Below are positions 1 through 64,000 of a DNA stretch of 64,000 bases, piece after piece. Each line of letters begins with the position of its first letter. The stretch's first letter is position 1. The translations under genes and the position numbers were made by a program. The DNA lies in the NCBI GenBank assembly GCA_043821445.1, contig JBDRCT010000010.1, positions 566-64,565 on the forward strand, given 5' to 3'. The stretch comes from Candidatus Omnitrophota bacterium (lineage in GTDB: Bacteria > Omnitrophota > Omnitrophia > Omnitrophales > Aquincolibacteriaceae). Under the pieces are notes generated by a model. It searched no databases and had not been told where the DNA came from. It was given only the letters and a program-made list of their open reading frames with translations.

Positions 1-540
1 GCTATTGAGATTAATCCTAAAAACGATAAACCCTATGTTGCATTAGGATGGCTTTATCAAGAGCGAGGCGACTTCTCCCAAGCCGAGGATTCCTACAGGA
101 AAGCTATTGAGATTAATCCTGAAAACGAGCACCTGCTTGGAGCAATGCCTTCATTGTATGAAAAAATGGATAACTCCGAACTGGCAAAAGAATATTTTAA
201 AAAAGCGAACCTGTTGAGAACAGAAAATTGTTCTGCAGTTACAGTAAACAGTTATCGAAAGCTCAAGGAGATTCTGGATGAAAAAGGGATTAAATTAGTT
301 TGTGTTCAGTACCCCATGCGCAATATAGAGCCACTCAAAAGGATCTTTGAGAGTGATAAAGGCGTTATCTTTGTCGATAATGAACGGATATTCAAGGACG
401 CGCTGAAGAAAGGACGTTACACGGAGTATTTTAAAGATATGTTTGCCATGGACTTTGGCCATTGCACTCGAAAGGGTAATATGCTTTTAGCCCAAAATAT
501 CGCTGATGTGATCCTCAAGGAAGTCTTTAACGAGTCGTAA
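1..540 (+). CDS. 3' part of a TPR-repeat/SGNH-hydrolase paralog (5' end lies outside the window). It ends with the SGNH block V-like motif DFGHCTRKGNMLLAQNIA.
   Basis: Frame 1 is open from base 1 to the TAA at 538-540. It translates to TPR units (AIEINPKNDKPYVALGWLYQ...) and a C-terminus almost identical to the three downstream paralogs. Confidence 0.85.
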   Translation, partial: AIEINPKNDKPYVALGWLYQERGDFSQAEDSYRKAIEINPENEHLLGAMPSLYEKMDNSELAKEYFKKANLLRTENCSAVTVNSYRKLKEILDEKGIKLVCVQYPMRNIEPLKRIFESDKGVIFVDNERIFKDALKKGRYTEYFKDMFAMDFGHCTRKGNMLLAQNIADVILKEVFNES

Positions 541-603
541 GACCGGCGTCGTGTCGATGATCGTTCTACTTGCTGGTTTAATGCAGAGCGTGTAAAAAAA
601 TTT

Positions 604-2268
604 ATGAATAACAGATTCATGAAAATGACAACCCCTATCTGGCAAAAAATAGCCCCCGTGCTATTGGGTTTGATTTTATCTCTCGCGCTTCTTGAGGCAG
701 GCCTGCGCTTAGGCGGGTTTATTTTTTCTTCAATACAAGCGTACGAAAATTTTCAATCCACAAAACAAAAAGGTACCTATCGTATTCTTTGTCTTGGGGA
801 GTCGACCACTCAAAGACAATACCCTCATCTTCTCGAGAAGGTCTTGAACCAGCGAAATATCGGAGTACGCTTCAGCGTTATCGATAAAGGGAGAGCAGTG
901 ATGAACACTATTACTCTGCTGGAGGGAATAGAATCTAATTTGGCTGAGTACCGTCCCGATATGGTGGTTGCGATGATGGGGATTAATGATCAAGGGACCA
1001 AATATTATCATACTATACCGAAGTCTGACACTTGGTTATTTAGGCACTGCCGAACCTATCGATTCGGTCGTATCCTCTTCATGCATATTTTAAAAAAGAT
1101 CAAACGAGAGGACATCGATGGATCCAACAAAGTAGATTCAAAAAGAAAAGCCCGGCCCAAAAATGCTGCGACTGTTTCTAAAAAAGCATATCTTTCGAAT
1201 GAAACATCCGTGAAGAAAGTTACCCAATTAAATTTGAAAGACGCAAAGGGAACCTACGGACCCCGAAGCCCTTCTCTAAGCCGTAGCGGGTTTGCTGAGA
1301 CTGAGGAATCCTTAAAGAAGGCCATTGAGCTTAATCCGGAAAACGATAAAGCCTATGTTGCATTAGGGTGGCTTTATCGAGATCAAAACAGATTAATCGA
1401 AGCCGAAGCCTCTCTCAAAAAAGCTATAGAGCTTAATCCTAAAAATGAGAATGCCCACGTAGATTTAGGGGGGCTTTATAAAAACCAGGGCAAATTCCAC
1501 CAAGCCGAGGATTGCTACAAGAAAGTCATCGAGATTAATCCTGGAAACGATAATACCTATGTTGAATTTGGGTGGCTTTATCGAGTTCAAGGAAACTTCA
1601 TCCTAGCTGAAGCCTTTTTTAGAAAAGCTCTAGAACTTAATCCTAAAAACGAGCATGCCTGCAATAGATTAGGATGGCTCTACTCCGATCAAGGCAAATT
1701 CGCTTTAGCAGAAGACTTCTACAAGAAAGCCGTCGCCCTTGATCCTAAGAACGACAATTCCTACTTTGCGTTAGGAGTGCTTTATCGGGATCATAGCCGA
1801 TTATCCCAGGCTGAAGATTCCTTCAGGAGGGCTTTCGAGATTAATCCTGACAACGAGCGTGCGCTTGGGGCCATGTCATCCTTGTACGAACAAATGGGTA
1901 AGCCCGAACTGGCAAAAGAATATGCCGAAAGGGCGAACGGGTTGAGATCAGAAGAGTGTTCTGCCGTTACAGTGAACAACTATCGAAAACTGAAAGATAT
2001 CCTGGACAGAAAAGGGATCAAACTTGTTTGCGTGCAGTATCCCGTGCGCAATGTGGAGCCACTCAAGAGAATCTTTGAGAAAGATAAAGGCGTTATCTTT
2101 GTCGATAATGAACGGGTATTCAAGGATGCGTTGAGAAAAGGAAGTTATAAAGAGTATTTTAAGGATATGTTTGCCGGTGACTTTGGCCATTGCACTCGAA
2201 AAGGCAATATGCTTTTAGCTCAAAATATCGCCGATGTGATCCTCAAGGAAGTCTTTAACAAGGAGTAA
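604..2268 (+). CDS. membrane-anchored SGNH/GDSL-family hydrolase with a TPR-repeat array inserted between catalytic blocks III and V (paralog 2)
   Basis: There is an N-terminal TM helix. Block I is LCLGESTT, block III is MMGINDQG, a K/S-rich linker follows, then about 8 TPR units (ALGWLYRDQ..AE..KKAIELNP), then block V GDFGHCTRKGNMLLAQNIADVI. Confidence 0.85.
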   Translation: MNNRFMKMTTPIWQKIAPVLLGLILSLALLEAGLRLGGFIFSSIQAYENFQSTKQKGTYRILCLGESTTQRQYPHLLEKVLNQRNIGVRFSVIDKGRAVMNTITLLEGIESNLAEYRPDMVVAMMGINDQGTKYYHTIPKSDTWLFRHCRTYRFGRILFMHILKKIKREDIDGSNKVDSKRKARPKNAATVSKKAYLSNETSVKKVTQLNLKDAKGTYGPRSPSLSRSGFAETEESLKKAIELNPENDKAYVALGWLYRDQNRLIEAEASLKKAIELNPKNENAHVDLGGLYKNQGKFHQAEDCYKKVIEINPGNDNTYVEFGWLYRVQGNFILAEAFFRKALELNPKNEHACNRLGWLYSDQGKFALAEDFYKKAVALDPKNDNSYFALGVLYRDHSRLSQAEDSFRRAFEINPDNERALGAMSSLYEQMGKPELAKEYAERANGLRSEECSAVTVNNYRKLKDILDRKGIKLVCVQYPVRNVEPLKRIFEKDKGVIFVDNERVFKDALRKGSYKEYFKDMFAGDFGHCTRKGNMLLAQNIADVILKEVFNKE

Positions 2269-2319
2269 GACCGGCGTCGTGCCGATGATCGTTCTACTTG
2301 CGGGTTTAATTTAGGGTAC

Positions 2320-4203
2320 ATGACAACATTTATGAATAAAGACGATTTTACACACGGGGTGGTCTCGATCTTCCGGAAAACGGTCATTGTTCTATCCAGC
2401 CTGATCTTATCTCTTGCGCTTCTTGAGGCAGGCCTGCGACTGGGCGGGTTTATTCTGTCCTCCATACAGGGGTCCGAGAATTTAAGATCCATCAAACAGA
2501 AAGGCGCTTATCGTATTCTCTGCTTGGGGGAGTCGACCACTGCGGGACAATATCCTCATCTTCTCGAGCAAGTCTTGAACCAGCGCAATACCGGGGTGCG
2601 GTTCAGCGTTATCGATAAAGGCAAGAGTGCTATAGACACCAATTTCCTACTCAATCGAGTCGAATCTTATTTGACCGAGTATCATCCCGATATGGTCGTT
2701 GCGATGATGGGAATGAATGATCAGGGTGTCAAATATTATGAAGACATACCGGAGTCTGATACCTGGTTATTTAGGCACTGCCGAACCTATCGATTCGGTC
2801 GGATCCTGTGCATGCACCTTTTAAAGAAACTCTTGGAAAAGGATGTCTACGGTTCAGACAGGGCAGATGGGAGGAGAAAGTCCAAGCTGAACGGCAAAGG
2901 GACGGCTATTGAAAAAGCAAATCTTTCGAATGGAACATCCAAAGAGAAAATGACTCGATCAGATTTGAATGACGCCAAGAGAACACCCGGACCCTCAAGC
3001 TCTTATCTAAACGGCGGCAGGATTTCCAAGACCGAGGAATCCTTCAAGAAAGCCATCGAGCTTGATCCTGAAAATGATAAGGCCTACGTTGAAATGGGGC
3101 AGCTTTATCGAGAGCGAGGCGAATTCCCCCAAGCCGAAGATTTCTTAGGGAAAGCCATTTTGCTTGATCCGGGAAACGATAAGGCCTACGCCGAATTAGA
3201 GAAACTTTATCGACTTCAAAGCAGAGTATTCCAGGCCGAAGACTTCTTTAAGAAAGCGATTGAGCTTGATCCTAAAAGCGCTAATGCCTATGTTGGATTA
3301 GGGAGATGTTACCTGCTTCAGGAAAAATTCTCCCTTGCCGAAGACTCCTTCGAGAAAACTATTGAGATTGATCCAAAAAACGCCAACGCCTATGTTGGAT
3401 TTGGGTGGCTTGATCGATTTCAAGACAAATTCCCCCAGGCTGAAGACTCCTTTAAGAAAGCGATTGAGCTTGATCCTGAAAACGCTAATGCCTATGTTGG
3501 ATTAGGGTGGCTTTATCGATTTCTAGACAAATCATCCCAGGCTGAAGCTTCTTTCAAAAAAGCTATCGAGCTTAATCCTGAATATGCTAGGGCCTACACG
3601 GAATTAGGGCAGCTTCATCAAGAGCGAGGCCAATTCCAACAAGCCGAAGACTTCTTCTGGGAAGCCATCAAGCTTGATCCTGAAAACCAGAATGCGTATC
3701 TTCCATTAGGGGGGCTTTATCGGCTTCAGGACAAATTCTCTGAGGCTGAGGATGTATTTAAGAAAGCCATCGCGATTAATCCTGAAAACGATCGCATACT
3801 TGGAGCGATGGCGCTGTTATGCAAGGAAATAGGCAAGCCCGAGCTGGCCAAAGAATATGCTAAAAAGGTAAATGAGCTGAGATCAGAGTATTATGCCCCG
3901 GTGACAGTCAATAACTATCGCAAGCTCAAGGAAATCCTGGATAAAAAAAGCATCCAACTGGTCTGCGTGCAGTATCCCGTGCGCAATGTGGAGCCACTCA
4001 AGAGAATCTTCGCGAAAGACAAAGGCGTTTTTTTCGTCGATAACGAGCGGGTATTCAAGGAAGCAATAAAGCAATCAGGTTATAATGAATATTTTAGAGA
4101 TATGTTCGGCGGTGACTTTGGCCATTGCACTCCAAAGGGTAATATGCTTTTAGCTCAAAATATCGCCGATATGATCCTAAGAGAGGTATTTAACAAGCGG
4201 TAA
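2320..4203 (+). CDS. membrane-anchored SGNH/GDSL-family hydrolase with inserted TPR array (paralog 3)
   Basis: Same architecture as 604..2268 (LCLGESTT, MMGMNDQG, TPR units, DFGHCTPKGNMLLAQNIADMI). The conserved ATG at 2332 (MNKDDF) may be the true start. Confidence 0.85.
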   Translation: MTTFMNKDDFTHGVVSIFRKTVIVLSSLILSLALLEAGLRLGGFILSSIQGSENLRSIKQKGAYRILCLGESTTAGQYPHLLEQVLNQRNTGVRFSVIDKGKSAIDTNFLLNRVESYLTEYHPDMVVAMMGMNDQGVKYYEDIPESDTWLFRHCRTYRFGRILCMHLLKKLLEKDVYGSDRADGRRKSKLNGKGTAIEKANLSNGTSKEKMTRSDLNDAKRTPGPSSSYLNGGRISKTEESFKKAIELDPENDKAYVEMGQLYRERGEFPQAEDFLGKAILLDPGNDKAYAELEKLYRLQSRVFQAEDFFKKAIELDPKSANAYVGLGRCYLLQEKFSLAEDSFEKTIEIDPKNANAYVGFGWLDRFQDKFPQAEDSFKKAIELDPENANAYVGLGWLYRFLDKSSQAEASFKKAIELNPEYARAYTELGQLHQERGQFQQAEDFFWEAIKLDPENQNAYLPLGGLYRLQDKFSEAEDVFKKAIAINPENDRILGAMALLCKEIGKPELAKEYAKKVNELRSEYYAPVTVNNYRKLKEILDKKSIQLVCVQYPVRNVEPLKRIFAKDKGVFFVDNERVFKEAIKQSGYNEYFRDMFGGDFGHCTPKGNMLLAQNIADMILREVFNKR

Positions 4204-4283
4204 GATTATCAGTATGCCGGCGGTCGCTCAGCCTGTGGGTTGAATTCAGGGTGCGGAAAAAATTATAGAAAAACTCCTTTAAA

Positions 4284-6131
4284 ATGACAATTTTGACTTG
4301 GCGGAAAACAACCGTAGGGTTCCTTAGGATAATTTTGTTTTTTGTGCTCTTGGAGATGGGATTGCGTTTTGGCGGGTTTGTCATGTTTTCGATACGAGAG
4401 TACGGAAATGTACAGTCCATAAAACAAAACGGCGCCTATCGCATTCTCTGCTTAGGAGAGTCCACCACCCGGGGACAATACCCTCATTTTCTCGAACAAA
4501 TCCTAAACCGGCGTAATGCCGGGGTGCGTTTCAACGTCATAGATAAAGGCAACGTCGCTGCAAACACCCTCTTTATATTAAATCAAATAGAATCTTATTT
4601 GGCCGAGTACCGTCCCGATATGGTCGTTGCAATGATGGGGAACAATGATGAGGGCATCAAATATTTCCAGGATATATCCGAGGCCGACACAGGGATCTTC
4701 CGGGATTGCCGGATCTATCGATTCGGCAGGATCCTCTATAGGTACCTTTTGCAGAAGATCAAGCGAGAGCACATCAATAAATCCAACAAAATGGATTCAA
4801 GTAGAAAAACCAAGTCAGAAGATGCGGGGAACGCTTCCAAAAGAGCAAATCTTTCGAATGAAACATCCGCAGAGAAAATAACAAAGTTAGATTTTAGGGG
4901 AAATGAAGCGAACCCCGGACCGAGAAGCTCTTATTTGAACCGCAGCAGGCTTCCTGAGGCCAAGAAATTGGCAGGGAAGGCCGCCGAGCTCCATCCGAAA
5001 AACGAAAATATTTATCTTAGATTAGGGGGGCTTTTTCGAGAGCAAGGCGAATTTCTCAAGGCCGAAAACTCTTTTAAGAAAGCCATCGAGATTGATCCTG
5101 AAAACGATGATGCCTGCATTGAATTGGGACGGCTTTATCTCGACCGTGGCAATTTATCACTAGCCGAAGATTCGTTTAAGAAAGCTATCGAGATTAATCC
5201 TGAAAGCAATAAGGCCTACGTGGATTTAGGGAGGCTTCATCGAGAGCAAGGTGAATTCCCCCGAGCCGAAGATTTATTCAAGAAAGCCATTGAGATTAAT
5301 CCTGAAAATGATGCGATCCGCGTGGATCTAGGGACGCTTTATCGCGATCAAGGGAAGTTTGTTCAAGCCGAAAATCTATTTAAGAAAGCTATCGAACTTA
5401 ATCCCCAAAATAATCACGCTTATGGCGAACTAGGAAGGCTTTATCAAATTCAATTTAAAAAATCCGAACTCGGAGACCTCTTTAAGAAAGCTATCGAGCT
5501 TAATCCGGAAAACGATTACGCCTACTTTGAATTAGGGTGCCTTTATAAAGAACAAAGGGAGTTCTTTCAAGCCGAAAACCTATTTACGAAAACCATTGAG
5601 CTTAATCCGGAAAATGATCTTGCCTACGCTGAATTGGGCCGGCTTTATCGAGAACAAGGCAAATTGCCTCAAGCCGAAGACATGTTTAAGAAAGCTATCG
5701 AACTTGATCCTAAAAATGAGCGCGTGCTTAGGGCCATGTCATCGTTATACGAAGAGACAGGCAAACCCGAACTAGCGAAAGAATATACTGAAAAGGCAAG
5801 CAGGTTGAGATCAGCGCGTTATGCTGCGATCACAGTTAATAACTTTCGAAAGCTGAAAAAAATCCTGGATAGAGAAGGGATCAAACTGGTTTGTGTGCAG
5901 TATCCTTTACGTAATGTGGAACCGTTAAAGAAAATATTCGAGAACGATAAGGGCGTTATCTTTGTAGATAATGAGAGCGTATTCAAGGAAGCACTGAAGA
6001 AAGATAGCTACAAAGAGTATTTTTGGGATATGTTCGCCGGTGACTTCGGCCATTGCACCCCCAAAGGCAATTTGCTTTTAGCTCAAAATATCGCCGATGT
6101 GATCCTTAAGGAAGTATTTAACAAGCAGTAA
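4284..6131 (+). CDS. membrane-anchored SGNH/GDSL-family hydrolase with inserted TPR array (paralog 4)
   Basis: Same architecture (LCLGESTT, MMGNNDEG, TPR units, GDFGHCTPKGNLLLAQNIADVI). Confidence 0.85.
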   Translation: MTILTWRKTTVGFLRIILFFVLLEMGLRFGGFVMFSIREYGNVQSIKQNGAYRILCLGESTTRGQYPHFLEQILNRRNAGVRFNVIDKGNVAANTLFILNQIESYLAEYRPDMVVAMMGNNDEGIKYFQDISEADTGIFRDCRIYRFGRILYRYLLQKIKREHINKSNKMDSSRKTKSEDAGNASKRANLSNETSAEKITKLDFRGNEANPGPRSSYLNRSRLPEAKKLAGKAAELHPKNENIYLRLGGLFREQGEFLKAENSFKKAIEIDPENDDACIELGRLYLDRGNLSLAEDSFKKAIEINPESNKAYVDLGRLHREQGEFPRAEDLFKKAIEINPENDAIRVDLGTLYRDQGKFVQAENLFKKAIELNPQNNHAYGELGRLYQIQFKKSELGDLFKKAIELNPENDYAYFELGCLYKEQREFFQAENLFTKTIELNPENDLAYAELGRLYREQGKLPQAEDMFKKAIELDPKNERVLRAMSSLYEETGKPELAKEYTEKASRLRSARYAAITVNNFRKLKKILDREGIKLVCVQYPLRNVEPLKKIFENDKGVIFVDNESVFKEALKKDSYKEYFWDMFAGDFGHCTPKGNLLLAQNIADVILKEVFNKQ

Positions 6132-6141
6132 GATCAGCAAC

Positions 6142-7902
6142 TTGCGGAGAGTCAAAAAAATGTCAAGGGGCGGTGTTCCTGGTGAGAAAATAAAAGAAGA
6201 TCGTCTCTCGTGGATTGCCTTGCTGTTGCTTTTTGCATTTCATGTCATCAATAACATGGTGATCATTTTTCAGGATTCGACGCCTTTCATAGCCGATGCT
6301 TCCGATTATTATAAAATTAGTTTTTTTTATTGGAAAGGATGGATGGATTTTATCAATAGTGGGGATTTTTATTTTCTCCATTCCATCCTACGCACGGGGA
6401 ACGGCGGACAACTCGCCGCCCTTCTGGCGATCCCTTTTTTCTCCGTCTTTGGCGTGAGCCATGATGTCGCTATTTTGGCGAACCAAGCGTTCTTCCTGAT
6501 CCTCCTGCTCAGTATATTCGGGCTAGGCAAGATCTTATGGGGTCGCACGACAGGACTCTTGGCGGCTTTTATAATCTCGTTCTATCTCGGAGTGGTTGGT
6601 TTTTCCAGGGTCTATATGCTGGAATTCCCTATCCTGGCGATCTCAACGGCGTGCGTGTATTTGCTGATCAAATCAGAGGGGTTCAAGAATTTCAAATATT
6701 CTTTGTGTTTCGGTTTTGTATTGGCCATGGGCGAGTTATTAAGACCCCGGTTCGTCGTTTATATTGTTGTCCCCGTCCTTTTTTATGTGATCAAGAACAT
6801 CGTCATTCTTTTAAGACGAACAGAGGTTTTGGCGTCAATCTCGGTAAAAAAGATAGCGATCAATATCCTTACTTCAGCCGTTCTTTCGTGCCTTATCCTC
6901 CTTCCGTGGTATCCCATGGACAAGATCTCCGAATACTTCAGGATCCAGATATTATGGTCAACATGGCCAGCTCTTTCAAAGATCGGTCCAACATTACCCC
7001 ACTATCTGCAGATGTTATGGGAGGTGAATTTGGGTTGGTTTTTTACGTTTCTATTTTTTCTGGGGCTGGCGATTTCTTTGTTCGAGAAAAACAAAAGACC
7101 CAAGATCTATTTTCTTCTCGTGTGGATTGCGCTTACATTGATTCTTGTTGCCATGTTTGGATTGAAAAATTTTTTCCGGCTCGAAATTCCTTTATTGGCT
7201 CCCATGGCCCTTATATCCGCTGCGGGGATGGAAGGGCTATCCAAACGGAAGATCGGCAAGTATCTCGTGGTTGCCTTTTTGATCTTGGGGATATTTCAAT
7301 ATTTTTTTATCTCTTATGGCAATCAGTTCGTTGATGGGAAAGAGGAACGCCAGCGTTTGGAGGAAATATCTTTGTCGCGAGGGTTGTTGCAAGCTGCGCG
7401 TCACGATTGGTCCCTGGATGAGCTCATGTCTACATTTGAAGAGCGCAGGAATTCAAATAAAGAATGGGACTGGCGATTTATAAATGCAAACCGTATCTAT
7501 CTGATGGGGGGGAGTTTTCGTCCATTGACAGACGATCTTATCAAAGTTTTAAATGCCGATCTTCGGGGTTCGCTTATTAACAATGAAATGGAAGAAAGGA
7601 TTCTCATCGGTGGGCTCCCCATCGTTGTTATGGGCTTGTATACAGACCAGTTCAACTGCAACATATTATTTTCGGATAAAGAGCTTCAACATATCGTACT
7701 TGGCGCGGATTATGTCATGAGATATAAAGCAAAGTGGCCTGAAGGGAGCTTTATTGATAAGATCCTTGATATTTTTGATGCCAATATCTCGCGATTTGAA
7801 AAGCTAAAGATCGTGGAGACACCCCGGGGTGAAATTTCGATCTACGGAAGGAAAAAAGAAGATGCGAGCGGCGGTCATCCCATGACAGGCGCCACTCTCT
7901 GA
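6142..7902 (+). CDS. polytopic membrane protein, GT-C-like glycosyltransferase candidate (ArnT/PMT-family-like)
   Basis: About 11-12 predicted TM helices fill the first ~390 aa. The first extracytoplasmic loop carries an acidic motif (FIADASDYY). A ~200 aa soluble C-terminal domain follows. The family assignment rests on topology and motif only. Confidence 0.45.
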   Translation: MRRVKKMSRGGVPGEKIKEDRLSWIALLLLFAFHVINNMVIIFQDSTPFIADASDYYKISFFYWKGWMDFINSGDFYFLHSILRTGNGGQLAALLAIPFFSVFGVSHDVAILANQAFFLILLLSIFGLGKILWGRTTGLLAAFIISFYLGVVGFSRVYMLEFPILAISTACVYLLIKSEGFKNFKYSLCFGFVLAMGELLRPRFVVYIVVPVLFYVIKNIVILLRRTEVLASISVKKIAINILTSAVLSCLILLPWYPMDKISEYFRIQILWSTWPALSKIGPTLPHYLQMLWEVNLGWFFTFLFFLGLAISLFEKNKRPKIYFLLVWIALTLILVAMFGLKNFFRLEIPLLAPMALISAAGMEGLSKRKIGKYLVVAFLILGIFQYFFISYGNQFVDGKEERQRLEEISLSRGLLQAARHDWSLDELMSTFEERRNSNKEWDWRFINANRIYLMGGSFRPLTDDLIKVLNADLRGSLINNEMEERILIGGLPIVVMGLYTDQFNCNILFSDKELQHIVLGADYVMRYKAKWPEGSFIDKILDIFDANISRFEKLKIVETPRGEISIYGRKKEDASGGHPMTGATL

Positions 7903-7935
7903 GCCGCGGAAAAACTCCTAAAAAAGGAAGAAAAG

Positions 7936-8250
7936 ATGCAGGAATTTAAAAATGTGACGATTGTAAAAAAAGTGAATAGCTATTTTGAAGGGAAAGCGAC
8001 GAGTCGCACTGTTCTCTTTCCCGATGGTTCCAAAAAAACACTAGGCGTCATGCTGCCCGGAGCGTATGAATTCAGGACCGCCGAGAAGGAGATCATAGAG
8101 ATCTTTTCCGGAAATTCGGAAGTTCAACTCCCGGGCTCGGTGGAGTGCCAAACTGTTAAAGGCGGTTCGTCTTTCGAAGTTTCGGCACAGTCCGAGTTCA
8201 GGCTTAAGGTCAGCGAACTCACGGACTACTGTTGCTCGTTTATCAGTTAG
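7936..8250 (+). CDS. ppnP: pyrimidine/purine nucleoside phosphorylase PpnP (YaiE/DUF1255 cupin)
   Basis: A 104 aa protein with the overall pattern of YaiE/PpnP (N-term ..NSYFEGK, C-term HSEF.L.V.E.T.Y.C). Confidence 0.6.
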   Translation: MQEFKNVTIVKKVNSYFEGKATSRTVLFPDGSKKTLGVMLPGAYEFRTAEKEIIEIFSGNSEVQLPGSVECQTVKGGSSFEVSAQSEFRLKVSELTDYCCSFIS

Positions 8251-8436
8251 CTTCCGGGAGGATCTTCTGCGGATCTTGGACCCAACCCGTCCGTCACAAA
8301 CGCCAAACAAAAAGCGGTTTTTTAAAACGATCCCTACTACGTGCTTCCGGACATTATGATATAATTCCGCCATGGCGCCCGAGTCTTTGTTTTCTTTTTA
8401 TGGATGGCGACTTAGACAATAAAGGGAAATCATGGC

Positions 8437-8503
8437 GTCCTCGTTCACCGCAGGTATTTTTGAATTGAAAACGAGGACAGTCATGATTTTCAATTCTTTT
8501 TTA
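8437..8503 (+). promoter_or_regulatory. candidate attenuator/terminator hairpins in the def leader
   Basis: Stem gtcctcgtt (8437-8445) pairs with aacgaggac (8470-8478). This overlaps the left arm of a second hairpin gaattgaaaa (8462-8471) / ttttcaattc (8487-8496) that is followed by a T-run. A 25-codon ORF (8432..8509, MASSFTAGIFELKTRTVMIFNSFLN) with an AGGGA RBS spans both hairpins. Confidence 0.3.
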
Positions 8504-8518
8504 AATTAAAGAGAAATC

Positions 8519-9022
8519 ATGGCAAAACTCAAGATCCGGACTTATCCCGATCCCGTCCTCAAGAAAAAAGCGGCGCCCGTGACCGATTTCGGACCCGCGA
8601 TGCAGAAGCTTTTTACCGACATGATCGAGACCATGCATGCTTCTGACGGCGTGGGTCTCGCCGCGCCCCAGATCGGGACCTCTCAGCAAATTTTCATTGC
8701 CTGCCCGACCATGCGCCGAGGCGAAGAGTACGTCATGGTGAACGCCGTGATCGAGAAAAAGTGGGGAACATCGGTCGCCCCCGAAGGGTGTTTGAGTCTG
8801 CCCGGGATCTCCGGCGAGATCGTGCGCGCCGCCAAACTCCGGCTGTCCGTTCAAGATCGCCGCGGAAGGAAATGTCTGGTCGAAATCGAAGATTTTTTTG
8901 CCCGCGTCATCCAGCACGAAATGGACCACTTGAACGGGGTCCTCCTGATCGATCATTTCAAAGGTGCGGTGCGGGAACGATTGATCGAAAATTATTACAC
9001 CCTGAAGAATAAAGGCATGTAA
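8519..9022 (+). CDS. def: peptide deformylase
   Basis: Motifs GLAAPQIG, EGCLSLPG and QHEMDHLNG are present. Confidence 0.95.
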   Translation: MAKLKIRTYPDPVLKKKAAPVTDFGPAMQKLFTDMIETMHASDGVGLAAPQIGTSQQIFIACPTMRRGEEYVMVNAVIEKKWGTSVAPEGCLSLPGISGEIVRAAKLRLSVQDRRGRKCLVEIEDFFARVIQHEMDHLNGVLLIDHFKGAVRERLIENYYTLKNKGM

Positions 9023-9095
9023 CTGGCGCAAAGCTCAAAACGCAAAGTAGCCATCACCCCTTGCGCCTTGGCCTTTATGCCACGGATAGGTCTCT

Positions 9096-10031
9096 ATGAA
9101 AATCGTATTTTTTGGTTCCGACGCGTTCTCCATCAAGTCCCTCGAAGCCTGCCTGCATTCCGGCATGGAACTTGTGCGGATCGTGACTACTCCGGCGAGG
9201 AAAAAAGGACGCGGCCTCAAACTTGAATCCAGCAAGATCTTCGATTATTGTCAGGCCAAGAACCTTCCCGTCATCGAGTATGCCACGCTGCGAGACCCCA
9301 AAGTCGGCCCGGAGCTGCTTACCCTGCGGCCGGATATTTTTGTCGTTGCATCTTACGGGAAACTCATCCCCAACAACCTTCTTGAGATCCCAAAATACCG
9401 TCTCAATGTTCACCCGTCACTGTTGCCGAAATACCGGGGTTCCGCGCCCATTCACTGGCCCATCCTGAACGGGGATACAGAGACCGGTGTGAGCATCATC
9501 GATATTGCCGAAAAAGTCGACGCCGGCGACATTTATTGCCAGGAAAGGATCGCGATCGATCCGCGGACCGACGCCGAGCAGCTGGCCTCCGAATTGGCCC
9601 GTTTTTCCTACGGGATCCTCAAAAAAGTTCTCGCACAAGTCCAAGACGGAAAGCTTCATGGCATTCCGCAAAACGAAGCCGAGTCCACACTTGCGCCCCA
9701 GCTTTCCAAACAGGACGGGGAACTTTCGCTCACAACCATGACGGCCGTAGAAATGGACCGCAAGGTCCGGGGGCTTCAACCCTGGCCGGGTGCCTATTGT
9801 TTCGTAAAAAACGAACGCATTGCCTTGCTCGAGACCGATCTTCCCGCCGTAGCGACCTCAGAAAAACCGGGGACACTTCTTGCCCTCGAAAAAAAAGGCG
9901 GCATCCAGGTCGCAACTCGAGACGGAGTCCTCGAGATCCTCAAAGTCAAACCGGAAGGAAAGAACTCCATGACGGCTGCCGACTTTGTCCGCGGCCGCCG
10001 GCTTCAGGCTAGAGATCTTATCACCGCTTAA
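9096..10031 (+). CDS. fmt: methionyl-tRNA formyltransferase
   Basis: MKIVFFGS..., HPSLLPKYRG, and it follows def as expected. Confidence 0.95.
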   Translation: MKIVFFGSDAFSIKSLEACLHSGMELVRIVTTPARKKGRGLKLESSKIFDYCQAKNLPVIEYATLRDPKVGPELLTLRPDIFVVASYGKLIPNNLLEIPKYRLNVHPSLLPKYRGSAPIHWPILNGDTETGVSIIDIAEKVDAGDIYCQERIAIDPRTDAEQLASELARFSYGILKKVLAQVQDGKLHGIPQNEAESTLAPQLSKQDGELSLTTMTAVEMDRKVRGLQPWPGAYCFVKNERIALLETDLPAVATSEKPGTLLALEKKGGIQVATRDGVLEILKVKPEGKNSMTAADFVRGRRLQARDLITA

Positions 10032-10066
10032 GGACCGCCTTGCCGCGTTCCTTGCAGTAGAATTCC

Positions 10067-10094
10067 TTGACACTCGGCGATGCGCGCCTATAAT
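10067..10094 (+). promoter_or_regulatory. sigma-70-type promoter upstream of gap (TTGACA-N16-TATAAT)
   Basis: There is an exact TTGACA at 10067-10072 and an exact TATAAT at 10089-10094 with a 16 nt spacer, about 75 nt upstream of the gap start codon. Confidence 0.55.
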
Positions 10095-10126
10095 TAGCGC
10101 AAATCTGAAATGTTTTCCCCTCGTAA

Positions 10127-11242
<1,116 letters not shown>

Positions 11243-11269
11243 ACTTCCGGATCTGAAAAGGCCTTACGC

Positions 11270-12532
11270 ATGAAAAAGAAAACCGTTAAAGACATTGATG
11301 TTCGCGGGAAACGCATTCTCATGCGCGTAGATTTCAATGTGCCTATGAAAGACGGCGTGGTACAGGATGATACCCGCATTCGAGCGACCTTGCCCACTAT
11401 CCAATATTTGCTTGATCAAGGCGCCAAAAGCCTGGTGTTGATGTCCCATCTTGGGGATCCCAAAAAGGACATGCAAAAGGCCAAGGAAAAAGCGGAAAAG
11501 GACGGCAACGCTTTTGATGAAAAAAAATACATTGAGGGCAAACATAAGATGGCGCCGGTCGCCGCGCAGCTCGCAAAACTTCTTGGGAAGGAAGTGAAAC
11601 TCGCCCCCGCGTGCATGGGGCCTGAGACCGAAGCCATGGTCAAAGAGATCCCTCAGGGCGGTATCCTGATGCTTGAGAACACCCGTTTTCACAAAGAAGA
11701 GACTTCCAAGGACGCGGCCGATCGAGAAAAGATGGCCAAGGCCCTGGCCCAATATGGTGATATTTTCGTCAATGACGCTTTTGGATCTGCGCATCGCGCT
11801 CACGCGTCGACTGAAACTGTCGCGAAATATTTGCCCGCGGTGGCGGGTTTCTTGATGGAAAAAGAATTGGAATACCTTCAGGATAAGGTCGTCGATCACC
11901 CTGAGCATCCTTTCATTGCCATTATCGGCGGCGCAAAGGTCTCGTCAAAAATCGACGTCCTCAAAAGTTTGATCGATAGGGTCGATCATATCATTATCGG
12001 TGGCGGCATGGCCTACACCTTTCTCACGGCCAAGGGAATCACATGCGGATCCTCGCTCGTGGAACCGGACATGTACGAACTTGCGCGTGAGATCCTTGAG
12101 AAGGCCTACAAGACCCGCAAATACATCTATTTGCCCATCGACCATATTATTACGCAGTCTTTTACCGCGAATGCTCCCAGTAAACACGTGGCACGCAACG
12201 GGATCGATGAGGGCTGGATGGGAATGGACATCGGCCCCATGACGGTGGAAAAATACACCAAGGCCCTCAAGGGCGCTAAGACGGTCTTCTGGAACGGCCC
12301 GCTGGGGGTCTTTGAATTCCCTAATTTTGCGAACGGAACGATCGCGATCGCCAAGGTGTTGGCAGAGCTCCCGGATTGTGTGACGGTGATCGGCGGCGGG
12401 GATTCGGTGTCGGCCGTCAATAAAGCCGGAGTTGCGGGAAAAATGTCCCATATTTCCACGGGCGGTGGCGCGTCGCTTGAGCTCGTGGAGGGCAAGGTGC
12501 TACCTGGTGTGGCCGCGCTTCTCGACAAATAA
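11270..12532 (+). CDS. pgk: phosphoglycerate kinase
   Basis: The RVDFNVP N-terminus is present, the product is 420 aa, and it sits between gap and tpiA. Confidence 0.95.
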
Positions 12533-12554
12533 ACCCAAAGAAAGAAAAGACCTT

Positions 12555-13340
12555 ATGAAAAAAAGACCCCTGATCGCCGGAAACTGGAAAATGTACAAGA
12601 CTGCCTCCGAGGCCGTCACGCTCGTTCAAACGCTCAAAGCGGCCGCGCACACGGTCACAAACGTCACCATCGTGATCTGCCCGCCCTTTACGGCCCTCAG
12701 TGAAGTTTCCAAGGTCCTGAATGACACTTTGATCGATCTCGGAGCCCAGAATATGTACTGCGCTCCTGAGGGTGCTTTCACGGGTGAGATTTCGCCCACC
12801 ATGCTCAAAGACTCCGGTTGCCGTTATGTGATCCTCGGACATTCCGAGCGCCGCCAATACTTCAAAGAAGATGATATTCTGATCCATGAAAAAGTGAAGA
12901 CGGCCCTTAAATACAGCATCATTCCCATCGTATGTATCGGCGAAACGCTCGCAGAACGGGATGCGAAGAAGCATTTTGACGTGGTTAAAACCCAATTCGA
13001 CGAATCGATCGGCCGCCTCGAAAAAGAGGATATCGCCAAGGTCGTCATCGCCTACGAGCCGGTCTGGGCCATCGGAACGGGGAAGACCGCAACCCCGGAC
13101 CAGGCCGAGCAGATGCATTCTTATATCCGCCGTCTTCTCAACGAGCGTTACAGTCAAGAGGTCGGCAGTCGCATTTCCATTCTCTACGGGGGGAGCGTCA
13201 AGCCGGACAATACCAAGTCCCTCATGGAAAAACCCAATATTGACGGCGCTCTGGTCGGCGGCGCATCCCTCAAAGCGGAATCGTTTGCCCAGATCATCCA
13301 GGAAGCTCAACAAACTTATGAATCGGGGAACCACTCATGA
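12555..13340 (+). CDS. tpiA: triosephosphate isomerase
   Basis: MKKRPLIAGNWKM, AYEPVWAIGTG. I chose the internal ATG at 12555 over the track start at 12432 because an RBS-like AAGAAAAG lies just upstream. Confidence 0.9.
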   Translation: MKKRPLIAGNWKMYKTASEAVTLVQTLKAAAHTVTNVTIVICPPFTALSEVSKVLNDTLIDLGAQNMYCAPEGAFTGEISPTMLKDSGCRYVILGHSERRQYFKEDDILIHEKVKTALKYSIIPIVCIGETLAERDAKKHFDVVKTQFDESIGRLEKEDIAKVVIAYEPVWAIGTGKTATPDQAEQMHSYIRRLLNERYSQEVGSRISILYGGSVKPDNTKSLMEKPNIDGALVGGASLKAESFAQIIQEAQQTYESGNHS

Positions 13341-13813
13341 ACATTCTCGTTGTTTGCCTCCATGTTATTGTTTGTCTTGTTCTGATCGTCGTTATTTTGC
13401 TCCAGGCCGGAAGGGGGCAGGGCCTTACGGGCGCCAGTTTCGGCGGCAACGTCCAGTCTCTTTTGGGGACTAAAGCGTCGTCGTTCCTTACCAAGGCGAC
13501 AAGCGTCTGTGCGATCTTGTTCCTTTTCACTTGTATCGGTTTGAACGTCCTCGAGGTTCAAAAAAGCCGGTCGCTTTTCAAATCCCCTAAATCCCAAGCG
13601 CCGCTTGACATCGAGCAGATCAAAAAAACACTTGAGAAAATGAAGCAGGCAGAAAAAACAGGGGCGGCCGCGGCGACCCAAGCCGCCGCTACGACCGGGG
13701 CGACCGACGTCGAAAAAGCTACCGAGACCGCGAAAGCCGACACTGCGAAACTCGCGGAAGCTTCTACAACGGAAGCCGCTGCCACCGCGACGGAAACGGC
13801 TAAGAAACCATAG
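13337..13813 (+). CDS. secG: preprotein translocase subunit SecG with an extended Ala/Thr/Glu-rich C-terminal tail
   Basis: The N-terminus has the SecG signature LLQ.GRG.GL...FGG. Its ATGA start overlaps the tpiA stop. Confidence 0.85.
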   Translation: MNILVVCLHVIVCLVLIVVILLQAGRGQGLTGASFGGNVQSLLGTKASSFLTKATSVCAILFLFTCIGLNVLEVQKSRSLFKSPKSQAPLDIEQIKKTLEKMKQAEKTGAAAATQAAATTGATDVEKATETAKADTAKLAEASTTEAAATATETAKKP

Positions 13814-13848
13814 CCGGACTTCCGGTTCTTCCGCCCCATGCGGACCTT

Positions 13849-15912
13849 ATGAAAGTCTCCGAGCCGAAACTTGGGGAATTGCGCTACATCAAGGGAGTCG
13901 GTCCCAAGCGTGCGCTCCTATTCCAAAAAATAGGCATCCGGTCGGTCCGTGACCTTCTTTATCTTTTCCCGCGCCGCTATGAAGACCGTTCGCATTTTGC
14001 TTCTCTGAACCACTTGCCTCTCAATGAGCCGATCACGTGCCGCGGCGAGGTCATGGATGTGAAATTCAAACCCATCCGGGGCATGCCGCTCGTCGAAATT
14101 TTGATCGGTGATGATTCGGGGACCCTACGCGCGGTCTGGTTCAATCAGCCTTACTTGAAAAGACTTTTTCTTTGCGGGCAGCAGGTCATCCTGTACGGCA
14201 GGGTCGAGTTTTACCAAAAACATCTCCAGATGTCGGCCCCGGAATTCGAGATCGTGGAAAGTCCGGAGGCCGAATCCATCCATACCGGACGCATCACACC
14301 GATCTACCCGCTGACCGAAGGACTTTTTCAGCGATCCCTCCGCACGACCTTGAGGGAGGCCGTCGAACATCATCTGGACGGCACTGTCACAGACGCTTTG
14401 CCACCCGAACTAAGAGCTGAAATGGATCTTATGACGCTCGACCGTGCCCTCCGTGAAATGCATCTTCCGAGCTCTTTCGAGGAACTCGAGCGAGCGCGGC
14501 GGCGCATCGTCTTCGATGAATTTTTTTCTTTTGAGCTCCAGATCTTTCTGAAAGTCAAAGCAATCCGGACACAGTATCAGGCCCCCGCATTCAATATAAG
14601 TCCGGAACTGACGCTTGAGTTCAAGCGTTCATTGCCTTTTGAGCTCACAAGAAGCCAGGAGAAAGCGATCCTGGATCTCGTGAAGGATCTGGGACAAACG
14701 GTCCCGATGAACCGTCTTTTGCAAGGGGACGTGGGATCCGGCAAAACGGTGGTCGCCGCGTTCGCATTTCTTGCGGCGCATCGATCGGGGTTTCAATCCG
14801 CTTTTCTCATTCCGACCGAAATTCTTGCGGAGCAACATTACCGGACCCTCATGAGATTTTTGGAACCCGTTGGGATCCGTCCCGAGCTTCTGACCAAAAG
14901 CACAGAAACGGACAGGCGCGCGCGACTTATTGCGGAGCTCAAAGCCGGGAAGGTCCCTGTCGTGGTCGGCACGCACGCACTTTTGCAAGAGGACGTTCAA
15001 TTTAAGGAACTAGGACTCCTCGTGGTCGATGAGCAGCACAAGTTCGGGGTCCATCAGCGCAATCAGCTTTTACAGAAGACGCCGCGGCCGCATCAGCTTG
15101 TCATGACCGCAACGCCGATCCCGCGAACCCTGGCTCTTACCGTTTATGCGGATCTGGATATTTCCGTTATGAAAGAACTGCCCAAAGGCCGTCAACCGAT
15201 CAAGACTTACTGGATCACACGTAAAAAACAGCCCGATGTCTTCGACCATATGGCCCTGCGGATCCAAAAGGGGGAGCAGGCCTACATCGTGTTCCCGCTG
15301 ATCGAAGAAACTGAGAAAAAGGACCTCTTGGCTGCGAAAAAAGAGTTTGAACGCCTCCGGAAAACCGTATTCAAAAAATTCCGGATGGGACTGGTCCACG
15401 GCAAATTGGAGCGCTCGGAGCGGGAAGCGATCATGCGCGCCTTTTCCCGAAATGAGATCGATATCCTCGTTGCGACTTCGGTGATCGAGGTGGGGATGGA
15501 CCAGCCGAACGCCACCATGATGATCATTGAGAATGCCGAACGGTTCGGGCTTGCGCAACTCCACCAATTGCGCGGACGCATCGGCCGCGGCAAACTCGGA
15601 TCCGATTGCTTTCTTTTTGGCGAGCCCTCAACCGACGAGGGAAAAATGCGCCTGAGACTTCTCACCAAACTAAACGACGGGTTCCTTATCGCCGACGAAG
15701 ATCTTAAGCTTCGCGGGCAGGGGGACCTTTGGGGGACCCGGCAATCAGGCGAACCGTTCTTTCGCGTCGCACATCCGGTCACGGACGAGGCCATCCTGCT
15801 TCGGGCAAGACAGGAGGCTCAAAAATGGGTCAGCGGCATTCCCGGAAGCCTCTCTCAAAAAATTCCCGCATGGATCCAAAAATATCTCGAACAAATGCCT
15901 AAAACCGATTAG
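13849..15912 (+). CDS. recG: ATP-dependent DNA helicase RecG
   Basis: DVGSGKT, TATPIPRTL, QLHQLRGRIGRG. Confidence 0.95.
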   Translation: MKVSEPKLGELRYIKGVGPKRALLFQKIGIRSVRDLLYLFPRRYEDRSHFASLNHLPLNEPITCRGEVMDVKFKPIRGMPLVEILIGDDSGTLRAVWFNQPYLKRLFLCGQQVILYGRVEFYQKHLQMSAPEFEIVESPEAESIHTGRITPIYPLTEGLFQRSLRTTLREAVEHHLDGTVTDALPPELRAEMDLMTLDRALREMHLPSSFEELERARRRIVFDEFFSFELQIFLKVKAIRTQYQAPAFNISPELTLEFKRSLPFELTRSQEKAILDLVKDLGQTVPMNRLLQGDVGSGKTVVAAFAFLAAHRSGFQSAFLIPTEILAEQHYRTLMRFLEPVGIRPELLTKSTETDRRARLIAELKAGKVPVVVGTHALLQEDVQFKELGLLVVDEQHKFGVHQRNQLLQKTPRPHQLVMTATPIPRTLALTVYADLDISVMKELPKGRQPIKTYWITRKKQPDVFDHMALRIQKGEQAYIVFPLIEETEKKDLLAAKKEFERLRKTVFKKFRMGLVHGKLERSEREAIMRAFSRNEIDILVATSVIEVGMDQPNATMMIIENAERFGLAQLHQLRGRIGRGKLGSDCFLFGEPSTDEGKMRLRLLTKLNDGFLIADEDLKLRGQGDLWGTRQSGEPFFRVAHPVTDEAILLRARQEAQKWVSGIPGSLSQKIPAWIQKYLEQMPKTD

Positions 15913-15923
15913 ACTACAGATCC

Positions 15924-16523
15924 ATGCGCATCATCAGCGGTAAATTTAAGTCCCGGAAGATCGATTTCCCCAAGAATAGACTGACCCGTCCCATGACAGA
16001 CAGGACCAAAGAGACCCTTTTTAATATCGTGGGTTCGTTCGTCTTCGGGAAACACGTTCTGGACCTCTATGCCGGATCGGGAAGTCTTGGCTTGGAATCC
16101 TTGAGCCGGGGTGCGATCAGCGCGACCTTCGTCGACCAGGCGCCATGGGCGCAGAAAGTGATCGAGAAGAACCTGGCAAGTCTCGGGATAAGCGATCAGG
16201 GCACGGTCCTCACGCGGGACATACTCTCGGCCGTCAAAAAACTCGAGAAATCCGGGCAGGGATTTTCGCTGATCTTTGTAGACCCGCCCTTTATGAAAGG
16301 CCGGGTCAAAAAGACATTGATGAGGCTGGACGCGTCTGATATAGTCCTGCCTTTCGCGCAAGTGGTGGTGGGGCATATGTGGCGGGAAGAACTGCCGAAT
16401 GCCGAGCTTAAAAACCTTAAATGGGTCCGCACAAAACGGATCGGGCAAGCCTGCCTGTCCTTTTATTTCCGATTGGAATCAAAAAATGAAAAAACGAAAA
16501 GCTATATATACGGGGAGCTTTGA
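15924..16523 (+). CDS. rsmD: 16S rRNA (guanine966-N2)-methyltransferase
   Basis: MRIISGKFKSRKI, LDLYAGSGSLGLESLSRGA, FVDPPF. Confidence 0.9.
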   Translation: MRIISGKFKSRKIDFPKNRLTRPMTDRTKETLFNIVGSFVFGKHVLDLYAGSGSLGLESLSRGAISATFVDQAPWAQKVIEKNLASLGISDQGTVLTRDILSAVKKLEKSGQGFSLIFVDPPFMKGRVKKTLMRLDASDIVLPFAQVVVGHMWREELPNAELKNLKWVRTKRIGQACLSFYFRLESKNEKTKSYIYGEL

Positions 16524-16983
16524 TCCCGTCACGTTCGGCCATCTGGATCTGATCGAGCGGGCGCTCAGCCTCTTTGATGAACTGATCGTGGTCGTAGCCT
16601 CGAATCCTTCGAAGAAGACTCTTTTTACGGCGGAGGAGCGGGTCGGTTTCTTGAAAGCGGCGCTCAAACACCGTCCCCAGGTCAAGGTGAAGCACTGGGA
16701 AGGTCTGACGGTCCATTTCGCAGAAAAAGAAAAAGCATTCACGCTCATCCGGGGGATTCGAGCGACCTCGGATTTCGATTATGAGTTTCAAATGGCTCTT
16801 ACGAACCGCAAGCTTGCTCCCATGATCGATACGGTGTTCTTGATGCCGTCCGAATCGCATTTTTATCTTTCCTCACGCCTCATCAAAGAGATCGCTCAGC
16901 TGGGCGGAGATGTGACGCGTTATGTCCCGCCGCTGGTCGCTATTCGGATCCAAAAAAAATTTCCAGACCGCAATGCCCGTTAA
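16486..16983 (+). CDS. coaD: phosphopantetheine adenylyltransferase
   Basis: KAIYTGSFDPVTFGHLDLIERA. The ATG at 16486 is used, which overlaps the rsmD 3' end by 38 nt. Confidence 0.9.
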   Translation: MKKRKAIYTGSFDPVTFGHLDLIERALSLFDELIVVVASNPSKKTLFTAEERVGFLKAALKHRPQVKVKHWEGLTVHFAEKEKAFTLIRGIRATSDFDYEFQMALTNRKLAPMIDTVFLMPSESHFYLSSRLIKEIAQLGGDVTRYVPPLVAIRIQKKFPDRNAR

Positions 16984-17467
16984 TATGAAATTCATCCTTT
17001 CAGAGTTTCAAGAGGGCGTCCCGGTCCATGTCGAGGGATCGTATGACGCGAAAGCGATCGAGGTCGAGTTCCCGGACATGCTTTATACGGGGCCCGTACT
17101 TCTCGTGGGCGAAGCAGAGAAAAGCGGCGGCATGCTCCGGTTGCAAGGCACTCTGACGACGACGGTCAAGCGGATCTGCGGAAAATGCCTGAAGGAAAAG
17201 AACGAGACGTTATCCTTCGATATGGACTGGATCTTTGACCTCTCAGGAAAGGATACGATCGATCCCCTTGAGAATGTTCGTGAACTCCTGATCGTCGAAC
17301 ACCCCATAGTGCATCTGTGCAAAGCAAGCTGCCGGGGACTTTGCCCCCAGTGCGGCATCGATCTCAATGAAGGCGCTTGCAATTGCAAGAAAATTGGCTA
17401 TCATGCTTCCCCAGTCATCATAAAAAAAGAGAAATCCAAGAAGGAGCGACATCATGGCTCATCCTAA
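16973..17467 (+). CDS. yceD: YceD/DUF177 family protein (large-ribosomal-subunit-associated, upstream of rpmF)
   Basis: It lies immediately before rpmF-plsX and its C-terminus carries the YceD Cys cluster (CKASCRGLCPQCG..NEGACNC). The start is taken at ATG 16973 or 16985. Confidence 0.8.
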   Translation: MPVNMKFILSEFQEGVPVHVEGSYDAKAIEVEFPDMLYTGPVLLVGEAEKSGGMLRLQGTLTTTVKRICGKCLKEKNETLSFDMDWIFDLSGKDTIDPLENVRELLIVEHPIVHLCKASCRGLCPQCGIDLNEGACNCKKIGYHASPVIIKKEKSKKERHHGSS

Positions 17468-17651
17468 GAGAAAACATTCGAATACGCGCTCACGCTTGCG
17501 CCGAGCCAACGACCATCTGGTCCTGAAGTCCCGCTCGCAGTGCACGCAATGCGGCGCGTTCGTCCTGCCCCATCGCGTCTGTACTTCCTGTGGCTTTTAC
17601 AAAGGAAAGCTGGTGAAATCGATCAAAGTCAAGACCCAGGAGAAGGAATAG
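17454..17651 (+). CDS. rpmF: 50S ribosomal protein L32
   Basis: MAHPKRKHSNTRSRLRRA with a CxxC...CxxC zinc ribbon. Confidence 0.95.
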   Translation: MAHPKRKHSNTRSRLRRANDHLVLKSRSQCTQCGAFVLPHRVCTSCGFYKGKLVKSIKVKTQEKE

Positions 17652-17656
17652 CCTTT

Positions 17657-18706
17657 ATGATCCGGATTGCCCTGGACGGAATGGGGGGCGATTACGCCCC
17701 GCAGGTCGTGGTCGAAGGCGCCGTCATGGCGGCCAACGACTTCGAGCATCTCGAGATCGTTCTTGTCGGTCAGACCGCTCCCTTGAAACAGGAACTGAAT
17801 AAGTATAAGGTCCTGGGTGGCAAGATCATCATCCTTGAAGCGAGTGAGGTCATCGGCATGGGGGAATCGCCGGTCGCCGCGCTCCGCAAGAAAAAAGATT
17901 CCTCGATCGGCGTTTGTGTCGACCTTTTGAAGAAAAAAGATTGTGACGCGGCCGTTTCCGCGGGAAACACGGGGGCCATGGTCGCCGCCGCTACGCTCCA
18001 TCTCGGCATGTTGCCCGGGATTAAGCGTCCCGGCATCGCCATTGCAACGCCAACACTCCACGGCATGTCCGTGACCACGGATGTGGGGGCAAATTTAAAC
18101 CCTTCCGCTTATGAACTTTTCCAATACGCGATTATGGCGGACGTGTTCGCCAAAAGCATTCTCAAGAAAAAACGTCCTGCGATCGGGCTTCTTAACATCG
18201 GAGAGGAAGAGTCCAAGGGGACCGAGGTCCTCAAGGAGACTTATAAGCTTTTGCGCGAATCATCGCTTAACTTTATCGGAAATATCGAAGGGCGTGATTT
18301 TTTTACCGGGAAGGCCGATTGTATTATTTGTGATGGTTTTGTCGGCAATGTGGTGCTCAAGATGATCGAAAGTATTCTCGAGACTTCTGTCGCGCTCATT
18401 GGCCGCGAACTCCGCAAGAACCTTTTCACATCTCTTGCCGCATGGCTCTTGAAACCGGCTCTTTCTTCCATCCGCAAAGCGACCGACTATGAAAAAGCGG
18501 GCGGGGCCCCGCTCCTCGGTGTGGACGGAAATATCATCATCAGTCACGGTATCTCCTCCGCCCTCGCCATTCGGAATGCGATCCGTGTCGCGGGCGAGCT
18601 TGTCACCACGCGTGTCAATGCGCAGATCGTGGAAGCCATCACTCCGTACCTGAACCATGCCGTCCCGTCCGTTTCTCCGGCGGAACGCAAATCCACCAAT
18701 GCATAA
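17657..18706 (+). CDS. plsX: phosphate acyltransferase PlsX
   Basis: MIRIALDGMGGDYAP. The internal ATG at 17657 is used. Confidence 0.95.
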   Translation: MIRIALDGMGGDYAPQVVVEGAVMAANDFEHLEIVLVGQTAPLKQELNKYKVLGGKIIILEASEVIGMGESPVAALRKKKDSSIGVCVDLLKKKDCDAAVSAGNTGAMVAAATLHLGMLPGIKRPGIAIATPTLHGMSVTTDVGANLNPSAYELFQYAIMADVFAKSILKKKRPAIGLLNIGEEESKGTEVLKETYKLLRESSLNFIGNIEGRDFFTGKADCIICDGFVGNVVLKMIESILETSVALIGRELRKNLFTSLAAWLLKPALSSIRKATDYEKAGGAPLLGVDGNIIISHGISSALAIRNAIRVAGELVTTRVNAQIVEAITPYLNHAVPSVSPAERKSTNA

Positions 18707-18747
18707 CTATCCTGACTTTTATTTTCTTTTTAATGGTAGTCAGGATT

Positions 18748-18798
18748 GCCCCAATTTCAGATTCTCTGAAATTGATCGGGATTGGGACTAATCCCGCG
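18748..18798. repeat. intergenic palindromic repeat element, same family (copy A, plsX-fabH spacer)
   Basis: The hairpin is ccccaatttcaga-ttc-tctgaaattg, followed by gggattgggactaatccc. Confidence 0.5.
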
Positions 18799-18815
18799 AA
18801 GAAAATAAAGGAATC

Positions 18816-19802
18816 ATGACTGCACCTTATCGTGCTGCCATTACGGGGCTCGGGGCTTATTTGCCCGAAAAAATTTTAACGAACGCGGACATTGAAAAGA
18901 TCGTCGATACCACCGACGAGTGGATCCGCACGCGCACCGGCATCCATGAGCGCCGGATCGCTGCAGAAGACCAAGCCACGAGCGATCTCGCTCTCCCGGC
19001 CGCTCAAGAAGCCCTTAAGAATGCCGGACTTACCCCGCAAGATCTCGATCTTATCATCGTCGCAACCTGCTCTCCGGATATGATATTTCCCTCGGCTTCC
19101 TGCTATCTCCAGGCAAAACTGGGCGCTTCCTGCGGGGCTTTTGATCTCGGGGCCGCCTGTTCCGGCTTTGCCTACGCCCTTTCCGCCGCTGAAGGATTTG
19201 TAAAATCCGGCATTCATAAGAATGTGCTGGTCGTCGGGGCCGAAACGATCACAAGATTTATCGACTGGAAAGACCGCAGCACATGCGTTCTCTTTGGAGA
19301 CGGCGCCGGCGCGGCCGTTGTTTCCAGGTCCAGGGACGGTCATGGCATTCTCGCCTCGCATCTTGGAGCCGATGGCACCCAAAGTGAGATCCTCCAGATC
19401 CCGGCGGGCGGCTCCAGGATCCCTCCGAGTGCTGAAAGCGTTGCGAAGGGGCTTCATTACATTCGCATGGACGGCCAAGCACTTTTCAAGATCGCGGTCA
19501 AGACCATGGAACAGGCCGTCCTCAAGGTTCTCGAGCATGAAAAGCTTCAAGTGCATGACATCAACTGCCTCATCCCGCATCAGGCAAACAATCGCATACT
19601 GCAAGCCGTGGCGGAACGTCTTAACATCCCATCCGAAAAGGTCTTTATCAACGTGGACCGCTACGGCAATATGTCGAGTGCTTCCACGGTGATCGCTCTT
19701 TATGAAGCCGTAAAGTGCGGGGCGGTCAAGAAAGGGGACTATGTGGTCCTCGTTGCGTTCGGCGGCGGTCTCACCTGGGGCGCGAGTCTTATCAAGTGGT
19801 GA
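18816..19802 (+). CDS. fabH: 3-oxoacyl-ACP synthase III
   Basis: The region around the active-site Cys (GAACSGF) and the C-terminus GGGLTWGA are present. Confidence 0.95.
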   Translation: MTAPYRAAITGLGAYLPEKILTNADIEKIVDTTDEWIRTRTGIHERRIAAEDQATSDLALPAAQEALKNAGLTPQDLDLIIVATCSPDMIFPSASCYLQAKLGASCGAFDLGAACSGFAYALSAAEGFVKSGIHKNVLVVGAETITRFIDWKDRSTCVLFGDGAGAAVVSRSRDGHGILASHLGADGTQSEILQIPAGGSRIPPSAESVAKGLHYIRMDGQALFKIAVKTMEQAVLKVLEHEKLQVHDINCLIPHQANNRILQAVAERLNIPSEKVFINVDRYGNMSSASTVIALYEAVKCGAVKKGDYVVLVAFGGGLTWGASLIKW

Positions 19803-19807
19803 TCCCT

Positions 19808-20773
19808 ATGAACAAGCCCATAGGTTTCTTATTTCCGGGGCAAGGCGCTCAATTCGTGGGCATGGGCAAAGATCTTTATGCCACGAGCCCGGCCGCTTGC
19901 GCACTTTATAAAAAAGCCGAGGGGATCCTGGGCTACTCCATCAGCCAAATTTGCTTTGCCGGACCCGAAAAAGAATTGACGCGCACCCTTTATGCTCAAA
20001 CCGGTATCCTGGTCACAAGCCTTGCCGCCCTCGCGGCGCTTCGTGAAAAATACCCGGATCTTACGCCCTCGATCGTCGCGGGTTTAAGCTTGGGTGAGTT
20101 CACGGCATTAGCCGCCGCGGGAGCGATCTCCTTTGAAGATGCGTTGAAACTTGTGCAAGTCCGCGCCGAAGCGATGGAAGACGCGGCCAAGAACAACCCG
20201 GGAACCATGGCCTTCATTATGGGACTTACAGTTGAACAATGCCTGGGGGTGGCCAAGGAGGCAGGTTGTGAGATCGCAAATCTCAATGCGCCGGACCAAA
20301 CAGTGCTTTCCGGAACTCTTCTGACCATAGAACTAGCCTGCAAGATCGCCGAAGCCAAGGGCGCCAAGCGTGCAATGCCGCTTAAAGTCGGTGGCGCTTT
20401 TCATTCCTCCCTCATGGCTGAGGCGAAAGCGCGACTTGAAGCCGCGCTTGTCAGTGCTCCGATCCATGAACCCAAATGCGCTTTTATTCCCAATGTTACG
20501 GCTCAAAAAGTCTCAAATCCCAAAGAGATCCGGACTCTTCTTGCAAAACAACTCACGAGTCCGGTCCAGTGGGTCCAGACCATGGCGACCGCCAAAGAAT
20601 CCGGGACCACCCTTTATCTGGAGATCGGTCCCGGAAAGATCCTCAAAGGACTGGCGCGCAAGTGCCAGCCGGAATTTGAAGTTTTTTCGTTTGGTTCCGC
20701 GACCGATTTCAAAAGTCTTGAATCGCCTGGGTTATTGGAAAAATCATCACGCATAGAGGACCTGCCCCGTTAG
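19808..20773 (+). CDS. fabD: malonyl CoA-ACP transacylase
   Basis: FLFPGQGAQ, GLSLGEF. The last codons LPR-stop fall inside the repeat arm CCCCGTTAGAG. Confidence 0.9.
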   Translation: MNKPIGFLFPGQGAQFVGMGKDLYATSPAACALYKKAEGILGYSISQICFAGPEKELTRTLYAQTGILVTSLAALAALREKYPDLTPSIVAGLSLGEFTALAAAGAISFEDALKLVQVRAEAMEDAAKNNPGTMAFIMGLTVEQCLGVAKEAGCEIANLNAPDQTVLSGTLLTIELACKIAEAKGAKRAMPLKVGGAFHSSLMAEAKARLEAALVSAPIHEPKCAFIPNVTAQKVSNPKEIRTLLAKQLTSPVQWVQTMATAKESGTTLYLEIGPGKILKGLARKCQPEFEVFSFGSATDFKSLESPGLLEKSSRIEDLPR

Positions 20774-20859
20774 AGTCTTAAAAAACTCTAAGCGGGATTA
20801 CGAAAGATAACATAAATAAAAAACCAGGGTCTTGCAGACATCTCGAGACTCTAACGGGG
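20765..20859. repeat. 95 bp element bounded by a perfect 14 bp inverted repeat CCCCGTTAGAGTCT / AGACTCTAACGGGG (fabD-fabG junction)
   Basis: The arms were read directly from the sequence. The left arm contains the fabD stop codon and the right arm supplies the GGGGG RBS of fabG. Confidence 0.6.
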
Positions 20860-20867
20860 GAACAACC

Positions 20868-21611
20868 ATGATGCTGAAAGATAAAGTTGCGCTTGTAACG
20901 GGTGCCGGTCGCGGGATCGGTCAGGCGATCGCACTCGCGTTCGCAAAAGAAGGTGCCATTCTGGTGCTTTCGGACCTCAAAACCGAGTTTTTGACGGAGA
21001 CCGAGACCCTCGCAAAACAGGCGGGATCCCCGAAATGTGTTTTGACGCAAGCTAATGTGGCTAATGGGGATGAAGTGGAGCAAGTCGTCAAAATCTCCCT
21101 TGACACCTTTGAGCGCATCGATATACTCGTCAACGTTGCGGGCATTACGAAGGACGGGTTGCTCGCCACCATGTCCGAACAGGACTGGGACGATGTTCTT
21201 TCGATCAATTTGAAAAGCGCATTCCTCTTCACGAAGGCGTGCGCAAGGCCCATGATGAAGCAGCGTGCCGGAACGATCATCAATATCGCTTCCATCATCG
21301 GGATCGCCGGGAATGCCGGGCAGGCGAATTATGCGGCCTCGAAGGGGGGCATGATCGCTTTGACGAAAAGCACGGCGAAAGAGTTGGCTAAACGGAACAT
21401 TCGGGCCAACGCGATCGCTCCGGGATTCATCAAAAGTAAGATGACCGATAAGCTGCCGCCGGATCTGGTTGAGAAAATGAAGGAACGGATCGGGCTCAGG
21501 CGTCTCGGAGAGCCTCAAGATGTGGCGAATGTTGCCGTATTTTTGGCATCGGAAGCATCAGCCTATGTCACCGGACAGACCATCGTCGTGGATGGTGGAC
21601 TTGTACTCTGA
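20868..21611 (+). CDS. fabG: 3-oxoacyl-ACP reductase
   Basis: KVALVTGAGRGIGQAIA; the SDR catalytic region (..YAASKGG..) is present. The ATG at 20868 is used. Confidence 0.95.
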   Translation: MMLKDKVALVTGAGRGIGQAIALAFAKEGAILVLSDLKTEFLTETETLAKQAGSPKCVLTQANVANGDEVEQVVKISLDTFERIDILVNVAGITKDGLLATMSEQDWDDVLSINLKSAFLFTKACARPMMKQRAGTIINIASIIGIAGNAGQANYAASKGGMIALTKSTAKELAKRNIRANAIAPGFIKSKMTDKLPPDLVEKMKERIGLRRLGEPQDVANVAVFLASEASAYVTGQTIVVDGGLVL

Positions 21612-21660
21612 TGCATTTTTCATGTCGTAAAGCTTTTAATCATTAAAGGAGGATACATCG

Positions 21661-21900
21661 ATGGGCGTTCAGGAAAAGATCACAGAAATTATTGTCGAAC
21701 AGCTGGGTGTAAAACCCGAGGAGGTCGTTCCGGAAGCCTCTTTCGTGGATGATCTCGGCGCGGATTCTTTAGACACGGTTGAGTTGGTCATGGCTTTCGA
21801 AGAAGAGTTCGGGGCGGAAATCCCTGATGAAGACGCCGAAAAGCTTCAGACCGTTGGGGATGCCATTAAGTACGTCTCGGAAAAGACGAGCCAGAAGTAA
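21661..21900 (+). CDS. acpP: acyl carrier protein
   Basis: The phosphopantetheine attachment motif [12 protein letters not shown] is present. Confidence 0.95.
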
Positions 21901-21952
21901 TCGCTCGCCTCTTCATTCCTAAAGATCTTCTCACCCACGGAAAACAGCTATC

Positions 21953-23194
21953 ATGAGGCGTGTAGTTATTACCGGTATTGGCATGATCACCCCTGTCGCC
22001 AATACCGCTGAAGAGACTTGGCAGGGCTTTTTGAAAGGCAAGAGCGGAACGGGTCCGTTGACCCAGATCGATTCGGCGCCTTTCAATTCCAAAGTCGCAG
22101 CCGAGGTCAAGAACTTCGAGCCCCTCAAATACCTGACCCCCAAGGACATTAAAAAGACGGACATCTTTGTCCAATTCGGAGTCGCCAGCGCCAAAATGGC
22201 CATGGCGGACGCCAAACTTGACATTGCCAAGGTAGACGCCCACCGCGTCGGCATCCTGGTCGGTTCGGGGATCGGGGGACTTCGCGTGATCGAGGAACAG
22301 CACCGCCAGATGATGGAAAAAGGCCCGGGCCGTATTTCTCCCTTCCTGATCCCGATGCTCATTGTCAACATGGCCCCGGGGCAGATCTCCATTGCGCTTG
22401 GCCTCAAAGGCCCGAGCACTTGTGTGGCCACGGCCTGCGCGACAGGCTCGAACGCCATCGGGGATGCCTTCAAGCTTATCCAACGCGATGAGGCAGACAT
22501 CATGTTCGCCGGCGGCACGGAATCCTGCATCACGAACCTCGGATTCGGCGGGTTTGATGCTATGAAGGCTTTGAGTACTCACAACGACCATCCCGAGACC
22601 GCGTCCCGTCCATTCGATAAGACGCGCAGTGGATTCGTGATGGGCGAAGGCTGCGCCATTCTGATCATGGAAGAGTTGGAGCACGCAAAAAAACGCGGTG
22701 CACGGATCTACGCCGAAATGGCGGGGTACGGCATGACCTCCGATGCCAGTCACATCACGGCACCGGATCCCAGCGGGGAAGGGGCCGCGCGCTGTATGAT
22801 CAATGCCATGAAGGACGCGAAGATCCGTCCCGAGGATGTGGATTATATCAACGCTCACGGGACCTCGACGCCCTTGAACGACAAGGTCGAAACCATCGCT
22901 ATTAAAAAAGCTTTGGGGGAGAGTGTCGCGCGTAAGGTCCGGATCAGTTCGACTAAATCCATGGTCGGGCACCTGCTTGGGGCGGCGGGAGCCGTGGAAG
23001 GCGCAGTATGCGTCCTGGCCATCCGCGACCAGATCGTTCCGCCGACCATCAATTACAAATATCCGGATCCGGAATGCGATCTGAATTATGTGCCGAATGA
23101 AGCCCAAAAGTGCCGCGTCCGTGTCACTTTATCGAATTCTCTTGGTTTTGGAGGCCATAATGCCTGTATCGCATTCAAAGCGTATCAGGAATAG
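21953..23194 (+). CDS. fabF: 3-oxoacyl-ACP synthase II
   Basis: A 413 aa KAS II follows acpP, with the Cys-His-His active-site regions and GHLLGAAG. Confidence 0.95.
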   Translation: MRRVVITGIGMITPVANTAEETWQGFLKGKSGTGPLTQIDSAPFNSKVAAEVKNFEPLKYLTPKDIKKTDIFVQFGVASAKMAMADAKLDIAKVDAHRVGILVGSGIGGLRVIEEQHRQMMEKGPGRISPFLIPMLIVNMAPGQISIALGLKGPSTCVATACATGSNAIGDAFKLIQRDEADIMFAGGTESCITNLGFGGFDAMKALSTHNDHPETASRPFDKTRSGFVMGEGCAILIMEELEHAKKRGARIYAEMAGYGMTSDASHITAPDPSGEGAARCMINAMKDAKIRPEDVDYINAHGTSTPLNDKVETIAIKKALGESVARKVRISSTKSMVGHLLGAAGAVEGAVCVLAIRDQIVPPTINYKYPDPECDLNYVPNEAQKCRVRVTLSNSLGFGGHNACIAFKAYQE

Positions 23195-23293
23195 GCCTCA
23201 TTTTCTCTCTTCAGATAACACCTTTTTCTGCCGAAACATCAACTCAAAGGAATCAACTTAAAAGGAACAGGCTCTGCCCTAAGAGCGTGGTGT

Positions 23294-26200
23294 ATGCGCC
23301 TTAAAAAACTCGAGCTTCTAGGTTTCAAGTCCTTCGCCGAAAAAACCGAGCTAGCTTTTGACCAAGGGGTCACTTGCATCGTCGGTCCTAACGGTTGTGG
23401 CAAGAGCAATGTCTCCGACGCTATCCGTTGGGTTCTTGGAGAACGTAGCGCGAAGCTTTTGCGCGGCTCGTCCATGGAAGACGTCATTTTCAACGGCACG
23501 GAAGTCCGCAAACCTCTCGCCTTCGCCGAAGTCTCCCTCACGATCGATAATGCGGATCGCGGTATGCCGATCGAATATAACGAAGTCACGATCACGCGCC
23601 GCCTTTACCGGACGGGGGAAAGTGAATATCTCCTCAATAAAACCCAGTGCCGGCTCAAAGATATCCAGGATCTGATCCTCGACACCGGCATCGGCTCTTC
23701 GTCTTACTCTATGATCGAACAAGGAAGGATCGACTACATTCTCAAGGCGGACCCGGAAGAGCGCCGTTTCCTTATTGAAGAAGCCGCAGGGATCGCCAAG
23801 TATAAGGTCAAGAAAGACGAATCGATCCGAAAGCTCGAACGCACGGAAGAGAACTTGAAACGCCTCCAGGACATCGTTTTCGAGGTCCAAAAAAATATCC
23901 AGTATGCCGAACGTCAGGCCAAGCGTGCCGAACGCTACAAACTTGAACTTGAACGCCTCAAAATGCTGGAGATCAAGCGCGCCTTTCATGACCAGCGCCA
24001 GATCGAGCAAAAGAAACTCGACCTCACGCAGAACTTCCAGTTCAAGAAGGATGAGCTCACGGCGCTTGCGGTAAAACTTCAAACCCATCATCAAACGATC
24101 GAGGATCAGGAAACCCGCGTCCGGGGGATCGGTCAGCGTTGCCACGTCAAAGAGGGCGAGCGCTATCAAGCGCTCGCACAGATCGAGACGAACGATCAAA
24201 AACTTCAGTTCATCCGGGATAAGCGCGTTGAACTCGCCCAACAGCGCGGGCAGCTGCTGCAAGAGCAGGACCAACTGCGCCAAGCACTCGAGGCTGCGGC
24301 CCATCGGAAAAATGAGCTCCATGAACTTCTCAAAACCAGGGAGACTGAAAGTTTCCAGATCCAAACGCGTCTCGCGGAGGCCACTCAAAAGCTGCAGCAT
24401 CAAGAGTCCTTGATCGAGGAAGCCAAGAACGCTCTTGAAACGGCCCGCAAAGAATTCTTCGAGACCGCTCAGCTCACCACCCAGGCCCGCAATGAATTCC
24501 ACCGGACCAAAGCGCTCGGAGAGAATTTGGGATCCCAGCGTCGACGGGAAGAATCGGATTCAAGCCGTCTCGCCGAGCAGATCGCGTCCTGGAATGAAAA
24601 ACTCACGCTTTGTCTTCAGGCGCTTGAGAGCATGAACTCCGAGCTTCAGGATACGTTGAGCGGCCATCAGGGACTTCGAGCCACGACCCATGCGTTTGAG
24701 CAGGAACTTATGGAACTCCGTCAATATGCGCATGAGACACGGCTCGCGCTCCGCGAAAAAGAATCCCGGCTTCACACGCTCAATGAGATGGAAGGCGCGA
24801 GTTCGTCCGCATTCCAGGAATTCTTGAGCGAAGCGTCCCAACAGGTTCCGGGGCTCGTCCGGAGTCTTCAGGAAGTCCTAAAAATCCAGGAAGGTTATGA
24901 ATGGGCCATCGATGTAGCTTTTGGACAATTTGCAAGGTCTCTGGTCGCCGGGGACGTAGAGACCGCACGAACCCTTGTGGAGCAGTTGAACGCTAAACGT
25001 TCGCTCGCCGCCGGGATTTTTCTTAAAACGCAGGTTTCATTTTCTCCGGAAGCCTCCCGACACTATGCGTCTTTCGGATTCCGGCCGCTCGCCGACTTTG
25101 TCCAGATCGAACCTGGGTTTGACGGCATTCTTGGGAATGTCTTTGTCGGCGAAACCTTTCCGCTCCATCGGCTCGAGGCACTTTTCCAGGAACCTTCCCC
25201 GGCCAATCTCGTTTCACGTGACGGCCTGTTCTTAAGTTCCGACCGCAGGCTCTTTTTCTGGAACGATCAGAGCCGCTCCCAGTTCTTTTTTTCAAGAAAT
25301 TCCGAAACCTCGAAGATCCGCCAAGAGATCGAAGCTCTCACGGCGCAAGTGCAGGAAAAAGAAGCAAAGATCGGTTATCTTGAGACCGAGCTTGCAACCT
25401 TGCGCGCTCAGAGCGCTGAAGCCGCCGAGCAAAAGACCTCGACCCTCATCGAAAAAGAATCCCTCGAGAGTGAACGGAAGAACATCGAAGAACGTCTCCT
25501 GGGTTTGAGATCCGAGGCTGAATTATCGGTTTCCGAGATCCATGAATTGGCGCAGGAGGCCGAGCGGGTCCGCATCGCGTGCGAGCAGATCCAGGCGTCC
25601 CTGACCCAGAAAGAACAGGAAGAATCCAAGTTTGGAGAGATCCAGCGTCAAAAGGAAAAAGATCTCGAACATTGCCTGAGCGTCCGTGAAGAGGTCCTGG
25701 GCGCGGTCCGGCAATGTCAAACACAAGCCGAGCAATCTCAGCAAGGAATGCGACATCTTGAGGAATCATTGCAACTTGTCGAGCAACATGCGCAAAAAGA
25801 CAGAGAGAGGCAAGCCTTCCTTGAGCACGGGAAAGAGCGTATCGCGGCCAAAGAACAGGACCTGGCCCAGGAAGAGCTCGTCTGCGTCCGCCTTGCCGAA
25901 GAACACCAACAGCGGCTGCATACGGTGGATGTGGACCTTGAGTTGCTGCATAAAGACCAGCGGGAGCAGGAAGTGCTCTTGACGGGTCAGCGCCACGCTT
26001 TGGACCAAATGCTTCACTCCCAAAAGGTGCTGCAGGACGAAGAACATCAGATCTCGCTCCAGCAAATGGACCTCGACTACCAACTCAAGAACGTGGGGGA
26101 ACGGCTTCTGCAGCGCTATCGTCTGAACCTTTTGGAGCTCAACAGCCAGGATTATATTTTCACGGAAGAAGAATTAGCCTCCGCAGAGGAGACGATCGCG

Positions 26201-26923
26201 GCACTTCAGAACAAGGTCGATTCCCTCGGCACCGTCAACCTGCTCGCCATCGAAGAATATCAGGAATTGAAAACGCGCTATGATTTCCTTTTAGCGCAAC
26301 AAAAAGACCTGGATGATGCGCGGAATTCCCTCATGGAAGCCATCCGCAAGATCAATCAAACTACCAAGCAGCTTTTTGAGGACACTTTTAAGCAGGTGCA
26401 GGAAACCTTCAGACAGTATTATCAGATCCTTTTTCGGGGCGGTGAGGCGCGCATCTTTCTGATCGATGAGGCACACCCCCTCGAATCGGGGATCGATATC
26501 GTCGTGCGTCCTCCCGGAAAAAAAATGCAGAATATGTTGCTTCTTTCGGGCGGCGAAAAGGCATTGACCGCCGTCGCGCTCCTTTTCGCGCTCTTCAAGA
26601 TCAAGCCGTCGCCTTTCTGCCTTTTGGATGAGATCGATGCGCCCCTTGACGAGGCCAATATTGACCGTTTCCTTGCGGTGCTCAACACATTCATCGAACA
26701 ATCCCAATTCATCATCATTACCCATAATCGCAAGACCATCGCTATGGGGGATTCCCTCTACGGCGTGACCATGGAAGAACCCGGTATTTCCAAGATCGTT
26801 TCCGTGAAGGTCCGTTCCGGCGAAGAATCCCTTTCCGGCGGGGATGAGGCTGTGGCCCCCTCCGTCGACGCGGTTCCGATCGATGAAGTTCCGGAAAAAA
26901 ATACGGACACCGTCAGCGCTTGA
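23294..26923 (+). CDS. smc: chromosome segregation protein SMC
   Basis: The N-terminal Walker A is GPNGCGKSN, coiled-coil arms follow, and the C-terminal signature is LSGGEKALTAVALLFA...LDEIDAPLD. Confidence 0.95.
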   Translation: MRLKKLELLGFKSFAEKTELAFDQGVTCIVGPNGCGKSNVSDAIRWVLGERSAKLLRGSSMEDVIFNGTEVRKPLAFAEVSLTIDNADRGMPIEYNEVTITRRLYRTGESEYLLNKTQCRLKDIQDLILDTGIGSSSYSMIEQGRIDYILKADPEERRFLIEEAAGIAKYKVKKDESIRKLERTEENLKRLQDIVFEVQKNIQYAERQAKRAERYKLELERLKMLEIKRAFHDQRQIEQKKLDLTQNFQFKKDELTALAVKLQTHHQTIEDQETRVRGIGQRCHVKEGERYQALAQIETNDQKLQFIRDKRVELAQQRGQLLQEQDQLRQALEAAAHRKNELHELLKTRETESFQIQTRLAEATQKLQHQESLIEEAKNALETARKEFFETAQLTTQARNEFHRTKALGENLGSQRRREESDSSRLAEQIASWNEKLTLCLQALESMNSELQDTLSGHQGLRATTHAFEQELMELRQYAHETRLALREKESRLHTLNEMEGASSSAFQEFLSEASQQVPGLVRSLQEVLKIQEGYEWAIDVAFGQFARSLVAGDVETARTLVEQLNAKRSLAAGIFLKTQVSFSPEASRHYASFGFRPLADFVQIEPGFDGILGNVFVGETFPLHRLEALFQEPSPANLVSRDGLFLSSDRRLFFWNDQSRSQFFFSRNSETSKIRQEIEALTAQVQEKEAKIGYLETELATLRAQSAEAAEQKTSTLIEKESLESERKNIEERLLGLRSEAELSVSEIHELAQEAERVRIACEQIQASLTQKEQEESKFGEIQRQKEKDLEHCLSVREEVLGAVRQCQTQAEQSQQGMRHLEESLQLVEQHAQKDRERQAFLEHGKERIAAKEQDLAQEELVCVRLAEEHQQRLHTVDVDLELLHKDQREQEVLLTGQRHALDQMLHSQKVLQDEEHQISLQQMDLDYQLKNVGERLLQRYRLNLLELNSQDYIFTEEELASAEETIAALQNKVDSLGTVNLLAIEEYQELKTRYDFLLAQQKDLDDARNSLMEAIRKINQTTKQLFEDTFKQVQETFRQYYQILFRGGEARIFLIDEAHPLESGIDIVVRPPGKKMQNMLLLSGGEKALTAVALLFALFKIKPSPFCLLDEIDAPLDEANIDRFLAVLNTFIEQSQFIIITHNRKTIAMGDSLYGVTMEEPGISKIVSVKVRSGEESLSGGDEAVAPSVDAVPIDEVPEKNTDTVSA

Positions 26924-27456
26924 GCATTCCGAACTACCTGACCCTTCTTAGGATCCTTCTCACCCCCGTTTTTTTTATCACACTTGTTTCCTACACTCCG
27001 GAAAAGGAAGGGCTTCGTTTCGTGGCGCTGGCGATTTTCGCGGCCGCCGCTTTGACCGATGCGCTGGATGGGCTTCTGGCGCGGTTCCTGAAACAACGAA
27101 CCGCGTTAGGGCAAATGCTGGATCCCCTCGCAGATAAAATACTCCTTGTGAGCGCTTACATCGGTCTGCTTTTTGTGGCCGCACTTTCTTTTCGGCCTCC
27201 CCTTTGGATCACGATCACCATCATTTTCCGTGATCTGATCCTTCTTATAGGATTTTTCGCACTTCACTTTGCCTCCGTAAAGATCGAGGTACAACCGAAC
27301 ATCTGGGGCAAGCTCACGACCGTCTCCCAAATGCTCTTGTTGTGTTTTATCCTGCTCGAGTGTCCGGTCGCAATACCTTTGGCCTATCTCACGGTAACCT
27401 TCACGATCGTCTCGGGGATCATCTATATTACCCGCGGGTTAAAGTTCATCCAATGA
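26920..27456 (+). CDS. pgsA: CDP-diacylglycerol--glycerol-3-phosphate 3-phosphatidyltransferase
   Basis: CDP-alcohol phosphatidyltransferase motif D.LDG..AR......G..LD...DK. Confidence 0.85.
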   Translation: MSIPNYLTLLRILLTPVFFITLVSYTPEKEGLRFVALAIFAAAALTDALDGLLARFLKQRTALGQMLDPLADKILLVSAYIGLLFVAALSFRPPLWITITIIFRDLILLIGFFALHFASVKIEVQPNIWGKLTTVSQMLLLCFILLECPVAIPLAYLTVTFTIVSGIIYITRGLKFIQ

Positions 27457-28064
27457 ACGATCTTTTTTTGTCTGTGCTCTTCATGCTTGCGGCTTACCTC
27501 ATAGGTTCCGTTCCGTTCGGTCTCATCGCCGGGTCCAGAATAAAAGACCTCGATATCCGCGAGCATGGCAGCAAGAACATCGGTGCGACCAACGTTTTTC
27601 GCGTGGTTGGAAAAAAGTGGGGGATCACGGTACTTCTGCTGGATGTCGTCAAAGGTTATGTCGCGTGTGTGCTTCCGGCATTTTTCGGCCAAAGCCTCGT
27701 CCTCCCGTTCCAGCTGCTTTTGGGCATCAGCGCGATCCTGGGGCATAGCTTCCCGGTTTGGCTCAATTTCAAAGGGGGGAAAGGGGTGGCAACCTCGCTA
27801 GGGGTCTTTCTGGCTATCGCTTGGATCCCGACCCTCATCACATTCGGACTTTGGATCTTCTGCTTTGTGATCACCCATATCATTTCGATCTCCTCGCTGG
27901 TGGCCGCGGTGATCTTTCCGGTCATGATCACCTGGCGCTATATGGGAACCCCCGGTATCAAATTTCTACTGCCGATCAGCATCACCCTGGCTGTCTTCAT
28001 CTTCTATACCCACCGTGCCAACATTCAGCGCCTCCGCCAAGGAACCGAAAAGAAGCTTTTTTAA
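27453..28064 (+). CDS. plsY: glycerol-3-phosphate acyltransferase PlsY
   Basis: GSVPFGLIAG, GSKNIGATNVFR, FKGGKGVAT. The ATG at 27453 overlaps the pgsA stop. Confidence 0.9.
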   Translation: MNDLFLSVLFMLAAYLIGSVPFGLIAGSRIKDLDIREHGSKNIGATNVFRVVGKKWGITVLLLDVVKGYVACVLPAFFGQSLVLPFQLLLGISAILGHSFPVWLNFKGGKGVATSLGVFLAIAWIPTLITFGLWIFCFVITHIISISSLVAAVIFPVMITWRYMGTPGIKFLLPISITLAVFIFYTHRANIQRLRQGTEKKLF

Positions 28065-28072
28065 GGCTTTGC

Positions 28073-28101
28073 TTGACAATTAAATAAAATCATATATTAT
28101 T
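28073..28101 (+). promoter_or_regulatory. sigma-70-type promoter candidate upstream of recA (TTGACA-N16/17-TATTAT)
   Basis: An exact TTGACA at 28073-28078 is followed at about 17 nt by an A/T-rich -10 (tattat/attatt), inside an unusually AT-rich 145 bp spacer. Confidence 0.4.
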
Positions 28102-28209
28102 TCAATAAAACTAATATTCTATAGCGCCGCCGCTTCTTAAATTATCTTTACAGAAGATGGGTGGGCCGATAGAATTTCAATCTCACGCCTTCCTACAAGG
28201 AGAAAAATT

Positions 28210-29277
28210 ATGGCCGAACGGAAAAGATCAGAAAAACACGCCGCACCCGAATCAAAGAGATCCACGGACAAACAAAAGGCCCTCGAACTCACGCTTCAGC
28301 AGATCGAAAAACAGTTCGGCAAAGGCTCCATCATGAAGCTCGGCGACCAGCACCACGAGAATGTCGCCGCTCTTGCCACGGGAGCCCTGAGTCTTGATAT
28401 CGCCACCGGCATCGGAGGCATTCCCCGCGGACGCATCGTCGAGATCTTCGGACCCGAGTCAAGCGGCAAGACCACGCTCACGTTGAATATCATTGCCCGG
28501 ATCCAGTCCACCGGCGGTGTTGCGGCCTTTATCGACGCAGAGCACGCCTTGGACCCGCAATATGCGCAAAAGATCGGCGTCAAGGTCGATGAACTTCTTA
28601 TCTCACAGCCCGATTCCGGTGAGCAGGCGCTCCAGATCGCGGAAATGCTTGTACGCTCGAATGCCGTGGATCTCATCGTTGTGGATTCTGTGGCGGCGCT
28701 TGTTCCTCGCGCGGAGATCGAAGGGGAGATGGGGCAATCACAAATGGGCCTTCAAGCGCGCTTGATGTCCCAGGCGATGCGCAAGCTCACGGCCATTATC
28801 AGCAAATCCAAGACCTGCATTATTTTCATCAATCAGTTGCGCGAGAAGATCGGCGTCATGTTCGGCAATCCCGAGACCACTCCGGGCGGCAAAGCCCTCA
28901 AGTTCTATGCCTCCATGCGATTGGACATTCGCAGGATCGCAAGCCTCAAAAAGGGCGACGTCGTTATCGGGAACAGGGTTCGTGTCAAAGTCGTCAAAAA
29001 CAAGGTCGCGGCCCCGTTCCGCCAGGCGGAATTTGACATCCTGTTCGATGAAGGCATTTCGCGCTCCTCGAACGTCGTGGAGCTTGGCACCCAATACCAG
29101 GTGATCGATAAATCCGGAACTTGGCTTGCTTACAACGATCAAAAACTCGGACAAGGCAAGGATGCGGCCCGCATTTTTCTGAAAGAAAATACGAAGCTCC
29201 TCGAAGAGATTGAGGAAAAGATCCTGGAAAAAGTCGCCGCCGGAGAAAGCGCGGTCGTCGGCGCGGCCGCCGAATAG
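28210..29277 (+). CDS. recA: recombinase RecA
   Basis: The Walker A reads GPESSGKTT. Confidence 0.95.
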
Positions 29278-29308
29278 TCCTCAGCGGGAAAGTTTTCTTC
29301 AGAAAGGA

Positions 29309-29395
29309 TGGCCCCGATTTCCGTCCAAGCCTTTATTTTCATTTCATAAAAGGCGATTTGGACGGCCCCAATTTAGACTCGGTTGAAATTGGCAG
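29309..29395. repeat. intergenic palindromic repeat element, same family (copy B, recA-recX spacer)
   Basis: ggccccgatttccgtcc ... ggacggccccaatttagactcggttgaaattgg. Confidence 0.5.
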
Positions 29396-29397
29396 GT

Positions 29398-29916
29398 ATG
29401 GGGACCGCTTTTTCTCATATGGACAAAATGCTCACGGAAGAACAGACTAAGCAGGCGATCATCACCTGTCTGAGGCTACTCGCCGCCAGTCCCAAAAGCG
29501 GTCAGGAACTGAGAAAAAAGCTCGAGGGTAAGGGCTACTCCTCCGGGACGATCGATCAAGCGCTCGGCGATCTCAAGGCCCAAGGTGTTCTGGATGATAC
29601 GAGATACGCCAAGGACCTGGTGGCCAGGCTCATCCTCGGCAAATCCGCGGGCCGTTACAAGATCGCGTTTGAATTGAAGCGGCACGGAATTTCGAAAAAA
29701 ATCTCGGATGAGATGTTGGGAACGCTGTCCAACGAAGACGAGACAGAACGCGCGCTGGAGCAGGCCCGGCTGAAATGGACCGGATGGTCCCGGCTCGATC
29801 CGCAGAAACGCAGGAAGCGCCTTTATGATTTTTTAATACGGAAAGGGTACGATTTTCAGATCGTTCAGGATATCCTTCAAAAGCTTTCGAAAGGATCCGC
29901 GGACGATGAGATCTGA
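29398..29916 (+). CDS. recX: recombination regulator RecX
   Basis: The RecX-like three-helix repeats are present (QAIITCLRLLAASPKSGQELRKKL..). The track start 29383 is a TTG inside a repeat element, so I chose ATG 29398; 29419 is an alternative. Confidence 0.8.
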   Translation: MGTAFSHMDKMLTEEQTKQAIITCLRLLAASPKSGQELRKKLEGKGYSSGTIDQALGDLKAQGVLDDTRYAKDLVARLILGKSAGRYKIAFELKRHGISKKISDEMLGTLSNEDETERALEQARLKWTGWSRLDPQKRRKRLYDFLIRKGYDFQIVQDILQKLSKGSADDEI

Positions 29917-29922
29917 CGCTTT

Positions 29923-32541
29923 ATGAAAACAGCCACGAACGACCTGCGAAAAGCTTTCCTGGAATTTTTCAAATCCAAAGACCACACCGTGATGGCCAGC
30001 GACTCTCTGGTGCCCCAAAACGACCCCTCCTTGCTCTTCACGGGAGCAGGGATGAACCAGTTCAAGGAATACTTCCTGGGGGTCAAAAAGGACCTCAAAC
30101 GGGCCGCCACAAGCCAAAAATGCCTTAGGACGGGCGATCTTGACGAGGTGGGACGGACCCCCTTTCATCACTCATTCTTCGAAATGTTGGGTAATTTCTC
30201 GTTCGGCGATTATTTCAAGAAAGAGGCCATCGAATGGGCCTGGGAATTCCTGACTCAGACGCTTGCGATCCCCAAGGACCGGCTCCGCGTCACGGTCCAC
30301 GAGCAAGACAAAGAGGCCTACGAAATATGGCACAAGGTGATCGGCCTGCCCAAAGACTGGATCTTTCTTTGCGGTGACAAAACGAATTTCTGGCCTGCGA
30401 ACGCGCCCCAAAACGGCCCCAACGGTCCTTGCGGCCCATGCTCCGAGATCTACTTCGACCAGAACCCCAAGGTCCAGGGGACCCCGATCGACGATTCCGA
30501 AAAATTCGCGGAGATCTGGAACCTCGTCTTCACGCAATATGACCGCCGGGACGGCGGCAAACTCGTTCCGCTTGCCAATAAGAATATCGACACCGGGATG
30601 GGCCTTGAACGGCTTGCGTGCATCCTTCAGGGCAAGGCGTCCAATTTCGAGATCGATATTTTTCTGCCGATCCACGAAGCCATTCTCAAGGCTCTGGAAC
30701 TTGATCCTAAAACAGTGGGAACCCAACAACTTTATACGATCTCCGATCATTTGCGCGCCGTTGTTTTTTCCATCGCGGACGGCGTCGTACCGTCGAACGA
30801 AGGCCGCGGTTATGTGATCCGCAAACTGATCCGCCGTGCAATCTGGCAAGCGCACCCATGGATGCCGCGGAAAAAGATGACCCGGCCATTTCTCTTCAAG
30901 GCTGTTTCATCGGTCATCCAGGTCATGGGAGAGGCCTATCCCGAGCTCCTGGAAGCAGAAGAGAACATCCGCATGGTCCTTTCCCAGGAAGAAGAGCGTT
31001 TTCTGCGGACGCTGGAGGACGGGCTTCGTATTCTCAAAACACAACTTATAAATTATAAAGGAGCAGGACTGCAGACCGTCCCAGCGGAAACCGTTTTTGA
31101 ACTCTATGATACTTTCGGATTCCCGGAAGAATTGACACACGGCATCGCGGAGGCCGAAGGATTCGCGATCGATCACAAGGGGTTTGAAAAACTTATGGAA
31201 GACCAGCGCGCGCGCTCCAAGGAAGGCAGTAAGATCTCCGGCGACATTTTCGCTTCGTCGGGGCTGGACAAGATCCCGGATAACGTTCCAGCCACGATGT
31301 TCCTCGGTTATGAAGCTTTGGAATCCAAAGCCAAGATCCTCTGGCACCAGACCGAAGGGAAGCGGGCGACCGTCGTGCTCGACCAAACTCCTTTCTACGC
31401 GGAAAGCGGCGGCCAGGTCGGCGATCAGGGCGTGATCGAGGGCCAGGGACTGAAGCTTAAAGTCGTCGATACGAAAAAACTCGACAAATATTTTTTACAT
31501 CAGGCCGAGGTCCTTCAGGGCGCGGTCAAAGACGGCATGGCCGTGACGGCCGCTGTCGACAGTGCGATCCGCGAGGACATTATGCGGAACCATACCGCCA
31601 CACATCTTTTGCATGCCGCGCTCAGGACCGCGCTCGGAAGTTCCGTGCGCCAGCTAGGGTCGCTTGTGGCGTCCGACCGTTTACGCTTTGATTTTTCATT
31701 CGGCCGCGCCGTAACGCCCGAAGAACTCCGTAAGATCGAGAAGGCGGCAAATGTTCAGGTCCTGGCTGACCGTCCGGTCCAAAAAGAATCCAAAAGCCTG
31801 GAAGATGCCAAAAAGGAAGGCGCGTTGGCCTTCTTTGGGGACAAATACGAAGACAAGGTCCGGATGATCAGCATTCCGGAGTTCAGCAAAGAACTTTGCG
31901 GAGGCACTCATTGCGACCGCACGGGGCAGATCGGCCTGTTGCTCATCACCGGGGAATCTTCGGTGGCAAGCGGTGTCCGCCGTATTGAAGCCGTCACCGG
32001 CACACACGCCCTGAACTATGTGCGCGGATTACAGGATCAGATCTCCGGGATATCCAAAACACTGAAAGTCGGGACGGCGGACATTCCGGCCCGGATCGCG
32101 AAACTTATGGAAACCCTGAAGACCCAAAAAAAGCAAAGCGCTCAAGCTTCCACAAACCCCGCGGACATCCAAATGCTTCTGGGAAACGCCGCAAAGGCCG
32201 GTTCTTGCCGGATCCTTGTCGCAATGATCGAAGGCGCCGGGATCCCCGCGCTCCGGGACCTTTCCAACAAACTCCGTGAGGAGGAACACAAGCTTGTTTT
32301 TGTAGTGGCAGCCTCGCAGGAGGGGAAGCTCCATGTGATCCTCGGCCTGAGCGCCGACCTCCAGAAAACTCACTTGGACATGAAGGCCCTTTTTGGTAGG
32401 CTATCCGAACTGCTTGGCGTCAGCGGCGGCGGGCGGCCGGACCTGGTGCAGGCAGGCGGACCCGATCAAGGACAGTTCGCGGCCGCAAGACCCGAGGTCG
32501 AAGAGGCTGTCGCGGCTTATCTTAGGGAAAAAGGAATGTAA
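29923..32541 (+). CDS. alaS: alanine--tRNA ligase
   Basis: An 872 aa class II aaRS with the alaS N-terminal motifs (FTGAGMNQFK, HHSFFEMLGNFSFGDYFK) and the editing-domain HTATHLLH. Confidence 0.95.
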   Translation: MKTATNDLRKAFLEFFKSKDHTVMASDSLVPQNDPSLLFTGAGMNQFKEYFLGVKKDLKRAATSQKCLRTGDLDEVGRTPFHHSFFEMLGNFSFGDYFKKEAIEWAWEFLTQTLAIPKDRLRVTVHEQDKEAYEIWHKVIGLPKDWIFLCGDKTNFWPANAPQNGPNGPCGPCSEIYFDQNPKVQGTPIDDSEKFAEIWNLVFTQYDRRDGGKLVPLANKNIDTGMGLERLACILQGKASNFEIDIFLPIHEAILKALELDPKTVGTQQLYTISDHLRAVVFSIADGVVPSNEGRGYVIRKLIRRAIWQAHPWMPRKKMTRPFLFKAVSSVIQVMGEAYPELLEAEENIRMVLSQEEERFLRTLEDGLRILKTQLINYKGAGLQTVPAETVFELYDTFGFPEELTHGIAEAEGFAIDHKGFEKLMEDQRARSKEGSKISGDIFASSGLDKIPDNVPATMFLGYEALESKAKILWHQTEGKRATVVLDQTPFYAESGGQVGDQGVIEGQGLKLKVVDTKKLDKYFLHQAEVLQGAVKDGMAVTAAVDSAIREDIMRNHTATHLLHAALRTALGSSVRQLGSLVASDRLRFDFSFGRAVTPEELRKIEKAANVQVLADRPVQKESKSLEDAKKEGALAFFGDKYEDKVRMISIPEFSKELCGGTHCDRTGQIGLLLITGESSVASGVRRIEAVTGTHALNYVRGLQDQISGISKTLKVGTADIPARIAKLMETLKTQKKQSAQASTNPADIQMLLGNAAKAGSCRILVAMIEGAGIPALRDLSNKLREEEHKLVFVVAASQEGKLHVILGLSADLQKTHLDMKALFGRLSELLGVSGGGRPDLVQAGGPDQGQFAAARPEVEEAVAAYLREKGM

Positions 32542-32544
32542 TTC

Positions 32545-33810
32545 ATGCAAGTGCTCAATTGGGACAAACAAACGCAGAAAAAGATCCGGCGTGACTATTC
32601 CACGTTCTTTGATACGGCCATCTTTAAAAAGGTAAATCGCATCCTCTCTGAAGTGCGTCAGTCCGGGGACACGGCGCTTCGCCGCTACACCCGCGAATTC
32701 GACGGGATCGACCTTCCGCTCAAACGGCTCGCCGTCACCCAGGGAGACATCAACCGCGCGTTCGAGAAGATCCAGGTCCCGTTCGTCCCGCTCCTCAAGC
32801 AGATCACGGAAAATGTCCGCGAATATTACGAAAAAGAACTGAAGAAGTCGTTTGAGATCACGGGACCCAACGGCGTGCACCTCGGTAAGCGGTACGAACC
32901 GCTGGACCGGGTGGGGATCTACATCCCCGCAGGGACCGCACCGCTTGTTTCGACCGTCTACATGACCGTCATCCCCGCGAAGGTCGCGGGCGTGAAACAG
33001 ATCGCCATTGTGACGCCGCCTCGCCGCGACACCGGCGATATTGATCCTCATATCCTGGCGGTCGCAAATCTTTTGGGCGTGAATGAAATTTATCGCGTGG
33101 GCGGCGTCCAGGCCATCGGCGGGCTCGCGTTCGGCACCAAGACCATTCCCAAAGTCGATAAGATCGTCGGCCCGGGCAATGCCTATGTTACCGAGGCCAA
33201 ACGCCAGGTTTACGGCTTTGTGGATATCGATATGGTCGCCGGTCCGAGCGAAGTGGCCATCATCGCGGACGCGGACGCAAATCCGGATTTTCTCACCTGC
33301 GATCTTCTCGCCCAGACCGAACATCACGGCGGCATGGGATACCTCATCACCAATTCCAAAAAACTGGTCGAAGTCATGCGCAAGCGCGTAGACACCGGCA
33401 TCATCATCCAGGTCAAAACCATAGCGGAAGCCTGCGAAGTCGCCAACGAGATCGCGGCCGAACACCTAGAGATCATGACCGAGGAACCCGAAAAAGTGGC
33501 TCAATCGGTCCGCCATGCGGGCGCGATCTTCCTCGGGCCCTATTCGCCGACCGTGATCGGGGATTATATCGCGGGACCGAGCCACGTGCTCCCGACGGGC
33601 GGCACCGCGCGTTATTTCTCGCCGCTCAGCGCATCGACTTTCATCAAGAGCTCCCAGGTCATTTGCTATACTCCCGAGGCGCTGGAGGCCGCAAAGACGC
33701 ATGTCCAGAAACTGACGGACATGGAAGGCCTCTTCCTGCACCGTATCTCCCTGGAGGCACGCCTTATCAAAAAGAATGCAGAACTGGAAAAGGAATCCTT
33801 GCCCCGTTAG
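32545..33810 (+). CDS. hisD: histidinol dehydrogenase
   Basis: The hisD core is present (..AGPSEVAIIADADANP.., TEHHGG..). The terminal LPR-stop lies inside the repeat arm CCCCGTTAGAG. Confidence 0.9.
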   Translation: MQVLNWDKQTQKKIRRDYSTFFDTAIFKKVNRILSEVRQSGDTALRRYTREFDGIDLPLKRLAVTQGDINRAFEKIQVPFVPLLKQITENVREYYEKELKKSFEITGPNGVHLGKRYEPLDRVGIYIPAGTAPLVSTVYMTVIPAKVAGVKQIAIVTPPRRDTGDIDPHILAVANLLGVNEIYRVGGVQAIGGLAFGTKTIPKVDKIVGPGNAYVTEAKRQVYGFVDIDMVAGPSEVAIIADADANPDFLTCDLLAQTEHHGGMGYLITNSKKLVEVMRKRVDTGIIIQVKTIAEACEVANEIAAEHLEIMTEEPEKVAQSVRHAGAIFLGPYSPTVIGDYIAGPSHVLPTGGTARYFSPLSASTFIKSSQVICYTPEALEAAKTHVQKLTDMEGLFLHRISLEARLIKKNAELEKESLPR

Positions 33811-33901
33811 AGATTCATAGGACCGAACCAACGGGAAGAAATATCATTTTTGAAAGAATTATGACGGACCATTTTTAAAATACAGTTAATCTCTAACGGG
33901 G
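33802..33901. repeat. 100 bp element bounded by a perfect 14 bp inverted repeat CCCCGTTAGAGATT / AATCTCTAACGGGG (hisD-hisB junction)
   Basis: It shares the 11 bp core CCCCGTTAGAG with the fabD element. The left arm contains the hisD stop and the right arm ends 6 nt before the hisB ATG. Confidence 0.6.
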
Positions 33902-33907
33902 TAAATC

Positions 33908-34504
33908 ATGAAAGCTAGAAAGGCCGCGGTCAAACGCAAGACTTCCGAAACCGAAATTCAGATCGAGTTCACGGTGGATGGACAAGGATCGTCAAAGATC
34001 GATACCCGGATCCCGTTCCTCGACCACATGCTGACGCTCCTCGCTAAACACGGGCTCTTTGATCTCAAGCTCAAGGCGCGGGGAGACCTGGAAGTCGATA
34101 TCCATCACACCAATGAGGACATCGGGATCGTTCTCGGCCAGGCCCTGACGAAGGCTCTGGGGAACAAAAAGGGGATCTACCGCTACGGCTCTTTTGCCGT
34201 CCCGATGGACGAGGCGCTCGTTCGCGTCACGCTCGACATTTCCGGAAGACCTTCGTTTTATGTGACAAAAGCCAGGGGGGTGCATCTCTCCCGCCAGCCG
34301 AAGTACTCGTTCGATGACGCTGTCGATTTTCTGCGTTCCTTCTGCCAACACGCGGGCATCAACATGCACATCGGCGTCCTCGCAGGGGAAGACACGCATC
34401 ACATTATCGAAGGCATGTTCAAAGGGATCGCCAAGACCCTGGACATGGCGACCCGTCTCGATCCTCGCGTTCTTGGGATCCCCTCGACCAAGGGAAAGCT
34501 TTAA
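33908..34504 (+). CDS. hisB: imidazoleglycerol-phosphate dehydratase
   Basis: IDTRIPFLDHMLTLLAKHGLFDL, HHIIEGMFKGIAK. Confidence 0.9.
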   Translation: MKARKAAVKRKTSETEIQIEFTVDGQGSSKIDTRIPFLDHMLTLLAKHGLFDLKLKARGDLEVDIHHTNEDIGIVLGQALTKALGNKKGIYRYGSFAVPMDEALVRVTLDISGRPSFYVTKARGVHLSRQPKYSFDDAVDFLRSFCQHAGINMHIGVLAGEDTHHIIEGMFKGIAKTLDMATRLDPRVLGIPSTKGKL

Positions 34505-34588
34505 TGAACTATGAGTCTGGAGTTATGAGTCCGGGGCCAAGGCCAGTTATCTCATGACTCCGAACTGCGCACTCCGGACTAGCGCATC

Positions 34589-35194
34589 ATGATCGCCATT
34601 ATTGACTACGGCATGGGCAATCTCCGCAGCGTGTCCAAGGCCCTGGAGTATCTCGGCGCGTCCTGCAAACTTTGTTCCAGGGGAAAAGATCTTGCCCGCG
34701 CCACCAGGGTGATCCTTCCAGGGGTCGGCGCCTTCGGAGACGCGATGAAAGAACTTCATTCCCGCGGTTTCATCGGACCGATCCATGAACTTGTCGCCCG
34801 CAAGACAAAACTCATGGGTGTCTGTCTCGGTTTGCAGCTTTTTTTTGAAAAAAGCGAGGAGAACCCCGGTGTTAAAGGCCTCGGGGTGTTCAAAGGCTCG
34901 GTCCGGAAATTCCGTTCTACAAACGTCAAGGTCCCGCATATGGGCTGGAATGATCTCAAGGTCCTTAAAAAGCACCCGTTGCTCGAGGGGATTCCGAGCG
35001 GGGAGTATTTTTATTTTGTGCATTCGTTCTGCGGCAAGCCCGCGACCCGAAGCCTGACGCTCGCTTCTTGCACATATGGCCGGGAGGATTTTTCCGCCGT
35101 GATCGGCAATGACCACGTCTTTGCGACCCAGTTCCACCCTGAGAAGAGCCAGGAAGCGGGTCTGCGCATTCTCAAAAATTTTATCCGGTGGTGA
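34589..35194 (+). CDS. hisH: imidazole glycerol phosphate synthase, glutamine amidotransferase subunit
   Basis: MIAIIDYGMGNLRSV, GVCLGLQLFF, and a QFHPEKS triad region. Confidence 0.9.
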   Translation: MIAIIDYGMGNLRSVSKALEYLGASCKLCSRGKDLARATRVILPGVGAFGDAMKELHSRGFIGPIHELVARKTKLMGVCLGLQLFFEKSEENPGVKGLGVFKGSVRKFRSTNVKVPHMGWNDLKVLKKHPLLEGIPSGEYFYFVHSFCGKPATRSLTLASCTYGREDFSAVIGNDHVFATQFHPEKSQEAGLRILKNFIRW

Positions 35195-35198
35195 TGCC

Positions 35199-35918
35199 AT
35201 GAACCTCTATCCCGCGATCGATATTTATCAGGGCAAAGTCGTCCGTCTCACGCGAGGCGATTACAATGCCTGCACCGTTTATTCCGACGACCCCCCAGCG
35301 ACGGCCAAGACCTGGGAACAGGAGGGCGCCCGCTGGCTCCATGTCGTGGACCTCGAAGGCGCCAAAACAGGCGCGCTCACGTGCGAAACAGCGCTTGCCA
35401 CCATTTGCCGGAGCGTCAAGGCCAAGATCCAGTTCGGCGGCGGGCTGCGCAATCTCCAGGACATCGAAAAGATCCTCGCGCTGGGCGTCTCGCGCGTCGT
35501 GCTCGGCACCAAGGCGCTGGACAAGATCTTTCTGCAGGAAATGATCGCCAGATTCAAAGAAAAGATCGCCGTGGGACTGGACATTTACCTCGACCGGATC
35601 ATGACGGCCGGATGGCTGCGCAACGGGAATATCACGCTCCCGGAAGCCTTGAAGGTTTTCGATCAACTCGGCGTTGCGACCCTGATCTACACCGACATCG
35701 AAAAAGACGGCGTCCTGCAGGGCCCGAACTGGGAAAAACTTTCCATGGTGCTTACCCACACGAAATCGCAGGTCATTCTGTCGGGCGGGATCAGCCAGAT
35801 CTCCGATATCAAGAAGTGCCGCGCGATCAAGGCGCAGAATTTTGAGGGTGTGATCATCGGCAAAGCGCTTTACGACAAACGGTTCCAACTGTCCGAGGCC
35901 GTACGGCTCGCGGCATAA
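35199..35918 (+). CDS. hisA: 1-(5-phosphoribosyl)-5-[(5-phosphoribosylamino)methylideneamino]imidazole-4-carboxamide isomerase
   Basis: MNLYPAIDIYQGKVVRL. The internal ATG at 35199 is used. Confidence 0.9.
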   Translation: MNLYPAIDIYQGKVVRLTRGDYNACTVYSDDPPATAKTWEQEGARWLHVVDLEGAKTGALTCETALATICRSVKAKIQFGGGLRNLQDIEKILALGVSRVVLGTKALDKIFLQEMIARFKEKIAVGLDIYLDRIMTAGWLRNGNITLPEALKVFDQLGVATLIYTDIEKDGVLQGPNWEKLSMVLTHTKSQVILSGGISQISDIKKCRAIKAQNFEGVIIGKALYDKRFQLSEAVRLAA

Positions 35919-35936
35919 AAGGGAGCAAGCAATCCT

Positions 35937-36341
35937 ATGGGAAACCTCACGAACCTTTGGAATACGGTCCTCACCCAGCGAACCTGGTCCTGGGCCCTGG
36001 TCGGCATCGGGTATCTCCTCGTTTTTCTTTTAGTGAGAAGTTTTTTTCTTCACGTCCTTATCCGGCGTGCTCGGGCCCTCAACTCCAAGTGGTATCATGA
36101 GATCAAAAAGGTCTACATGAAAAAATGCATTCCCGGATGGATCCTTTTTCTCGTCTCATTTCTGATCCTGATCTTTTTCTGGCAGACCGCGAACTTCAAG
36201 CAGGCCTCGCTCTACGAGGTCGGCATGGTTTTCCTGATCATTCTGACCGTTCTCTTTGCCATCATGTCCCATCTGATCGCATTCGGCGTTTCCACGCTCC
36301 ACGTCCTTAAGCAGATCGAAAACAACCAAATGACCCTCTGA
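35937..36341 (+). CDS. hypothetical small membrane protein (3 predicted TM helices) embedded in the his operon
   Basis: A 134 aa ORF with three hydrophobic helices is packed tightly between hisA and hisF. I recognise no family. Confidence 0.55.
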
Positions 36342-36345
36342 TCCC

Positions 36346-37104
36346 ATGTTCGCCAGGCGTATTATTCCATGTCTTGATATTGACCGCGGCAGGGTCGTCA
36401 AAGGCGTCAAGTTCGTGTCCTTAAAAGACGCCGGCGATCCCGTGTCGTGCGCGCAGGCCTATGACAAGCAGAAAGCCGATGAGCTGGTTTTCCTCGATAT
36501 CACGGCCTCGCACGAAAAGCGGCGCACCATGATCCAAGTGGCCGAAAAAGTGGCCGCCTCGATCTTTATCCCGTTCACGGTGGGTGGCGGCATTAACAAC
36601 GTCCGGGATATCCGCGAGCTCCTCGCCACGGGCTGTGATAAGGTGTCCATCAATACAAGCGCGATCAAGGATCCGAAGTTCATCCTGGAAGCCAGCCGGC
36701 GGTTCGGCAGCCAGTGCATCGTGGTCGCGATCGATGCGAAACGCGAAGCCAAGGACCGTTGGGGCGTCTACACGCACGGCGGAAGAAACCCCGCGGGCCT
36801 CGATGCTATCCAATGGGCAAAAAAAGCCGCGAAGCTCGGAGCGGGGGAGATCCTCCTCACCAGCATGGACTGCGACGGCACGAAGGACGGCTACGATCTT
36901 GAGCTCACGCGCCGTGTCTCCGAATCGGTCCCCATTCCGGTCATCGCTTCGGGCGGGGCCGGGAATTTGAACCACCTTTATGAAGCCTTCAGCACCGGCA
37001 AAGCCGATGCCTGCCTCGCGGCCTCCATCTTCCACTTCGGTGAGTTCACCATTCCCGAGACCAAAGCATTTCTCCGGGCCAAGGGCATTCCCGTCCGCTT
37101 GTGA
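36346..37104 (+). CDS. hisF: imidazole glycerol phosphate synthase cyclase subunit
   Basis: [30 protein letters not shown]. Confidence 0.95.
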
Positions 37105-37916
37105 TCCCGTTCATCCCGAAGAAAATATCCTTTGTCCTTGCCGTTTTTTTTCTCGGCGGGTGTGCTTCTCTGACCCGGGCGCCCGAAGAAAAACTGAATG
37201 TCGAGAAACTGACCCCGGAGCACATCGTGAAGGTCCAAACACTTGTCGCGAAACTCGAGCCGTTCATCATGGAGAAGGACCGGAAGGGGGGACTCCCTTC
37301 GCTCACTTTCAAAAAACTGGAATCACCTTTGAATTCCGGGGAAAAACGGTTCCTGCGTTTATTCCGGGACCTTAAGCCCGGGGAGGCCGGCGTCAAGATC
37401 CCGTTCCGCGGATTTTCGCAAGGAGAAAAAGATCTGGTACGGATGGACGGACAGAAGATCCGGGTGAAGGGAGAAGAAAACGATATCCCTCCGCAATTCC
37501 TGAGCCGCCCGGTCTACAACGCTTTGCAGTTCATGATGAGCGACATGGAAAGCGAAACCGGAAAGCGGCTTTACGTCGAATCCGGGTACCGCTCAAGCGC
37601 TCATCAGCTTTATCTTTTTGTCTATTATCTTGCCAATCACGACTATTCCGCCCGCGAGACGGCGAAATGGGTCACGTTGCCCGGCTACAGCGAGCACGGG
37701 GACCCCCAACATTTGGCGGTCGATTTCATCAACTCCGAGGGCATTAATGGTGAAAAAAATGCCGCCGAATTTGAGGCCCTGCCGGAATATCAATGGCTCC
37801 TCAAGAATGCCGGCCGCTTCGGATTCGTTCTGTCCTATCCCAAGAATGCCGGGGTGGGGATCACCTACGAGCCCTGGCACTGGCGCTACGACGGCGATTC
37901 GCAGCTTCCAAAGTAA
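37101..37916 (+). CDS. lipoprotein, M15-family (VanY-like) D-Ala-D-Ala carboxypeptidase-type zinc peptidase
   Basis: The GTG start overlaps the hisF stop. The signal peptide carries a lipobox (FLGGC). [18 protein letters not shown] and EPWHWRY match the M15/VanY metal-binding pattern. Confidence 0.7.
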
Positions 37917-38055
37917 AACAAACTCCAATGCGTGGATGTGGCCGCAAAGTGTATCCCCTTGACACATCATTCATTTGTGGCATACTCGACGGCGTTTCAG
38001 TAAAGCTGCCTGTTTTTTTGCCGTAACTCTAGTGTTCAAGGGAGAATACATAACA

Positions 38056-38436
38056 ATGGAAGATCTCAAATTTAACGATCAGGGACTTTTGCCGGTCATT
38101 ATCCAGGACGCCCAATCGGGTGAAGTGCTCATGCTGGCTTACATGGACAAAGTCGCCGTGGAGCGCACCCTCAAAGAGAAACACACGGTTTTTTATTCCC
38201 GGTCCCGCAATAAATACTGGGTGAAAGGCGAGGAGTCCGGCCACACTCAAAGCGTCGTGCAGGTGCTCACGGACTGCGACCAAGACACGCTCCTGGTCCG
38301 TGTGACCCAAAATAAGGGCGGGGCGTGCCACCTCGGTTACCGGACCTGTTTTGTCCACGAGATGAACGAGCAGGGTGACGTCGTAAGGATCACGCAAGAA
38401 AAGGTCTTTGACCCGGAAAAAATTTACAAAAAATGA
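38056..38436 (+). CDS. hisI: phosphoribosyl-AMP cyclohydrolase
   Basis: LLPVIIQDAQSGEVLMLAYM, CDQDTLLVRV, GGACHLGYRTCF. Confidence 0.9.
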   Translation: MEDLKFNDQGLLPVIIQDAQSGEVLMLAYMDKVAVERTLKEKHTVFYSRSRNKYWVKGEESGHTQSVVQVLTDCDQDTLLVRVTQNKGGACHLGYRTCFVHEMNEQGDVVRITQEKVFDPEKIYKK

Positions 38437-39905
38437 TCGCCCCCGACATTATCACCTTCAAAAAACTGTCCCGGAAAGGAAACGTGGTCGCTCTGTCCGA
38501 GACGTTTCCCGCCGATCTGGAGACCCCGGTCTCCAGTTTCCTGAAGATCAGCCGGAACGCGCGCCACGCATTTCTTCTGGAGTCCGCGGAGCAGGAAGAG
38601 AAGATCGGACGTTTTTCTTTCCTGGGGATCGAACCCGCCGCCGTATACGAGTCCTCCGGAAAAAATGTCACGGTCACGACAAAAGGAACGAAGCGGGTCC
38701 TGGAAGGTTCCCGGCTTTTGGATGTGATCGAGGCGGAACTTGCCACGCTCCAATTGGCCAACCCGGAGGCCTTCCCGGGGTTCCGGGGCGGCTTCGTGGG
38801 TTATCTTTCCTATGAGAATGTCCGCGATTTCGAGACCATCCGGCTTTCCAAGAAAAAAGGGCCGGGGTTCCCGCTCGGCATTTTTTTCCGCGTCGAGGAT
38901 TTTCTCGTATTCGACCATTTCCGTAAAACGCTTTCGATCGTCATTCTCGTGGACCTGAAGAAATTCAGGACCCCGGAAACCGCTTACATGAACGCCCTCC
39001 GGCAGATGGCGAAATACAAAAGTCTTCTTCAGAAACCGCTGCGGGTGCCCGTGATGACAAGGACCGCGTCCCTGCCCGAGGTCCGGTCGAACATGTCGCG
39101 CAAGGACTACGAATCCAAGGTCCGGCGCATCAAGGAATACATCCGCGCCGGAGATTGCATCCAGGTCGTCTTGTCACAACGTTTTCAACTCGCGCACCAC
39201 GGCCACGATTTTCAGATCTACCGCTCCCTGCGTTCGATCAACCCCTCGCCTTATATGTTCTATTTCCGGAGCGGCGCGTTCCGGCTGATCGGTTCCTCGC
39301 CCGAGATGCTCGTCAAAAAAACAAAACGCCAGGCGGAGGTGCGTCCCATTGCCGGCACGCGCCCGCGCGGACTGACGGAGTCCCAGGACATGCAATATGA
39401 AAAACAGCTCCGCTCTTCGGTGAAGGAAATGGCGGAGCACCTGATGCTCGTCGATCTCGGCCGCAACGACCTCGGCCGCGTCTCGGACTTCCGGTCGGTC
39501 AAGGTCGAGCGTTTCGCTTTCGTCGAGCGTTATTCCCACGTCATGCATTTGGTCAGCCGGGTCCACAGCCGGCTCAAGGCGGGGAAGTCGGCCATGGACC
39601 TCTTGCGCGCGACCTTTCCGGCCGGCACCCTTTCCGGAGCACCCAAGGTGCGGGCCATGCAGATCATCGACGAGCTCGAGCCCGAGGCGCGCGGTCCCTA
39701 CGGCGGCTGTCTCGGCTATTTTGGCTTTGACGGGGACATGGACATGTGCATCACGATCCGGACGCTCATGCTTCACAAGAACAAGATCTTCCTCCAGGCC
39801 GGCGCCGGGATCGTCAAAGATTCGGACCCGGGGCGGGAATACGAGGAAACGGTCAATAAATCCAGAGCGCTTTTGAAAGCCATCGAGGAGAGATTTCTTT
39901 TTTAA
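38433..39905 (+). CDS. trpE: anthranilate synthase component I
   Basis: [14 protein letters not shown], and [12 protein letters not shown] in the chorismate-binding C-terminus. Confidence 0.9.
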
Positions 39906-39922
39906 TACGGAGAACGGTACTG

Positions 39923-40492
39923 ATGCTTCTGGTCATCGATAACTACGATTCCTTCACCTACAATCTGGTGCAATACCTCGGGGAACTCGGCGCGGACCCG
40001 CGCGTCTGGCGTAACGACGAGATCACGATCGCGAAGATCAAGCGCCTGCATCCCAAACGCATCGTCATCTCCCCGGGACCCAAGACCCCCAAAGAAGCGG
40101 GGATCTCCTGTGAAGTGATCCGGACCTTCAGCGGCAAGGTCCCGATCCTCGGCGTCTGCCTGGGCCACCAGTCGATCGGCCACGTGTTCGGCGGCAAGGT
40201 CATCCGTGCGCCCAACATCATGCACGGCAAGACTTCCAAGATCTATCACGACAAGGACCCTTTGTTCAAAGGCATCCCGGACCCGTTCGTCGCGACCCGT
40301 TATCATTCGCTTCTTGTCGAAAAAAAGTCCCTGCCGGACACGCTCAAGATCACGGCCTGGACCCGGGAGCAGGAGATCATGGGGCTCAAGCACAGGACCC
40401 ACCCGACGTGGGGCGTTCAATTCCATCCGGAATCCATCATGACCGCCTCCGGCATGCAGATCCTGAAAAATTTTTTAGGGCTTTCCAAGTGA
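39923..40492 (+). CDS. trpG: anthranilate synthase component II (glutamine amidotransferase)
   Basis: [33 protein letters not shown]. Confidence 0.9.
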
Positions 40493-41511
40493 CGGAAAGA
40501 CCTTTGGGGCCACTTTTGACGAAGCTCCTCCGGGGGACGGACTTGACCGTTTCCGAATCCCGTGAATTCTTCCGCCTGCTTTTCACGGGCGCCGTCCCTT
40601 TTACGAAAGCCAAAAGCTTTCTGCTTCTGCTCGCTAAAAAAGGGGAAACGGCGGACGAGCTCCTCGGTTGTCTGGGGGCGCTCCGGGCCCTGGAAAAACC
40701 GGTCGGGCCCAAGATCCCGGGACTCATGGACACTTGCGGCACCGGAGGTGACGGCCGGAAAACGCTCAACATTTCCACCCTGGTGGCCCTCGTCATCGCG
40801 GGCGCGGGCGGGAAGATCGCCAAGCACGGTAATCGGGCCATCTCCTCCAAGTCCGGAAGCTCCGACCTCATGGAAGCCTTCGGCGTCAAACTCGACGCGG
40901 CCCCACGGAAAATGATCGCTGCGGTCCGACGCCACGGCCTCGGGTATTTTCACGCGCCTTTTTTTCATCCCGTCTTCGCGAAGATGCAGCCCTTGCGCCG
41001 GTCCCTGAAGCGGCCGACCATGCTGAACCTGCTTGGACCTTTGGTGAACCCGATGCGTCTGGACCACCAGCTCGTGGGCGTTTCCGGAAAAGATCGGGTC
41101 CCGCTTTACGCCAAAGTCCTTTCAAAATTGGGCCGGAAAACCGCGCTCGTTTGCCACAGCGACGACGGCATGGACGAGATCTCGACTTCGGTCCCGACCA
41201 CGGTCGCTTGGGTGACGCCGGGCAAAGTGCGGATGTCGGTGATACGGCCCGCAGCCTACGGCCTCAGGAAAGCGTCCGTGAAAGATCTTGCGGTCGATTC
41301 GGTCAAAAAAAGCAAGCTCCGGGCCCAAAAGATCCTGGCCGGAAAAGAAAAAGGGCCCGCGCGCGACACGGTCGTCCTGAACGCCGCCTTCGGGCTTCTC
41401 CTTTGCGGCACGGCGCGTTCCGTCGAAGAGGGCATTACCCTTGCGAGAAAGTCCATCGATTCCGGCAAAGCCCTGAAGGTCCTGGAACAACTTAGGCGAA
41501 TGTCGAACTGA
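40489..41511 (+). CDS. trpD: anthranilate phosphoribosyltransferase
   Basis: [24 protein letters not shown]. The GTG start at 40489 overlaps the trpG stop as GTGA. Confidence 0.85.
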
Positions 41512-41512
41512 T

Positions 41513-42325
41513 ATGATCCTCAACGAGATCCTTCTCCAGAAACGTAAAGACCTCGACGAGCTGAAACAGCGTATGCCGCTCGCGCGTCTCCGCCGCATTA
41601 TTGAAAAGTCCGAGCGGACGAAGCCCCGGTCGTTCCATAACGCGCTCCTGGCCACACAGCACCTCAACATTATCGCCGAGCTCAAAAAGGCGTCGCCTTC
41701 GGAAGGCGTGCTGCGCGAGAATTTTCAGCCTCTCCGCATCGCGAGCCTGTTTGAATACGCCGGCGCTTGTGCGATCTCGGTCATGACGGAACCGCATTTT
41801 TTCAAAGGCCGTCCCAGTTATCTGAAAACCGTGCGCCAAGTCACCAAGCTCCCGCTCCTGCGCAAAGATTTCATTTTTGACCGCTTCCAGCTTTATGAGA
41901 CCGCTCTCTTGGAGGCTGACGCGTTCCTCCTCATCGCTTCGATCCTGAGCGAGGAGGAACTCAAAGACCTGATCGCTCTGGGGAAGGAACTGGGGATGGA
42001 CGCCCTCGTCGAGGTCCATTCGGACGCGGAGCTCAAGAAGGCCGTCGAGGCCGGTGCCGCAATCATCGGGATCAATAACCGGGACCTCAAGACGCTCCAG
42101 GTCGATCCCGAACGCGCCAAGCATCTCATTCCGCACATCCCGAAGGGGATCGCCATCGTGGTGGAAAGCGGCCTTAAGACCCACGACGAGCTCATGATGT
42201 ACAAGAGCCTCGGCGCCAACGCCTTCCTCATCGGCTCCGTCTTGATGAGGTCCAAGGACATCGCCGCGACCCTCCAGCAACTTCTCGGGAAAAAGGACGT
42301 TTCCATCGCGGAGGGGGCCCTATGA
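41513..42325 (+). CDS. trpC: indole-3-glycerol phosphate synthase
   Basis: IIAELKKASPS.G, GINNRDLKT. Confidence 0.9.
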   Translation: MILNEILLQKRKDLDELKQRMPLARLRRIIEKSERTKPRSFHNALLATQHLNIIAELKKASPSEGVLRENFQPLRIASLFEYAGACAISVMTEPHFFKGRPSYLKTVRQVTKLPLLRKDFIFDRFQLYETALLEADAFLLIASILSEEELKDLIALGKELGMDALVEVHSDAELKKAVEAGAAIIGINNRDLKTLQVDPERAKHLIPHIPKGIAIVVESGLKTHDELMMYKSLGANAFLIGSVLMRSKDIAATLQQLLGKKDVSIAEGAL

Positions 42326-42972
42326 CACGCGTCAAGATCTGCGGCAACACGAATTACGAGAACGCGCGCCTCGCCGCGGACCTCGGGGCGGACTACCTCG
42401 GCTTTATTTTTACGCCCGCCAGCAAGCGTGTGATCACGGTCGGGAAAGCAACGGAGATCCTCGCAAAGCTCCCGGACTTCAAGAACACCGTCGGCGTCTT
42501 TTGCAACCAACCCAAAAAAGAAGTCGCGGCCATCGCCGGGGAACTCCGTCTCAAATGCCTTCAGTTCCACGGCGAAGAGACCGCGCTTTACTGCGATTCT
42601 TTCATGCAGAAGGGTTATGAGGTCATCAAGACCTTTCACGTCAAGGACGCCATGAGCCTGAAACGGATCGGGGAATACAACGTCAGCGCGTTCCTTTTCG
42701 ACACCTTTTCTTCGCATTCCGAGAAGGGCGGCACCGGCATCCCGTTCGACTGGAGCATCATCGAAGACAAACTCTATGTCCACGACAAACTTTTTCTGGC
42801 GGGAGGGCTCAACGCGCTGAACGTCGCGCAGGCGATCGAGAAGGTCCGCCCGTTCGCCGTGGACGTCGCGAGCGGCGTCGAGTCCGCTCCCGGCATCAAA
42901 GACCCTCAACTACTCCGTGCCTTCATCGAGAACGCCAAGGGAGTGAGAGAAGCCCATGAGCGAAAAGCTTGA
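42322..42972 (+). CDS. trpF: phosphoribosylanthranilate isomerase
   Basis: VKICGNT...GADYLGFIF. Confidence 0.9.
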   Translation: MTRVKICGNTNYENARLAADLGADYLGFIFTPASKRVITVGKATEILAKLPDFKNTVGVFCNQPKKEVAAIAGELRLKCLQFHGEETALYCDSFMQKGYEVIKTFHVKDAMSLKRIGEYNVSAFLFDTFSSHSEKGGTGIPFDWSIIEDKLYVHDKLFLAGGLNALNVAQAIEKVRPFAVDVASGVESAPGIKDPQLLRAFIENAKGVREAHERKA

Positions 42973-44131
42973 TTTCGTCAAACGCTTAAAGACACGCCTC
43001 CCGCAGATCGAAAAAGATTCTCTTTATCTCAAGCTCCTGGAGGCGACCCAGGAAAACCTTCAACTCGCGGAAGTATGCCGGAACCTGGAGGAGGGGATCG
43101 TCATCACGGACGCGAAAGGGTATCCGCTCTTCGTGAATCAGAAGGCCCATGACTGGCTCGGGGGCGCCCGCACGGCAGTCAAACAACCCGTCTGGAACCA
43201 GACCCAGGACCCTTCCTTCGCGGCTTTCCTGAAAGAGAACGTCGTGACCGCCGGGACCCGCACGGTCCATGACCTCGGTATTCTTTCGCCCCGGGAAATG
43301 CAGCTTCGCGTCACGATCTTCCCGCGAGAAGAGGACGGGAAAACAAATTTTGTCATACTCCTTTTGGATATCACCCTGCGCTCGGAGCAGGAATTCGAGG
43401 CCGCCATGCTCTCGCGCATGGAAAGCCTGGTGCGGCTCGCGGGCGGCATTGCCCATGAGATCGGGAACCCCCTGAACGCCATCACGATCCATCTGGAACT
43501 CCTGAAGAAACGCCTGGCCGGGCTTCCCGGCGACAAGCGCAAAGAGATCGCGGGCACCCTGAGCGACATCCAGGATGAGACCCGGAGGCTCGACAAGATC
43601 ATCCGTAATTTTCTCAAAGCCACCCGTAAACCGCCGCTCCGGTTCCGTTTGCATGATCTGAACGAAGTAATCGATGACGCGCTTTCGTTCCTGAAACCCC
43701 AGCTCGACGCCGCAAAGGTCCCCGTGAAATTCTCGAAGGACAAAGGACTGCCCGGATTTCTGATGGACCGGGAGCGCCTCTATTACGCTTTTATGAACCT
43801 TTTCAAGAATGCCCTGGAGGCCATGCCGGGGGGCGGGGCGCTCAAGATCGCGGTAACGCACAAGCAGCATTGCGCCATTGTCACCATCGCGGACACGGGT
43901 TGCGGCATCCCCGAAAAAGACCTCGCCAGGATCTTTGACGTTTATTACACCACGAAACCCGAGGGCGCGGGGTTGGGTCTCATGATGGTCTATGACGCCG
44001 TCGCCGAGCACGGCGGGAAGATCGAGGTCGCGAGCAAACTGGACAAGGGGACCACGTTCAAGATCCTCTTGCCCGTCCGCGAACCCCAGCTCCAGTTACC
44101 CGAGTACAAGTCGCAAGTTTTGGAAAGTTAA
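42956..44131 (+). CDS. cytoplasmic sensor histidine kinase (no TM; PAS-like N-terminus, HisKA + HATPase_c)
   Basis: H-box AHEIGNPLN, N-box NLFKNALEA, G-boxes DTGCGIP and GAGLGLM. There is no N-terminal hydrophobic segment. Confidence 0.85.
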   Translation: MSEKLDFVKRLKTRLPQIEKDSLYLKLLEATQENLQLAEVCRNLEEGIVITDAKGYPLFVNQKAHDWLGGARTAVKQPVWNQTQDPSFAAFLKENVVTAGTRTVHDLGILSPREMQLRVTIFPREEDGKTNFVILLLDITLRSEQEFEAAMLSRMESLVRLAGGIAHEIGNPLNAITIHLELLKKRLAGLPGDKRKEIAGTLSDIQDETRRLDKIIRNFLKATRKPPLRFRLHDLNEVIDDALSFLKPQLDAAKVPVKFSKDKGLPGFLMDRERLYYAFMNLFKNALEAMPGGGALKIAVTHKQHCAIVTIADTGCGIPEKDLARIFDVYYTTKPEGAGLGLMMVYDAVAEHGGKIEVASKLDKGTTFKILLPVREPQLQLPEYKSQVLES

Positions 44132-44244
44132 GAGGGAGGAAGTCGAAGGCCGAGCCAGGACTGGGCGTCGTCACCAACGGTTCGTTTTTTCAAGAGGAAG
44201 GAAGAGTATGGCGAACGACGCTCATGAGGCGAAGCGGGCAAGGT

Positions 44245-44386
44245 GGCCGGGAGACTTTGCCGCCGTCAACGGCGGTTCGTCGTCTCCTGCGGCCGACGCC
44301 CGCCTGCGCTCTCGCGCTTCGACCCTCCGATAGAGGGACCAAGCTCGAAGCGCTCCGAGAGCTGACTTCGTCAAAGTCTCCCGGCC
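44245..44386. repeat. 15 bp perfect inverted repeat GGCCGGGAGACTTTG / CAAAGTCTCCCGGCC enclosing a nested hairpin (44314..44354) in the HK-RR spacer
   Basis: The arms lie at 44245-44259 and 44372-44386. The inner hairpin is gcgcttcga-ccctccgatagagggaccaagc-tcgaagcgc. Confidence 0.55.
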
Positions 44387-44513
44387 GAGCGAAGCCGAAT
44401 GTGCGAGCGAGAAATTCCTCGCTGGGGAATTTCGAGCATTCGGGAGACATACGGCTTCCTCCCGGAATGAAGACTTGCATGCTTTGAATATTGCTTAAAG
44501 GAGATCGATCGCC

Positions 44514-45878
44514 ATGTTTGAAAGTATCCTGCTGGTTGAAGACGACGCGAATTCCAGGAAGGGCCTGACCCAGTTCCTCCAGGGTCTGGACTACGACGTC
44601 ATGACCGCCCAGAACGGCAAGGAGGCCCTCGAAGTTTTCAAAAAAGAGAGCCCCGAGCTTGTGATCTCGGATATCCGGATGCCGGAAATGGACGGTATCG
44701 AGCTCCTGGAATCGATCCGGGCCGTGGCCCCTGCCGCGAAAGTGATCCTCCTCACCGCCTACGGTTCCGTGGAAGACGCGGTCAAGGCCATGAAAAAAGG
44801 GGCCTTCTATTACCTGACCAAGCCCGTCAATCTTGAAGAACTCGAGTTCCTTGTCAAAAAAGCGTTCAGCAGTCATCAGCTCGAAGAAGAGAACCGGGAG
44901 CTCAAGCAGGAACTTTTCAGGGAACGCTACGACTTGGGCCAGTTGATCGCGCAATCTCAGAAAATGAAAGAGCTCCTGAAGACCGTCGATAAGATCGCGG
45001 CCTCCAACGCCTCCGTCCTGATCGAAGGGGAAAGCGGTACCGGCAAAGAGCTCATCGCGAGACGCATCCATGAGCTGAGCCCCCGCCGGCAATATCCTTT
45101 TATCGCGGTGCACTGCGCCGCCTTGACCGACACGCTCCTCGCGAGCGAACTTTTCGGCCACGAAAAAGGCTCCTTCACCGGCGCCACCGAAAGAAAAAAA
45201 GGACGGTTCGAACGCGCGGATCTCGGCAGTCTTTTCTTAGACGAGATCGGGGAGATCACCAAAGACACGCAGGTGAAGCTCCTGCGCGTGCTCCAGGAAG
45301 GCGAGTTCGAGCGCGTGGGCGGGACCAAATCGATCAAAGTCGACGTGCGTCTCATTGCCGCGACCAACAAAACGCTCCTGGACGAGGTCCAGCAGCAACG
45401 GTTCCGTGAAGACCTCTACTACCGCATCAATGTCATCTATCTGAAGGTCCCGCCGCTCCGGGAACGCAAGGAAGACATCGCCCCGCTCGTGCACGCCTTT
45501 ATCCGGCAATACGCGGAACTCAACGCCAAAAAAATTCGCGGGATCGAAAAAGACGCGCTCGCGGCCCTCGAACAGTACGACTGGCCCGGGAATATCCGCG
45601 AGCTGAAGAATATCGTGGAGCGTATGATCGTCCTCAGTTCCTCCGACATGCTGACCCTGGACCAGGTCCCCGAAGATATCCGGCAGGGAAGACCCCCCGC
45701 CGCCGGGGCGGGCTGTAAGGCCCCGCTCCAGGGCATCTCGAAGATCGAGGATGCCGAGCGTGAGCTCATCCAGAAAGCCCTTCAGGAGACCCGCGGCAAC
45801 AAATCCACCGCCGCCGAAAAACTCGGTATTTCCCGACGGACTTTGTATAGGAAACTAGAGGAATACAAGTTAGCCTAG
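44514..45878 (+). CDS. sigma-54-dependent response regulator (NtrC family: REC + AAA+ + HTH)
   Basis: The receiver domain carries its Asp in VISDIRMP. GESGTGKELIARRIH, GAFTGA and GNIRELKN are present, and a Fis-type HTH sits at the C-terminus. Confidence 0.9.
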   Translation: MFESILLVEDDANSRKGLTQFLQGLDYDVMTAQNGKEALEVFKKESPELVISDIRMPEMDGIELLESIRAVAPAAKVILLTAYGSVEDAVKAMKKGAFYYLTKPVNLEELEFLVKKAFSSHQLEEENRELKQELFRERYDLGQLIAQSQKMKELLKTVDKIAASNASVLIEGESGTGKELIARRIHELSPRRQYPFIAVHCAALTDTLLASELFGHEKGSFTGATERKKGRFERADLGSLFLDEIGEITKDTQVKLLRVLQEGEFERVGGTKSIKVDVRLIAATNKTLLDEVQQQRFREDLYYRINVIYLKVPPLRERKEDIAPLVHAFIRQYAELNAKKIRGIEKDALAALEQYDWPGNIRELKNIVERMIVLSSSDMLTLDQVPEDIRQGRPPAAGAGCKAPLQGISKIEDAERELIQKALQETRGNKSTAAEKLGISRRTLYRKLEEYKLA

Positions 45879-46080
45879 CAACAGTGGGTAGGAGCAAAGA
45901 AATTTCTTGAAACCCTTCTCGAAGGGTACTGAAATCGCATTGAGCGACGTCGTAATTTATGCAAAGCATGACATTTCCCAATAGGCAAATATAAGGCTGT
46001 CTTTAAAATTCCCACTGGAGAAACACCCGCTTAGGGTGCTGCGTGCGTTGGGGCTGTAAAGAGAAGATCGGAGATTTCTT

Positions 46081-46470
46081 TTACTTCCTCGGGTGGGAAG
46101 CGACGCATTCACGGATCACAAGCTGGTCTTTTTTCTCCAGATTGAGGAACTCAACGCCTGACTCGTAAAGATCTTTTTCGAGAGACCGGGTGTATCGGAT
46201 CTTGCCCTTTACGGTTATAAGCCGCCGGCGATCGCGGCCATCCTCTTCTTTTTTGTCGGACATCATAAAACTCATTTCAATGGAAGTATCCACAGGGAGC
46301 TCTTTCATGAAAGTCACCATGAGCGCTCCTCCTTCCGAAATATTGGAGATCCGCGTCTGAATGATCCCCGGGCTATTGTCGAGGAAGAACGCCACGTTCG
46401 CCTGGATGTTCACGCGTGCGGATTTCCTGCGGTCCATGGATTCGCTAGATTTTTCCGTCATGATTCTCAC
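46081..46470 (-). CDS. PilZ-domain (c-di-GMP-binding) protein
   Basis: It carries the RxxxR motif (RRKSAR) and the D/NxSxGG motif (NISEGGA) at PilZ-type spacing, in a single-domain 129 aa protein. Confidence 0.6.
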   Translation of the reverse strand: MRIMTEKSSESMDRRKSARVNIQANVAFFLDNSPGIIQTRISNISEGGALMVTFMKELPVDTSIEMSFMMSDKKEEDGRDRRRLITVKGKIRYTRSLEKDLYESGVEFLNLEKKDQLVIRECVASHPRK

Positions 46471-46852
46471 CTATTTTTATAAACGCTTCGGTCTTTGCGG
46501 GACAAACCCAGATGATAATAGTTGTTTTATCGAACAAAAGCAACCCTTGAACTATGGGGCTTTTCCATGAGCTTATTCCTTTCGATCCACTATGCTAGAA
46601 TGATGCTACACTACGTTGCTGCTCCGCTGATTTTGATACCAACGGATGCAACCGGATACTAACGGATACAAAAGGGGAGGGGGAGCCGTTCAGAGTTTCC
46701 GGGGACCCCGCAAATGGACCGCTTAGACTTCTACTTAATTCCGTCGCCCGCGACGAAATTGACTCGCATGAAGAGCAGGCGTCCTGCGGGTGGGCAAAAA
46801 ACGCGGCGCCGCGTAAATTGAACGGGGAGAAAAATCAGGTGTCCTACGGGTG

Positions 46853-46900
46853 CCGTCCCAACTCTTATCAATTTCAACAAAGTTGAAATTGGGGCGGTCC
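46853..46900. repeat. intergenic palindromic repeat element, same family (copy C)
   Basis: ccgtccca..atcaatttcaac-aaa-gttgaaattggggcggtcc. Confidence 0.5.
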
Positions 46901-47022
46901 TTGGTACCATTGATCAAAAGAAATGAAAACCAAGGGCCGTATATCATATAAGATATATGGATAGAGACGCAAACCACTACCCAAAACGGCCGCCGGCGGC
47001 TGAATTGACCCGGTAGAAAGAT

Positions 47023-48795
47023 ATGAAAACAACCGTCTTTTCTCAAAATAACCTCGGCCAAGCTTCTTCTCCCTACCTGCGGCAGCACAAGGATAATCCG
47101 ATCCACTGGCAGGAGTGGAACCCGGAGACCCTCGACTACGCGAAAAAAAGCGGCAAACTTATTTTTGTTTCGGTCGGGTATGCCACCTGCCACTGGTGCC
47201 ACGTCATGGCCCATGAGACTTTTTCGGACCCGGAAGTCGCCGCTGACTTGAACCGGTATTGCGTCTCGATCAAAGTGGACCGGGAACAGCGGCCCGACAT
47301 CGACCAATACCTCATGTCTTTTTTGACCTCCCTGCAGGGGCAGGGCGGCTGGCCGATCAATGTTTTCCTGACCCCCGATCTGCGGCCGGTTTACGCTTTG
47401 ACCTATGCGCCCCCGGGACCGGCTCACGGGTCGCCCGGTTTTCTTTCTGTTTTGAAGCAGGTCCAAGAATTCTACGAGAAGAACCGGGACCCTTTCGATG
47501 ATTTTACCGCCCCTGCGGCGGTTTTTACGGCGAGACGCGAAAACGAGTTGAGCGCAAGGCTCCGGGAAGGTTTCGACCCGCAATTCGGCGGCTACGGGCA
47601 GGGACAAAAATTCCCGTCTTTTTGCACCCTTCTTTTTATGCTCGCTTACGGGCAAACCGTTCACGACAAGGAATTGCTCCAAATGTGCGAGCAGACCCTG
47701 GACCGGATTTCCCGGGGAGGGCTCCACGACCACCTGCAGGGAGGTTTTTTCCGCTACTGCGTCGACCGGGAGTGGACCCTGCCTCATTTTGAAAAGATGC
47801 TTTACGATCAGGCCCTGGCCCTCTGGACTTATGCCCTGGCGTTCCGGGTCCTCGGGAAGCCGGTTTACAGGAAGATCGCCGAAAAGACCCTCCGTTGCCT
47901 GGACGAGACCTTCGCGGACAACGGCCTTTATGTTTCGGCGCATGACGCGGACACCGGCCACGAAGAAGGGGCGACCTATCTTTGGACGGAAAAAGATCTC
48001 CGGACGCTTTTGACGCCGGAGGAATTCGAGCGTTTTTGTTCGTGTTATCAGGTGAGCGCCGGAGGGAATTTCGAGGGCAAGAACCATCTCCTTAAGAAGG
48101 GGGAAGCTTCGGCGGACGGGATCGAAGAGAAGCTGCTGGCTGAAAGAAAGAAAAGAAAACAACCGGAGACGGATCCAAAGGCCATCACGAGCTGGAACGC
48201 CCTGACCGGGATCGCGCTCGTCCATGCCTACCGTCTCCTGGGGATCAAAGATTGTCTTACCAAAGCGGAAGGGATCGCCCGCGGACTTCTGGACCGGAAT
48301 TTCCGGGAGGGCCGTCTGGCCCACAGCTCCTGCGGAGGAGCGGTGCAAAAGGAAGAATTTTTGCAAGATGTTTCCGGCCTTCTCCTTCTGCTGACCTATT
48401 TACAGGAAGAAAAAAGAACTTATACGGATGAGATCCAGACCTTTTGTCAAAAGCTGTCGGGCTTTAAACGGGGGAAACAGTGGATCGAAGGCCGCTCCGA
48501 GGACTTCAAGGAGGTCGCGGCGGAGATGCTGGACCAGCCGCTCCCTTCCGGGGCTTCGATGGCCGAGTGCGCCCTTGTGCGCGCCGGGATCCTGAGGTCG
48601 GAGGAGATCCTTCCCGGCGATTTCAAAGAGCCCCGGTGGAATGATTTCTTTAACTTGTCCGTATTGATCCGGAACGGTTTTTTTCATATCATCACAACAC
48701 CCGAGCGGCTTCCTTGGGAGACGCTGCCGGTCCTTAGCATCCAGATCGAAGGCGGAACATTCAGCGATTGCTTTCAGGGTACCTGTCATACGTAG
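47023..48795 (+). CDS. thioredoxin-domain protein of the YyaL/DUF255 family (N-terminal thioredoxin-like CxxC + six-hairpin glycosidase-like domain)
   Basis: The N-terminal NPIHWQEW...GYATCHWCHVM...IKVDREQRPD is characteristic, and a long alpha-rich domain follows. Confidence 0.75.
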   Translation: MKTTVFSQNNLGQASSPYLRQHKDNPIHWQEWNPETLDYAKKSGKLIFVSVGYATCHWCHVMAHETFSDPEVAADLNRYCVSIKVDREQRPDIDQYLMSFLTSLQGQGGWPINVFLTPDLRPVYALTYAPPGPAHGSPGFLSVLKQVQEFYEKNRDPFDDFTAPAAVFTARRENELSARLREGFDPQFGGYGQGQKFPSFCTLLFMLAYGQTVHDKELLQMCEQTLDRISRGGLHDHLQGGFFRYCVDREWTLPHFEKMLYDQALALWTYALAFRVLGKPVYRKIAEKTLRCLDETFADNGLYVSAHDADTGHEEGATYLWTEKDLRTLLTPEEFERFCSCYQVSAGGNFEGKNHLLKKGEASADGIEEKLLAERKKRKQPETDPKAITSWNALTGIALVHAYRLLGIKDCLTKAEGIARGLLDRNFREGRLAHSSCGGAVQKEEFLQDVSGLLLLLTYLQEEKRTYTDEIQTFCQKLSGFKRGKQWIEGRSEDFKEVAAEMLDQPLPSGASMAECALVRAGILRSEEILPGDFKEPRWNDFFNLSVLIRNGFFHIITTPERLPWETLPVLSIQIEGGTFSDCFQGTCHT

Positions 48796-48853
48796 ATCCA
48801 AAGGTAGGCGTTTTGTTGTTCGTATAGGGATCGGGTCCGGGAGGAACTAAAAA

Positions 48854-49462
48854 ATGGAAGAACAGAGAATCCAGGATTGGGAAGCGTTTTACCGGGACCA
48901 GGATGTCGAGACGATGCCCTGGTTCACGCCGGAATTGGACTTTGATTTTGCCGTGGCCTTAAAGAACCTCCGGGTCCGATCGATCCACTCGGGGCATGTG
49001 CTGGACCTCGGCGCCGGTCCGGGGACCCAGGCGATCGCCCTGGCAAGGTTCGGGTTTGACGTGGTCGCGAGCGACATTTCAGGGTCCGCGGTCCGGAAGG
49101 CGGAAGCCCGGGCAAAGAAAGAGGGCGTGGCGATCCGTTTTGTGAAAGACGATATTTTTGCGACCGCTCTTAAAGGTCCTTTCGATATGATCTTCGATCG
49201 CGGGATCTTCCACGTTTTTCCGCCCGAAAAAAGAAACACCTACGTTCAAAACGTCAGCGGCCTGCTTGCGAAGGGCGGCTATCTGATCCTGAAATGTTTC
49301 AGCGACAAGGAGCCTCCCGGAGAAGGTCCTTTCCGGATCTCCGAAGAAGAGATCCGCAACTCCTTCTCTCCGGCCCTTCGGGTCCTGAACATTCGCGCGA
49401 GCTTGTTCAAAGGCGTCCGTCAACCGAACCCTCACGCCCTCTTCTGCATCCTGCAAAAATAA
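48854..49462 (+). CDS. class I SAM-dependent methyltransferase (TPMT/TehB-like)
   Basis: Motif I is VLDLGAGPGTQAIALA and the acidic motif II residue lies in DVVASDIS. Confidence 0.7.
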   Translation: MEEQRIQDWEAFYRDQDVETMPWFTPELDFDFAVALKNLRVRSIHSGHVLDLGAGPGTQAIALARFGFDVVASDISGSAVRKAEARAKKEGVAIRFVKDDIFATALKGPFDMIFDRGIFHVFPPEKRNTYVQNVSGLLAKGGYLILKCFSDKEPPGEGPFRISEEEIRNSFSPALRVLNIRASLFKGVRQPNPHALFCILQK

Positions 49463-49682
49463 ATTTTAATCCGGGCTATCTTGCTTTGCCGTTTGGATAC
49501 AAACCCTTGCGTCATTATGGCGCACCGGATAGCGCCAATTTTTTAAACGAAAAATGTGTTTTTGTAACCCATTGCAATTAATAGGTTTACAGACAATTAT
49601 TTTTTGGTATGTTGGCATGGTAATTGATATACGTAGAGTGAGACTGTCGTAATGAACGCACCTAACGAAGGGAGAAGCAGCC

Positions 49683-51617
49683 ATGGCAAAGATCTTAGGC
49701 ATTGACTTAGGAACGACCAATTCATGTATGGCGATCATCGAGGGCGGCGAGCCCAAGGTCATCGAAAACCAGGAAGGCAACCGCACCACGCCCTCGGTCG
49801 TCGCATTCACCAAGACCGGTGAGCAGCTGGTGGGGCAAACGGCCAAGCGCCAGGCGATCACGAATTCAGAGAACACCATCTTCAGCGCCAAGCGTTTCAT
49901 CGGACGCCGCCAGGAAGAGGCGACCCACGAGGCCCAGTTGGTCCCGTTCAAGGTGAAACCCGGCAAACACGGCGAAGCGGTCTTCAATATCCCTCAGGAA
50001 AAACGGGATTACACGCCGCCGGAGATCTCCGCGAAAGTCCTTCAGAAACTCAAGGCCGACGCGGAAATGTATCTCGGGGAGCCCATCAAGCAGGCGGTCA
50101 TCACCGTCCCCGCATATTTTAACGACTCCCAGCGCCAGGCCACCAAGGACGCAGGACAGATCGCGGGCCTCGAAGTGCTGCGGATCATCAATGAACCGAC
50201 CGCGGCCGCGCTCGCGTACGGTCTGGACAAGAAAAAGGACGAGACCATCGCGGTCTACGACTTGGGCGGCGGAACGTTCGATATCTCCATCCTGGAGATC
50301 GGGGAAGGCGTCTTCGAAGTGAAGGCCACGAACGGCGACACGCATTTGGGCGGCGATGATTTCGACCAGAAGGTCATCGATTGGCTCATCGCGGAGTTCA
50401 AAAAGACCGACGGCATCGACCTTTCGAAGGACCGTATGGCCATTCAGCGTCTCAAAGAAGCCGCGGAAAAAGCAAAGTGCGAGCTCTCCACGGCGCAGAG
50501 CACGGAGATCAACCTGCCGTTCATCACGGCCGATGCCTCCGGGCCCAAGCACCTTCTTTTGACGCTCACACGCGCGAAACTCGAACAGTTGGTCGCAGAC
50601 CTGGTCGAACGCACCGTTGCGCCTTGCTTACAAGCGATGAAGGACGCGGGCGTGAAACCCGACGATATTGATGAAGTGATCCTGGTGGGTGGTATGACCC
50701 GCATGCCGGCCGTGGTCCAAAAGGCGAAGGACCTTTTCAAAAAGGTCCCGCACCAGGGCGTGAATCCGGATGAAGTGGTGGCGGTCGGCGCCGCGATCCA
50801 AGGCGGCGTTCTGAAAGGGGACGTGAAGGACATTCTTCTCCTGGATGTGACCCCGCTTTCACTCGGCATCGAAACGCTGGGCGGTGTCATGACCAAGCTG
50901 ATCGAACGCAATACCACGATCCCGACCCGGAAATCCGAGATCTTCTCGACCGCCGCGGACAATCAGACCGCCGTGACCGTGAAGGTCCTGCAGGGAGAGC
51001 GTGAAATGGCCGCGAATAACCGCGTGCTCGGGCTCTTCAATCTGGAAGGCATTCCGCCCGCGCCCCGCGGTGTTCCGCAGATCGAAGTGACCTTTGACAT
51101 CGACGCGAACGGCATCGTTCACGTATCGGCCAAAGACCTCGGCACGGGCAAGGAACAGAAGATCCGCATCGAATCTTCGTCCGGGCTCTCCAAAGAAGAG
51201 GTCGAAAAACTCGTCAAGGAAGGCCAGGCCCATGCGGACGAGGACAAGCAGAAACATGAGGTGATCACGGCGCGTAACCAGCTGGACAACCTCATCTACG
51301 CGACCGAGAAGACCCTGAAGGAACACGGGGACAAGGTCTCGGAAGATGAGAAAAAGAAAGTCGAAGAGGCCTTGAAGGAAGCGAAGGCGGCGCTCACAAG
51401 TGAATCCAAAGACGAGCTGGACCAAGCGGCCCAGAAACTCGGCACCGCGTCGCATACGATCGCGCAAAAGATGTATGAGGAAGCCGCCCAAAAAGCGGGG
51501 AATAAAGGCGCAGGTGCGGCGGGTCCCAGGGCCGAAGGGAAAAAGGACGACGGCGTCGTGGACGCGGATTACGAAGTCGTCGATGACGAGGAAAAGAAAA
51601 AAAAGAAAGAAGAATAA
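49683..51617 (+). CDS. dnaK: molecular chaperone DnaK (Hsp70)
   Basis: [17 protein letters not shown], and an [10 protein letters not shown]-terminus. Confidence 0.97.
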
Positions 51618-51640
51618 AAACGAACGGCGGTTGGAGGATG

Positions 51641-51694
51641 GCGGTCCCAATACCGATCAATCGAAGCGTAGCCGAGATTGGGGCCGTCCCAATT
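51641..51694. repeat. intergenic palindromic repeat element, same family (copy D)
   Basis: gcggtcccaataccgatcaatcgaagcgtagccgagattggggccgtcccaatt matches 56669..56722 apart from 6 substitutions. Confidence 0.65.
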
Positions 51695-51715
51695 ATCATT
51701 TTTGAAAAAAAAACT

Positions 51716-51758
51716 GGGACGGAAGGCGTTCAAACCCTTCCGTCAGCCTCATTTTCTC
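51716..51758 (+). terminator. candidate intrinsic terminator after dnaK
   Basis: A GC-rich stem gggacggaagg (51716-51726) / ccttccgtc (51736-51744) is followed by cattttctc. Confidence 0.4.
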
Positions 51759-51783
51759 AAGAAGTGAAAGGAGAGTAAATGCT

Positions 51784-52650
51784 ATGGCGATCGATCGCAG
51801 GCATTATACCTTTCTTTTCGTAATTTTCATGGTAATGGTCTTTGCGGTCCCGGGTTTTGCGACCCCGCGACTCAAGATCGAGCCTCCCGCCAAGCAGATC
51901 GCCCCCGGAAAAAGCGTGGTCCTGAAGATCCAACTCGAGTGGCCGCGGGAAGAAGGTTCGTACGAGTTCAACTCCCTTGAGCCGAAGCTTGAAAATCTGA
52001 CGCTTGTGGACCAGCGCCAATCGCAGGAAATCGGCGCGACCGTTTCTCAAACCTTTCTCTATGAGTTCCGGCCCATTCAGATCGGGCCTGCCGTCATTCA
52101 CCCTTTTGAGATCAGTTATCGCCAGGGTGACATGGAGCCGTGGATCCCCATGCTTGTCCCGGAACATCAGATCAAGGTGGTTTCAAATCTTCCTATCAGG
52201 GTAGCCTTGATCGGGTCGGGCATCGTAGCCGGACTTTTGATAGCGCTCTTCGTGGGCCTCAAGCAATGGGAACGCTGGAAGCTCTGGGTGGCTGCCAAAC
52301 GCGTTCCTCCGGTCGATCCGAAGCAGCAGATCTATAAACAAGCGGAAGAAGCTATCATGAATTTCACTTCTCCCTATCCCAAAGAGAAAATAACCCACTG
52401 GGCTGATCAGTTCCGGACCGTGGTCGAGACCTATTATGATGTTTCCAGCGTCGCCAGCCCCACCGATATCCTCTCATTCCTGAAGGTCAAAGGGATCCCG
52501 GCAGGGGAGCGGAACGAGATCTCCAGGATCTTCGGAGAGTTGACCGAAATGCAGTTCGCGCGACACGACATCTCGGATTACGATCTCGACAAGCTGGAAA
52601 GGAGCCTCTTGCAATATGTAACGAGCAAGATTATCATGGGTGCCCTGTAG
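51784..52650 (+). CDS. BatD-like/aerotolerance-operon membrane protein (signal peptide, periplasmic domain, 1 TM, cytoplasmic domain)
   Basis: Its architecture and C-terminal region resemble the protein at 54648..55601. It lies at the head of the MoxR-DUF58-vWA operon. Confidence 0.5.
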   Translation: MAIDRRHYTFLFVIFMVMVFAVPGFATPRLKIEPPAKQIAPGKSVVLKIQLEWPREEGSYEFNSLEPKLENLTLVDQRQSQEIGATVSQTFLYEFRPIQIGPAVIHPFEISYRQGDMEPWIPMLVPEHQIKVVSNLPIRVALIGSGIVAGLLIALFVGLKQWERWKLWVAAKRVPPVDPKQQIYKQAEEAIMNFTSPYPKEKITHWADQFRTVVETYYDVSSVASPTDILSFLKVKGIPAGERNEISRIFGELTEMQFARHDISDYDLDKLERSLLQYVTSKIIMGAL

Positions 52651-52698
52651 TTTTAAAAACGATCCCTGTCATCCCGTCCGCCACAACATGATCAACCT

Positions 52699-53709
52699 AT
52701 GAATGAGAAGGAGAATTTTATGGATAACTCGATCCAAGAAGTGAACGCTAAGATCCGTGATGCCAGCTCATCCTTAAAAGACCTCACCCGGGAGATCGGA
52801 AAGGTCATCGTCGGTCAGCAATACCTTGTGGACCGGCTCCTCATGGCCCTTTTGGCGGACGGACACATCTTGATCGAGGGGGTCCCGGGACTTGCCAAAA
52901 CGCTTTCGGTCAGGACACTTTCCCAGGCCATTAACGCTCAATTTCAGCGCATCCAGTTCACCCCCGACCTCCTGCCGGCGGACGTGGTCGGTACCTTGGT
53001 CTATAACCCCAAGGACGGCAATTTTACGACCAAAAAAGGCCCTATTTTCACGAATATCGTCCTGGCGGATGAGATCAACCGGGCGCCCTCCAAGGTCCAA
53101 AGCGCGCTCCTGGAGGCCATGCAGGAACGCCAGGTCACGATCGGTAACGAGACCTTCGCCCTCCCGGTTCCTTTCCTCGTCCTCGCCACCCAGAACCCCA
53201 TCGAGCAGGAGGGGACTTACCCTCTTCCCGAAGCCCAGGTCGACCGCTTTATGCTGAAACTTGTCGTCAGTTACCCGAGCAAAAAAGAAGAAAAAGAGAT
53301 CCTGGAGCGCATGGCGAGCGGAAAACTCATCAAGGTCAGTCCCGTGCTGAGTATCGAACGGATCATGGAGTTACGCCAATTGATGCACCAGATCTATATC
53401 GATGAAAAAGTGAAAGATTATATCCTCGACCTTGTGTTCGCGACGCGCAACCCCCAGGATTACAAACTTGCGGACCTAAAGCCGCTCATTGCCTACGGGG
53501 CTTCACCACGCGCGAGCATTATGTTGACCCTGGCCGCCAAGGCCAACGCCTTTCTCCAGGGCCGCGGTTACGTGACCCCCGACGACGTTAAACAGATCGG
53601 CCCCGACGTCCTGCGGCATCGCGTGCTCGTGACCTACGAGGCGGAGGCCGAGGACACAACGTCGGACGACATCGTCAAAAAGATCTTCGATCAGATCGAA
53701 GTCCCGTAG
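52699..53709 (+). CDS. MoxR-family AAA+ ATPase
   Basis: The Walker A region is GHILIEGVPGLAKT, the Walker B is VLADEINRA, and a MoxR C-terminal domain follows. Confidence 0.9.
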   Translation: MNEKENFMDNSIQEVNAKIRDASSSLKDLTREIGKVIVGQQYLVDRLLMALLADGHILIEGVPGLAKTLSVRTLSQAINAQFQRIQFTPDLLPADVVGTLVYNPKDGNFTTKKGPIFTNIVLADEINRAPSKVQSALLEAMQERQVTIGNETFALPVPFLVLATQNPIEQEGTYPLPEAQVDRFMLKLVVSYPSKKEEKEILERMASGKLIKVSPVLSIERIMELRQLMHQIYIDEKVKDYILDLVFATRNPQDYKLADLKPLIAYGASPRASIMLTLAAKANAFLQGRGYVTPDDVKQIGPDVLRHRVLVTYEAEAEDTTSDDIVKKIFDQIEVP

Positions 53710-53778
53710 CGCTGCTGGGACTTCAGCAGAACGCCTGTTTTTTCAAAAAAATATCCAAAAGAAAAGGTTTCTCACGGG

Positions 53779-54651
53779 ATGATCCTCGCCTCACTCCTGA
53801 AGAAAGTCAGGAAGATCGAAATTCGCACGACCCGGCTGGTCAATGACCTCTTCGGAGGGGAGTACGAATCCGTCTTTAAAGGCCAGGGGATCGAGTTCGC
53901 GGACGTCCGGGAATACGTGCCGGGCGACGATATCCGGACGATCGATTGGAACGTCACGGCGCGTTCGCTCCATCCCTTCGTCAAAAAATTCGTCGAGACC
54001 CGCGAACTCACGGTGCTTTTCGCCGTCGACATGTCCGGCTCGCAATATTTCGGCTCCACGGACAAGCTCAAATCCGAGATCGCGGCCGAGATCACGGCTG
54101 TTCTCGCCTTTTCCGCCGTCAAGAATAACGACAAGACCGGACTCCTCATCGTCACCGAGGGCGTCGAGAAATTCATCCCGGTCAAGAAGGGGAGGAACCA
54201 TGCCCTCCGCGTCATCCGCGAAGTCCTCGGATATCAGCCCAAGAAAAAGAAAACCCAACTTGCCGGGGCCCTGGAGTATCTTTACCGGGTCCAGACACGG
54301 ACCTCGGTCATTTTCCTGATCTCGGACTTTATGGACGAAGGCTATGAAAAAGCTCTGAAGATCCTCAGCCGGAAACACGACGTGATCGCCATCCATCTCC
54401 ATGACCCGCTCGAGCAACAATTCCCGAAGGTCGGACTGGTGGAACTGGCGGACCGGGAAAGCGGGGAGACCTTGCTGGTCGATACGACTTCCTCCCAGTT
54501 CCAAAACCGGTTCCGCCAAACGGCCGACGCAAAACAGGCCGCCCTCGAAAAACTCTTCAAAAGCCTGCAGATCGATTGCATCGATATCCCGGCCAACACC
54601 TCCTATGTCGAGCCGCTTTTCAAATTCTTCAAGAGCAGGGAACGCAAATGA
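53779..54651 (+). CDS. DUF58-family protein (vWA-like, MoxR partner)
   Basis: The conserved N-terminal RGQGIEFADVREYVPGDDIRTIDW is present, with VFAVDMSGS and the typical position after moxR. Confidence 0.85.
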   Translation: MILASLLKKVRKIEIRTTRLVNDLFGGEYESVFKGQGIEFADVREYVPGDDIRTIDWNVTARSLHPFVKKFVETRELTVLFAVDMSGSQYFGSTDKLKSEIAAEITAVLAFSAVKNNDKTGLLIVTEGVEKFIPVKKGRNHALRVIREVLGYQPKKKKTQLAGALEYLYRVQTRTSVIFLISDFMDEGYEKALKILSRKHDVIAIHLHDPLEQQFPKVGLVELADRESGETLLVDTTSSQFQNRFRQTADAKQAALEKLFKSLQIDCIDIPANTSYVEPLFKFFKSRERK

Positions 54652-55601
54652 AAAAGAAGGCGTTCCTTTTCTTCGCGCTTCTCTCTGTCGCGGCTTCCTC
54701 CGGCCCGTGTCTTGCGGCCGGGGCCGATGACATTCGCGTCAAGGCCGAGGTTAACAAGGCGTTCCTCACGATCGGGGATCCGGTCACCTACACCGTCACG
54801 GTCGAACACGCCCCGGATATCAAGGTCCTTTCCAGTATCCCGGCACCTTCTTCGGATTTTCTTGAGATCAAAAAGGTCGAAGACATCGACAAAAAACAAA
54901 AGAAAAAGATCCTGACGGGCCGCAAATTCACCCTCACGTCCTACCGGCTCGGAGAATTCATCCTCGACCCCGTGACGATCAAGTACCAAAAGGACGGGCA
55001 GCCTGAGAAAAGCATTTTGACGAACAAACTCTACCTGACGGTCAAAAGCGTTTCGGGAGGGGACCCCCAGGAAGATATCCGCGACGTCAAAACCGTCGTT
55101 CCCTACAAACTGCGTATAGGAAAACTCCTCGCGGTGCTTCTCGTTCTCATGCTTCTTGTGGGCGGCTACTTCCTCTATCGCGCACTCCGCAAGAAAAAGG
55201 GCGCCTTTCAACCCGCGGTCACACCAATGACCCTCGAAGAGGAAGCCTTCATGCATCTCACGGAGCTTTTTGAATCCGATCTTCTCAAGCGCGGTTTTAT
55301 CAAGATGTATTATTTGCGCCTTTCCGAGATCTTGAGGACCTATTTCGAAAAACGTTACAAGATCCTTGCCGTGGAATCGACCACGATCGAGATCTTACGC
55401 GCCTTCCGTCCCCAGCATCTTGAGACCGGCCTTTATCAGAAGATCCAGTATGTCCTCGAAGCCGCGGATCTCGCAAAATTCGCCAAGTGGATCCCTGCGG
55501 CCCCTGAGATCCTCCAGATCAACAAGAAGGCCGAGGAGATCATCAAAGAGTCCGTTCCTGTCCCGGAGCCGGTTCCCGTCGAGGTGTCCCATGGTGTTTA
55601 G
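54648..55601 (+). CDS. BatD-like membrane protein (paralog of 51784..52650)
   Basis: It has a signal peptide, a periplasmic domain, a single TM (LLAVLLVLMLLVGGYF) and a cytoplasmic C-terminal domain. The ATGA start overlaps the DUF58 stop. Confidence 0.5.
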   Translation: MKKKAFLFFALLSVAASSGPCLAAGADDIRVKAEVNKAFLTIGDPVTYTVTVEHAPDIKVLSSIPAPSSDFLEIKKVEDIDKKQKKKILTGRKFTLTSYRLGEFILDPVTIKYQKDGQPEKSILTNKLYLTVKSVSGGDPQEDIRDVKTVVPYKLRIGKLLAVLLVLMLLVGGYFLYRALRKKKGAFQPAVTPMTLEEEAFMHLTELFESDLLKRGFIKMYYLRLSEILRTYFEKRYKILAVESTTIEILRAFRPQHLETGLYQKIQYVLEAADLAKFAKWIPAAPEILQINKKAEEIIKESVPVPEPVPVEVSHGV

Positions 55602-56571
55602 AGACCCGGCATTCTTCCTGCTTCTGCTTCTTCTGCCACTGATCTTTTGGGGGGCGAAACGGCGCGAAAGGATCGAATTCCCGTTCCCGTCCCTTGAACT
55701 TCTTAAGGGCCGGCCCGCAACACCGCGGATGTTCCTCTTCAAACTCCTGCCGCTCCTCAAGACCGTCATGTTCCTTTTTTTGATCGCCGCGCTGGCGCGT
55801 CCTTCCAGCGTTTCAAGCGACAAGGAATACCAGACCCTCGGCGTGGATATCATGATCGCGCTCGACATCTCGGGTTCCATGCTCGCCGAGGACTTCCAGC
55901 CTGAGAACCGTATCTATGTCGCCAAGCAGGAGGCCGTCAAGTTCATCCAAGGACGCGAGAACGACCGCATCGGGCTTGTGGTTTTCTCTAAGAAAGCGTT
56001 CACGCAATGTCCTCTTACCCTGGATTATCGCATCTTGACCGAATTGCTTTCCGAGATCCGGGTGGGGATGATCGCGGACGGTACCGCCATCGGCATGGGC
56101 CTCGCGACCGCGGTGAACCGTCTCCGGGACTCGAACGCCAAAAGCAAGGTCATTATCCTCATTACGGACGGCGAGAATAACGCCGGCAACATCGATCCGG
56201 TCACCGCCGCGGAGCTCGCCAAAAGTTTCGGCATCAAGGTCTACACGATCGCGGTCGGCAAGGGCGGCATGGTCCCGTTCCCGGTCGACGACCCGCTTTT
56301 CGGCAAGCGCTATGTCCAGGCCAACGTGGAGATCGACGAAACGACCCTGAAGCGCATCGCCGACATCACAGGCGGCCTTTTCTTCCGGGCCCGCGACCCC
56401 GCGTCGCTCTCTGAGATCTACGAGCGGATCAACAAACTGGAAAAAAGCGAGGTCAAGGTCAAGGAATACCGGAGTTATAACGAACTCTTTCCGTTGTTCC
56501 TCATCCCCGCGCTTTTCTTGCTCCTTTTCGAAATCATCTTGCGCCGAACCCTGCTCCTGAAGGTGCCCTGA
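55591..56571 (+). CDS. vWA-domain membrane protein, BatA-like
   Basis: An N-terminal TM is followed by a vWA MIDAS motif DISGSM and a C-terminal TM. The ATG at 55591 is used. Confidence 0.8.
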   Translation: MVFRDPAFFLLLLLLPLIFWGAKRRERIEFPFPSLELLKGRPATPRMFLFKLLPLLKTVMFLFLIAALARPSSVSSDKEYQTLGVDIMIALDISGSMLAEDFQPENRIYVAKQEAVKFIQGRENDRIGLVVFSKKAFTQCPLTLDYRILTELLSEIRVGMIADGTAIGMGLATAVNRLRDSNAKSKVIILITDGENNAGNIDPVTAAELAKSFGIKVYTIAVGKGGMVPFPVDDPLFGKRYVQANVEIDETTLKRIADITGGLFFRARDPASLSEIYERINKLEKSEVKVKEYRSYNELFPLFLIPALFLLLFEIILRRTLLLKVP

Positions 56572-56650
56572 TGAATATCTTTATTTTCCATAGGGTCCAT
56601 CAGGACAACACAGCCCAAGTCTTTATTTCGTTTTTATTAATGGCGACTTG

Positions 56651-56722
56651 GGCAGCCCCAATTTCCGCTTTGCGGTCCCAATCCCAATCAATCGAAGCGA
56701 AGCTGAGATTGGGGCCGTCCAA
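56651..56722. repeat. intergenic palindromic repeat element, family GGACGGCCCCAATTT / AAATTGGGGCCGTCC (copy E)
   Basis: This copy is about 90% identical over ~54 bp to copy D at 51641..51694. It shares the GGGGCCGTCC, GTCCCAAT and CCCCAATTT words with copies at 18748..18798, 29309..29395 and 46853..46900. Confidence 0.65.
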
Positions 56723-56821
56723 ACTGCCATTTTGGAAAAGAAATAAAAAGTTTGGGCGGAAATTGATAAGTATTGGGACCGGCTTCCCGATGTTTTCTCT
56801 AATAGAAAGCCGGGTGCCCTG

Positions 56822-58753
56822 ATGCAATTCTTCCGACCGGAGTATTTCTTTTATTTGTGGCTGGTCCCGACGGTCCTGGTGTTCTATATTTTTTCGCGCA
56901 AGCTCTGGCAGAAGCGCCTTCACCGGCTGGTCCGGGATGAAGCGCTCCTTTCGAAATTGATCGAGGGCTACCGGAAAAGCGAGTGGCTTGTCCGCGCGGT
57001 CCTCATGACGCTTGCCGTGCTTTGTTTCGTGCTCGCGCTCGCGCGTCCGCAATGGGGGGATGAAAAACGTACGGCCCAGCGCAAGGGCCTGGACATCGTC
57101 TTCATGGTCGACACGTCCCTCAGCATGCTCGCCGAGGACATCAAACCCAATCGCCTCGGAAAAGCCAAATTCGAGGTCGAGACATTCATCCGTAACCTTC
57201 GCGGCGACCGCGTCGGTATGATCACTTTCGCGGGCTCGGGGTTCCTGCAGACCCCGCTCACGCTCGACCACGCCGCGTTCCTCTTGTTCCTGGACGCCGT
57301 CCAGGTGGGATTCCTGCCCGACCCCGGAACGTCGCTCACCCAGGCCATCCAACTGGCGATCCGTGCCTTTCCTCAAAAGGAACTCAAATACAAGGCCCTG
57401 GTCCTCTTTACGGACGGGGAGGACCATGGGGGCGGGATCGAAAAGGCCATCGAAGCGGCCAAGCAGGCCAATGTGAGGATCTATTGCATAGGCCTCGGGA
57501 CCGCGGAAGGAGAGCCTATCCCCCTCAAGAACGAAAAAGGGGAGCGCTCGGGATTCAAGAAGGACCGCAGCGGACAAATGGTGCTCACCCGCCTCAACAA
57601 GCCGCTTCTGGAACGGCTCGCCAGAGAAACGGGCGGGATCTATCTTCCCGCGACGCCCGGCGAGAAAGAAGTCGAGGTCATCTTAAAACACATGCGCGGA
57701 TGGGGGGAGCAGCAGTTTGCCGAAAAAGAGGTCGTGGAACGCGAAGACCAGTACCAGGTGTTCCTGATCTTCGCGTTGATCCTTCTCGTCGCCGAAATGC
57801 TGGTCCGTCGCAAAAACAGCAAAGGCCCGGACCTGATGGTCTGCCTCGCCGCTTTTTTCCTTTTTACGGGATTTCTCGAGACCTCGCAGAGCACGGTCAA
57901 AAAGGGCAACGAACATTTTCAGAACAAGCGCTATCAGTCCGCCCTGGAGGCCTACCGGAAGGTCCAGGTCAAGAAGCCCGACGCTCCGGAAGTGCTTTAT
58001 GATCTCGGAACGGCCCTTTATAAGACCGACGCCTTCCAGGAATCCGCTCAGCACCTCGAGACCGCTTCCAAGACGGCCAAGGACACGCAGCTGAAGGCCC
58101 GCGCACTCTATAACACCGGGAATGCCCAGTACCGGCTCGGGAATTTCGAGGGGGCCATTGATTCCTACAAGAAAGCCCTCGAACTGGATCCGGACGACAA
58201 AGACGCCAAATACAATCTCGAATTCCTGCAAAAGCAGAAGAACAAGATCGATAAAAAAGACCAGGAGCAGAAGAAAGAAGATCAGAAAAAGAAAGACGAG
58301 CAAAAGCAAGATCAACAGAAAAATAAGCAAGATCAGCAGAAACAAAAGGATCAGGGGCAGGGGAAGGACCAAAAGCAACAGCCCAAGCCCGATCAACAGG
58401 ATCAAGAACAACAACCCAAGCCTCAGGACCAGCAAGATCAGGAACAACAGCAACAGCAGAAAGAACAGCAGGAAAAAGAACAGCAACAGAAGGAACAGGA
58501 GCAAAAAGAAAAAGAAGAACAGCAAAAGCAGCAAGAGCAACAGAAGCAACAGAAGGAACAGGAAGAACAGCAAGAACAGAAAAGCCCTCAAGAAGAGCGT
58601 AGCGGAGAGCAAAAACGTCCGCTCCAGGGTCAAATGAGCATGGAAAATGCCCTCAACATTCTTGACGCCATGAAAGAATCCGAGAAGGAGCTCCAGGACC
58701 TTCGACGGCCGCCGGTCAACAAGAATCCGCCGCCCGTGGAAAAAGACTGGTAG
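56822..58753 (+). CDS. vWA + TPR fusion membrane protein (BatB/BatC-like) with a ~130 aa Q/K/E/D low-complexity tail
   Basis: A vWA domain (VFMVDTSLSM) and TM helices are followed by TPR units (ALYNTGNAQYRLGNFEGAIDSYKKALELDP) and then a KQ/EQ-rich repeat. Confidence 0.8.
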   Translation: MQFFRPEYFFYLWLVPTVLVFYIFSRKLWQKRLHRLVRDEALLSKLIEGYRKSEWLVRAVLMTLAVLCFVLALARPQWGDEKRTAQRKGLDIVFMVDTSLSMLAEDIKPNRLGKAKFEVETFIRNLRGDRVGMITFAGSGFLQTPLTLDHAAFLLFLDAVQVGFLPDPGTSLTQAIQLAIRAFPQKELKYKALVLFTDGEDHGGGIEKAIEAAKQANVRIYCIGLGTAEGEPIPLKNEKGERSGFKKDRSGQMVLTRLNKPLLERLARETGGIYLPATPGEKEVEVILKHMRGWGEQQFAEKEVVEREDQYQVFLIFALILLVAEMLVRRKNSKGPDLMVCLAAFFLFTGFLETSQSTVKKGNEHFQNKRYQSALEAYRKVQVKKPDAPEVLYDLGTALYKTDAFQESAQHLETASKTAKDTQLKARALYNTGNAQYRLGNFEGAIDSYKKALELDPDDKDAKYNLEFLQKQKNKIDKKDQEQKKEDQKKKDEQKQDQQKNKQDQQKQKDQGQGKDQKQQPKPDQQDQEQQPKPQDQQDQEQQQQQKEQQEKEQQQKEQEQKEKEEQQKQQEQQKQQKEQEEQQEQKSPQEERSGEQKRPLQGQMSMENALNILDAMKESEKELQDLRRPPVNKNPPPVEKDW

Positions 58754-58919
58754 AACAGACCCGAGACCACAGACTGAAGACTCCAGACGAGACGATTTGC
58801 TTTCGGTCAGTTTCTGCTTTAGTCTACGGTCTGCAGTCTGCGGTCTCAAAAATTGAATAAAGCTGGAAACACAGGTTCTTTTACAAAATATAAAAACAGA
58901 AAATTCTGGAGATAATCAT

Positions 58920-59366
58920 ATGAGCTTAGCGGAACAGATCGAAAAGGACGTTCTCGTGGCCATGAAGGCTAAGGATCTTGTCAAGGTATCCACCTTGCGA
59001 ATGCTCAAAAGCGCCCTCGGGAATTATCTGATCCAGGTAAAAAAGGACAAGGCGGAGGACCCGGAGGTTCTCGGGATCATCACCAAGCAGGCCAAGCAGC
59101 GCCGGGAAAGCGTCGAAAGTTTTGAGAAGGCGGGCCGCAAAGACCTGGCAGATAAGGAAAAGGCCGAACTCGCGATCTTGGAGTCCTATTTGCCGAAACA
59201 GATGACCGACGACGAACTCAGGGCAGCGGTCCAAAATGCCATTGTTTCTTCGGGCGCCAAAAGTCCCGCAGACATCGGGAAACTCATGAAGGTCCTGATG
59301 CCCGCCGTTCAAAGCAAAGCCGACGGCAAACGTGTCCAAGAAGCCGTCAAAGCCATCCTGAAATAG
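58920..59366 (+). CDS. yqeY: GatB/YqeY-domain protein
   Basis: A 148 aa protein with the YqeY N-terminal and C-terminal helices (..AMKAKD...LRMLKSA......ILESYLP). Confidence 0.8.
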   Translation: MSLAEQIEKDVLVAMKAKDLVKVSTLRMLKSALGNYLIQVKKDKAEDPEVLGIITKQAKQRRESVESFEKAGRKDLADKEKAELAILESYLPKQMTDDELRAAVQNAIVSSGAKSPADIGKLMKVLMPAVQSKADGKRVQEAVKAILK

Positions 59367-59875
59367 CCCCAAATCACGCCAAGTTGCCCCGATCGAGCGA
59401 CTTTCTCTCCCTATAGGCTAGTTTACATAAGATACATTATGGGACGTACGTTAAGCTGGCCGAGGGATCCTTCTCTACAGCTCGCTGTGTTCTGAGCATG
59501 AAACTCTGCAGGAAAAACATATCGCACGGAATGCGGCGTTTAACTCCCAGGCAAAAGTTTTTCAATGTCCCAGCTTGTTTTCCCCGTTAGCGATAAAGCT
59601 GCGCGACACTTTGCAGTTACTTAGGGATTGCGCGGCACGCATACGCCATTTACGCGCGTACGCCTCTGGAAATGTAAGGGGCTCTTTCTCTCCTGTCTTG
59701 ACCCTAACCTAGAGAGGACTCCCCTATAGCGGAAATGACCCTTTTAAAGGGCCTATAGGAGGGGCTCTTCTATGGAATGGCCTATAAGGGACCCGATTTT
59801 GACCCAAACCGTCAAAATACCATGATTTTGCGCGGTTTTAGGCCATTCTTATGGGGAGTTTGTAGGAGAAGGTAT

Positions 59876-62800
59876 TTAGGCGGCGACGGCGACTTGCTGA
59901 CGGGCCACGATTTCGTCGATGAGGCGAGAAATAAGCGTGTTCGAGAGACAGGCCTCCATGGAGAAGAAGCGACCCTGCACGGCATCGGGCACCGCTTTCA
60001 TCATCGTCACGAACTCGCTCTTTCCTAGCCATGCCGCGATCTGACCTGTCCAGAAGAACTTCGGAGCATTCGTTCCGACATCCGCCTCGTTGTAGATAAA
60101 GACCGAGAACCCAGCTTTCACCAGTTCGTCAAGCACGCCTGAGAGCCGCTCGCCATCCTCGCGAAGCGCAGCATCGGACACCAGGATGGATCCGTGTTGT
60201 TTATTTGGGAAACGCAAAGCTTGAGATCTGAGGTCTTCCGGTGTCCCGGCATGCTTGAGCCCGCCAATGGCTCCAAAAGCCTTCGCATCCTTATAAATGA
60301 TAACTTCCGACTGGACCCGGTTCAGCAGAGTCTCGATCCCGCTGGCATCGACTGTGGCCATAATAATATTTTCCACAAGCTGGATCACATCGCGGCTTAC
60401 GGTCGGATTCGACTGCCGTCCTTCCTGAATGATTGCCAGGAGTGCGCGGATCTTTTCTTTTACAATACCCTCTTCCATCACCTCGACCGTCACAAGATAA
60501 GCCTGCATTTCGGCATCAAGACGGCGGGCTTCCTCCAGCATCTCCGCCGGCTGGAGGGTATGTACCACCTCATGGATCAGGATATCTTTCAATTCCTGGA
60601 CGGAGGACCGGTCAACGACTTCCTGGTTCAGAACGATCTCTTGTCTTCCCTCTGCTGTTTTTCTGGCAAATGCACTGCGGTTTCCAAGCAATTGCTTGTC
60701 GCGCTCTGTCGTGGCGACCCTCATCAGCACTCCTGTCTGAGGATCAAGACCCCTCATGAGCCCCGCGCGATCTAGCCCGTACAACTGCATATCCGTCAAT
60801 TGACTCACGATCCCCTGCGCCACCGTTCTCGCTTCAGCCATCTTTACATCATACCCCGGAACAACAGGCGTTGCCGTCACCGGCGCCACCAATGCCATTT
60901 CCAATCGCAATTCCGAGCGCTGGGCGGCGGGTTGTGCTGGACGAGCGCTGAATGCGGCATCACGGATCCGCTGCCAGAAAAGTCCCAGGATCGGCACGTT
61001 ATGCTCCACGAATTGCGCGAGGTCCTCTATTGAGATCTCATCTTTTCCTTTGTTTATCGGTGTAAGAGGTATGTGCGGAACATTCCTGATCCGAATGATT
61101 TGCATAGTTTTGTCCGGATCGTTCAGGTCAGAAACGCTGGCATAAACAGCATGCCGACCGCCAAATTGGTCACTTTCCACCAACAGCTGGGTTTGGGCAT
61201 CTTCATAGATCACGGCCGTTGGATTAATCGGCGGGTATCCCAAAGCGGCAGCCAACTTCATTACCGCATCGAGGATAAATTTATCCCCCAAGTCACCCGA
61301 CGCGAGCTGCTCCGGTGTCAGCCTTTCAATAAGAAGACCGGTAAACCACTTGAGCGCGCCTTCCTCATTTCCCGCATCACCACCCTCATTCAACTTGATC
61401 TTGCCGCTCAACGCTTGAGAAATCCGTTGATGCACATCTGCCATCAGTTTTGCAGCAGGAGAGTCTTCGGGGGTGACAGCCGCATCCTTCATCTCCCGTT
61501 GCATTTCGGCTTTCTTCGAATAGGCTTCCAAAAGAATCGATAGACTCGTGACCCAAGAGCGCATAAACCGGACGGCGGCCTCCTGGATCACAATTGGATC
61601 TTTAGACTTCGTGACCTCAAGAAGTTCCTTCAGCTCTTCTTCGGTTAGCACTTTCTCAGCACTTCCCGCTTTTTTCGGATCGAAATTTTCGTTGTATTTC
61701 GCGATGGCGATCTTATCCGCAAGGGCCTTATTGCCGGTGCGCACTGCTTCCAACCACTGGTAGAACCAGTTGAAAACGGGGGTCTGCGAAAAATAGGCGT
61801 CCTGTTTTCCAAAAACCGCGCGGTAGCTGTCGAGAAGTTCCGTGAGTTTCTTCGAGCGTGAAGCCGGGGTCAGAGCCTGTGTCTTTCCACCTGCCAGCGT
61901 CTCTTGCCCAGATTCCAGCTCTTGCTCCAGTTTGTCGATCTTCATCTTATTTTCGCTTCCGGCCGCAATACGCTGTTGCGGGGTCGTCGTATCCAAACTC
62001 ACAGCCTCATAGATCGCCATCTTGCGAACCAAAAGTTCAGACTCGTAAGCGCTCATGACTTTCAGCCCACGGAAAACAGTTTCGCGCTCAGTCCGTGGCA
62101 GCATTTTGACAAAGAGAGAGGAAAATTCTTCCGCAAAATAGTCGCGATAAGCCTGACCTTGCGCATCCGAGCCATCCTTCTTGATCCACGTCTTACCTTT
62201 TTTTAAGTCTGCCATCTCACGATCAATTCTCTTGGCATCTTCAGAACCATCACTTACCGTTTTTCTCTCCTTCTGTAATTTTTGAATGCGATGTTCGAAA
62301 TAAGGCAGCGCGAAATTGTTCAAATCACTCTCCATGGTTTCATGGTTGATATAAATGAAGATGTTAGCGTTCACTTCGGCCTCGCTATATCCCAGGGATT
62401 CCATCAAATTTACCTTCTCGACGAGCTGAGCCAAACTGAACTTCATTTTCGTGCCCGACATCATGGCCATTGTGTCCATGTCGGGGGCGATCTCAATGCG
62501 TTCAATCAACTTTTCTTGCGCTTCAATACCTGCCCGCATGCGTCCCTGCTCTTCAGGCGTCAGGACAGAAGCCTTTGTATCGAGCAGTCGTTTCGCTTTT
62601 GCGATGTTGTCTCTCATGATCTGCTTAATCCTCTTGGTGTCGACCACGGAGATCCCTTCGATCTTGTCGATGAATGCGTTCTTGAGCGCCGTGAGCTTGA
62701 GCGCATACACATAGCCATGAGCCCTGTTCTCCTGTTCCAGGGCTACCAGGAAGGGCTTTGCGCCTTCCGTATTCCCCGCTTTCAAAAGCGCGGTAGCCTC

Positions 62801-63973
62801 ATCAAAATTCTGCCGGAAAATCGAGAGCGGAAGCTGCTCCCCCGTAAAACCAATGTGGGCAGCAAAAACATCGCGCATTTCCGGCGAAAGCCACTCGAGC
62901 TCTTCTGCCATATTCCGGAACTGTTCAGCAGAGAGCATTTGCCCCGGATTGTTCGCCTGAAACTTTGCGACCCACAATTCGGCAAGAGCCAGATGCTTCA
63001 GTTCCTTCGTCAAAATATGACCGCCACGATTCAACGCCGCGGCAAGAAGCTTGTTGCTAATCGGGGACATTTCCGGATCGATCACGCGCAGGACCGCCCC
63101 CAGGGTTGCCATATCCCCGGCCGCATACCCGAATTTCGTCAAATTCTCCATGAGTTCCAGGATTGGAATGCCCTGCAGCCCCAGCTCGACTTTTTTGTCT
63201 TCCAGAAACCGCTGGAGTTTAAAGAATTTCAAGTCTTCTGCGTTCAATGTCGGGAGCGCGTCATCAAGCAAAGCCTGACGTTTTGTTAATATTCCTTCCA
63301 ACTCTTTCCGTTGTTCGACAAATTCCGCAGCGGGAGGACTCTTTTCCCCGCCCAGCGCCTTAATGAGTGCATCCAACTGGGCTTTTTGGAGTTTCAAGGC
63401 GGGGATAGTTCCCGGCTGAGCATCGATTAATTTCTGGAGACCAGATGGAACATCGCGCGGATGCAGGGCGATCATGCGGTCGATCGTTTTGAGAATTGCT
63501 TTGTCCCCTGTTTGTTCCTTGAACTGCAGGAGTTGTGCTTCCGCAACAGGTTCACGCAGAACAGGGTTTGCAACAAGCGCCAGCGCTCCTACTCCCGCAA
63601 GCACTTTTCCCGTGCCTGCAAGTAGGACGCCGACAGCACCAAGACCCGGTAGAAAAACAGCACAAACCACGCCGGTGACCAGTAAGCTCGCGGAAAGCCA
63701 TTTCGACTCCACGACTACCCGCAAAGCGGGACGCAACTTCGTATAGACCTTACCGATCAGAGAATCGGGGGCCTTAACTTCTTTGGCGGCAAGCCAACTG
63801 GCAGCCGTCTTCCGCCAGTGGCGGAACCCGAGTGATTCATTCCATGAATTTTTTGCAAGACGTTGATTTTCAGCAGCGGTTTGCGGCAAAAATTGAGCTG
63901 ATTGCTTGTCAAATGACTTGGCAAACTTGACGAACTGGGCAAAAGTAAGACGTTCGAGCTTATTCATGCCCAA
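59876..63973 (-). CDS. very large (>=1365 aa) membrane-anchored helical protein with a zincin-like HExxH motif (DUF4157-like) and a C-terminal alpha/beta domain of unknown function. The ORF may continue past the window edge.
   Basis: It is a single uninterrupted - strand ORF with a normal amino-acid composition. Two TM helices lie near residue 95-145. The zincin-like motif reads LIHEVVHTLQ...E..E. The antisense ORFs have aberrant composition. Confidence 0.8.
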   Translation of the reverse strand: MGMNKLERLTFAQFVKFAKSFDKQSAQFLPQTAAENQRLAKNSWNESLGFRHWRKTAASWLAAKEVKAPDSLIGKVYTKLRPALRVVVESKWLSASLLVTGVVCAVFLPGLGAVGVLLAGTGKVLAGVGALALVANPVLREPVAEAQLLQFKEQTGDKAILKTIDRMIALHPRDVPSGLQKLIDAQPGTIPALKLQKAQLDALIKALGGEKSPPAAEFVEQRKELEGILTKRQALLDDALPTLNAEDLKFFKLQRFLEDKKVELGLQGIPILELMENLTKFGYAAGDMATLGAVLRVIDPEMSPISNKLLAAALNRGGHILTKELKHLALAELWVAKFQANNPGQMLSAEQFRNMAEELEWLSPEMRDVFAAHIGFTGEQLPLSIFRQNFDEATALLKAGNTEGAKPFLVALEQENRAHGYVYALKLTALKNAFIDKIEGISVVDTKRIKQIMRDNIAKAKRLLDTKASVLTPEEQGRMRAGIEAQEKLIERIEIAPDMDTMAMMSGTKMKFSLAQLVEKVNLMESLGYSEAEVNANIFIYINHETMESDLNNFALPYFEHRIQKLQKERKTVSDGSEDAKRIDREMADLKKGKTWIKKDGSDAQGQAYRDYFAEEFSSLFVKMLPRTERETVFRGLKVMSAYESELLVRKMAIYEAVSLDTTTPQQRIAAGSENKMKIDKLEQELESGQETLAGGKTQALTPASRSKKLTELLDSYRAVFGKQDAYFSQTPVFNWFYQWLEAVRTGNKALADKIAIAKYNENFDPKKAGSAEKVLTEEELKELLEVTKSKDPIVIQEAAVRFMRSWVTSLSILLEAYSKKAEMQREMKDAAVTPEDSPAAKLMADVHQRISQALSGKIKLNEGGDAGNEEGALKWFTGLLIERLTPEQLASGDLGDKFILDAVMKLAAALGYPPINPTAVIYEDAQTQLLVESDQFGGRHAVYASVSDLNDPDKTMQIIRIRNVPHIPLTPINKGKDEISIEDLAQFVEHNVPILGLFWQRIRDAAFSARPAQPAAQRSELRLEMALVAPVTATPVVPGYDVKMAEARTVAQGIVSQLTDMQLYGLDRAGLMRGLDPQTGVLMRVATTERDKQLLGNRSAFARKTAEGRQEIVLNQEVVDRSSVQELKDILIHEVVHTLQPAEMLEEARRLDAEMQAYLVTVEVMEEGIVKEKIRALLAIIQEGRQSNPTVSRDVIQLVENIIMATVDASGIETLLNRVQSEVIIYKDAKAFGAIGGLKHAGTPEDLRSQALRFPNKQHGSILVSDAALREDGERLSGVLDELVKAGFSVFIYNEADVGTNAPKFFWTGQIAAWLGKSEFVTMMKAVPDAVQGRFFSMEACLSNTLISRLIDEIVARQQVAVAA

Positions 63974-64000
63974 GATACCGTCCTGCGCTAAAAGCGGTAT

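Follow-up and report, generated by a model that had tools for sequence, protein, structure and literature searches.

Two hairpin-ended insertions without ORFs at operon junctions of an Omnitrophota bacterium, and the very small mobile-element family, in part encoding a GIY-YIG nuclease, to which they very likely belong

Two short, hairpin-ended units without an open reading frame (ORF), here called E1 and E2, separate fabD from fabG and hisD from hisB in the window (the whole stretch of 64,000 nucleotides analysed here), and both are insertions relative to close relatives, each adding the unit plus about 4 nt. We consider it very likely that they are mobile-element insertions of a family bounded by 13-bp terminal inverted repeats. 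The combined account that we propose, in which E1 and E2 are non-autonomous copies, a GIY-YIG protein encoded by longer units is the mobiliser, and the two operons have accommodated the insertions while keeping their genes coupled, is one in which we have moderate confidence. The features concerned are as follows (window coordinates, strand, description).

19808..20773, plus strand, fabD (ACP S-malonyltransferase), 321 aa, with its stop TAG in the E1 5' arm
20765..20859, plus strand, E1, hairpin-ended unit without ORF, 95 nt, between fabD and fabG
20765..20777, plus strand, E1 5' terminal inverted repeat, 13 nt, CCCCGTTAGAGTC, with the fabD stop TAG (20771-20773) inside
20786..20796, minus strand, degenerate internal arm of E1, CCCGCTTAGAG, forming with the 5' arm a 32-nt mini-hairpin within E1
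20847..20859, plus strand, E1 3' terminal inverted repeat, GACTCTAACGGGG, lying within the predicted RNA stem
20868..21611, plus strand, fabG, with its ATG 8 nt past E1
32545..33810, plus strand, hisD, product C-terminus ESLPR versus ESKS or ES in relatives
33802..33901, plus strand, E2, hairpin-ended unit without ORF, 100 nt, at the hisD/hisB junction
33802..33814, plus strand, E2 5' terminal inverted repeat, CCCCGTTAGAGAT, with the hisD stop TAG (33808-33810) inside
33889..33901, plus strand, E2 3' terminal inverted repeat, ATCTCTAACGGGG, 6 nt upstream of the hisB ATG at 33908
33908..34504, plus strand, hisB, for which relatives have an ATG either overlapping the hisD stop codon or 2 nt past it
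59582..59592, plus strand, solitary arm-like 11-mer, CCCCGTTAGCG, with 1 mismatch and no partner arm

Comparison with the orthologous loci of close relatives revealed that the fabD-fabG junction is empty in L120-L125 and the hisD-hisB junction in L126 and L127, and E1 and E2 are therefore insertions. These relatives share 88-91% nucleotide identity with the window, and the breaks in the alignments coincide exactly with the units, such that around E1 the alignment with L120 (91% nucleotide identity) stops at 20751 and resumes at 20867, and around E2 that with L126 stops at 33799 and resumes at 33905. The net gain over the empty relatives is the unit plus 4-5 nt at both junctions. Set against the empty sites, E1 stands between the old fabG Shine-Dalgarno and the ATG, 24 nt beyond the ancestral fabD stop, and E2 stands within the overlap of the hisD stop and hisB start, so that the idea of insertion precisely at gene 3' ends, put forward in an earlier note made from the letters alone, holds only in part.

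Within the window, the 11-mer CCCCGTTAGAG has four exact matches, which form the two inverted pairs at 20765-20859 and 33802-33901, against about 0.03 matches expected by chance (arithmetic). The E1 arms (20765-20778, CCCCGTTAGAGTCT, and 20846-20859, AGACTCTAACGGGG) are complementary at 14 of 14 positions and lie 67 nt apart, and those of E2 (33802-33815, CCCCGTTAGAGATT, and 33888-33901, AATCTCTAACGGGG) are likewise complementary at 14 of 14, lie 72 nt apart and continue to pair up to 17 nt at 94%. The 8-mer CCCGTTAG has 5 matches against 1.36 expected, a number reached in 0 of 100 shuffles. Matches with two or fewer mismatches are at chance level (15 versus 14.45 expected), from which we conclude that the window contains only the E1 and E2 units; for the 11-mer at 59582 about one match with at most 1 mismatch is expected by chance and nhmmer returned E=5-7, and it is likely a chance match outside the family. 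Both units gave stable RNA folds (E1, -35.2 kcal/mol, z=-4.2; E2, -31.9 kcal/mol, z=-2.5), as did E1 when folded as DNA (z=-3.3). Neither interior holds an ORF, and the 4-mers on the two sides differ at both units (CCTG/GAAC at E1, CTTG/TAAA at E2). E1 belongs to a subfamily, having its first 34 nt in common, that also occurs at another gene in L094 and L036, and its degenerate internal arm is conserved in L094. Of what the earlier note had claimed here, the two inverted-repeat units of about 100 bp at fabD/fabG and hisD/hisB held, their exact arm matches being above chance; the perfect 14-bp repeat held for the E1 and E2 arms, whereas the family-wide repeat is 13 bp and position 14 pairs at background; the stem that it expected from RNA folding was borne out, with the E1 3' arm in the predicted stem; and the third, single arm at 59582 is there, but without a partner and at chance level.

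The genes on both sides of the insertions carry their traces. The ancestral fabD stop TAA now reads TCA (20747-20749), which lengthens FabD by 8 codons (SRIEDLPR) up to the TAG in the arm, most of the FabD orthologues listed having 313 aa and a C-terminal KS. FabD and HisD both terminate in arm-encoded LPR. GGGG of the E1 3' arm and the next G form a Shine-Dalgarno-like GGGGG 7 nt upstream of the fabG ATG; fabG of the relatives starts 18-22 nt past fabD and is preceded by an AAGGAG Shine-Dalgarno. One HisD relative, P0145, also ends in LPR, and its gene table gives a hisD-hisB gap of 117 nt, from which we infer, without DNA sequence, that the site is occupied there too. In the account proposed here, the host genes would have accommodated the insertions, fabD through the loss of its TAA and hisD through that of its final two codons, such that both now stop at the arm TAG and the G-run of each 3' arm stands 6-8 nt upstream of the fabG and hisB start codons. 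A stem of 14-17 bp in the mRNA may then loop the insert out and so keep the ancestral translational coupling; alternatively, the G-rich ribosome-binding mimic may stay hidden in the stem until a ribosome reaching its stop in the 5' arm opens the pairing, with the same outcome for the coupling. Such a role of the RNA stem is inferred from positions and folding only, and we offer it tentatively, the balance lying slightly against it.

Searching beyond the window revealed that the same ends bound more than 119 short units or loci in genomes of at least 10 phylum-level groups, among them Patescibacteria, Omnitrophota, Planctomycetota, Nitrospirota and Elusimicrobiota; at least 119 loci came from the genome scan and at least 120 from the metagenome scan. 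The inverted repeat conserved throughout the family is exactly 13 bp, made up of CCCCGTTAGAG and two complementary bases, and its position 13 is paired in 90-92% of units with all four bases occurring, compared with 28% in shuffles. Identical 4-nt direct repeats flank 77 of 129 units (shuffles, mean 9 and maximum 21), the repeat length being exactly 4 nt, and after dereplication they flank 33 of 66. Targets of the type G|TNAA are preferred. Three cases in pilin genes show a true target duplication: reading-frame reconstruction at the prepilin G-F-T-L-I-E codons has the 4-nt target TTTA (in GG-TTTA-C) duplicated, with an in-frame insertion of 84 nt; the N_methyl match is weak. Copies nested in one another, each with flank repeats of its own, occur in L041, L097 and L073, and tandem copies occur too.

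What lies between the ends varies from 3 nt in the 29-nt mini units, to 50-130 nt of unrelated sequence in units of MITE size (miniature inverted-repeat elements), to 253 nt in units of 279 bp. The mini units (22 found, 23-41 nt, mode 29 nt) are free-standing, and the MITE-size interiors sometimes hold a tRNA gene. Units elsewhere lie beside or within unrelated genes, including coding sequences; a long ORF ends at the arm TAG in 21 of 114 MITE-size units, and one starts within 20 nt past the unit in 28-42 of 114. No copy was found in viral contigs. E1 and E2 thus meet the usual marks of MITEs, being short, without ORF, bounded by terminal inverted repeats, missing from the sites of relatives and present in multiple copies, and the earlier suggestion that they are MITE-like is supported by the empty orthologous junctions, the extra copies, the inverted repeats, the 4-nt flank repeats of the family, its nested and tandem copies and the missing ORF. 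Its alternative, a conserved operator or terminator, is not supported, as the units match no terminator, promoter or Rfam family, are polymorphic in relatives and also occur within coding sequences. The outcome that it had set in advance as a refutation, filled junctions in relatives and no further copies, was not met, since the junctions are empty and copies abundant. The spread over many phyla, the unrelated 'cargo' interiors and the full-size members encoding a GIY-YIG nuclease go beyond that note.

Those full-size members emerged from the metagenome scan, in which unit lengths peak sharply (107 of 124 at 275-281 nt, 48 of them exactly 279) and 109 of 124 units are filled by an intact ORF of 85-87 residues of the GIY-YIG type (UPF0213/SLX1-like). 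The ORF starts 17-23 nt from one unit end and runs into the other, where the 3' arm supplies its four final codons, S-L-T-G. It matches PF01541 above the cut-off (E=3e-15) and the UPF0213 protein BH0048 in the PDB (1zg2, E=4e-10; 1ywl, E=0.004), and a consensus of 88 sequences conserves the Y..Y, YTG, R, H and E motifs of GIY-YIG. The units yielded 95 distinct proteins with a mean identity of 72%, and the diversity of 0.24/0.16/0.52 over the three codon positions points to purifying selection. Among the genome loci, the only long arm-bounded units (L078 785-1063, L001 3773-4160 and L009) encode GIY-YIG, and units with and without the ORF stand side by side in genomes of Omnitrophota, Saccharibacteria and Daviesbacteria (L001, L009, L078). 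On related contigs, ORF units occupy three separate sites within about 150 bp of the ends of ORF6N-like genes.

Neither the window nor its 76-kb contig holds a GIY-YIG gene, and the interiors of E1 and E2 have no similarity to the ORF units beyond the termini, which argues that E1 and E2 are not simple deletion derivatives of them. Arm pairs 400-6000 bp apart with matching flanks were, in the genome loci, only composites of separate small units. Direct repeats flank only 15 of 102 ORF-size units, and the flank 4-mers do not travel with the element, as nearest-neighbour proteins share flanks at chance rate only. As a separate observation, the flanks of ORF-size units show a 'crossed' pattern, TTTA..TGAA and TTCA..TAAA, that remains unexplained.

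The mechanism that we propose takes E1 and E2 to be ORF-less, non-autonomous copies of this widespread family of very small mobile DNA, whose 13-bp terminal repeats could close into a hairpin stem. The mobilising enzyme would be the GIY-YIG protein of the 279-bp units, able to work in trans on whatever DNA has the two arms at its ends. It would probably recognise the stem as a structure, because position 13 covaries rather than being fixed, and would make breaks staggered by 4 nt whose repair gives the flanking repeat. That this protein is the mobilising enzyme is an inference only slightly more likely to be right than wrong, for no experiment or sequence result shows it cutting or moving units; also against the link, characterised GIY-YIG enzymes leave 3' overhangs of 1-2 nt or single nicks, not 4-nt staggers. 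A bolder reading, which we find rather harder to accept than to doubt, is that the 279-bp units are autonomous and that their sole gene, for an 86-residue SLX1-like GIY-YIG nuclease, recognises the hairpin or cruciform formed by the unit's own ends.

Among the rival explanations is a conventional DDE transposase, the best candidate being IS1380/piggyBac-like, that recognises the arms, such that E1 and E2 would be MITEs derived from an insertion sequence and the GIY-YIG gene cargo or a hitch-hiker. In its favour are the 4-nt flank duplication, the unit ends starting with CC and the interiors unrelated to the ORF units, which fit arbitrary DNA captured between two ends; an IS1380 in a Nitrospirota MAG (L128), with repeats CCTTGTAGTTGC.../CCTTAACGTTGC..., also has a G-preceded TAAA duplication, the target type of the short units, and IS1380/piggyBac elements resemble the family in their 4-bp duplication at A/T-rich targets of TNAA or TTAA type and in ends that start CC(C). 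However, genome loci totalling about 800 kb and metagenome loci totalling about 600 kb yielded no transposase bounded by such ends, the sole IS1380 found (L076/L128), which came up in a search for transposases near solo arms, has different inverted repeats, and a profile search of all loci returned no other copy. The same GIY-YIG ORF in the 109 long units, with C-terminal codons built from the arm, would be unexpected for random cargo, and the covariation at position 13 favours recognition of structure over sequence. We therefore hold this rival to be unlikely. Equally unlikely in our view is spread without a dedicated enzyme, for instance when replication switches template, when structure-specific nucleases of the host act or when single-stranded DNA is taken up, with a GIY-YIG homing-type gene colonising hairpins that already existed. 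The flank patterns that differ between MITE-size and ORF-size units, the mini units that are simple perfect hairpins and the flank 4-mers that do not follow the nuclease phylogeny all suit it, but the same 13-bp end in distant phyla calls for a specific, horizontally mobile recogniser, and the ORF has co-evolved with its arms, the length of the whole staying fixed at 279 +/- 3 nt even where protein identity falls to 55%.

Two further rivals have still less behind them. Hairpin doublets of the REP/REPIN kind, moved by a RAYT (an IS200-like Y1 HUH transposase), are suggested by the hairpin-forming inverted doublets at gene 3' ends in operons, by probable movement in trans by a low-copy small nuclease gene, and by RAYT-like genes (NF047646, below the cut-off) in 5 of 119 loci, directly adjoining units in L076 and L116. 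Five of 119 eight-kb windows is, on our own estimate, about the frequency expected from the usual copy number, with no clear enrichment, and these genes are not bracketed by arms. REP elements, moreover, lack 4-nt duplications, are species-specific and have GTAG at the foot of the hairpin, whereas here the arms carry GTTAG inside the stem, the 11-mer is common to several phyla and a different nuclease gene, GIY-YIG rather than HUH, lies inside the arms; the units do not fit REP/BIME/REPIN-RAYT, and we regard this rival as very unlikely. So, too, is a conserved but immobile host motif (an operator, an RNase III or stabiliser stem, or a device for translational coupling), which would draw on the stable stems exactly at stop/start junctions, the stop codons in the 5' arm at both sites and the covarying inner pairs. 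Against it, the units are missing from the same junctions in close relatives and lie beside or inside unrelated genes in many phyla, nested and in tandem, with no Rfam match and no terminator tail, and any regulatory effect would therefore be secondary (exaptation).

Several known identities were considered and are not supported for E1 and E2. A terminator scan placed no intrinsic terminator at either unit, their loops measuring 67-72 nt and their tails (GAACAACC and TAAATC) lacking a T-run; a promoter scan gave no match at either; and a search of the whole window against Rfam 15 returned nothing that reached the gathering score, nor anything with E<=1 around the two units. Integron attC sites have the core order 5'-RYYYAAC...GTTRRRY-3', which is reversed here on both strands (GTTAGAG on the 5' side, CTCTAAC on the 3' side), and the window ORFs around E1 or E2 include no cassette array or integrase. 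The protein of the longer units does not fit a GIY-YIG homing endonuclease, as it has 86 residues and the catalytic domain only, scores 23 bits against TIGR01453 (cut-off 56) and is found at many unrelated sites. It shares with homing genes such as I-TevI and the Seg proteins the character of a selfish GIY-YIG nuclease gene, but homing enzymes possess a DNA-binding domain at the C-terminus, are encoded in introns or between phage genes that are conserved, target one cognate site and come with neither inverted-repeat ends, such as the 13-bp repeat here, nor ORF-less derivatives.

Like the family described here, prokaryotic MITEs (Correia/NEMIS of Neisseria, MITEAba12, Nezha) are small and ORF-less, with inverted repeats, short target duplications, many copies, strain polymorphism, insertion into operon spacers and possible effects on expression. 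Known MITEs, however, have arisen within one lineage from insertion sequences with a DDE transposase, whose ends they retain, whereas here the sole gene found between the ends encodes a GIY-YIG nuclease, interiors are unrelated cargo, position 13 covaries and identical ends span many phyla. Rickettsia palindromic elements (RPE) are palindromic, about 100 nt long and can insert in frame and be translated, and the 84-nt insertion in prepilin genes and the arm-encoded LPR tails of FabD and HisD recall them, without sequence comparison; RPE are not known outside Rickettsia, nor is an RPE-associated enzyme known. The standalone UPF0213/SLX1-like GIY-YIG proteins (BH0048, 1zg2; EF2693, 1ywl; E. coli YhbQ) are of the same sequence family as the ORF of the 279-bp units, and their annotations read housekeeping or unknown. 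A hairpin substrate would suit this family, since SLX1 is a nuclease specific for DNA structure and cleaves branched as well as stem-loop DNA. The literature that we searched (subscription journals excluded) describes no mobile context bounded by inverted repeats for these proteins, no relevant context for the 11-mer and no link between GIY-YIG genes and MITEs or other inverted-repeat elements of bacteria; all that Dunin-Horkawicz et al. 2006 (PMC1564403) noted is that one HsdR has a GIY-YIG domain 'very recently inserted'.

For annotation, the arm 11-mer flags insertions that alter gene ends, here the LPR tails on FabD and HisD and the displaced ribosome-binding sites. Prokaryotic insertion-sequence families use DDE, DEDD, HUH, serine or tyrosine enzymes, and if the GIY-YIG protein does move the units it would bring a new nuclease chemistry to prokaryotic transposition, lower the size floor of autonomous elements below 300 bp and assign a role to some members of UPF0213/YhbQ, a large protein family that is still unexplained. 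It would also account for the recurrence of this repeat in uncultivated, ultra-small bacteria with streamlined genomes, in which pilin genes, tRNA genes and operon junctions are interrupted by it. Should the bolder reading also be true, the 279-bp units would be DNA transposons of a new enzymatic class in prokaryotes and smaller than any other self-mobilising element known; they would be spread over Patescibacteria, Omnitrophota and further phyla, and E1 and E2 would be MITEs of theirs without cargo. A 13-bp stem and an 86-residue structure-guided nuclease might also be of interest as a minimal tool for DNA insertion.

The 11-mer CCCCGTTAGAG occurs exactly four times in the window, as two inverted pairs, when only ~0.03 chance matches are expected (calculated for 128,000 positions, both strands), and each pair forms the terminal arms of an ORF-less unit at a gene junction.

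20765-20859: E1, 95 nt, at fabD/fabG; arms CCCCGTTAGAGTCT / AGACTCTAACGGGG
33802-33901: E2, 100 nt, at hisD/hisB; arms CCCCGTTAGAGATT / AATCTCTAACGGGG

The 8-mer core is in excess (5 found versus 1.36 expected, with none of 100 shuffles reaching 5) whereas looser arm matches sit at chance (15 versus 14.45 expected), so the window holds two units and a solitary near-match at 59582. The earlier note had counted that near-match as a third, single arm; the site is partnerless and such matches are as numerous as chance predicts, so it is probably a chance match. Over the 3 bp past the shared core the sequences of E1 and E2 differ, with complementarity kept in both, and RNA folding gave the long stems that had been anticipated (E1 -35.2 kcal/mol, z=-4.2; E2 -31.9 kcal/mol, z=-2.5); folded as single-stranded DNA, E1 scored z=-3.3.

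Other repeats are present in the window, among them a ~72-nt direct-repeat family (GCGGTCCCAAT..GAGATTGGGGCCGTCC) that is separate from and unrelated to the CCCCGTTAGAG arms and is likely what the earlier note had listed as its first repeat family.

46852-46923, 51641-51712 and 56672-56743: ~72-nt direct repeats, two copies 86% alike; inverted partner 56673-56692 / 56762-56781
1-6000: three paralogous ~1.9 kb segments of 102-nt (34-codon, TPR-like) repeats, self-alignments at 70-75% identity
58240-58590: K/E/Q-rich low-complexity coding repeat within a 643-aa ORF (56822-58753)
44245-44268 / 44363-44386: the window's longest inverted repeat, 24 nt, 88% complementary, 94 nt apart

Both junctions, whose comparison across relatives the earlier note had proposed as a check, are unoccupied in relatives, and E1 and E2 are insertions. 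Five contigs with FabD 79-89% identical have fabD and fabG 18-22 nt apart, with a junction reading ..AAATCA TAA cgatAAGGAGaatggctc ATGATG; the alignment of the closest (L120, 91% DNA identity) runs to window position 20751 and resumes at 20867. E1 follows the old Shine-Dalgarno and precedes the fabG ATG. In relatives with 93-96% protein identity, the hisD stop and hisB start overlap (..TCCAAATCATGA..) or lie 2 nt apart, and the alignment of one such contig (L126) runs to 33799 and resumes at 33905. The net gain over relatives is, at either site, the unit plus 4-5 nt. A more distant HisD (P0145, 91%) also ends in LPR, with a 117-nt gap to hisB.

A scan limited to a single genome per species, with 55-85 nt between CCCCGTTAGAG and CTCTAACGGGG, revealed at least 119 loci in many Patescibacteria lineages, Omnitrophota, Planctomycetota, Nitrospirota, Elusimicrobiota, Bdellovibrionales, Desulfobacterota, two Gammaproteobacteria MAGs, one Actinomycetota MAG, WOR-3 and others; the viral contigs searched held no copy. 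E1 and E2 are members of a family that crosses phyla and has a 13-bp terminal stem as its defining feature. Family-wide, the inverted repeat measures exactly 13 bp, pairing falling to background from position 14 on; position 12 is paired in 86-98% of units, and position 13 shows all four bases, yet is paired in 90-92% (28% in shuffles). Interiors are common within one genome and unrelated between genomes, with some subfamilies common across genomes, and the first 34 nt of E1 recur in units at other genes (loci L094 and L036). Unit forms include mini hairpins (23-41 nt, mode 29 nt), units inside other units, each with its own flank repeats (L041, L097, L073), tandem arrays with a 4-nt spacer (CTCA/TGAG), and complete tRNA genes set exactly between two arms.

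L004 2942-3105 and 6121-6200, L016 7-223, L011 6334-6425 and 6918-7021: prepilin-type insertions and tandem arrays, listed jointly (arrays in L004 and L016)
L007 4971-5060 and L085 5895-6000: units enclosing Thr-CGT and Ala-CGC tRNA genes

On its two sides the L007 unit has what look like the halves of a further tRNA gene that has been interrupted.

Target duplications, which the earlier note had proposed as a check, are present among the short (ORF-less) members of the family; the flanks of E1 and E2 themselves are not identical. Identical 4-nt direct repeats flank 77 of 129 units (shuffle mean 9, maximum 21) and 33 of 66 groups after dereplication; their length is exactly 4 nt and their consensus Y-N-N-R, more specifically G|TNAA. 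At three insertions into TTTA in prepilin genes (weak N_methyl match), the G-F-T-L-I-E codons are restored only by deleting the unit and one TTTA, and the duplication is therefore real there; one of these insertions keeps the frame by adding 84 nt (80+4). Units of ORF size, ~279-nt members with the same ends that encode a GIY-YIG nuclease, mostly lack direct flank repeats and favour 'crossed' pairs (TTTA..TGAA and TTCA..TAAA). This remains unexplained, as do the below-chance pairing of the position two bases outside the stem (0.12 versus 0.28 in short units, 0.22 versus 0.34 in ORF units) and the lack of correspondence between flank pairs and the protein tree of the ORF units.

Both window insertions struck junctions with tight ancestral coupling, and at both the upstream ORF now ends within the 5' arm: the arm TAG is the stop of fabD (to 20773) and of hisD (to 33810), which gives both proteins an L-P-R C-terminus. 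The ancestral fabD stop TAA has become TCA (20747-20749), so FabD gains 8 codons and runs into the arm TAG, and the last two HisD codons are replaced by the arm-encoded LPR. Downstream, fabG starts 8 nt past E1 and hisB 6 nt past E2, a G-run from the 3' arm stands 6-8 nt ahead of the start codon (GGGGGaacaaccATG for fabG, GGGGtaaatcATG for hisB), and the old Shine-Dalgarno lies directly 5' of the stem base at both sites. Two readings fit, are not mutually exclusive and remain possible: the stem may loop the insert out and so restore the old Shine-Dalgarno-to-AUG spacing (~6 nt for hisB and 12 nt for fabG when looped out), or a ribosome terminating in the 5' arm may melt the stem and expose the G-run for re-initiation. 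That fabD has lost its TAA and HisD has acquired LPR could reflect selected termination in the stem, and neutrality is possible too. By our own estimate one frame in three meets the arm TAG; among 114 short units, a long ORF ends at that TAG in 21 and one starts ≤20 nt past the unit in 28-42, counts that have no null expectation. A right flank GAACA, followed by ATG within 0-3 nt, is common to E1 and two loci in Omnitrophota-like contexts (L094 3478-3490, L139 420-431), probably through convergent making of a GGGGGA ribosome-binding site.

Elements of transposase size bounded by the family's ends were absent from the loci examined. Among the genome loci, long units between arms were confined to L078, L001 and L009, each filled by a small GIY-YIG ORF, and related contigs carry such units at three positions, ≤ ~150 bp from ORF6N-like gene 3' ends.

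L078 785-1063: GIY-YIG ORF unit, 279 nt
L001 3773-4160: GIY-YIG ORF unit, ~277 nt plus a nested unit
L225 4043-4321, L230 4579-4857, L157 6593-6871 and L144 2437-2715: GIY-YIG units near ORF6N-like 3' ends, three sites

At each of those sites the other contigs are empty, so the ORF units are polymorphic insertions too; the L225 nuclease ORF continues in frame with the host-gene tail, giving a 118-aa product like protein P0365. In metagenomes, a search with arm spacing set at 245-270 nt yielded at least 120 loci and 124 units, with lengths peaking at 279 nt (48 units) and falling within 275-281 nt in 107; 109 hold an intact 85-87-codon ORF. These full-size members share the family's ends and a conserved GIY-YIG gene, with one unit end forming part of its reading frame: the ORF start lies 17-23 nt from one unit end, the other arm forms its last four codons, TCT CTA ACG GGG (S-L-T-G), and the first three flank bases supply the stop (TGA or TAA) in 68 of 102 units. 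The 95 distinct proteins average 72% identity (range 55-99%), and codon-position diversity of 0.24/0.16/0.52 indicates purifying selection. The nuclease matches Pfam GIY-YIG (E=3e-15) and two UPF0213 proteins of solved structure, BH0048 and EF2693, and so falls in the superfamily's minimal, SLX1-like branch. Its database names are 'GIY-YIG nuclease family protein', 'putative endonuclease' or 'excinuclease ABC subunit C'.

Among readings of E1 and E2, the MITE-like one of the earlier note is supported, both meeting the structural definition, and its terminator alternative is not, as neither meets the tests for an intrinsic terminator. Identity with REP/RAYT elements, attC sites, an Rfam family or IS1380-derived MITEs was also considered, and each failed its membership tests. 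An IS1380-family element of a Nitrospirota MAG has a 4-bp TAAA duplication after G, the target type of the hairpin units.

L128 1170-2687 (also L076 6529-8000): IS1380-family element, inverted repeats CCTTGTAGTTGCATAAA / CCTTAACGTTGCATAAA; duplication in L128

To our knowledge no prokaryotic insertion-sequence family has a GIY-YIG-type partner gene. The literature searched, which left out most subscription journals, held neither GIY-YIG genes tied to bacterial inverted-repeat elements, of which a prior description is possible, nor CCCCGTTAGAG in a relevant context; a 2006 survey goes no further than noting SLX1-like domains that stand alone and, in an HsdR, one 'very recently inserted' GIY-YIG domain (PMC1564403).

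We conclude that E1 and E2 are very likely mobile-element insertions of this arm-bounded family, a MITE-like element whose candidate partner gene is unprecedented. The bolder reading, that the 279-bp GIY-YIG unit is an autonomous transposon, falls just short of our favour. That the nuclease is the mobilising enzyme is an inference towards which we lean modestly. SLX1-type enzymes are structure-specific; because of this, and because position 13 covaries, we infer that recognition would be by structure, either a single-stranded DNA hairpin or a cruciform. With the nuclease as mobilising enzyme, insertion would proceed via a 4-nt staggered break, and any DNA lying between two arms may be mobilised.

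Follow-up and report, generated by a model that had tools for sequence, protein, structure and literature searches.

The questions raised by this locus are what protein is encoded by the long open reading frame closing the window, a stretch of 64,000 nucleotides from a Candidatus Omnitrophota bacterium, and what its solitary HExxH motif might do. The sequence-only reading described a membrane-anchored protein of at least 1,365 residues that might run on beyond the window. On the minus strand the frame is open, without interruption, between 64000 and its stop codon (59876-59878), and over the 1,200 residues searched its translation is 100% identical to residues 4036-5235 of NCBI MFH1799526.1 (hereafter P0001), a 5,235-residue hypothetical protein from a Candidatus Omnitrophota MAG. 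The upstream peptide of the window, IPLLAQDGILGMNKLERL, is also present in P0001, and the first methionine of the window frame is P0001 residue 3873. The frame is therefore no self-standing protein, rather the C-terminal 26% of a polytopic membrane protein. The suspected extension is real: the window carries the final 1,375 codons and the gene runs some 11.6 kb past its end. The features discussed below are as follows.

59876-64000, minus strand: last 1,375 codons and stop codon (59876-59878) of the 5,235-residue Omnitrophota giant-class membrane protein (open frame, P0001 match)
63569-63700, minus strand: internal hydrophobic hairpin-like segment, window residues 90-133 or P0001 3962-4005, the last membrane segment of the protein (Kyte-Doolittle scan)
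62663-63661, minus strand: conserved helical module after the hairpin, P0001 3975-4307 (40% identical to P0005; the alignments of P0008 and P0018 extend over it too)
61514-62554, minus strand: conserved middle module with an invariant H-E-x-x-E (HETME, 62330-62344; alignment A5, BLAST blocks against eight relatives)
60920-61513, minus strand: variable segment, P0001 4691-4888, with inserts that differ among relatives (BLAST blocks)
60905-60919, minus strand: RSELR motif, set in a linker rich in Pro and Ala and marking the N-terminal limit of the conserved tail (motif conservation)
60473-60748, minus strand: zincin-like domain, three β-strands and then the HExxH helix (HEVVH, 60560-60574; conservation, AF2, weak profile and fold matches)
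60308-60472, minus strand: helical spacer between the zincin-like and α/β domains (AF2 helices)
59879-60307, minus strand: C-terminal α/β (flavodoxin-like) domain with the carboxy terminus QQVAVAA (59879-59899; AF2, conservation)
59367-59875, no strand: non-coding gap separating the giant gene from the convergent yqeY; similarity to a close relative collapses here (DNA comparison with L004)

Could so long a frame be an artefact, whether non-coding DNA, a pseudogene or an assembly chimera? Its codon usage fits the core genes less well (RSCU r = 0.53 versus 0.64-0.95) and the 76,175-bp contig seems to stop near the 5' end of the giant gene. Against this, 4.1 kb are free of stops with GC contents by codon position of the coding type (GC1 0.61, GC2 0.38, GC3 0.58), independent assemblies carry the same locus, and 15 protein relatives share collinear blocks and invariant motifs. 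This pattern of conservation leads us to reject the artefact, the probability of which we consider negligible.

Only these 15 relatives emerged when 1.84 billion representatives were searched exhaustively, and all those that are named (including P0001, P0003, P0004 and L002) are Omnitrophota. Most are of 1.6-7.2 kAA or are fragments; P0017 lies directly behind an ORF of 19,359 residues and P0009 directly behind one of 7,410. The family is small and almost Pfam-dark, its members being very long or placed behind ORFs of 7-19 kAA. Collinear BLAST blocks connect P0001 with P0004, P0007, P0017 and P0018 over residues 2461-3962, 4118-4690 and 4880-5235, and members of the family all run from a multi-TM region through a large P-loop ATPase region to hydrophobic hairpins and helical modules, followed by a variable insert and the conserved tail.

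The genomic setting is stable while the gene itself is not. As the initial reading had it, yqeY is convergent across about 500 bp, the non-coding gap measuring 509 bp, and at least three genomes have the giant gene adjoining both yqeY and the Bat operon (synteny in L002/P0018, L003 and L004). Four small genes, one of them AbiEii-type, occupy this gap in L002/P0018. The DNA is 83-89% identical to that of L004 as far as position 59479, past which similarity is limited to a 72% patch at 59708-59848, with none within the giant gene. At the protein level the flanks of the close relative are 83-94% identical as against approximately 31% for the tail. The gene thus occupies a conserved chromosomal slot and diverges far faster than its neighbours, of which the 30 annotated are housekeeping genes.

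Of the two N-terminal TM helices originally proposed, the hydrophobic stretch stands and its placement does not: since the window frame is a fragment of P0001, the stretch is internal. It comprises 44 residues (WLSAS...ALALVA), its N-flank bears five K/R versus one D/E, and the Kyte-Doolittle scan places further hydrophobic segments of P0001 at 973-1430 and 3750-3792. The 44 residues could form one span or two, so that the tail could be extracytoplasmic. In the ATPase region T-G-x-G-K is invariant, four of five sequences having GTGxGK[TS] and P0001 having ATGIGKS, D-E-x-Q (DEAQ or DEVQ) is likewise invariant, and there are GRDRSN motifs. The best matches of a low-confidence model of this region are SNF2 and SecA. 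In P0001 itself the likeness to SecA failed all sequence tests, with no SecA profile match; in P0003, Pfam SecA P-loop and preprotein-binding domains are joined to the same tail.

The stretch of about 1,000 residues previously taken as coiled-coil-like proves to be no featureless helix, since it holds at least two conserved modules. The middle module has, besides H-E-x-x-E, an invariant D..Q..RD..AE pattern (GSDAQGQAYRDYFAEE, 62126-62173), the invariant columns in alignment A5 being H71, E72, E75, D130, Q134, R137, D138, A141 and E142. It aligns in register with the C-terminal zincin in hhalign, although not significantly (E 0.031, probability 1.6%), and may be a degenerate zincin-like domain. 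The variable segment that follows is covered as a whole by no single BLAST block, only P0002, P0008/P0018 and P0011 entering parts of it. At this position P0009 has a Peptidase_M42 match (23.5 bits), P0004 a borderline GNAT (20.3 bits versus a cut-off of 20.7) and P0008, P0011 and P0012 additional HExxH motifs.

Beyond it lies a tail of around 350 residues common to all relatives that cover the region, made up of linker motif, zincin-like domain, spacer, α/β domain and fixed C-terminus. A motif of the type R[ST]E[LAMISQ][RLKH] is found 330-440 residues from the C-terminus in all sufficiently long relatives except P0003, where the sole copy is at 240 residues; in L001 the motif is the variant RAEVR. 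The strict form RSE[LAMI]R was observed 13 times versus 0.1 expected from shuffled sequences, and its codons differ between loci, so that it is conserved at the protein level.

The HExxH motif of the initial reading is upheld in its zincin-like context of β-strands plus helix. It occurs exactly once in the window protein (HEVVH, window residues 1132-1136), the composition of which would give approximately 0.02 by chance, and its three residues H, E and H do not vary among 11-12 aligned sequences of 22-49% identity. One 90%-cluster member, P0019, has HEDTN in place of HEDTH, which may reflect a sequence error or a tolerance of motif loss. No invariant acidic or His column that might supply a third zinc ligand follows the motif in the aligned relatives. 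AF2 models strands at residues 8-11, 26-30 and 36-40 and a helix at 50-65 with moderate confidence (block-mean pLDDT 64-84). The Pfam profile check of this region and the C-terminal domain gave no family above threshold, SprT-like alone coming near (20.8 and 23.3 bits versus a cut-off of 25.6). Weak fold matches in BFVD include IrrE, SprT and metalloprotease models, and no match of the tail to any characterised peptidase is statistically significant in sequence or structure.

After the spacer, in which residues 114-145 have pLDDT below 50, the α/β domain is modelled with block-mean pLDDT of about 82-93 mostly, with lower values of 60-75 in a loop and at the very end. It is kept in all relatives, with H185, A238, F246, G259 and the terminal A290 invariant. 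A separate α/β domain of some 140 residues belonging to no recognisable family was correctly anticipated; its suggested TIR or SLOG affinity was not recovered, neither being among the fold matches, which are generic flavodoxin-like, SIS and B12-binding folds, all at E > 0.1 (none below E 0.1 in the PDB search). All relatives, and L001, terminate in -[AS]A without extension, the family pattern being ...V-x-V-[AS]-A.

On balance, we favour reading the protein as a short representative of the Omnitrophota giant class, with a tail that acts as a metallopeptidase or processing module tethered to the membrane. The tail would be a zinc metallopeptidase lying on the same, cytoplasmic, side of the membrane as the ATPase, and for its being catalytically active we judge the chances about even. 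Its substrate might be the giant protein itself or closely associated polypeptides, with the RSE[L]R linker as the leading candidate for a site of cleavage or recognition. That a cut there parts the tail from the variable enzymatic insert is speculative and rather doubtful. The α/β domain and the invariant free C-terminus could then be a regulatory or docking element.

The most serious competitor, somewhat unlikely in our view, has a tail that is no protease, its HExxH metal site being structural or a relic and the module with ...V-x-V-[AS]-A serving as a signal for targeting, docking, secretion or degradation; it might be read by a PDZ-type or ClpX-type protein that recognises non-polar C-termini, or might direct export from the C-terminus by a type I-like route. 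All members stop at exactly the same position, the α/β domain rather than the zincin is the best modelled and most widely retained part, and the lack of a conserved third ligand and the HEDTN of P0019 point the same way. Degrons of the ssrA type terminate in LAA or VAA, that of Caulobacter being ...FAVAA. However, the invariance of both His, with the catalytic Glu retained, is hard to explain at such low identities without a catalytic or metal-binding role; a constitutive degron would be costly for a protein of 5 kAA and the multiple TM segments speak against type I export. A membrane ATPase with a C-terminal zincin might instead, by analogy with FtsH, degrade other polypeptides in trans, such as prey-derived or misassembled ones. 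The order TM, P-loop ATPase, HExxH domain in one membrane protein invites this idea, as do the SF2/SecA-like hints from the ATPase model and the fusion of SecA domains to the same tail in P0003. Yet ATPase and zincin are some 1,800 residues apart, with two hydrophobic hairpins and a number of modules in between, similarity to M41 or AAA+ was sought and not found, and SF2 ATPases are not known to serve proteases as unfoldases; we regard it as improbable.

Least compatible with the data is the effector originally suggested, polymorphic-toxin-like or an eCIS/T6SS cargo with a DUF4157 zincin head. HExxHxxQ is present in the window protein, sequence turnover between close relatives is extremely fast and the stretch immediately preceding the tail carries differing enzymatic inserts in relatives (M42 peptidase, GNAT). 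But the likeness to DUF4157 is one of motif only, this protein and 10 relatives giving no profile match at E <= 1, and only some 5 of 12 members have a Q following the second His. The zincin is C-terminal and conserved, not the variable tip of a toxin, in a polytopic protein whose chromosomal position is shared by at least three genomes. Downstream there is no immunity-like ORF, only the non-coding gap and yqeY; none of the 30 annotated neighbours is a secretion-system gene and PADLOC gave no match. The effector reading is largely refuted and very improbable.

Among known zincins, the tail shares with SprT-like/Wss1-type minimal forms (PF10263) a short β-strand segment ahead of the HExxH helix; it differs in scoring below the gathering cut-off, in lacking a third His six residues past the motif and in its context, a membrane protein rather than DNA repair. 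With DUF4157 (PF13699) the window protein and some relatives share HExxHxxQ after a strand-turn-strand, whereas the tail zincin is constant and lies at the C-terminus instead of heading a variable toxin, the profile is unmatched in 11 members, the Q is not conserved and immunity or secretion genes are absent nearby. The layout of small zincin, helical linker and C-terminal α/β sensor-like domain recalls ImmA/IrrE (M78), and the best BFVD matches include an IrrE N-terminal-like phage protein (E 0.064), but there is no significant sequence or structure match and neither HTH nor GAF was detected. FtsH (M41) is a membrane-anchored ATPase followed by an HExxH domain, and in MARTX toxins a built-in cysteine protease cuts the linkers between modules. 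Both are functional analogues only, with homology to neither: the ATPase of the giant protein is SF2/SecA-like in appearance, not AAA+, and its tail is HExxH zincin-like where the MARTX protease is a cysteine protease.

The closest counterparts are the giant proteins of the Omnitrophota ('Archaeovorin'-type; West-Roberts et al. 2023, Nielsen & Lui 2026), which have been described as TM-rich with divergent SecA DEAD domains (10.1101/2023.11.21.568195) and as of 'TM-only, cytoplasmic-domain' architecture (10.64898/2026.06.07.730766). P0001, at 5,235 residues, falls under the cut-offs of those studies (>30 kAA and >=10 kAA), is without their glycosyl-transferase, hydrolase, HEAT or dockerin content and has no SecA profile match in its ATPase region. 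With them it shares the phylum, many TM segments, no obvious signal peptide by eye, almost no Pfam coverage, rapid sequence divergence, a large and highly divergent P-loop ATPase region after the TM block (bona fide SecA in P0003) and relatives contiguous with ORFs of 7-19 kAA. Neither study mentions the tail of RSE[L]R, zincin, α/β domain and terminal AA or the yqeY/Bat synteny, in keeping with the earlier remark that the combination was unfamiliar. The protein is a short member of this known, poorly understood class, and its conserved tail with a probable zinc-protease motif is previously undescribed.

The minus-strand reading frame runs without a stop from base 64000 of the window to its stop codon at 59876-59878, and the suspicion, raised in an earlier sequence-only reading, that the ORF leaves the window was borne out. 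When 1.84 billion cluster representatives were scanned exhaustively with HMMER, they yielded a protein of 5,235 aa (P0001, NCBI MFH1799526.1, on a 76,175-bp contig) that is 100% identical across the 1,200 residues queried, which correspond to its residues 4036-5235. It also includes the peptide that the window encodes ahead of its first Met. This identity means that the window contains just the final 26% of the protein. GC content by codon position within the window ORF (0.61/0.38/0.58) is of coding type, and its codon usage correlates less well with that of the window core genes (RSCU r = 0.53 versus 0.64-0.95).

The hydrophobic stretch (44 residues, window aa 90-133), the single HExxH (HEVVH, aa 1132-1136) and the distinct C-terminal region described from the sequence are all present. 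The supposed pair of N-terminal TM helices, by contrast, is an internal segment, at P0001 residues 3962-4005, and is preceded by a multi-TM block (973-1430) and then by another hydrophobic hairpin (3750-3792). A hydropathy scan of P0001 gives at least nine hydrophobic segments, distributed over 973-1430, 3750-3792 and 3960-4005. Beyond the window, residues 1-970 are beta-rich and by eye without an obvious signal peptide; a unit of about 125 aa (...AYQIQFNG[LI]VP..II.ALAG...) is present there in three loosely repeated copies, and a self-BLAST of P0001 found no internal repeats at E < 1e-3, these copies included. The first 3,900 residues have no Pfam match.

Relatives are few. In the exhaustive scan only 15 representatives matched in the whole library at E <= 0.001. 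P0001 and its relatives P0003 and P0004 are named Candidatus Omnitrophota or Omnitrophica by NCBI, all relatives with names are Omnitrophota, and one genome locus, L002, is titled Candidatus Omnitrophica. A word-indexed homologue search with the full ORF, the tail alignment or the last 150 aa returned no match, not even the protein itself, and neither GTDB genomes nor JGI metagenomes gave a match when scanned with the whole ORF in back-translated form; a scan with a four-sequence alignment found 2 + 2 loci. The window ORF had no match in NCBIfam, PADLOC or PDB sequence searches, and only weak matches, to families of unknown function, in PHROGs.

Most of the relatives are long, from 1,656 to 7,157 aa, and cluster members measure 4,213 and 4,941 aa; the remainder are fragments at contig ends. 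In all three relatives with upstream information, a co-directional ORF abuts the tail-bearing gene: P0017 (4,213 aa) is separated by a 17-nt gap from a preceding ORF of 19,359 aa, P0009 (7,157 aa) shares 23 nt with the end of a preceding ORF of 7,410 aa, and P0018 follows an ORF of at least 822 aa after 4 nt. Each pair could be two giant genes in tandem, or else one larger gene divided by a frameshift or by a break in gene calling. Five of the proteins share a collinear architecture, as follows.

Architecture common to P0001, P0004, P0007, P0017 and P0018, from BLAST blocks (P0001 residues)
First in order: TM region
2461-3962: block with the P-loop ATPase and the first hairpin
4118-4690: conserved block
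4691-4880: non-conserved segment
4880-5235: conserved tail

In the alignment of the ATPase region T-G-x-G-K is invariant, with GTGxGK[TS] in four of the five sequences and ATGIGKS in P0001, as are D-E-x-Q (DEAQ or DEVQ) and GRDRSN. The region in P0001 has no Pfam match, its alignment gave only chance-level PDB-profile matches, and hhalign comparison with the SecA region of P0003, a relative in which Pfam SecA P-loop and preprotein-binding domains are fused to the common tail, was negative. The best Foldseek matches of the AF2 model are to Rad54/SNF2 (E 1.1e-3) and to E. coli SecA (E 1.4e-3, probability 0.99). Since the model is poor (pLDDT 49), these matches are only a hint of an SF2/SecA-like motor.

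Downstream of the last hydrophobic stretch the features of interest can be placed within the window.

Motifs of the window ORF (window coordinates, minus strand)
62330-62344: HETME of the middle module
62126-62173: D..Q..RD..AE of the middle module
60905-60919: RSELR motif
59879-59899: last seven codons, carboxy terminus ...QQVAVAA (...EIVARQQVAVAA)

A conserved helical module (P0001 3975-4307, 40% identity with P0005) is followed by a second, middle module (about 4344-4690) in which H-E-x-x-E and D..Q..RD..AE are invariant. The strand-turn-HE context of the latter resembles that of the C-terminal zincin-like domain, and hhalign aligns the two in register, though without significance (E 0.031, probability 1.6%), so that we do not claim paralogy. 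The middle module may represent a second zincin in degenerate form. A PDB profile search with the middle module gave chance-level matches only. Between this module and the RSELR linker the content differs among relatives: P0009 has a Peptidase_M42 domain and P0004 a borderline GNAT, and P0008/P0018, P0011 and P0012 have extra HExxH motifs.

All relatives that reach the C-terminus have in common a tail module of about 350 aa. It is introduced by an R-S-E-[LAMI]-R motif within a Pro/Ala/Thr-rich linker, 330-440 residues before the C-terminus. Among 12 non-redundant proteins there are 13 copies of the strict motif, where shuffled sequences lead one to expect 0.1, and 20 of a relaxed form, where 1.5 are expected. 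Its codons differ between loci, which marks it as a feature of the peptide and not of the DNA, and on the same ground a DNA-level recombination site was rejected.

Behind the linker lies a zincin-like domain, comprising a conserved strand segment (G-x-x-[AG]-[YF]-[YF]-[ND]-E...E-I-V-L-N) and then the HExxH helix. The HExxH proved conserved among homologues, H59, E60 and H63 being invariant in the 11-12 aligned sequences, which are 22-49% identical to that of the window. The one exception is P0019 (ENA, 1,859 aa), a member of the 90%-identity cluster of P0010: the motif reads HEDTN and not HEDTH as in P0010, with loss of the second His, through an error in sequencing or because the copy is naturally inactivated. 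For the tail, the AF2 model built from an 11-sequence alignment (mean pLDDT 73.5) has three strands (8-11, 26-30, 36-40) and then the HExxH on a helix (50-65), followed by the alpha/beta domain; block means in the zincin part are 64-84. The general signature of zincins, in which a helix bearing an invariant HExxH packs on a beta-sheet, is seen here. No invariant Glu, Asp or His column that could supply a third metal ligand lies downstream of the HExxH in the aligned sequences.

Assignment to a known subfamily fails on several counts. SprT-like (PF10263) scores 20.8 bits with the full ORF and 23.3 bits with the isolated tail, below the cut-off of 25.6, and matches at all in only two of 11 members; no member has a His after the HExxH, unlike the HExxHx5H of SprT-like proteins with its third His. 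Foldseek comparison of the tail with the PDB gave nothing below E 0.1, and among viral models (BFVD) the best matches include IrrE-N-like, SprT-like and 'metalloprotease' entries that are not significant (E 4.7e-3 to 0.6). PDB profile searches with the tail and zincin alignments yielded chance-level matches only, and in none of these searches did the tail significantly match a characterised enzyme.

A helical spacer, modelled partly at low confidence, leads to an alpha/beta domain of about 143 aa, most of which is modelled with block means of about 82-93 in pLDDT. The domain contains an invariant His at a strand start and conserved G-[FY]-x-V-F-V and Q-[LI]-A-A-W-L-G motifs. This domain had been thought TIR- or SLOG-like, but Foldseek against the PDB gives generic flavodoxin-like, SIS and B12-binding folds and neither TIR nor SLOG. 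In fairness, the tail can be described as a zincin-like domain specific to this family and not assignable to a subfamily, with an orphan domain of flavodoxin-like type behind it. The carboxy terminus, [QR]-Q-V-x-V-[AS]-A, is fixed and of equal length in every sequence, including that of locus L001. The ...QQVAVAA end of the window protein resembles ssrA-type ClpXP/Tsp recognition tails, such as the ...FAVAA of Caulobacter.

The 30 annotated genes of the window are mostly housekeeping (dnaK, yqeY, smc, alaS, recG, recA, gap/pgk, fab, trp and his genes) and include a moxR-DUF58-batA-batB aerotolerance-type operon and a two-component pair; the non-housekeeping ones are three TPR proteins, a PMT_2-type glycosyltransferase and three ORFs without a Pfam match. 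No tRNA, tmRNA or Rfam family was found within the window. All confidently annotated genes in the first 59 kb are on the plus strand and the giant gene is the sole large minus-strand gene; the cumulative GC skew drops steadily over 52-64 kb. At the other end of the window (604-7902) the TPR paralogues, in tandem (554, 627 and 615 aa), and the glycosyltransferase have a GC content of 43-45%, against 52-58% elsewhere in the window, and a deviant codon usage (RSCU r = 0.2-0.45), and this stretch may be a horizontally acquired or fast-evolving island. The mechanically called BatA ORF (55366-56571; 401 aa, TTG start) overlaps the preceding ORF (54576-55601) by 236 nt, its Pfam domain begins at residue 76 and its orthologue at locus L004 has 368 aa; the true start probably lies further downstream, by about 30 codons or more.

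The convergence of the giant gene with yqeY across some 500 bp of non-coding DNA was confirmed, the gap measuring 509 bp (59367-59875), and it belongs to a recurrent order: giant-gene tail, gap, convergent yqeY, batB, batA, an unnamed ORF, DUF58, moxR and dnaK. This is seen both in P0018/L002/L003, where the flanking proteins are 66-82% identical to those of the window and the gap (L002 8458-10580) has four small genes inserted, including an AbiEii/NTP_transf_5-type nucleotidyltransferase and a DUF5674 protein, and in P0012/L004, a close relative. At L004, YqeY, BatB, BatA, ORF341 and DUF58 are 83-94% identical as proteins, and DNA identity holds at 83-89% as far as window position 59479. Inside the giant gene no similarity to the window could be detected in the DNA, and the giant proteins share only about 31% identity over aligned positions. 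Similarity collapses in the 509-bp gap, in which a 141-nt patch (59708-59848) is still 72% identical and contains a 13-nt inverted repeat (59775-59787 / 59836-59848). Conserved flanks around so dissimilar a gene mark it as the hypervariable occupant of a conserved chromosomal slot. The pattern argues for vertical residence plus diversifying selection or allelic replacement, and is in line with published reports of long branches and of hypervariable loci in Omnitrophota.

The tail is probably on the ATPase side of the membrane, i.e. cytoplasmic: this follows whether the hydrophobic stretches are each counted as two spans (2+2) or each as one (1+1), and a mixed count (1+2 or 2+1) would put it outside instead. 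The N-terminal flank of the last hydrophobic stretch is strongly positive (five K/R to one D/E). Invariance of the HExxH, catalytic Glu included, makes a zinc peptidase the most economical reading, and we rate the chances that the tail is one as about even. The sequence-only reading had suggested a DUF4157-like zincin motif in what could be a toxin-like effector. The Gln of the DUF4157 HExxHxxQ is indeed found in the window protein, P0009, P0004, P0010 and P0011, but is absent from the other seven of the 12 aligned sequences, and PF13699 has no match at E <= 1 in the window protein or in 11 tail sequences, bearing in mind that HMMER filters may hide matches above about 0.1. Nor were the expected companions seen within the window: the 509 bp downstream contain only mechanical ORFs of 57 and 64 aa, partly overlapping the 3' end of the giant gene, in place of an immunity-like gene; there are no secretion-system genes (T6SS, eCIS, T5SS, T7SS) among the 30 annotated window genes and no PADLOC match; and the C-terminus, which should be the variable tip of a polymorphic toxin, is the most conserved part. 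A polymorphic-toxin or DUF4157 explanation is therefore largely excluded and very improbable.

If the tail is a peptidase, its substrate may be the protein itself. Because it always follows a variable enzymatic insert and a linker motif that is highly enriched, it may process the RSE[L]R linker in cis or near-cis, a tentative proposal that we consider unlikely as it stands. Alternatively, the tail could be non-catalytic and act in docking or in the manner of a degron, chiefly through its invariant non-polar C-terminus; the lack of an invariant third-ligand column sits easily with this and the invariant catalytic Glu does not, and it is a minority possibility that deserves some weight. An FtsH-like proteolysis acting in trans and coupled to the ATPase seems to us distinctly doubtful. 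The most complete form of cis processing is speculative and improbable in its entirety: the tail, from the RSE[L]R linker through the zincin-like and alpha/beta domains to the fixed end -V[AS]A, would be a built-in maturation cassette of Omnitrophota giants, in which a cis metalloprotease would cut RSE[L]R-type linkers, freeing the variable enzymatic module just upstream, and the free C-terminus would serve as a docking or turnover signal.

Were such a cassette real, it would provide the first concrete cleavage-site hypothesis for these giants and would explain why the tail is kept while its surroundings are replaced between close relatives. A processing protease would answer whether and where giants are cut; otherwise the protein is just one more uncharacterised long protein of Omnitrophota. 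The giants are among the largest proteins known and are thought to mediate predation or episymbiosis and, to our knowledge, almost nothing is known of their insertion, processing or regulation. The 5.2-kAA protein and the few proteins related to it look as if the giants' shared 'tail end' had been stripped down. They expose a compact, conserved C-terminal module with an invariant HExxH, a short and highly enriched linker motif and an invariant carboxy terminus, together with a fixed chromosomal slot whose occupant is replaced, or diverges much more rapidly than the genes beside it. Each of these features is testable on a fragment small enough to express, and the tail is a tractable handle on the open question. 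West-Roberts et al. (10.1101/2023.11.21.568195) state that cleavage-point information is lacking and report T2SS-like loci upstream of giant genes, and the conserved tail module, linker motif, fixed C-terminus and yqeY/Bat-linked hypervariable slot are not described in the accessible parts of that study or of Nielsen & Lui 2026 (10.64898/2026.06.07.730766).

The proposed tail processing is analogous to that of autoprocessing multi-effector toxins in logic only. The closer comparison is with the Omnitrophota giants themselves. At 5,235 aa, P0001 falls below the length cut-offs of both studies, >30,000 aa (West-Roberts 2023) and >=10,000 aa (the Nielsen & Lui 2026 catalog, with 5,761 such proteins), and it lacks the glycosyl-transferase, HEAT and dockerin content reported for giants. 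It is likewise encoded by Omnitrophota, with numerous transmembrane segments, its architecture agrees with the description of giants by West-Roberts et al. and it fits the 'TM-only, cytoplasmic-domain' class of Nielsen & Lui 2026. The window gene is an unusually short new member of the Omnitrophota giant membrane proteins.
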